Virus record (IMG/VR): IMGVR_UViG_3300037045_000362
Location: 1 to 26,713 of that record
DNA: 26,713 bases
Direction: 5' to 3' (one strand)
Origin: a virus
Lineage: Duplodnaviria; Caudoviricetes
The notes beneath the pieces were generated by a model. That model worked only from the letters and a program-made list of their open reading frames with translations, searched no databases and was not told the origin of the DNA. The translations under genes and the position numbers were made by a program. This document shows positions 1-26,713 of the stretch, one piece after another. How positions within the stretch are numbered: position 1 is the stretch's first letter; every line of letters begins with the position of its first letter.

Positions 1-459
1 ATGACTTTTGTAAATGAGTATTTACCAAAATACGACCATACGTTTTTTACACATGGGACAATTCATGACTTAGAACAGTTTCTTTCAAATGGGACAGAAG
101 AAGAGAAAAGAGAGAAAATGCTATCTCTGACATATGGACTTAAAAGTATTTTAGACCATTACACAGTTTGTGACTGTGGAAATGTTGAAAACTACACATT
201 CATATTCGGAACTTTCATTAATGAATTTAAGCTTTTAGAACAATACTTTCTTAGAAACAAAAGTCAAGAAATTGAACCAAAAGACATAAAAAACCATTTG
301 ACACTATTTCCAATAAGAATTTTAGAAAAACTTAAGACAAACAATAATAAGTGGACAACAACCTTCAGAATGAAATACAATATTTATGCAACTACTGATT
401 ACAACGAACTTGAAAATAGAAACACGAACCGCCATTCGAGAGGACTGCCCTGCCGGTAA
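1..459 (+). CDS. Hypothetical protein (cassette A cargo; may begin upstream of the window)
   Basis: 152-aa ORF, no recognised motif. The last codons (SRGLPCR*) read into the 436-483 repeat; the natural end may have been codon 433-435. Confidence 0.7.
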   Translation: MTFVNEYLPKYDHTFFTHGTIHDLEQFLSNGTEEEKREKMLSLTYGLKSILDHYTVCDCGNVENYTFIFGTFINEFKLLEQYFLRNKSQEIEPKDIKNHLTLFPIRILEKLKTNNNKWTTTFRMKYNIYATTDYNELENRNTNRHSRGLPCR

Positions 460-483
460 TTAACCGACAGTGAGAGCACCTCA
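436..483. repeat. R-flank hairpin repeat, copy 1
   Basis: TCGAGAGGACTGCCCTGCCGGTAATTAACCGACAGTGAGAGCACCTCA aligns ungapped to 8689-8736 (39/48 by hand count) and to 2689-2733. Internal stem CTGCCGGT...ACCGACAG. Confidence 0.9.
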
Positions 484-530
484 AAGAAATAAGCGAGCTA
501 CCACCGGAACTGACACCTACATAGAGAATG
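481..530 (-). pseudogene. Relic of a muF 3' end (frameshifted)
   Basis: Minus strand reads HSLCRC-[frameshift]-VPVVARLFL*, versus HPQCRCHAVPVIENLLM* of muF. The TGA occupies the same position relative to the hairpin repeat as the real muF stop. Confidence 0.75.
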
Positions 531-648
531 TCTGGTGATTAACTAATTTAGTTTCTACTTTTAAAACACAATAAAAGCTTGTATTTTAAACTAATCGATT
601 CTTATCAAAAATTCATATAACATAAAACAACTACTAACTTCAATCATC

Positions 649-942
649 ATGTTAAAAGAAACCTTTACAATTAATTACAAAGGATCAGGAATAAAAACAA
701 CCAGACTAACTGCAGATATTTTATTCTTTTTATGTATTCTTTCTGCAATTGGATTTATTATGGCAACTGCAGGTACTGAAGACCCTCTTTTCTTATTGTA
801 TGCTGCATTATCGCTCGTTGCTGGGTTTATTTTTTTTGGCAGCTTAAGAGCTCTTGCAACTATTGCTGAGAACTCATTAATCCAAAGAACCAAAGTACTC
901 ATTGAATTGAAAAATAATTTTTATATAGAAGAGAAGAAGTAA
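649..942 (+). CDS. Small membrane protein (about 2 TM helices)
   Basis: 97 aa with two hydrophobic stretches (ILFFLCILSAIGFIMA; LFLLYAALSLVAGFIFFG). Confidence 0.75.
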   Translation: MLKETFTINYKGSGIKTTRLTADILFFLCILSAIGFIMATAGTEDPLFLLYAALSLVAGFIFFGSLRALATIAENSLIQRTKVLIELKNNFYIEEKK

Positions 943-1021
943 TAAAAGATTGTATCTTAAAGTCGAACAATTCCATAAAGAAAATTTAGGAATACAATTC
1001 AAGGTAAGAATATGAATGACT

Positions 1022-1138
1022 TTACAATGAGTGTTCTTCTAATGTTACCACCGGCACCCCATGACACCTGCACTGAGGAAACCAGCCAATGAACAGGAAA
1101 GTCTTTTGGTATTTACCCTTCTTTGATTTACGGAATGG
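1022..1138 (-). pseudogene. Relic of a muF 3' end from a diverged allele
   Basis: Minus strand reads PFRKSKKGKYQKTFLFIGWFPQCRCHGVPVVTLEEHSL*. 21 of 26 residues match muF SKKGKYPKSFRFIGWHPQCRCHAVPV (1049-1126 vs 8755-8832). No start codon; in-frame TGA just upstream. Confidence 0.92.
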
Positions 1139-1237
1139 TCAATCTGGTGATTCAAAGTTACTGATTGGAAAGTCTAACTTATTTGAGATTAAATGTTATA
1201 TGAATGAATGATTATCATAAATGTAAAAACCCAAATC

Positions 1238-1858
1238 ATGAAATTTTCAAAAAAGCTGTATTTCATATTACTTGCCACATTACTATTTAGTGCATGTAAT
1301 TCCAAAACAAAAGTTGACACATCCAAGTCCGAGAGTGAAAAGGCCGCAGATGATCGTATGGATAGGATGATGACATTATACAATAATCAAAATTATGCAG
1401 CATTCATCGAAATGGCGGAAAAGGAGTTAGAATTGTCTGATAGAATGGATGGGTTTTTAGTACCACTTGCTGATGCTTACGGTCAGATAGGCAATTTTGA
1501 AAGCGCATTCTATGTAATACGAATTCAACTAAAAAGGGATTCAACGGATTACAATGCTTTGCTTGTAGTCGGTAATATGCATAATGTACAAGAAAGGTTA
1601 GACTCGGCAGAAATTTACTACAAGAGAGTTATTGAATTGAATCCGGCATATGCAAGAGCATATCTAAACCTTGCTATGGTGTATGAAAAGCAGGATAAAA
1701 AGCAGGAAGCGATTAGCAATTACTTAGAAGCAGTAACTTTATTCGATTTACACAACTTCAAAGATGAAGTCGTAAAATTTTCAAATAAGGTATTGGAACT
1801 GGATTCAACAAATCAAAAAGCAAAGTATTATTTGGAGAAAGTGAAAAGTATAAAATAA
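1238..1858 (+). CDS. TPR-repeat lipoprotein
   Basis: MKFSKK, hydrophobic core and lipobox FSAC; TPR-like repeats (YYKRVIELNPAYARAYLNLAMVY). Start moved from 1208 to the ATG at 1238 to fit the signal peptide. Confidence 0.85.
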   Translation: MKFSKKLYFILLATLLFSACNSKTKVDTSKSESEKAADDRMDRMMTLYNNQNYAAFIEMAEKELELSDRMDGFLVPLADAYGQIGNFESAFYVIRIQLKRDSTDYNALLVVGNMHNVQERLDSAEIYYKRVIELNPAYARAYLNLAMVYEKQDKKQEAISNYLEAVTLFDLHNFKDEVVKFSNKVLELDSTNQKAKYYLEKVKSIK

Positions 1859-1950
1859 AATTATTCTCTTAACAAATGGCTCACTTTGCCGGAATATTCA
1901 TGCATATCTTAAATATTTTATTTTTTACAATTAATTGAATGCTAAACGGT

Positions 1951-2034
1951 TAGAAATGAGTATTGAATTGATAAATTGAAATATAAATAATGCTTACTGA
2001 AGATACAGAAAAAGGAGTTGTAGATATAAACGTG
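1951..2034 (+). repeat. L-flank repeat (attI-like), copy 1
   Basis: 84 bp homologous to 4642-4725. Ends GAGTTGTAGATATAAACGTG, whose last G starts GTTATGC, an integron core-like heptamer (GTT intact; one mismatch to GTTRRRY). Confidence 0.8.
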
Positions 2035-2688
2035 TTATGCACAACCAAAAGACAACAGACACCAATAAAATCAAATAATATGAGCACAAGACAAGTTTAC
2101 ATCGACAGCGAAATTCATCAAGCAGTTGACATCGTTTTTAATAAGACACTTGTATTTTCAAGTACTGATTTAAAAAATTACATAAGTACAGGCACAATAC
2201 AAATTGACTATAATAAGACGGACAATAAAAAGTTTCTGCCGTTTTATGACTGCCTTTATTACCCAACTGTTACAACAGCAAAATGTGCAGACAATTTTGA
2301 CAACAACGACTGGCAAAAGTTGGAGCAAGAAATAGAGAAGGCGTTTCCAAATCAAGTGCAGACATACCATTTCTATATAGTTAGACGTTTGACAAATGAA
2401 CTTGCCTATTTTTTAAAAGTTATGTTGCAGGGTCACTTTAGTCCAATGGAAATAGACGCAACTTTTGGAGTAGAGTATTTTATTAAGCAATATGAGTTTA
2501 TCTCACAAAACATTGCAGACACTAATTTAGAAAATGAGTACGAAGAGTTTTGGTGTAAAATATTGAACGGTCTATTGACCGAACAATCAGTTAGGGTCAA
2601 ACGCTTTTTTGACGCAGAATATAGACCTATTGGACAATACGCAGTGGACACTATTGACTACTTAAAAGGACAAATTGGCTGTGCATAA
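2035..2688 (+). mobile_element. Integron-like gene cassette B lacking attC
   Basis: Starts TTATGCACAACCAA (2035-2048) and ends TTGGCTGTGCATAA (2675-2688), a 13/14 inverted repeat. The ORF stop codon lies in the inverse core, and homology to the L and R repeats stops exactly at these ends. Confidence 0.75.
2080..2688 (+). CDS. Hypothetical protein (cassette B cargo)
   Basis: The track ORF starts at 1990 inside the L repeat; the ATG at 2080 (MSTRQVYIDS) is the first start inside the cassette. No recognised family. Confidence 0.8.
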   Translation: MSTRQVYIDSEIHQAVDIVFNKTLVFSSTDLKNYISTGTIQIDYNKTDNKKFLPFYDCLYYPTVTTAKCADNFDNNDWQKLEQEIEKAFPNQVQTYHFYIVRRLTNELAYFLKVMLQGHFSPMEIDATFGVEYFIKQYEFISQNIADTNLENEYEEFWCKILNGLLTEQSVRVKRFFDAEYRPIGQYAVDTIDYLKGQIGCA

Positions 2689-2733
2689 TCGAGTGGACTG
2701 CCCTGCCGACAAACAATCGAATGGGAGGGCTAC
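2689..2733. repeat. R-flank hairpin repeat, copy 2
   Basis: TCGAGTGGACTGCCCTGCCGACAAACAATCGAATGGGAGGGC; 5' half nearly identical to copies 1 and 3, 3' half more decayed. Confidence 0.85.
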
Positions 2734-2792
2734 AATAGTTATTACAGCACATTTAATCCATGAGTAATTAAATTTAGATAACAAATCCAACA

Positions 2793-3629
2793 ATGAACTT
2801 AAGCAATCAATCACCTTGCACTTTATACCACTATACATCGCTTGATTCACTGGTACGTATCATGGAACCATTAGATGGCAAAATATGTCTACGTGCAACA
2901 CACTCTTTGTTTTTAAATGACCCAAATGAATACATATATGCAACCAACCTATTACTTGAATCAATGCGAATTTACGAGGCAAATAATAATCTATTGGAAC
3001 AAAAAAGTACTAGATTTAATTCAGACTTTATGATAAAATTACCTCAAGTTTCAGGCATGCCTTTCTTAGTTTCATTTTCAGAACATGGTGATGATTTGAA
3101 TATGTGGAGAAATTATGGTTCAAATGGTACTGGTGTGGCAATTGGCTTTGATTTGAAGAAAATTAATGAGTATTCTTGTAATCCAGCCAACACTAATACT
3201 AAACTATATAAATGTGATTATTCTAAAGAAAAAGCTCTCACAAAATTAGTGGATGAATTTTGGGCTGAAAATTACAATAATATTGATTTTAATTCTAATT
3301 CGATAGGTATCAATGATTTTAAACTTTTATTTTATCTGTTTGAGGGCTCATTTTTACTTAAACGTCAAGAATATCAGACAGAAATGGAATGGCGATTATG
3401 CAAAAATGAACTGAACAATTCAAACATAAAATTTAGAACCACTAAACAAATAATTGTGCCATTTATTGAACATTATTTCACAAAGGATTTTATTACAGAA
3501 ATCAAAATCGGCCCATGTGTTAACCATGAGTTAATTGAACATTCAATTAAAATAATGCTCAAGTCATATCAATACAATGAAGAAAAAATTTTAATTGATG
3601 TTTCACCATTAAGTTATAGAAATTTTTAA
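2793..3629 (+). CDS. DUF2971 domain protein
   Basis: Motifs LYHYTS, FLNDPNE, SFSE..DDLNMWRNYG..G.GVAIGF, K...YQTEMEWR and EIKIGP. Confidence 0.85.
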   Translation: MNLSNQSPCTLYHYTSLDSLVRIMEPLDGKICLRATHSLFLNDPNEYIYATNLLLESMRIYEANNNLLEQKSTRFNSDFMIKLPQVSGMPFLVSFSEHGDDLNMWRNYGSNGTGVAIGFDLKKINEYSCNPANTNTKLYKCDYSKEKALTKLVDEFWAENYNNIDFNSNSIGINDFKLLFYLFEGSFLLKRQEYQTEMEWRLCKNELNNSNIKFRTTKQIIVPFIEHYFTKDFITEIKIGPCVNHELIEHSIKIMLKSYQYNEEKILIDVSPLSYRNF

Positions 3630-3642
3630 AACCAAATTAAGC

Positions 3643-4527
3643 ATGAGTTTAGAAGAAGTATTTAACCCAATTCATACATTAGAGGCAATTAAAAAATATC
3701 GAAAATTAGATTTAGTAAAAACTCCATACGAAACAGTTTATAATGCGCTTGAAGAAATAATTTTTAGTTTCAACTTGATTTGTATCAATTTAGGTAAATA
3801 TCCGGTATTTAGAGTAAGGAAACATGAAAACCCTAGTTTAGTTTACACTCGAAAATCTGATTTATTAGCACCACCAGAAGAATGTGTTCACAAGATGGGC
3901 AGACTCAATAAAGTACACGAATCTATTTTTTATGCCGCATTTGACCCTGTTACAGCAATAAAAGAATCCAGAATCAAACCCGGAGATTTTTTTTCATTAT
4001 CTATATTTTGGATGAATGCAAATGAAAATGGTGAGCTCTCATCAATTAACACTTGCTTGCCAAATACCCCCTTAGGATTAGGTGTTAATGAGAATATTAC
4101 AACTTTGATAATTTCAGATTTCATGTACTCAGAATTCACAAGACATGTTAGCGAAGATACCAACTATCAATACAAAACAACGTGTGCTATTGGCGAACTT
4201 TTATTCCGTCATGAGAAAAAGGATAGTATTATATATCCATCAATGATTGATTATAATTGTAGAAATATAGCCTTTAGAAAAACCGCAATCGATAAAAGGT
4301 TATCTTTATCTGAAATTCTTGTCTGCCAATTAGAAGATTATAATGAAGAAGGAAATCCTGTCATTTACAATTCACAAAAAGGCAAAGTTAATTCAAACCG
4401 TGAAATCAACTACACTGAAACTCCATTATTTCAAAGAAATTTGACGTTAAAGAAAGAAACGTTCTTCAAACCTTACCATAAATATCAAGAGCTTATTGAT
4501 GTACTCACTAAAGTAGATGAAATTTGA
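3643..4527 (+). CDS. RES domain protein (putative NAD+-degrading effector)
   Basis: VFRVR, GRLN...SIFYAA....TAIKE, DSIIYPS and NIAF carry the R/E/S signature of the RES family. Confidence 0.85.
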   Translation: MSLEEVFNPIHTLEAIKKYRKLDLVKTPYETVYNALEEIIFSFNLICINLGKYPVFRVRKHENPSLVYTRKSDLLAPPEECVHKMGRLNKVHESIFYAAFDPVTAIKESRIKPGDFFSLSIFWMNANENGELSSINTCLPNTPLGLGVNENITTLIISDFMYSEFTRHVSEDTNYQYKTTCAIGELLFRHEKKDSIIYPSMIDYNCRNIAFRKTAIDKRLSLSEILVCQLEDYNEEGNPVIYNSQKGKVNSNREINYTETPLFQRNLTLKKETFFKPYHKYQELIDVLTKVDEI

Positions 4528-4593
4528 AAAATCTAATTAAAAAAAGTCAAAACACATATTGCTGAAAATGAAATATAATAACTCTGTGAGTTT

Positions 4594-4626
4594 TTTGGAT
4601 TTTATAAATGTATTTTTGTAGATTTG
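4594..4626 (+). promoter_or_regulatory. Bacteroidota housekeeping-type promoter upstream of the L repeat and cassette C
   Basis: TTTG (4594-4597), 21-bp spacer, TAGATTTG (4619-4626); fits the -33 TTTG / -7 TAnnTTTG consensus. Confidence 0.65.
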
Positions 4627-4641
4627 CGCCATAATGAACTA

Positions 4642-4725
4642 TAGAAATGATAATTGAAAAGGTAAAGCTGAAATATAAACAATTAGTATTTTGATGTAGG
4701 AAAAAGAGTTGTAGATATAAGCGTG
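4642..4725 (+). repeat. L-flank repeat (attI-like), copy 2
   Basis: TAGAAATGA...TGAAATATAAA...GAGTTGTAGATATAAGCGTG; the last 20 bp match copy 1 at 19/20. Confidence 0.8.
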
Positions 4726-4889
4726 CTTAGTTTAATGCTGAGAAAAAACCATGCACAAATTGAAAAACCTGAAAATTTACACCAACGCACTTTTGGCAAG
4801 TTTCCAAGACCAAAACCACTTGCTGATGCTTCAGCTTGCAAATGAGCCAAATTTTAGTCGACACACAGAGAATGAAGAAAATTAATTAT

Positions 4890-7800
4890 ATGGAACCACT
4901 TTCATCGTTTGCAATAAGTATAGCTGCTGGAATTGTACTAGACTATTACAAATTCACGCAGAGCACAGTAAAAAATGAATTAAAAAGTGCTTTTAAAAAA
5001 GCATTGAAGCTGTGGACTAAAAATGGTGATATTAGAGAGCGAAATATAAGTAGCCTTGAAAGAAAGTTTTCTGAACTATTCGCTTCCCCTGAAGACCTTG
5101 CTGACATCCAAACAACAGACCCAGATTTAGAAAGCTTTATAAAGAAATATGATGAAGCTTTATCGGGATATCATAGTGCTTACAACTACTTAAAGGAAAT
5201 CAAAGATTTAGAGCGTTTTAAAAGGGAAATAGGACTACTAGAAAGCATCCGAGACAGTTTAGATGAACTAAATGAAAAAGTTGACTATTTAAATGAAAAA
5301 TTACAAAATGTAAACTTAGGTATTGATAAAGAATGGATACGACAATTAGAAGTGTATAAAACAAATATCCAGAATTTTAAACCTAAGACAGCTCTAGGAT
5401 TAATTACAGCATTAGAAGATAGTTTTGGATTAAATGATTACAAACCAGGGAATGCAATAAACGCGACTATTGAATTTCTAAAAGGTCAATGTTATGAATT
5501 TATTGGAAACACAGATGCCATGCATAAGTGTTACATCAAAGCTTATAAATTTGATAACTCATCATTCACCTATAAAGAAAAAGCAAGTTTTGCTTATGTT
5601 ATAACGAAGAAAGTTGATGATGCTATCGACTTGGCTAAAGAGCTATTGCAATTTGATGATTTTAACGTTATTGCATGGGTTGTAACAACTTTAACATCAG
5701 AAGAAAAAGATTTGGTTAAGCTTTTATCTGTAGTGCCCGATTTAGTGAGAAAAGATTATAATTTCAAAAGAATAATATTTGTTACTACACGTTTTGACAA
5801 GCAATTTACTAATGTTTCAGAGGCTTTGGAAAAATACAATATCTTACCAGCACTCCCTGTTGATGACATTGAACCTCTTTCTTTTAATAACTTCAAAAAT
5901 AGAGTCTTTTTAATTGAAGCAATCTTCATTAAAGTTTTGAATGTTACTTTCTTTGATTTTAATACTTCATATACAGGAGATAAAAAAGTTGTATTAAAAT
6001 TTAAACCAATTCTTGAAGACTTTCTTAAGCAATTGGAAAACTCAGAAATAAAGGATAGGTTTAGTACGATTGATTTTTTAAATTCATACTTCGAATTTGT
6101 CTTAAATGAAAATGAAGACTCAGTTATTAAAATGAAGACTATTCTTGAAAATTCAAAATTTGAGAATGATTTTCATGTAATGTTCCTCACTAACTGCCTT
6201 CAATTAATTGGAAAAGAAAAAGATGCAATTGAAATAATCAATAAAAAGGAGAAGTCTAAAGAAATTAGATTACTTGAAGCACATTGTTATCTAAAACTAG
6301 GTAATATTGATAAATATGTTAACTTAACAAATGAATTACTTGCAACCATAGATTTCGTCGATATAAATACTTGCCATACACTTTTAAGTATTCAACATAT
6401 GCTTTTAATGCATAATCGTTTGAGTGATTTATTAACTGACGAGTTTATTAAAGATAAATCATTTGAACATTCTTATTTAGAGGTTCTTCTTAAGTCGTTT
6501 TCGTGCTTACCAAATGATTTAGATAAAGATTTAATAATAAGAAATGTTAAAGAAATAGAGGAAGAAGTATTAAAATCTGATACAGGTTTGATTTTTTATA
6601 TTTCTCTTATCTACTATAAGCTTTCTGAGTTTCATTTAGCAATTGAGAGTTTTAAGAAATATGTGAACGTAGATAGTCCATCAAAAGAATTATATTACTA
6701 TATATTATCTCTTGAAAAATCACAAACTAATCACAAGCATTTGTTGTTTCTCCTGGAAAAGTGGAGGAAACAATTCCCATTTCATGAAGAACTTCTTAGA
6801 ATAGAAGCTGATTTGAGGAGACAATTATCCGATTGGAAGTCATGTTCGGAAATATCACTGTACTACCTTACTCAATATCCTACCGATGAAAGCTTTTTAA
6901 CTTTAGAGTTAATTGCAATTAATGAACTTGAACAACCTAACAAAATAGAAAGAATCCAAGAAATATCTAGTTTTTTTAGAGATTTTGATTTTCAACACTA
7001 TGTTTATGCTCAAAATGTTGCTAAGATTCTTTTTCAAAATGGTTATCATGAAATATCATTAGAAATTCAATATAGAAAAGCAATTCATTCGAATAATATT
7101 GAAGCAAGAATGGATTACTTTTTTTTAGTATTGCAAATGCCAGCTGGAATTATAAAGGAAAGAGAAGAAGTTGAATTAGGTGATTATGTTTCATATTCAA
7201 TAAATGAAGAAACAAAATTTTTAGAAATATCTAGAGGTAATGATTTAGCCGAAAAATTGATTGGTCATAAAAAAGGTGATACTGTATCAATAGAAAGACC
7301 TTATACTAGACAAATTGATAATATCAATGTTAAGCGAATAATGGATAAGTATTTGTATCTGCATGATTTAATAATAGAGGAGGTACAATCAAATCCTTAT
7401 TCTGGCTTTCCAATACAATCCATCAAATTTGAAGATACAACTCCTGAAGGAATGAATAAGACCTTTGTGTCATTGTTTGGTGCTGATGGTACGTTCAGGA
7501 AAGAGGAATGTGAAAATTCATTCAAAAGATATTATGAGTATAAATTATCTTTTACGGAAATTGTAATTCAAAATTTGAATTCTGATTATATAGGAGGTTA
7601 TTTCCATTTAGTAAACTTTAGAGATGGAGTCACATTGGTGCCCATGCCAATGTACACTGATGTTAGTTTAACTGAAAAAACAGAATTAGTTCTTGATTAT
7701 AGTGCTTTACTAATCATCTTTCAAATATCACGCGAACAAAAAATAGAATATAAAAGCAAATTTATTATACCTAAAGGTATGGTTGATTTCATCAGATTTT

Positions 7801-8594
7801 CACTAAAAAAAGAAAAGTCACAACCTAAAGAGCGAATATCTGTTGATGTTTCACTTGATGGAGTTACACCTAATATCCTCACAGAAGAAACAGTTAAAAG
7901 TAACATCCTTTATTTTGAAAGCTTCTTAAAATGGATTGAGAATAATTGTCATGAAACCATAGCCGAAAGCAAACTAGATGTCACAAGAAAATTGGATGGT
8001 AAAATTGACAAAGCAATCTTCATAGACTACATGGCTGAAATTGTTTCATTAATGTTGGAATCAGAAGAAAGAATACTGGTAACCGATGATACTATGTTTT
8101 TTAAATTCTTTCCAATTCAATCTCAAAGAACAATTAGTTCAGAAGTGTACTTCAAAAGAAGGCATAATAAAGACAATGCAATAAATATTGAATTTATAAA
8201 GAATAAATATATAGGGTTTACTTTAAACGATGAATTATTATATACTGAATACCTAAAGAAATTGAAAGGTCAAGACAATTTGTATGCTAATTGCATCACT
8301 AATATTTCACTTTTACTAGTTCCTAGCAAAGAGACCGTTTTTACAGCGATTAGCTTTTTAAAAAAACTTGCTTTATTGCCTTTTATTACAGAAGAAACAT
8401 TTAGACAAGATGCTACTTTTGTATTAGTAAGTTTATTAAAAGGTCAGAAAGAGATAAAACCATTTAGAATTTCCTTATCATTAATTAATAGAAATTTTAA
8501 ACACCTTGGTAAAAAGCGAGATTTAGTACTTGAAAGTTATAATGATGCTTTGACCATCTTGGAAATTAGCCACCCGCAGAGCCATGTAAATTAA
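4890..8594 (+). CDS. Large TPR / GreA-B C-terminal-like / PIN protein, predicted defence effector (cassette C cargo)
   Basis: Long helical TPR-like region, then VELGDYVSY...LAEKLIGHKKGDTVSI (GreA/B-C-like), then LVLDYSAL...ILVTDD (PIN acidic motifs). ATG at 4890 preferred over TTG at 4836. Confidence 0.8.
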   Translation: MEPLSSFAISIAAGIVLDYYKFTQSTVKNELKSAFKKALKLWTKNGDIRERNISSLERKFSELFASPEDLADIQTTDPDLESFIKKYDEALSGYHSAYNYLKEIKDLERFKREIGLLESIRDSLDELNEKVDYLNEKLQNVNLGIDKEWIRQLEVYKTNIQNFKPKTALGLITALEDSFGLNDYKPGNAINATIEFLKGQCYEFIGNTDAMHKCYIKAYKFDNSSFTYKEKASFAYVITKKVDDAIDLAKELLQFDDFNVIAWVVTTLTSEEKDLVKLLSVVPDLVRKDYNFKRIIFVTTRFDKQFTNVSEALEKYNILPALPVDDIEPLSFNNFKNRVFLIEAIFIKVLNVTFFDFNTSYTGDKKVVLKFKPILEDFLKQLENSEIKDRFSTIDFLNSYFEFVLNENEDSVIKMKTILENSKFENDFHVMFLTNCLQLIGKEKDAIEIINKKEKSKEIRLLEAHCYLKLGNIDKYVNLTNELLATIDFVDINTCHTLLSIQHMLLMHNRLSDLLTDEFIKDKSFEHSYLEVLLKSFSCLPNDLDKDLIIRNVKEIEEEVLKSDTGLIFYISLIYYKLSEFHLAIESFKKYVNVDSPSKELYYYILSLEKSQTNHKHLLFLLEKWRKQFPFHEELLRIEADLRRQLSDWKSCSEISLYYLTQYPTDESFLTLELIAINELEQPNKIERIQEISSFFRDFDFQHYVYAQNVAKILFQNGYHEISLEIQYRKAIHSNNIEARMDYFFLVLQMPAGIIKEREEVELGDYVSYSINEETKFLEISRGNDLAEKLIGHKKGDTVSIERPYTRQIDNINVKRIMDKYLYLHDLIIEEVQSNPYSGFPIQSIKFEDTTPEGMNKTFVSLFGADGTFRKEECENSFKRYYEYKLSFTEIVIQNLNSDYIGGYFHLVNFRDGVTLVPMPMYTDVSLTEKTELVLDYSALLIIFQISREQKIEYKSKFIIPKGMVDFIRFSLKKEKSQPKERISVDVSLDGVTPNILTEETVKSNILYFESFLKWIENNCHETIAESKLDVTRKLDGKIDKAIFIDYMAEIVSLMLESEERILVTDDTMFFKFFPIQSQRTISSEVYFKRRHNKDNAINIEFIKNKYIGFTLNDELLYTEYLKKLKGQDNLYANCITNISLLLVPSKETVFTAISFLKKLALLPFITEETFRQDATFVLVSLLKGQKEIKPFRISLSLINRNFKHLGKKRDLVLESYNDALTILEISHPQSHVN

Positions 8595-8688
8595 GCTAAC
8601 GCACATATCAACCGCACTACCAAATTTGCTTAAAAAGCATGTCTATCCATCGCAGGATTGACAGATAGAATAATGCACGAAAACCCAA

Positions 8689-8736
8689 TCGAGTGAACTG
8701 ACCTGCCAGCAAATAACCGACAGGAAGAGCCCCTCA
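8689..8736. repeat. R-flank hairpin repeat, copy 3, abutting the muF stop (possible terminator or recombination site)
   Basis: Minus strand CCTGTCGG-TTATTTG-CTGGCAGG stem with two G:U pairs, directly after the muF TGA. No U-tract. Confidence 0.9.
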
Positions 8737-9633
8737 CATCAACAGATTCTCAATCACCGGTACCGCATGACACCTGCATTGCGGATGCCAACCAATGAAC
8801 CGGAAAGACTTCGGATACTTTCCCTTCTTTGACTCACACACCGGACAGTTAAAGAAGCGGTTTGACCGAATAATTTCAATTCCGGCAACAAAGTCCAACT
8901 GTTGGTACTTTTCATAGTCAGCTACACGATATGCCATGTTAATCTCCGTTCTGGTGAGGCGCATGGCATTCTTGTATGAACTTCGATAGACACCGGGGCC
9001 GGGATGGTACTTCTGGGCATTTTTGGATAGGTGGAGTATTCCATGCTTGTCTTTCACTCTCCGGAAAAGCTTATCCGGATTATGAAGATACTGGCGCAAG
9101 TCCCGACTAAGTTGTGCGGCAGATCGTCCCTCTCCTAATGCAAGATCAATTCCCAGTTCCAGTTCACCTTTGAATTGTCGGGAGTAGCTCCAGACACGGT
9201 CGGACAATCCAAGCCCGTTTATTTTCCTTTCCTGAAATGCTTTCAATGCCTCCATGTTCCTGCTTTTAAAGCGTGAAAGCTGTTCAGATGATAGTTTGGT
9301 AGCCTGAGACATAAATTCGACAATTTGGTCGTTTTTAAAGCCCGAAGCGAGCCATTCCTGCCGGGACATCTCTCGAATATGAGAATACATCTGAGCGTTT
9401 AAAAGATTGATGATTGAATCCACCTTTCGCTGAGCCTTCGGAAAGTTCTCAAAAGCAAACGGAACAGCAGGACTGGCAACAATTCCTTCCACTATCGTAG
9501 CAGCTTCATTGATGGCCGACAAGTAGAGTTTTTGCAGTTGCAGAATGTACTGTTCGATGCGTTGGTAGTGCTGACGGTCGTAACTTATGCCAATCTCCTT
9601 GACGGTGTATTGTGTTTTGTTCATATCATTCAA
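8734..9633 (-). CDS. MuF / SPP1 gp7-like minor head morphogenesis protein (short form, no toxin extension)
   Basis: Follows the portal gene; motifs LSDRVW, NAMRLTRTEINMAYR, CPVC and GWHPQCRC. Confidence 0.9.
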   Translation of the reverse strand: MNDMNKTQYTVKEIGISYDRQHYQRIEQYILQLQKLYLSAINEAATIVEGIVASPAVPFAFENFPKAQRKVDSIINLLNAQMYSHIREMSRQEWLASGFKNDQIVEFMSQATKLSSEQLSRFKSRNMEALKAFQERKINGLGLSDRVWSYSRQFKGELELGIDLALGEGRSAAQLSRDLRQYLHNPDKLFRRVKDKHGILHLSKNAQKYHPGPGVYRSSYKNAMRLTRTEINMAYRVADYEKYQQLDFVAGIEIIRSNRFFNCPVCESKKGKYPKSFRFIGWHPQCRCHAVPVIENLLM

Positions 9634-9820
9634 GCGGAATAATCCATTTGTCGTTTATAGTATCTCCTACCCTGATACGGCCTTGCGCCCAAAGATTATT
9701 GAGCGCTTGCCGTACCTTTTCGTAAACATCCCTTTTAGTTGCATGGGTGGGATATTTACCAGCTGACTGTTTCTCCTTAACAATCTCTCTGATAACCTGC
9801 ATCAATGCTTCTTCTATCAT
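9626..9820 (-). CDS. Small hypothetical protein (possible winged-helix)
   Basis: 64 aa, overlapping both portal and muF as expected for translational coupling; ALNNLWAQGRIRVGDTIND. Confidence 0.7.
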   Translation of the reverse strand: MIEEALMQVIREIVKEKQSAGKYPTHATKRDVYEKVRQALNNLWAQGRIRVGDTINDKWIIPLE

Positions 9821-11265
9821 ACGGATGTTGGGAATGATTGAATAGTATTGAGTTCCTTTTCTTCCTGTTGAATCTGTCGAAGTTCTGCTTCTGCATCAGC
9901 AACAAATCCGGCCATCTTTACACCTGTTTTCTGCGACATAACAGCTTTATTTCCGGTTGCTGTCATTATCACTTCCAACTTATCAGATTCATCATCCATC
10001 ATGAAGGGAGTAATCATGAATTCAATATCCGTAGATTTGACAACCGAGGCAAGTTTGGTGTTAAAATGAGCTATGTAAGCCTTAACAACCGATGTTCTGC
10101 GCTGAAGGTATTCATCGAACACCTCCATGTGATCCTGCACCTTCAAATGGGCATCAAGAAACATCAGTTTAAGAGCCTTTCCGGATATTCCGGTACCGAT
10201 GGATTTTACGTTCTCAAAAGCGATGTTTGGTGTCTGACTAATGGTATAGATTAAGTCCAGCAAGGAAGAAATCTCCAACTTCACAGCTTCCGGAGCGTGT
10301 GTCCACGAAAGATAATTCGCTTCTGATTCCTTTTCCCCAACAAGGATTTTTCCGCTTTCTCCTTTCTTTGAGAAACCTTTAATGTTACCCTTTACAAATA
10401 TGGTTGGTGAGGAGTGGTAATCGTTCGTATCAGCGAAGTTAGATAAGAGTTTTTCCAGGCGTTCAATCATGCACTGCACATCCTCGTAATCGGCTGTTTC
10501 TGTTTGAGCGTAAACGATAGGGATTTTCCCGATTGGGTTTTCTTTGGGGAATCCTTCAACGACCGTTGCAGCACCTTCTGTGATGTCGAACTTATAGATG
10601 AAGTTATCCGTATAGGTTTCAAAGTACCGTTTGTTTTGTCCGGCATGTTTGGTAGTGTATTCCCGGGAAAACGCAACCATATCTCCGTAATCGTTGAAGT
10701 AGGGATAGAGTAAATCTCCCTTCATTGGGTTGAGTATTGTCATCCGGAGTTTATACAATGAACCTATACCATAGCGGGTTTCCTCTCCTTCCTCTAAGGG
10801 AACAGGATACCAGAGTTCTGCAATCTCGGTACAAGAGAAAAGAGCCTTTGCAATCTTCCGGTTAAGTGAGTTGATTTTGACATCGCTCATTATCTGTTGG
10901 AATGCCGTAAAAACCAACTTCTGTTGTTCACTGGCAGTTGCCTGAAGAACATATTCCACCGGATTGCCAAAGAGAAAGGATGCTGCCCGTTTGACTATCA
11001 GCTTCTGTAGGGCAAGGGCAATGCGAGCCACCTTTTCGGTTCTGAGCTCTCCGTTTTCGTTTTTAATGAGTTTGTTGGGTCGTTCTACTTCATCAAAGAT
11101 AGAGTGCTTTTGTGGGTCAATAGCAGCAACATATTTCTTGATGTCCGGGACTTCTGTTCCACGTCCCTTTTTTAGTTCCTGAATAATTTGTTCAGGGGTA
11201 AATTTTGATAATAATTCATCAACACGCATAATCATCAACTTAAAAATTTTAGTAAAATAATCCAC
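9817..11265 (-). CDS. Phage portal protein, SPP1 gp6-like
   Basis: FLFGNPV, NPIGKIPIVY, LLSNFADTNDYH, SQTPN, SGKALK; lies after the large terminase. Confidence 0.92.
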   Translation of the reverse strand: MDYFTKIFKLMIMRVDELLSKFTPEQIIQELKKGRGTEVPDIKKYVAAIDPQKHSIFDEVERPNKLIKNENGELRTEKVARIALALQKLIVKRAASFLFGNPVEYVLQATASEQQKLVFTAFQQIMSDVKINSLNRKIAKALFSCTEIAELWYPVPLEEGEETRYGIGSLYKLRMTILNPMKGDLLYPYFNDYGDMVAFSREYTTKHAGQNKRYFETYTDNFIYKFDITEGAATVVEGFPKENPIGKIPIVYAQTETADYEDVQCMIERLEKLLSNFADTNDYHSSPTIFVKGNIKGFSKKGESGKILVGEKESEANYLSWTHAPEAVKLEISSLLDLIYTISQTPNIAFENVKSIGTGISGKALKLMFLDAHLKVQDHMEVFDEYLQRRTSVVKAYIAHFNTKLASVVKSTDIEFMITPFMMDDESDKLEVIMTATGNKAVMSQKTGVKMAGFVADAEAELRQIQQEEKELNTIQSFPTSV

Positions 11266-12754
11266 TTAAATCCTGCACGTTATTGTGGTTGTGAGGATAG
11301 AAAGTATTAGCCAGAGAGTCAAACTTATCGGGTGAGCGTTTAAGACGTTCCACTAAGTCCTCCTTCTTCTCGATAGCTATGGAGCCGTTGGATTGGAACA
11401 CCCATTTGATTTCGGTAGCTTCTTCCAACAGCTCATCATTAGGCGGCAGACAGGGATAGTTTTTGTTCTTTGGGTCCAGCCAGTCACGAACACACCAGTA
11501 CAGATAGGCTTTCATGTTCAGGAAGGTATAAACTCCCGTTGCATCATGCAGTCCCGATGCACTTTCCGAGAATTTACAAGAAACGGCATTGTCAAAACCG
11601 AGTTCCAACAGCCGGGAATAAACACCTGCCCCCTCACCTATGGTATCAATAAAAGCCATTACCCTTTTATCCTTCAGATGCCGGGCAATCATTCCGGTTA
11701 CGTGCATATGGTCTGCCTTTCCTCCAGATTGATGTAGTTGAAAGCGTTCCACAAACTTTCCATAACGATGACAAAGAACCGAACGGTCACGACCCATTCC
11801 GGCCACATCCGCACCTATGATAAGTTTGGAGTGGTTAATGGGTGTTTCCTGCATGTAAATCTCCCAGTTCCGGTTGGCAATCTCTATCCATTCGTAAGGT
11901 ATAAGAACATCTTCTGATACCTTTGGAAACATCCCCCTGACCTTTACACGGAAAAGGTCGTTGGGCCGGTAGAAGTTACCCTCCCATTCAAAGTCACCCT
12001 CTCCTTCGTTGAAGTCATCTTCTGAAATAGGAGTTGTCCATGTTGCCACCTTATCCTTCACCCATGCATAGTCCACCTGTCCGGGAATTCTGTTTTCCTT
12101 AGTCACTACGTTTTCAGCATTGAGTGAATCCAACCGAAACTTGGCGAAACGTTCCGCTTTCATTGCCCTTGCAGCATAACCGGTAGTAACATTGGGATTG
12201 AAAACAATTAAAAGCCGTGAGTTACCTTGCAGGTTACCTTCAATAGCGTTGAAAGTGGTTTCAGTGATACCTGATGCCTCTGTAACGACAAACATCGTAT
12301 TGGAAGCGTGAAAACCAGACCAAGCTTCCGTTGCGTCATCCCCTGCTTTGAATCCGGTAAGAAACCATTCCTCGTAACTGGTCCGGATATCACCGGCCAC
12401 CAATCGTCCGGGCAAACAACCTGCATTTCGGAAAAGTCGCCTGACTTCCGGGACCATGATATTCAGCACCTGCCGACCTGTCGGGGCTGTCATTGCTACC
12501 TTCGTGTTCTCTACCAGCCTGCCATCTTTAGAGAATTTTGGAGTGAGGTAGAGAAAACACAAACTGGCACAAGCAGCCACAAAGTCTTTGCCCCGTGCAG
12601 TACCACTCGCCACGGCTGTCATCGGATTGTGTTGAACCGAAGAAATGATAGCTTGCTGTTCATGATCCAGCCGGGCTTTCAATACATCCCTGACAAAGCG
12701 GTTCCAGTCCTCCTGCCAGCTCTTGAATTTTGTTACGTACTTTTCATTCATCAT
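11249..12754 (-). CDS. terL: Terminase large subunit
   Basis: Walker A-like VASGTARGKD, APTGRQV, Walker B-like FVVTEASG, FNPN; nuclease motifs IGADVAGMGRD and SPDKFDSL. Confidence 0.92.
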   Translation of the reverse strand: MMNEKYVTKFKSWQEDWNRFVRDVLKARLDHEQQAIISSVQHNPMTAVASGTARGKDFVAACASLCFLYLTPKFSKDGRLVENTKVAMTAPTGRQVLNIMVPEVRRLFRNAGCLPGRLVAGDIRTSYEEWFLTGFKAGDDATEAWSGFHASNTMFVVTEASGITETTFNAIEGNLQGNSRLLIVFNPNVTTGYAARAMKAERFAKFRLDSLNAENVVTKENRIPGQVDYAWVKDKVATWTTPISEDDFNEGEGDFEWEGNFYRPNDLFRVKVRGMFPKVSEDVLIPYEWIEIANRNWEIYMQETPINHSKLIIGADVAGMGRDRSVLCHRYGKFVERFQLHQSGGKADHMHVTGMIARHLKDKRVMAFIDTIGEGAGVYSRLLELGFDNAVSCKFSESASGLHDATGVYTFLNMKAYLYWCVRDWLDPKNKNYPCLPPNDELLEEATEIKWVFQSNGSIAIEKKEDLVERLKRSPDKFDSLANTFYPHNHNNVQDLSGLFY

Positions 12755-13124
12755 CCACCTGACTTGCAGCCTTCATTAATTCCTCGAATGGATTAATGGT
12801 TAGCTGGTTGTCGATGGTTTCGATGTATCCACGTTGCTTGCCTTTGGTTTTGAGGAAGAAGAAAATACTTGCTTCCTTTTGCTCGTGAATATTTTTCTTT
12901 AGCATTGATTCTGCCATGTCGAGTACTTCTTCATCCAGCTCCTCTATCCGTTCCCTGAAATAAGGGTCGGTCTTCTTCCATTCATAAAAGCAGTTTCTCG
13001 ATATTTTTGTATGCCTGCATGATGCTGACACGTTACATGCGGACTTATCGTAAGCAGACACGAAGGCGAGTTTCTTCCTTCGTGTCGCAGCAGTTCCTGA
13101 GAACTTTGTTTTTTTATGTGTCAT
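12744..13124 (-). CDS. Putative terminase small subunit (N-terminal HTH)
   Basis: NVSASC....ISRNCFYEWKKTDP HTH and IFFFLKTKGK.RGY.E; directly upstream of terL. Confidence 0.8.
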   Translation of the reverse strand: MTHKKTKFSGTAATRRKKLAFVSAYDKSACNVSASCRHTKISRNCFYEWKKTDPYFRERIEELDEEVLDMAESMLKKNIHEQKEASIFFFLKTKGKQRGYIETIDNQLTINPFEELMKAASQVDDE

Positions 13125-13140
13125 ATTATGTCATTCCATT

Positions 13141-13818
13141 TCACTCGAATAATGTATTTTGAGTTGTCTGTTCGGGTTTAGCTTTCTCCGGCTGATAGGT
13201 TTTGTACTTAACGGATTTGAGCGTTTCAATCTCCGCTTTCTTTTGATTAGAAGCATTTAACCAAGCCTTATCTGTCCAGCGTTTCCGACAAGCATTCCGG
13301 TAATCCATCTCATTGGGTAATACCTTGTGATTCTCAACCAGACTACCTTCAGTAAAAAAGTCATCAATGGTTTTACCCTTGATTTTGCCCCTTCTGGTGT
13401 GGATATCCAAAGCATAATCCGGAATCGGTTTCATCTTTGTATCAACGAAAAGGTGAGAATCGAAATAGTAGTTCAACGCCCAGTCGGTATGCCTGCTTTT
13501 GGGTGAGTTAACCAAAAAGAGGATAGCCTGCACATAGGGCAATCGCTCCTGTTTCTTCTTGTCTCCCTTGTTGGAGGAGAGTTTCTCATACTGCCAGTAT
13601 AGAGAATTGATGATAACCGTGGCCATTGGATTGGCCAGCCCGATATCTTCAGTTGAGATGATAAACATCCGCTTCCATGCATAGGGAATGAAGCCACTTT
13701 CGTAGAGTTCAACTCCCCAATACATCGCCCCTTCTTCGTTACATCTTCTGATTTCTTTCTGAAATGCGGAAACAACCTCGAACAGGTCGTAACCGTTTAA
13801 TGTCGTCACTTGCTCCAT
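13141..13818 (-). CDS. Stand-alone RarA/MgsA C-terminal-like domain protein
   Basis: YD...VSAFQK.IRR...E.AMYW, KRMFIISTEDIGLANP and PKSR match the MgsA C-terminal region; no Walker motifs. Confidence 0.8.
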   Translation of the reverse strand: MEQVTTLNGYDLFEVVSAFQKEIRRCNEEGAMYWGVELYESGFIPYAWKRMFIISTEDIGLANPMATVIINSLYWQYEKLSSNKGDKKKQERLPYVQAILFLVNSPKSRHTDWALNYYFDSHLFVDTKMKPIPDYALDIHTRRGKIKGKTIDDFFTEGSLVENHKVLPNEMDYRNACRKRWTDKAWLNASNQKKAEIETLKSVKYKTYQPEKAKPEQTTQNTLFE

Positions 13819-13845
13819 AACTTTCTGTAAATTAGTTTTTTATAT

Positions 13846-14676
13846 TTATTCAAACTTACTTTGGGAAATGAAATTTTGCAAGCTTTCATCTTCGCAGTTT
13901 AACGAAGTATAACGATATTTATCTAAGTAGTAACTGATGTCCACATCAACACCAAACCAGCTTGAGCCGGGCTTTTCCTTCACTTCGGGGAAATCCTTCT
14001 GAAGAAGATTAATTGTGTTAAAAGCATCCTGTTTTCGGTCGTAAACCTGACATCCTCCCTTGTTGGCATTCTGTACAACCTTTAGTCCAGAAAGACCGTA
14101 ATTAAGCGTATGAAAGCCCTTTTTCCACATGTATAGCGATGTGAGGGTATCGGTGAACTCCCGCATTTCAGGATTGATTTCATCAATGGCATCTAATCTG
14201 ATCATGGCAATCCCCTGAAGTGGTTTATTAAAGTGAGTCCACTTGTGGATATTCTTTTTTGAGTAAAGCCAGTAGCGATACTGAGTAAAGCGAATCCCTC
14301 CTATAGTAGGGAATTGTTCCATTGCCTGATAGCAGTCAGAAAGTGTTTGAATGAATGCTTCAAGCGGTTCTTCCGTTTCTATCCGGGTAAAACCATCCAC
14401 ATCATCATCAAGCTGGAAAAGGTATTTGAAACCCTTTTCTTTAGCGTATCGTCTGATGTGATTAAGTGAATACATTAATCCCTGTTTTGTGGCCGGAAGT
14501 GTTTCTACTGCATTATTTAAGTAGTACTTGTAAAGAAACCGTTCTGTCGGTTCAACAAACACTTTTACGTTGGGCAGGTCTTTTGCCCAAGACATGGTTT
14601 TCTTTGTAATGTATTCCGGACGTGATAGTGAGGGAATACCTATGAATGTATCTTTGAAAAATGGTTGCATAATCAA
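13846..14676 (-). CDS. GREB1/TAGT-like GT-A glycosyltransferase 2
   Basis: IGIPSLSRP, YLFQLDDDV (DxD) and C-terminal NKGGC. Confidence 0.75.
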   Translation of the reverse strand: MIMQPFFKDTFIGIPSLSRPEYITKKTMSWAKDLPNVKVFVEPTERFLYKYYLNNAVETLPATKQGLMYSLNHIRRYAKEKGFKYLFQLDDDVDGFTRIETEEPLEAFIQTLSDCYQAMEQFPTIGGIRFTQYRYWLYSKKNIHKWTHFNKPLQGIAMIRLDAIDEINPEMREFTDTLTSLYMWKKGFHTLNYGLSGLKVVQNANKGGCQVYDRKQDAFNTINLLQKDFPEVKEKPGSSWFGVDVDISYYLDKYRYTSLNCEDESLQNFISQSKFE

Positions 14677-15419
14677 TAAGGGAATTTAAGTGAACGTTCT
14701 CCGATGTTTACATTTTGCTTTAGGGCAGTGGGTTCCTTGTACTGGATTGCATCTCCGAACTTTTGCCTTAAATATAGGGTATTTCTAATCATACTCTCAC
14801 GGGTGCGATAGTCATTACATCCACCTAAAGCAGTGAAGTTTCCATCAGTGACAAAGCTATACCGATTATCGATTAAGCAATATCGGTGCATGTAGATTGT
14901 CAGGCAGGAAATGTAATGGTCTTCACCTTCTGAAAGATTCAGGTCATAAGCCAGTCCATGTCCCCTGATGAAACCACAGAATGAGGCATTCATGTAACCA
15001 GTGTGAACAATGGGAGAAAAAGCATTGTATTCCAGTGGGTTTCTAATCTTTGAGAATGAGAAAACCCTTGCATTGATTTGCTTTGAGATGTATGCAGTTT
15101 GATTGATGATTTCCAGTATTGTTTCCGGGTCATCGATAGTTACGGAACCTTCACCAAAGAAGTAGTTCTTTCTTACCGATACCACATCATCATCAATCAT
15201 AAACACATCTTCATTGGCCCAGGTATCGAGAATCCATTGCCGGGTATGAGTAATACCACGTATATGCGAAGGAACACCCACAACTTCCGTTTTAGGATTG
15301 TGAGCTTTGTAATCTTCCACTTCACCTTGAGGAACTATAAGCGTGAGAGATGGAATAAGCCGGGTTGTACGGACATTATCAGCCCTCCCTTTTGATGGGC
15401 ACACTATTTTAATTGACAT
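14673..15419 (-). CDS. GREB1/TAGT-like GT-A glycosyltransferase 1
   Basis: IVCPSKGRA, GITHTRQWILD, VFMIDDD, GEDH and GGC. Confidence 0.85.
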   Translation of the reverse strand: MSIKIVCPSKGRADNVRTTRLIPSLTLIVPQGEVEDYKAHNPKTEVVGVPSHIRGITHTRQWILDTWANEDVFMIDDDVVSVRKNYFFGEGSVTIDDPETILEIINQTAYISKQINARVFSFSKIRNPLEYNAFSPIVHTGYMNASFCGFIRGHGLAYDLNLSEGEDHYISCLTIYMHRYCLIDNRYSFVTDGNFTALGGCNDYRTRESMIRNTLYLRQKFGDAIQYKEPTALKQNVNIGERSLKFPY

Positions 15420-16047
15420 TTGTAGCCTCCTCCCAAATTTCCTGAAAACGTTGAACAGTAAGTACGTGAGCTTCCCCTATTTTAGAGTTTTTATAATCCT
15501 TCATTTTCTGAAGTTTAAGCACATTCCTCAGCCAGTTTAAGTCCATTTCGTTATCACAGAAAATCATGATAGTTGAGTATTTCTCATTGAACTGCTGGAC
15601 TATCGGCATTTCTGCATTATCGTTGGTGATGGCTTTGAACTTTTCTTCGAACTCACTTTGGATTTTGCCTATCTCCTTATCAGTAAAACCAACCTCGAAC
15701 AGGAATTTTTTATCAAAGAACTCATTAAGCATCTCAAAGTCAAACTCAGCCTGATTCTTATTCAATCGCAGGTTAAGTTCCTTTTCACCTTGTTCATCCA
15801 GTGTTACTTCAATACAAGGAGCTTCGGTGTATCCCATCGCCTTAGCAATCTTCAGGCGTTGGTTACCACCTACAACGATATTCAACCTATCGGGATGAAT
15901 GTTTACTACCAATGGCTGAACAAAGCCAAAGGTTTGAAGTGATTTTTTGATGTCCTCCCTTTGCTTTGCTGTTATTTTCCGGGGATTATACGAAGGCTCG
16001 ATTAATGATTCGATGTCCTTGTATACGATTTTCAGATTGTTTTCCAT
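15409..16047 (-). CDS. ParB/Srx N-terminal domain protein
   Basis: YNPRKI, SLQTFGFVQPLVVN, IVVGGNQRL and LNLRLNK. Confidence 0.88.
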   Translation of the reverse strand: MENNLKIVYKDIESLIEPSYNPRKITAKQREDIKKSLQTFGFVQPLVVNIHPDRLNIVVGGNQRLKIAKAMGYTEAPCIEVTLDEQGEKELNLRLNKNQAEFDFEMLNEFFDKKFLFEVGFTDKEIGKIQSEFEEKFKAITNDNAEMPIVQQFNEKYSTIMIFCDNEMDLNWLRNVLKLQKMKDYKNSKIGEAHVLTVQRFQEIWEEATNVN

Positions 16048-16078
16048 ACTACAAAATGATTGTAAATATACAAATTAA

Positions 16079-16099
16079 TGCTTACATAATAAGCACTTT
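16079..16099. promoter_or_regulatory. Palindromic site TGCTTA-N5-TAAGCA-CTTT, copy 1 (upstream of the ParB-GT-terminase operon)
   Basis: TGCTTACATAATAAGCACTTT; the same motif occurs at 21187-21207. Confidence 0.65.
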
Positions 16100-16536
16100 T
16101 ATTTTAAAAAAATTTGATTATTCTCTAATGTTTCTAATTTCTTTTTGTACAGAGCCAGCAAAATATCCAGTTCTGAATCATTAAGCTTACAGGTATTGAA
16201 CCGTTTGAGTTCAAGCATTTCAACGTTCTTCTCACCCACCTTTTCTATCAATCCTCGTCTGTATCCTTGAATGTTCCCTTCCGTAAACCTGTTGCATTGG
16301 ATGCACTGTGCATTGACATTCATTTCATCGTATCGTGTAGCCATGTGCCGACGATTGATGTAATGACCAGCATCGCATTTATTGAAGTGAATAACTCTTC
16401 CACAACTTATGCAGAATCCGTAGGCGAAACCGCAGTCCCGACGACGGATATACTGGCTGAAAATTCTGTCTAATCGTGCTATCTTTCTACTTCTGGGGGT
16501 GGTGGGTGAAGTCTTTTTTTGTCTATTCCACCACAT
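16099..16536 (-). CDS. ninG: NinG/Rap-family HNH recombination nuclease
   Basis: FSQYIRRRD, CISCG, DAGHY, NVNAQCIQCN and GNIQGYR. Confidence 0.9.
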   Translation of the reverse strand: MWWNRQKKTSPTTPRSRKIARLDRIFSQYIRRRDCGFAYGFCISCGRVIHFNKCDAGHYINRRHMATRYDEMNVNAQCIQCNRFTEGNIQGYRRGLIEKVGEKNVEMLELKRFNTCKLNDSELDILLALYKKKLETLENNQIFLK

Positions 16537-16539
16537 ACT

Positions 16540-16956
16540 TTAGAAAGGAAATCCATTATTACTTGCCCCGGGCATTTCAACACGTTTTGGCTCTCCAAAA
16601 GCATCCGAACCCGATTGAGGTTGAGATGGTTCCGACTTAACACTCAGCAGTTCCAGATAGCTGACATCAAGATTGAGTGCTATTTGAGGTGCATTGCTGG
16701 CCTGACTTTCAAATAATTTGGCCGTAAAGCGCCCTTCCGCATAGACTTTTGTTCCCTTTTTTAGATACGCTGTAAGTGATGAGTTTTCACCAATGCGTTT
16801 TAAACAGGAGATCCATTGTGTTTTTTCGTGTTCCAATCCCTGACTGTCTTTATACTTATCAGTATGAGCTACCGAGAATGAAATAAAACTTGCAGTTCCG
16901 AATGTTTTAACGACTGCATCCTGTCCTAAATGACCTATAACTGTTAACTTTAGCAT
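16540..16956 (-). CDS. ssb: Single-stranded DNA-binding protein
   Basis: VIGHLGQDA, FSVA, EKTQW, YLKKGTKVYAEG and a PF C-terminus. Confidence 0.93.
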   Translation of the reverse strand: MLKLTVIGHLGQDAVVKTFGTASFISFSVAHTDKYKDSQGLEHEKTQWISCLKRIGENSSLTAYLKKGTKVYAEGRFTAKLFESQASNAPQIALNLDVSYLELLSVKSEPSQPQSGSDAFGEPKRVEMPGASNNGFPF

Positions 16957-17069
16957 AACTTATTTTTTAGTTTGTGTTTGTGTTGTTTCCATTTGAAGAT
17001 GAATTGACTTCTTGCAGCCAAATCACCTTTGAGTTCCTTTAATCTGCGACAATACTCTATGATTGTCAT
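16950..17069 (-). CDS. Small hypothetical ORF (39 aa), not in the ORF track
   Basis: MTIIEYCRRLKELKGDLAARSQFIFKWKQHKHKLKNKLC*; starts 1 bp after the upstream stop and overlaps the ssb start. Confidence 0.5.
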   Translation of the reverse strand: MTIIEYCRRLKELKGDLAARSQFIFKWKQHKHKLKNKLC

Positions 17070-17070
17070 T

Positions 17071-17763
17071 TCAGATAAGTTCTTGTAGTTCATCATCACA
17101 TTTTCGTTTTAATCGAATTCTACTTAACTTCTTTAAGTTCCTTAGCTTCTGTCGCAGCTTTTTACGCTTCATTGCCTTGTATGTTTCATAAGAAACGGCA
17201 TTGGCAGCCCAAACAGCCCGTTTTCTTTCTCGATGTTCTGCTTCCTTCTCTTCCTCATGCTTTCGAAGCTCCCGTTGACGCTCGGTAAGAAATTGATTCT
17301 TTGCTGTCATGATTTTAAGCGGATCAACAGTTCCATAAAACTCACCGTAATGTCCGAGCTTTATTTTGGCCATGAAAAGAGCAACTTCGGCAATGTTCAA
17401 AAAATAGCAATCATAGTAGAATAATGTTGAAATCTCATCCAGCTGATAATCTGACATCTTTTCTCTCACTCCAACATAATCGCAAAGGTTGTCAAACTGA
17501 ATTTTCAACCAGTTGATTGGTGCCATATCCGAATAAGCCTTCGCAATCTTCGCCAGCGTTGGATATGGATAGTGATGACATTTGACTATATCTGCATTAT
17601 TAGAAAGGATTGCTATCTGAATCTTAGGATTGAAGCGAACTGCAAATTCCATATAGGACTGTCCGAACTGCTTTCTGATTTCAGCAAGTTCCTGAGATTC
17701 GGGCTGCTTCTTCTGCAATGCGTTGTTTTCGGGTCTCTGTATTAAGTCTCCTATTGCTTTCAT
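17071..17763 (-). CDS. Replication-module accessory protein (possible DUF6633-like)
   Basis: Follows the initiator gene; LNIAEVALFM..IKLGHYGEFYGTVDP motif. Confidence 0.6.
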   Translation of the reverse strand: MKAIGDLIQRPENNALQKKQPESQELAEIRKQFGQSYMEFAVRFNPKIQIAILSNNADIVKCHHYPYPTLAKIAKAYSDMAPINWLKIQFDNLCDYVGVREKMSDYQLDEISTLFYYDCYFLNIAEVALFMAKIKLGHYGEFYGTVDPLKIMTAKNQFLTERQRELRKHEEEKEAEHRERKRAVWAANAVSYETYKAMKRKKLRQKLRNLKKLSRIRLKRKCDDELQELI

Positions 17764-18511
17764 GTTCTACTTTGAGTTTAAAGATTCCGGCCCAGTTGTT
17801 AGCCATTGATTGCTTGCATATTTGTCTTGCTACATCTGGACTACCCTCTGATAGCTCGATGAGCTTTTCAGCAAACGCCTGTACTGACTTATCAGACTTA
17901 TAGGTCTCTTTCCGGCTTTTCTTGTAGGCCAGCCATTCTGCTATGATAGGTTGGAAGTTGGATTCAATACCTTTCAGGTCGAAATCAAGCTGTGGCCGTT
18001 TGGATTTTGGTTTGGATTGTTGGATTACTTCATCCTGCACCAAAGAGTTATTGCTGACATTTACCGAATTAATGTTGACATTAATTACGTTGTTGCGTAC
18101 ATTAATCCAGTTTATGTTAGCATTAAATTGGTTTGTGTCAACAATTACAAAACGCCTGTCTGCTATGATTGATTTCCTTCGCTCACAGGCTGAGAAATAT
18201 CGCTTCTGGATTCCTGAACTGGTTAGTATCCCAAATTTGTCGAATAACTCCCTGTCAAAAATGGAATACCTTAAACAGTCTTCGATTATGTTTTGTATTA
18301 TGTCCATATCCACGTTTACATTCTTTTTGAAAATGAGTAGCATATCTTCATTCCAATCGGTGTAATATCCTGAACGGTAAATGAGTTGATACAACTTCAC
18401 CACAATTGCAAAACCTATCAAGCCATGCTTTGCCTCCAACAGCTCAAACTTTGAGTCCGGGGTGACATCCAAAGCGAAATAATCTAATCCCGTTTTGTTA
18501 GGTCGTGCCAT
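17681..18511 (-). CDS. Phage replication initiator (Lin1244/Lin1753, DUF4373-like)
   Basis: MARPNKTGLDYF, GILTSSGIQKRY, an internal heptad repeat and C-terminal QSMANNWAGIF. Confidence 0.85.
   Translation of the reverse strand: MARPNKTGLDYFALDVTPDSKFELLEAKHGLIGFAIVVKLYQLIYRSGYYTDWNEDMLLIFKKNVNVDMDIIQNIIEDCLRYSIFDRELFDKFGILTSSGIQKRYFSACERRKSIIADRRFVIVDTNQFNANINWINVRNNVINVNINSVNVSNNSLVQDEVIQQSKPKSKRPQLDFDLKGIESNFQPIIAEWLAYKKSRKETYKSDKSVQAFAEKLIELSEGSPDVARQICKQSMANNWAGIFKLKVEHESNRRLNTETRKQRIAEEAARISGTC
18041..18145 (-). repeat. Five 21-bp iteron-like repeats within the initiator gene
   Basis: Minus-strand units ATTGTTGACACAAACCAATTT / AATGCTAACATAAACTGGATT / AATGTACGCAACAACGTAATT / AATGTCAACATTAATTCGGTA / AATGTCAGCAATAACTCTTTG. 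Confidence 0.85.
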
Positions 18512-18522
18512 ATCATATAAAA

Positions 18523-18957
18523 TTAAAAATCAGCTAGGTTATATAAAAACTCCTCATCAGAAACATTACCTTCGATGAGTGAAAAAATCACATCACGAAC
18601 TTTGTTGTATAAATCCTTAAACTCAAACTCATCCATTTTTTCAAATGAGATACTCACGGATTCTTCCACCCATTCCTTGCGTTTGATGGAGTAAGTAAGA
18701 TTATAGTACCCTGCTGCTATCTGGACGCATTTTCGAAATCCTTCTTTGTTGTTTTTAAAGAAGCGAACCTGTTCTTCGTTCAGGTACTCCCACCCAATGT
18801 TTATCAGGGCGAAGTACTTACGATGAAAATCAATGTTTCGCGCCTTAACAACATCAACACGGTATACCTCATCGGGTTTCAGACGTTGTTTATTTTCAAA
18901 ATCTTCGTCGTACATAGGGATTAATCCCTGAGAAGTGTTTTTTACAAATAACCTCAT
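18523..18957 (-). CDS. DUF1367-like phage protein
   Basis: RNIDFHRKYFAL and SISFEKMDEFEFKDLYN. Confidence 0.8.
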   Translation of the reverse strand: MRLFVKNTSQGLIPMYDEDFENKQRLKPDEVYRVDVVKARNIDFHRKYFALINIGWEYLNEEQVRFFKNNKEGFRKCVQIAAGYYNLTYSIKRKEWVEESVSISFEKMDEFEFKDLYNKVRDVIFSLIEGNVSDEEFLYNLADF

Positions 18958-18969
18958 ACTTAGTAAAAA

Positions 18970-19695
18970 TCAATATGGATAGATAGTTAGTGAAATTTCC
19001 AACCCGGGCTTTGCAATAGTCACCGGGCGGCCACATTGTTCGACAATTGTTTGCTTCATTCGCTCCGGGTCTGAATTGTCCTCTGACAAGTGGAGAAGAA
19101 CGATATTGTCAACCTTCGAGAGTTCCTGATATTTCAATGTCCTGACAGTGGTTTTCAACTCCATGTGTGACATTAAAACCCGGTCTCTTACTTTATGATG
19201 AATTATGCTGTTCTCTACGTTGAAATCAATGATTTCATCGATATAATTACATTCTATCATCACATGATTAAGGTTATACATACTATAGTCAAACATAAAA
19301 CTGTCGGTCACGAATAACAAGTTTCCAATCTTTGGGTGTGATATATGAAAAGCATAGCAGGGTACATCATGATGAGCCTGAATTGGGTATACTGTGAAAT
19401 TACCAACCTTGAATTTTTTATCAGCCAGAATTTCGGTAGCTCCAACCAAACCATGAGCTTCTATTACATGTGAGTGAGTGAAGATATTAAAAGCCTTTTG
19501 ATAGTCCCTGCCATATTTTGCATGGTCTCCATGACTGTGGGATATCAGAACTCCGGCTACTTTTGAGACATTGAAATCAAGAGCTTGCTTAGCTTTCGCT
19601 AAGCTCACTCCTGCTTCGATGATAAGTGCTTCATTCTCATCCTGAATCACGTACCCGTTACCACGACTGTTACTTCCTAATACTGTAAGCTTCAT
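18970..19695 (-). CDS. MBL-fold metallo-hydrolase (putative exonuclease)
   Basis: LGSNSRGN, SHSHGDH, HDV, TDS, IECNY and LLHLS. Confidence 0.92.
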   Translation of the reverse strand: MKLTVLGSNSRGNGYVIQDENEALIIEAGVSLAKAKQALDFNVSKVAGVLISHSHGDHAKYGRDYQKAFNIFTHSHVIEAHGLVGATEILADKKFKVGNFTVYPIQAHHDVPCYAFHISHPKIGNLLFVTDSFMFDYSMYNLNHVMIECNYIDEIIDFNVENSIIHHKVRDRVLMSHMELKTTVRTLKYQELSKVDNIVLLHLSEDNSDPERMKQTIVEQCGRPVTIAKPGLEISLTIYPY

Positions 19696-19982
19696 GTTGT
19701 TGCTTTTTTGATTACATCTTCAGCAATAGCTACATTGTCGTCAGAAAAATATCTTTCAGGACAACAGCTTTCAAAAGATCTTAAAACTGCGGTAAGCGCA
19801 TCAATTAATTCAGGGGCTGAAGCAATAAGTTTTGCGTTTGCTCTTTCTTGAGTATATACTGGGAGCCCTGCATTTAATCTAAAGGCTACCACCCAATCTT
19901 TTTTGTCAGGAGTTAAGATAGCGTATTCATTTGCATCGCCTTGTTCGACAAGTAACCAAGGACCAGGTGTGTGTGCTGTCAT
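19692..19982 (-). CDS. Conserved small phage protein (HTPGPW / ANAxLIAxAPEL type)
   Basis: HTPGPW at the N-terminus and ANAKLIASAPEL. Confidence 0.75.
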   Translation of the reverse strand: MTAHTPGPWLLVEQGDANEYAILTPDKKDWVVAFRLNAGLPVYTQERANAKLIASAPELIDALTAVLRSFESCCPERYFSDDNVAIAEDVIKKATT

Positions 19983-20245
19983 ACTTTCGTTGTGTTTTCA
20001 TTAAATATTTTCATTCTACCATTATCACCATATAGCTCACTAAAAACATCAGTTATATCTGAGTTTCCTTTCTCGTTGCACAGTGCAATTGCTCCGATTA
20101 TCACTCTTAAGACATCCATTTCCTTTTGAATATATGCTACTGGTAACTTAAGATAACCATCTTCAATCTCGTCGTTCATTTTAGTACATAGTTTTTCGTA
20201 AGCTACGCAGGCTTGTTTGCGTAAATAATTGAAGTTAATTTCCAT
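19979..20245 (-). CDS. Hypothetical protein
   Basis: 88-aa ORF in the operon with a 4-bp overlap to the next gene. Confidence 0.7.
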   Translation of the reverse strand: MEINFNYLRKQACVAYEKLCTKMNDEIEDGYLKLPVAYIQKEMDVLRVIIGAIALCNEKGNSDITDVFSELYGDNGRMKIFNENTTKV

Positions 20246-20257
20246 GATTTTAATCAG

Positions 20258-21148
20258 TTAATATCCCGGCCCATCATCAGTATTTTCTTGCTTTTCTGGT
20301 TTTTCTTCCTCGAAAGGTACATCTTCCACATTGATATGTTTTGGTCGAATCTCCGCCAGTGCATTATCACGGGACTCCTGAGCTTCATCTGAATCCATCG
20401 AAAATGCATTTTGCATTTCAACCGAGAGATAACCCCATTTCCCAAGTAAGTTTCGCATGCAGGTTTTAAGTGCCATTTCAGTAAAGTTACCCATCCACCC
20501 TACCTTATCGGTGCTTTGAGCGGAATTGGCTAAAATTTTCAGACTTTCGACAGTTACTTCCTTAGAGTTTTTGAGGCCGGGGGAGTATTGTTTGGCGTGT
20601 TTTGCCATCTTTTCAACCGACATATAGAGTGTTTTGGAATATCCGTTGAGAAGCTCGAAATAGGCGAAATATCCTTCGATTTTATCGGACTTTTTCTCTC
20701 CATCTAAAGCGATTTCACCAGTAAGCTTGCTAACCCTGCGAAGTTCTCCTTCGTATACCACATCTGCGTTCAATGTTCGGTACTCTCCGGTTCGCATCGC
20801 CATTTGAATGTAACCCCTGTAACCGGGTATGAAAGTAGGCACCGGGACTTTTTGCCATGATCCGTCGGGCATTCTCACCGAATTGTTATACACTACGATG
20901 TAAGCAAAACCGAGCGCTTTGGTTAGTGGAAGTTTCAAGACTGCTGCTTTTAATGCCTGAGCAACTACCAAATTCGGGTCGCATGATTGTAGGGAAGTAT
21001 CACCTGTGTAAAGGTCGATGATACTGGCAATAAAGCTGTTACTATTGGTACCAAGAGCATTCTTAAACTGCTCCTGCACGCTCTCACTACTTAATGTTCT
21101 CTTCAGAACGTCTACTCTTCTGATGGGAGTTTTTTTTGTGTTATCCAT
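20258..21148 (-). CDS. recT: RecT-family single-strand annealing protein
   Basis: LGFAYIVVY, GYRGYIQMAMRTGEY, VVYEGE, GYFAYFEL and MALKT. Confidence 0.92.
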   Translation of the reverse strand: MDNTKKTPIRRVDVLKRTLSSESVQEQFKNALGTNSNSFIASIIDLYTGDTSLQSCDPNLVVAQALKAAVLKLPLTKALGFAYIVVYNNSVRMPDGSWQKVPVPTFIPGYRGYIQMAMRTGEYRTLNADVVYEGELRRVSKLTGEIALDGEKKSDKIEGYFAYFELLNGYSKTLYMSVEKMAKHAKQYSPGLKNSKEVTVESLKILANSAQSTDKVGWMGNFTEMALKTCMRNLLGKWGYLSVEMQNAFSMDSDEAQESRDNALAEIRPKHINVEDVPFEEEKPEKQENTDDGPGY

Positions 21149-21186
21149 AAATTTTCAATTAATAAATTATAGTTTGCTGTTATATA

Positions 21187-21207
21187 TGCTTATCATATAA
21201 GCACTTT
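21187..21207. promoter_or_regulatory. Palindromic site TGCTTA-N5-TAAGCA-CTTT, copy 2 (upstream of recT)
   Basis: TGCTTATCATATAAGCACTTT. Confidence 0.65.
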
Positions 21208-21221
21208 ATATTTAAAATTTT

Positions 21222-23189
21222 TTAAGCTATTTTCAATTCAAACGATTCTGTCTGAACTTGTTGTAGTTTGAAGTAATTCGGGGCAACTACCAGATTGATG
21301 ATTTGCGTGTCCATCTTGGGAATCTCAGTTACACTCTCACGGTTGTCAATCCATATTGGTGCACTTACTCCTTGCTTGATTGAAATTGCATGTATGATAT
21401 CCAGTCCGGCTGCAATCTGCATTGCATTGTTTAAACTCGAAAAGGGCACCCCATCAACCATACATTCAAAGACTGGAATAATCTGGCCATCCACCTGAGT
21501 TTTGAAAAGCCGGAACTTAACAAACCGGAACATCTGATTGATTTTCTCTTCGTACCGTGTATTCTTTTCAAACTCAAATTTTTTGGCAATGAATTCCTTA
21601 CGTTCCAACGAAGCAAGTTCCTGATTTAGGATAGATATCCGTTCTTCAAGTTGAGCAATTCGGGTTTTTGTATTGTTGATAACATCCTTAAGGGCAACTT
21701 TAGATTTTAGCTCATCAAGCTCCCTTGTTAGCTGGCGCTTTTCATCGATTAGTTGAGAATTATCAACTGTATTCGTGACAGTCGAAAGTTGAGCTTTAAG
21801 ACCTTCAATCTGTTTTGAGTTTTCGATGTATTGATTCATCTTTTCAAAATCATTGTTTTTCTGGTCTAAAGCAGCTAACTGACTTTTAAGAGAATCTAAC
21901 CGGGTACCGATAAACATTTCTTGCTTTTCACTACCTTTAAGCTGTTCAAGTTCTTCCGTGATTGACTTCAAACGTTCAACCACAGCAAGTCCTTCAGTTT
22001 TGTTGGCTTCCAGACGTTGAGTTTTAGAGGTGTTGAATTTGGCGGTCAACTCCTGCTGTTTTGCTTCAATATCGGCAGCTTCAAGTAATCGCTCACATGT
22101 CGGGCACTTAAAAGCATGCTCATCAAAGATCAATTCATCAGCCTTAATTGTTTTCCACTTTTCCCGTAATGCCTGAAGATTGATTTCATAGGCACCCTTC
22201 TCAGCTTCGAGAGCAATTCGACGATTAGCCACCATCTCAACTTGCTTCTTTGCATTGTTGATTTTAAACTCGACTTCAGAAATCTGAGAGCGAATTTCAG
22301 CTTTTTGCTCATTTAGCTTTGATGAATGTTGATAGCGAATTTCCTGCTGTTGAAGTTCAAGTTTGTTGATTTCAGACTGAATCGATATACGAACCTTGTT
22401 TTGATTTTCGGCGTTCGATGCAGCATCGTTCAGTGCTTGTTCGATTTCATCAACCCTAGCCTGCTTCATTGAAATATCCGAAGATATTTTTTCTTCATTC
22501 GGCATTTCAGGCATCCCTTCTTTGAGCCCTGCTATCCGTTCCGAAAGCCCTGATAATTCAGGTTTAATGCTTGCTTTTTGTGCATTTATCGACTTTTTGT
22601 ATTCATCGATAGTAATTCCAGTCAAATCGAAAAGTAATTTCTTAAAATCCTCGTTTTCTTCGGCTATTTCTTCATCCGTAATACTTACCATTGAAAACAA
22701 AAGTTTTCGCTGCTCGTCTTGCTTCAGACTGGTGAAAAAAAGCGGGTTGGTTATGGTTTTAAAAACAATGTCATCACACAATGTAGACACCAGATTGTCA
22801 TAGCGGGACTTGCTAACTTTTACATCATCGATGAAATATTCAGTAGTGTGCCCCTTTAATACCTCTTCGATTTCAGTTTTTGGCTTTACCCACACTTCCT
22901 GATAGCATCGACGTAGTTTGCGTTGCTCTCCGTCCACTAAAATAACCACCTCTACTTCGACATCCGATTTAGGAATAATATCCCCGGCTTTGTCGTAAGG
23001 TTTGATTTCATGGTCTGCTCTTCCAAGATGATCTTTACCAAACAGGCACCAAACAAACGAATCAAAGAGTGATGTTTTGCCGGAACCGTTCCTTCCGTAA
23101 ATCCACGTTTCGGGCTCATCAAAACTAAAAAATATGTTTTGTAGTCCCCTGAAACGGGTAATGTTAAGTTGTTTCAATTCTAATCTCAT
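21222..23189 (-). CDS. SMC/SbcC/Rad50-like ABC ATPase
   Basis: Walker A GRNGSGKTS, long coiled coils with a central CPTC zinc hook, and PIWIDNRES Walker B. Confidence 0.92.
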   Translation of the reverse strand: MRLELKQLNITRFRGLQNIFFSFDEPETWIYGRNGSGKTSLFDSFVWCLFGKDHLGRADHEIKPYDKAGDIIPKSDVEVEVVILVDGEQRKLRRCYQEVWVKPKTEIEEVLKGHTTEYFIDDVKVSKSRYDNLVSTLCDDIVFKTITNPLFFTSLKQDEQRKLLFSMVSITDEEIAEENEDFKKLLFDLTGITIDEYKKSINAQKASIKPELSGLSERIAGLKEGMPEMPNEEKISSDISMKQARVDEIEQALNDAASNAENQNKVRISIQSEINKLELQQQEIRYQHSSKLNEQKAEIRSQISEVEFKINNAKKQVEMVANRRIALEAEKGAYEINLQALREKWKTIKADELIFDEHAFKCPTCERLLEAADIEAKQQELTAKFNTSKTQRLEANKTEGLAVVERLKSITEELEQLKGSEKQEMFIGTRLDSLKSQLAALDQKNNDFEKMNQYIENSKQIEGLKAQLSTVTNTVDNSQLIDEKRQLTRELDELKSKVALKDVINNTKTRIAQLEERISILNQELASLERKEFIAKKFEFEKNTRYEEKINQMFRFVKFRLFKTQVDGQIIPVFECMVDGVPFSSLNNAMQIAAGLDIIHAISIKQGVSAPIWIDNRESVTEIPKMDTQIINLVVAPNYFKLQQVQTESFELKIA

Positions 23190-23365
23190 GATTTTTTCTT
23201 TTTAATAAATCGTCCGTTTTCCCCTTTCGATGGCTTGTACTTGAATAATTCCTCTTTTAGCACTTCAATTTCGCTGTTAAGCTCCTCACACATTGTTTTG
23301 TATTGTTCATTTGTGATTAACAGCTGATTTAGCCGTTTTTTACTTGTAAAAACTAATCCAAACAT
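23186..23365 (-). CDS. Small hypothetical protein (59 aa), not in the ORF track
   Basis: MFGLVFTSKK...KGENGRFIKKKKS*; ATGA overlap with the ATPase start; fills the operon gap. Confidence 0.7.
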   Translation of the reverse strand: MFGLVFTSKKRLNQLLITNEQYKTMCEELNSEIEVLKEELFKYKPSKGENGRFIKKKKS

Positions 23366-23369
23366 ATGA

Positions 23370-23636
23370 TTATTGATTTGATGTTAGTATAGAATCTAAT
23401 TGACTTTTCCGGAACCGGAGAATCCCGCCCACCTTATCGGATTTAAGATATCCGACCTTTCGCCACCTGAATAGCGTTGCTTTACTGATTTTCAAATATT
23501 GGCAGGCTTCATCGGTGTTTAAAAACTCTTCTTTCTCCGGCTCTGATTTGATTTCAATCTTTGGCTGTTGGGTTTCGACTAATTCGATAAACTGACCTAC
23601 AGTAAGTTGCCAAATTGGAGTGTTTGGGTCAAGCAT
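23370..23636 (-). CDS. Excisionase-like helix-turn-helix protein
   Basis: FLNTDEACQYLKISKATLFRW...KVGGILRFRKSQL. Confidence 0.85.
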   Translation of the reverse strand: MLDPNTPIWQLTVGQFIELVETQQPKIEIKSEPEKEEFLNTDEACQYLKISKATLFRWRKVGYLKSDKVGGILRFRKSQLDSILTSNQ

Positions 23637-23871
23637 CTTTAAATTCCTTTAATTTATTAGCACTAAGTTCTACATTTCTCAATAAATTTTCAAAATCGCC
23701 AATGGTATAGTAGATTTCTCCGAAATTAACTGACTGAACTAAATCATTCCCTTTGAAAACTTTGATGGTTGTACGTTGCCAATCAGTGACGATTGTAAAT
23801 TGTTCTAATTTCTGCGTCATCATTCGATTAGTCGTATCATGCTCCGTACAAAAATTAAAAACTGTGTCCAT
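23629..23871 (-). CDS. Hypothetical protein
   Basis: 80-aa ORF overlapping both neighbours. Confidence 0.65.
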   Translation of the reverse strand: MDTVFNFCTEHDTTNRMMTQKLEQFTIVTDWQRTTIKVFKGNDLVQSVNFGEIYYTIGDFENLLRNVELSANKLKEFKDA

Positions 23872-24071
23872 TAAAATAATTCGTTGATGTTAATGCCGGT
23901 CTCCTCAGACAATACTTTCAAATGCTCACTCATACTGGGCTTACACTTTCCTTTCACCCACATTCTCACGGTTGGTTCCCCCACATTACATCTGCGGGCA
24001 ACCTTTCTGATGAAATCACTCTTTGGTGCACTTCTTTCAGGCAAATTGTAATAGAAGTTTGACAAATTCAT
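23871..24071 (-). CDS. Cro-like XRE HTH regulator
   Basis: VARRCNVGEPTVRMWVKGKCKP; divergent from the cI-like gene. Confidence 0.85.
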   Translation of the reverse strand: MNLSNFYYNLPERSAPKSDFIRKVARRCNVGEPTVRMWVKGKCKPSMSEHLKVLSEETGININELF

Positions 24072-24097
24072 AACATAAAAACTTTTTTGATTAATAC

Positions 24098-24196
24098 TTT
24101 GTTACTTATATATATTTTAATATATTTGCATTCGTGTTATATAGTATATGCAAACTTACTAATATATTTAAATATATTCCTATGGTTTACTTATAT
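24098..24196. promoter_or_regulatory. Lysis/lysogeny switch region: opposing promoters and candidate operators
   Basis: Plus strand TTTG (24098)-N19-TATATTTG (24121); minus strand TAAGTTTG (24158-24151); three TTACTWATAT copies at 24102, 24156 and 24187. Confidence 0.6.
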
Positions 24197-24223
24197 GTTT
24201 ATCCTGATTAAATTTATTTAACA

Positions 24224-24580
24224 ATGGAACTTGATCTTCGCAAACTCAGGGATGAAAAAAATCTCAAACAAAGTGAACTGGCCGACATTTTGGGAGTAAA
24301 ACAGCCATACATCTCATCTATTGAACGTGGTCGGTATGAAATCTCTCATGAAGTATTGGAAAGACTAAAAGACAAATTTCCTGATATTAAGGACATTAAA
24401 ACAGATTACGGGGAAAGCAAAGTCATAATGATTGACGAATCGGAAGCTAAGAACCTGTTGAATATCATAGCTGAACAGTTGCAAAGAATTAAAGAAAAAG
24501 ATGAGCAAATCAGCCGACTGATTTCAATGGTTGAGGATTGTCAACAGAGAATAGCAAAGTTACAAAACGACATTTCATGA
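24224..24580 (+). CDS. cI-like XRE HTH repressor without a peptidase domain
   Basis: LRKLRDEKNLKQSELADILGVKQPYISSIERG and a C-terminal coiled coil. Confidence 0.85.
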   Translation: MELDLRKLRDEKNLKQSELADILGVKQPYISSIERGRYEISHEVLERLKDKFPDIKDIKTDYGESKVIMIDESEAKNLLNIIAEQLQRIKEKDEQISRLISMVEDCQQRIAKLQNDIS

Positions 24581-24646
24581 AAATAATATCTACATATATT
24601 ACAAATATGGCATACAAATATATTTGAAATATATTAATACAATTAT

Positions 24647-24878
24647 TATGTCAACATAAACGTAGTTAATGTCAACATTAATCCGGTTAATGTACTACAG
24701 AAAAGTCCAAAGTAAATATTATATATATACATATATAATACTCTTATATATATAAAGAAAACATAACTCGATTAATGCATACATTAACTGAATTAATGTT
24801 GACATAAACCCGGGTTATTGCAGAAAAAACCGAGTTAATGAAAACACAAACTCAGTAAATGTCAACACAAACAAAATT
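24647..24878 (+). repeat. Non-coding 21-bp iteron arrays (3 + 5 units) flanking an AT-rich element; candidate origin
   Basis: Units such as AATGTCAACATTAATCCGGTT at 24647-24709 and 24774-24878, with a TA-rich spacer between. Same consensus as the repeats at 18041-18145. Confidence 0.85.
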
Positions 24879-24907
24879 GAAGCAAAAAGTACGATAAATT
24901 GATTTAT

Positions 24908-25114
24908 ATGAACAACGAACAACTCAAACAACTGCTCGAACTGTACAAAAAAGCAGTAGCAAAAAATTTAACAGGTGATGATTTCGTAAAAGAAATTCAG
25001 TCGACCCAAATTCAAATTGACAGGTCATTTGTTCAGGCCGGCAAAGAAGATGCAAACCTTGGAGAGTATTTAGAAGAATTGTATCAACTTCAAAATAGCT
25101 ACATCAATGAGTAA
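24908..25114 (+). CDS. Hypothetical protein
   Basis: Short ORF (ATG at 24908 preferred to TTG at 24899) overlapping the next gene. Confidence 0.65.
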   Translation: MNNEQLKQLLELYKKAVAKNLTGDDFVKEIQSTQIQIDRSFVQAGKEDANLGEYLEELYQLQNSYINE

Positions 25115-25385
25115 TGAAGAAATTGTTATGCGTTTTTTTAAAGCGATTGACACTTTAAAAGCGAATAAGATTATTAGAGGTGAGAAAACTTTTACAGATA
25201 GGTATTCAATCAACAGGCGGAATTTATACCAACTTCGTCAAAATCCGGAAAGAAACATTTTTCAAATGGTATGGCTATCCCACCTGATTAATGACTTTGG
25301 TGTTTCACCTCAATGGCTAATGACCGGAGAAGGTGAAATGTTTGTACCGGGGTATATCCACATCCCTTATAATAAAAAGAAATAA
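25107..25385 (+). CDS. Putative HTH DNA-binding protein
   Basis: FTDRYSINRRNL...FGVSPQWLMTGEGEMF, a repressor-like C-terminal motif. Confidence 0.75.
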   Translation: MSNEEIVMRFFKAIDTLKANKIIRGEKTFTDRYSINRRNLYQLRQNPERNIFQMVWLSHLINDFGVSPQWLMTGEGEMFVPGYIHIPYNKKK

Positions 25386-25393
25386 CGGTGAAC

Positions 25394-26713
25394 TTACAAA
25401 AGTAAGTTCACCAGTTCTGATTTAATATCATCGTCTATTTCCCGATAACGGGCAAAGGCTTTACTACCCTCCCGATGTCCAGACAAACTACCAACTAAAT
25501 TTGGGTCTTTAACTTGTTTATATAAATTTCCGATGAAAGTTCTACGAGCCAAATGCGAGGATGCTATTTCATTTAATGGAACCTGAATTGGTTCACGAGT
25601 CAGCTGGCATAAAATTGTAACTGGTCGGGTTATCTCCACAAGAGTAAAAATTTCCTTAATAGCATCATTGTACTTTTGCGATGAAATAAATGGCAAAAGC
25701 TGCTCCGTGCTTTCATTGGTATATCTGGCGATAATTTCTTTGGCTATACCATTTAAGGGCACCCTTACTGTAACCGGATCTCCATCTTTGGTTTTACGGG
25801 CTATGTATTCAACCGCATCATTAATGATATTCGATTTTTTAAGCAAAATCAAGTCCCCGACCCGGCATCCAATCAGGCATTGGAACACAAAAATATCCCG
25901 TTGAACAGCCAGGTGTTTTTTTTCACCGAAATCATGTTTATAAATCTTATTTCTTTCCACTATGGAAATATAATAAGGAGTACCATAAACAGATTCCGTT
26001 AGTTGATATTTCTTGAAAGGATTAACTGCTATCAAGTCGTTATCGACACACCAGCTTAGGAATGTTCTCAAAATTTTTAATCTGTCGTGAATTGTATTTA
26101 GGCCTCTTTGCTCGGGAATTCTGGACTCCGGCTGCTGGATAAGAATATCCGGATACATTTCAATATACGTGTATTCGTGCTTTATGTAATCTTCGACCTC
26201 ACTTAGAAAAGCTTTATTAAAACAGGAGAAAGTCAACTTGAATTCCGGAAATGATTTACGCTTAAAAAGCTCTAATCTTTTCAATAACCTATAAACAACC
26301 TTGTTCATTCGAAATCTCATATTTGACAATTTCCTTGTTTTCAAAAATTCATCGTAGGCATCAAAAAAATCACTTCCCTGATCTACGTACTTTTCGGGAT
26401 ACTTAAACTGATCTACACATATCGCCAACCAATCCTTACTCAACTGTGATTTATCAGATTGCTCGTAAGATTCGATAATGTACTTTTTTAAATTAGAAAG
26501 CGTTTCATCCAATTCAAGAAGTTCTTTTCGTTCCTGTGTATCAATCTTTGGAATCGACAAAGTTTTCTTGTGAGGTAACCACCGATTCACTGGAACGAAA
26601 TAACCCGACTTAACACGAAAACGGTTTTCACGACTAGCAGAAAAACGAATGTAAATTTCAGACTTACCAATTTTATTTACTGTTTTGGAAATAGAATATG
26701 TGAGTGTTGCCAT
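25394..26713 (-). CDS. int: Tyrosine recombinase / phage integrase
   Basis: GCRVGD (R), RKTK (K), HLARRTF (HxxR), LSGH and ARY (Y); N-terminal arm-binding-like and SAM-like regions. Confidence 0.95.
   Translation of the reverse strand: MATLTYSISKTVNKIGKSEIYIRFSASRENRFRVKSGYFVPVNRWLPHKKTLSIPKIDTQERKELLELDETLSNLKKYIIESYEQSDKSQLSKDWLAICVDQFKYPEKYVDQGSDFFDAYDEFLKTRKLSNMRFRMNKVVYRLLKRLELFKRKSFPEFKLTFSCFNKAFLSEVEDYIKHEYTYIEMYPDILIQQPESRIPEQRGLNTIHDRLKILRTFLSWCVDNDLIAVNPFKKYQLTESVYGTPYYISIVERNKIYKHDFGEKKHLAVQRDIFVFQCLIGCRVGDLILLKKSNIINDAVEYIARKTKDGDPVTVRVPLNGIAKEIIARYTNESTEQLLPFISSQKYNDAIKEIFTLVEITRPVTILCQLTREPIQVPLNEIASSHLARRTFIGNLYKQVKDPNLVGSLSGHREGSKAFARYREIDDDIKSELVNLLL

Follow-up and report, generated by a model that had tools for sequence, protein, structure and literature searches.

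The window analysed here is the full length of a 26.7-kb virus record. Read from its right end, the minus strand carries an integrase, a repressor region, RecT, replication genes, a terminase, a portal and a MuF-type head gene, in this order. The left part of the window, positions 1-8733, is AT-rich (25-37% GC versus about 40%), and its genes lie on the plus strand. Close relatives, 94-96% identical in MuF, were found at 5 of 31 viral, 6 of 31 metagenome and 3 of 10 genome loci, numbers in which many entries are one element seen twice and many loci are near-duplicates from few samples; the three genome loci carry the title Paludibacter sp. MAGs. The predicted features of the window are as follows:

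1-434, plus strand: 3' part of cassette A; the product gave no family match in profile searches, and its frame enters the intron tip and stops at 459
435-483, minus strand: copy A of R, a group IIC intron 3' tip (domain VI) with the last base mutated and the hairpin kept
481-522, minus strand: duplicated MuF 3' end in a decayed state, joined to the tip (self-comparison)
649-942, plus strand: moron-like gene for a 97-aa protein; neither cassette ends nor family matches were found
1046-1131, minus strand: second duplicate of the MuF 3' end, without intron tip (82% to 8755-8832, E 2e-16)
1208-1858, plus strand: moron-like gene for a TPR protein (Pfam TPR_1, E 7e-12)
1897-2034, plus strand: copy B of L, an attI-like segment whose last base is the G of G/TT
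2035-2687, plus strand: cassette B without attC, coding for a 202-aa protein (2080-2688)
2688-2730, minus strand: copy B of R, a more decayed intron 3' tip (37/50)
2793-3629, plus strand: DUF2971 gene with a weak PADLOC PDC-S31 match
3643-4527, plus strand: RES-domain gene (Pfam RES, E 3.5e-5, above the cut-off)
4571-4725 (start approximate), plus strand: copy C of L, comprising a promoter motif (4594-4626) and the attI-like segment, placed by alignment
4726-8687, plus strand: cassette C without attC, with cassette-type leader and trailer
8688-8741, minus strand: copy C of R, an intron 3' tip (45/50) that overlaps the MuF gene and supplies its stop codon (8734-8736)
8734-9624, minus strand: shortened MuF-type head morphogenesis gene (PHROG head morphogenesis, E 1e-64), the right border of the cargo slot
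20258-21148, minus strand: RecT recombinase (Pfam RecT, E 3e-32), a candidate for short-repeat recombination

RecT proteins are active on short homologies. The integrase (25394-26713) is only 56-63% identical to those of the relatives L063-L065, where the neighbouring DNA differs as well. MuF is 94-96% identical in these loci but the integrases are not, a pattern that, judged by these identities, is integrase swapping. Two genes for TET-associated glycosyltransferases (TAGT) and an adjoining ParB-like gene at 13846-15419 are likely to form a DNA-modification module. Repeats of about 21-30 nt resembling GTTAATGTCAACAT lie inside the replication-initiator gene (18048-18143) and, inverted, near the repressor region (24646-24888).

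The original prediction described the left part of the window as an array of integron-type cassettes deprived of attC and framed by two repeats, L and R. Self-comparison recovered the three copies of R and the two of L at the predicted places, beyond shuffle chance; L turned out to be longer than the 84 bp proposed (1897-2034 and about 4571-4725). Cassette A keeps an inverse-core remnant at its right end. As predicted, cassette B is complete, starting with G/TTATGCAC (the slash marks the junction) and ending in a matching inverse core that carries the stop codon, and cassette C is more degenerate, with the start G/CT. The reported loss of attC after cassettes A, B and C was likewise borne out, and the window holds no full attC. 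For the genes between the units (649-942, 1208-1858, 2793-3629 and 3643-4527), no cassette ends were found. Absent from the prediction were the MuF-end duplicates at 481-522 and 1046-1131, as was the fact that R copy C is fused to MuF at its stop codon. The region 410-576 is 81% identical to a similar junction in the genome G008.

With regard to the cargo, the cassette B protein has four homologue clusters at 46-87% identity and no match in plasmids or viral contigs, and the stretch 1900-2760 had no match in the phage collection. Cassette C probably encodes, at 4890-8594, a TPR-GreAB-C-PIN-like protein of about 1235 aa, in which PF20698 is weak; the family is present in homologues at 43-51% identity. 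TPR-GreAB-C-PIN proteins have an antiviral role. The leader of cassette C resembles that of a host cassette, and its trailer (8578-8687) is a repeat also occurring behind unrelated sequences in several metagenomes. Contigs from the runs X2, X5 and X8 cover the cassette C gene and none covers MuF, where contigs speak for presence and not for absence. The proteins of cassettes A and C were each found in 0 of 401 Bacteroidota genomes, in a search that had no positive control and is not evidence of absence. A defence function of the cargo is only suggested, by the likeness of the cassette C protein, by the weak PADLOC candidate match of the DUF2971 gene and by the RES gene, RES proteins being mentioned in a defence context in the part of the literature available.

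The copies of the L family (n = 10) align up to one G, after which nine continue with TT and copy C of the window with CT. One and the same L allele, shared by the sister prophage L034 and by L126, is followed by different first cassettes. At the loci L106, L123, L124, L125 and L126, the first cassette is separated by L from a gene for a 148-aa protein that precedes the scaffold-like and major head genes. The far part of L holds a Bacteroidota-type promoter motif facing the cargo; in the window it was seen in copy C, at 4594-4626, where it matches the Bacteroidota promoter consensus, and was not found in copy B. From these alignments, L is an attI-like entry site with a putative G/TT crossover and a variable first cassette, in agreement with the fixed landing site that had been predicted. 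A reading of L as the right arm of an attC was dropped, as no left arm was found upstream of any copy.

The last ~170 nt of L align, up to the same G, with the DNA behind the gene for a 555-aa tyrosine recombinase in the Paludibacter genome G006 (locus L111). The alignment scores of 39-74 were reached by 0-2 of 1000 doublet shuffles (0/1000 for copy B and 1/1000 for copy C). Alignments of L to 28 further regions beside recombinases gave no more than 24-44, which speaks against the slot proposed below. Among 301 genomes of the family, full matches to L occurred only in G008, which has a chromosomal L, and four other matches had a length of 21-34 nt. A phage with a scaffold protein 86% identical (L131) has the promoter part of L and lacks the G/TT part, which favours capture of L by the phage. 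L111 is a 2.7-kb contig and its genome also carries the prophage; thus the alignment gives no direction of transfer, a point that likewise counts against the slot. Altogether, the phage is likely to have captured L from a host, as far as such alignments can tell.

Related recombinases, non-IntI tyrosine recombinases of 350-600 aa, were found in 38 of the 301 family genomes (L164-L193, L111, L112, L113 and L121). Many are followed after 100-260 nt by a G/TT cassette start, as judged by a loose, uncontrolled pattern that matched 20 of 28 regions, and the cassette site lies downstream of the recombinase gene in most cases read. None of five genomes passed the TIGR02249 cut-off, and the matches were split around profile positions 180-240, the middle part of the profile and presumably the IntI-specific insertion. 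These features indicate that the non-IntI recombinase family and its G/TT cassette starts are an integron-like platform. A profile search of the window found no IntI, so that the recombinase must act in trans, one of the two options in the original prediction. G008 gave no recombinase match at E 1e-70, which also counts against the slot.

In the genome G007, a host recombinase adjoins the lincosamide-transferase cassette that is also present in L034. This supports the claim that the cargo consists of integron-type cassettes from a host pool, and for one cassette of L034 a homologue with attC was found. The same lincosamide nucleotidyltransferase cassette occupies 7931-8701 in the prophage slot of L034 and 70-840 beside the chromosomal recombinase of L121. 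An IS91-like pair of a tyrosine recombinase and a Y2 transposase has entered L at G/TT in the manner of a cassette (L106, 7846-9871, on contig C14 of G008). The pair is also present in L123, L124, L126 and L060, its far end being followed by other cassettes at G/TT, and the intron described next also homes into IS91-like elements (L084).

R had been taken for a hairpin made by the phage. We find instead that it ends, on the minus strand, with CACTCGAT and is identical or near-identical to the ends of intact introns. The last 50 nt of an intact intron matched the window in 45/50 positions at 8688, 44/50 at 435 and 37/50 at 2688, compared to 24 at the next best place on the plus strand, 30 on the minus strand and 28 for the best of 200 base shuffles. 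In L034, the same end closes a complete 1.94-kb element that starts with GTGCG and ends with CGAT. The RT-maturase of this element has 440 aa and only the RVT_1 and GIIM domains (Pfam), without endonuclease domain; its best solved structure is the GsI-IIC RT (E 7e-102). Rfam gave group II D1-D4 matches of 112 and 38 bits for the L034 intron and did not call D5/D6; the CGC triad of domain V was seen. In the window, Rfam reported no group II match, tips included, because the tips are too short. The L034 intron sits inside a long inverted-repeat, attC-like site straight after a cassette. All five distinct intron 5' ends read come after an inverted-repeat site ending in TGT, and 34 of 35 distinct rows continue behind the 3' end with TA or TG (36 distinct rows, one dropped as a chance match). 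These matches identify R as domain VI, the final ~50 nt, of an intron of group IIC that homes into cassette attC.

Published IIC-attC introns insert into the bottom strand of attC, opposite to the genes (available part of PMC3001079), and target R'' at TTGT/T (available part of PMC7923331). Since R is the end of such an intron, this target position implies that the cassette was cut at GT/T by intron insertion. The right junction is thus, by comparison with the intact introns, the intron insertion point and not a recombinase crossover, from which, for IntI, it differs by one base. On the top strand the junction reads RYYYA/ATCGAG, where the second A is the complement of the last base of the intron, as the intact introns show. 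The sharpness of the junctions had been predicted correctly, and the right cut at AA/T has to be moved one base to the left.

These results bear on the explanation originally given, which has a single, as yet unnamed recombinase cutting both cassette ends at the equivalent of the crossover and attaching the cassettes to L and R sites made by the phage. Both junctions are sharp, the cargo varies, and the window taken alone allows a right junction at AA/T. But R is the end of an intron known in intact form, the intact introns set the cut at GT/T, which is a known intron target position, and L resembles host DNA and not phage-only DNA. We consider this explanation already largely refuted and hardly credible.

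Among 251 genomes of the family, 9 had such introns, in full length, with internal deletions or with a truncated 5' end. Among plasmid relatives, the nearest to the RT are from Bacteroidota (62-70%), followed by Firmicutes (41-47%), and no proteobacterial record was among the best 25 matches; this ranking hints at a lineage separate from the proteobacterial integron introns. The 5'-truncated introns also occur in host arrays where no phage DNA was seen, so the tips alone need no phage mechanism, which weakens the case for the slot. In an unrelated 98-kb viral record (L162, 3001-3021), a gene is followed by a shorter version of this intron's tip, and MuF does not occur in the vicinity. At L082, L105 (12796-12902) and L107 (7148-7254), a hybrid of a tip and an L end, of about 115 bp, stands between cassettes in place of attC; its register is constant, the cassettes on either side differ, and the unit is also present in run X1. 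A decayed hybrid of this kind before the DUF2971 gene was considered for the window and rejected (p 0.37-0.78).

At the right border, the MuF protein of the window stops 11 residues after its last CxC motif. In the close clade, the frame stops 9-12 residues after this motif in 26 of 26 rows and there is no C-terminal toxin domain, whereas distant MuF proteins run on for a further 64-623 residues in 51 of 53 rows, the other two reaching contig ends. The short MuF is conserved, with an identity of 0.97 for the protein and 0.74 at four-fold sites (21 pairs, 7 genes). The 11 distinct junctions between MuF and tip share one register, and this single register suggests one old fusion of MuF at the domain V/VI boundary, in which the TGA of the intron would have given the stop codon. 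A diversity-generating (DGR) origin of the variable MuF tail was dropped, as the changes go beyond template adenines and the window holds neither template repeat nor RT.

Pairwise identity across the junctions rises from 0.58-0.71, at a distance of 70 to 30 columns from the end, to 0.92-0.93 over the final 20 columns, compared to 0.74 at the MuF four-fold sites. Four of the 11 fusions exactly match one of two different intact introns over 35-50 nt: L032 (50 nt) and L035 (36 nt) match the intron of L084, and L037 (41 nt) and L060 (35 nt) that of L061. L060 and L072 have the tail in common and differ in loop and cassette, one junction allele thus preceding different cassettes. This pattern suggests that the tip has repeatedly been refreshed from intact introns and that repeated tip-by-tip recombination may strip attC and swap the cargo. 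Part of the identity pattern could also stem from selection acting on the hairpin or from a recent common ancestor.

In a more passive account, cassettes entered at a captured attI, introns invaded their attC and decayed, and one old deletion fused MuF to a tip that has had no role since, later changes of cargo being due to ordinary phage-phage recombination. Truncated IIC-attC introns are on record in arrays (PMC7923331, available part) and occur in the host genomes above, the constant register fits a single fusion, and the tips of the window are indeed decayed, with exact 3' matches to an intact intron of 8 nt for copy C and 0 nt for copy A. Together with the core G/CT of cassette C, this decay makes the allele of the window look old, which counts against an active slot. 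The account is at odds with the occurrence of the same junction allele before different cassettes, with exact matches of tips to different intact introns and with an identity that climbs toward the cassette above the neutral level, and we regard it as unlikely.

The duplicates of the MuF end have fixed 3' ends and ragged 5' ends, at lengths of about 40-350 bp, and add non-cassette genes to the array. Both the fixed and ragged ends and the duplicate beside host-like genes in G006 would fit a capture driven by the intron RT, which would copy MuF-tip transcripts or switch template and deliver 5'-truncated MuF-tip cDNA to attC. We rate this as very improbable, given that no attC remainder was found upstream of any MuF duplicate read, that some duplicates lack the tip (1046-1131 of the window and L037) and that the tip lacks the catalytic domain V.

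The order in L034 is L, cassette, full intron, attC, cassette, tip and MuF duplicate. Inverted repeats resembling attC were seen in L061 and L112 in addition to L034. The cargo adjoining MuF varies among relatives and includes AbiTii, MazEF-like, DprA and nucleotidyltransferase genes, with a KAP NTPase further in. G008 has both halves of the prophage, one with MuF and one with the capsid genes, on two contigs that share a 15-bp tRNA-Lys end and a 27-bp repeat at their outer ends. In this prophage, the cargo from L to the MuF end amounts to at least about 26 kb and consists for the most part of metal-resistance genes and the IS91-like element that entered at G/TT (sizes are sums of coordinates). 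Large clusters of genes for heavy-metal resistance occupy the slot in L032/L074 (14597-20562), L035 (11325-19677), L072 (10457-15144) and L106 (10454-18509). With its metal cluster, the G008 prophage has about 78 kb or more and is possibly too long to be packaged. No single contig reaches across the slot between the capsid genes and MuF, and the window is truncated on its left, which again counts against the slot.

Several viral records end with the stop codon of MuF, and in L032, L035 and L072 metal-resistance genes of a host-like kind come next, as would be expected if the MuF end were the prophage attachment site and the array host DNA. But G008 has its att repeats next to the integrase and at tRNA-Lys, on the far side of L the capsid and tail genes set in again, and five capsid-half records have no portal gene. 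On account of the G008 repeats and the capsid-half records, we rejected a permuted prophage whose att would be the MuF end, and attach next to no probability to this explanation.

The reading we favour, and hold to be fairly probable, is a variable slot in Paludibacter-type prophages, where cassettes stand between an attI-like L, likely captured from the host, and the tip of an attC-homing IIC intron on a shortened MuF; the cassettes probably entered through a host recombinase and probably lost their attC when intron tips recombined. L ends at G/TT and accepts different cassettes, as seen in its anatomy, and a host integron-like tyrosine recombinase would work on it in trans. An intron would then home into the attC of the new cassette, an intermediate of the kind seen in L034. 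Recombination between domain VI of this intron and the resident ~50-nt tip, present as directly repeated copies, would delete the intron body, the attC and the cassettes in between and leave L, cassette and tip; the catalyst may well be the phage RecT or the host RecA. With attC lost, excision by the integrase would be blocked. Misaligned recombination of phage alleles at MuF ends and L copies would finally stack such units with non-cassette genes into the array of the window.

A bolder version, which we put forward tentatively and think somewhat less probable than its opposite, holds that the phage lineage has domesticated two elements into a working cassette exchanger, the 50-nt intron tip at the MuF stop and the captured attI, on which a non-IntI recombinase of Bacteroidota would act in trans. 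The tip would serve as a recombination handle, by which attC and old cargo are removed whenever a host intron homes into a new cassette. If so, the phage would sample the host pool of defence, toxin-antitoxin and resistance genes, stay packageable and be invisible to attC-based integron scans.

If the slot is as proposed, it would be a route for Bacteroidota cassettes (defence-like, toxin-antitoxin and lincosamide-transferase) into phages, on which they lose the attC that detection tools need. L, the attC-like sites and the candidate non-IntI recombinase would then be a compact natural substrate pair for integron-like activity in Bacteroidota, a group for which the available text of the IntegronFinder 2.0 paper names one complete integron only (PMC9024848). 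A role of IIC-attC introns in cassette reshaping via homologous recombination has been proposed (cited in PMC7923331, available part) and would become testable in the reverse direction. In searches of open-access papers, we found none on a non-IntI cassette platform of Bacteroidota and none in which an intron tip delimits the cargo slot of a prophage; further phage CALINs are listed in the supplement of PMC9892861.

The intron from which R derives resembles the group IIC-attC introns of the S.ma.I2 type (PMC3001079 and PMC7923331, as far as available) in its use of the attC bottom strand at R'' (TGT/T), opposite to the cassette gene, in an RT without endonuclease domain and in truncated copies within arrays (the last after PMC7923331). 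It differs in its Bacteroidota lineage and in that the window keeps domain VI only, fused to a phage gene. As in phage integrons and CALINs (PMC9892861), cassette arrays and an attI-like site reside in a phage that has no integron integrase of its own. In the available part of that source, the arrays keep attC and are found through it, and the word 'intron' occurs 0 times; the present array has lost attC, is bordered by an intron tip and has a candidate recombinase other than IntI. A CALIN is defined by at least two attC without intI, whereas the window has no full attC and L034 one attC split by the intron. Sedentary integrons (IntI, Pc, attI, attC) share the promoter motif, the fixed G/TT entry, cassettes with core and inverse core and, in the relatives, long inverted-repeat sites between cassettes; in contrast, the host recombinases described here are below the TIGR02249 cut-off, the site is mostly downstream of them and a recombinase is missing from the phage copy. 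In MuF polymorphic toxin loci, according to the accessible part of PMC5576092, the portal gene is likewise followed by a MuF-type gene whose 3' end varies, unlike the present locus with its short MuF, duplicates of the conserved end, cargo on the opposite strand and no toxin-immunity pairs. Phage-borne integrons and CALINs, truncated IIC-attC introns and MuF variation are known, and what appears to be new is their arrangement in a prophage slot.
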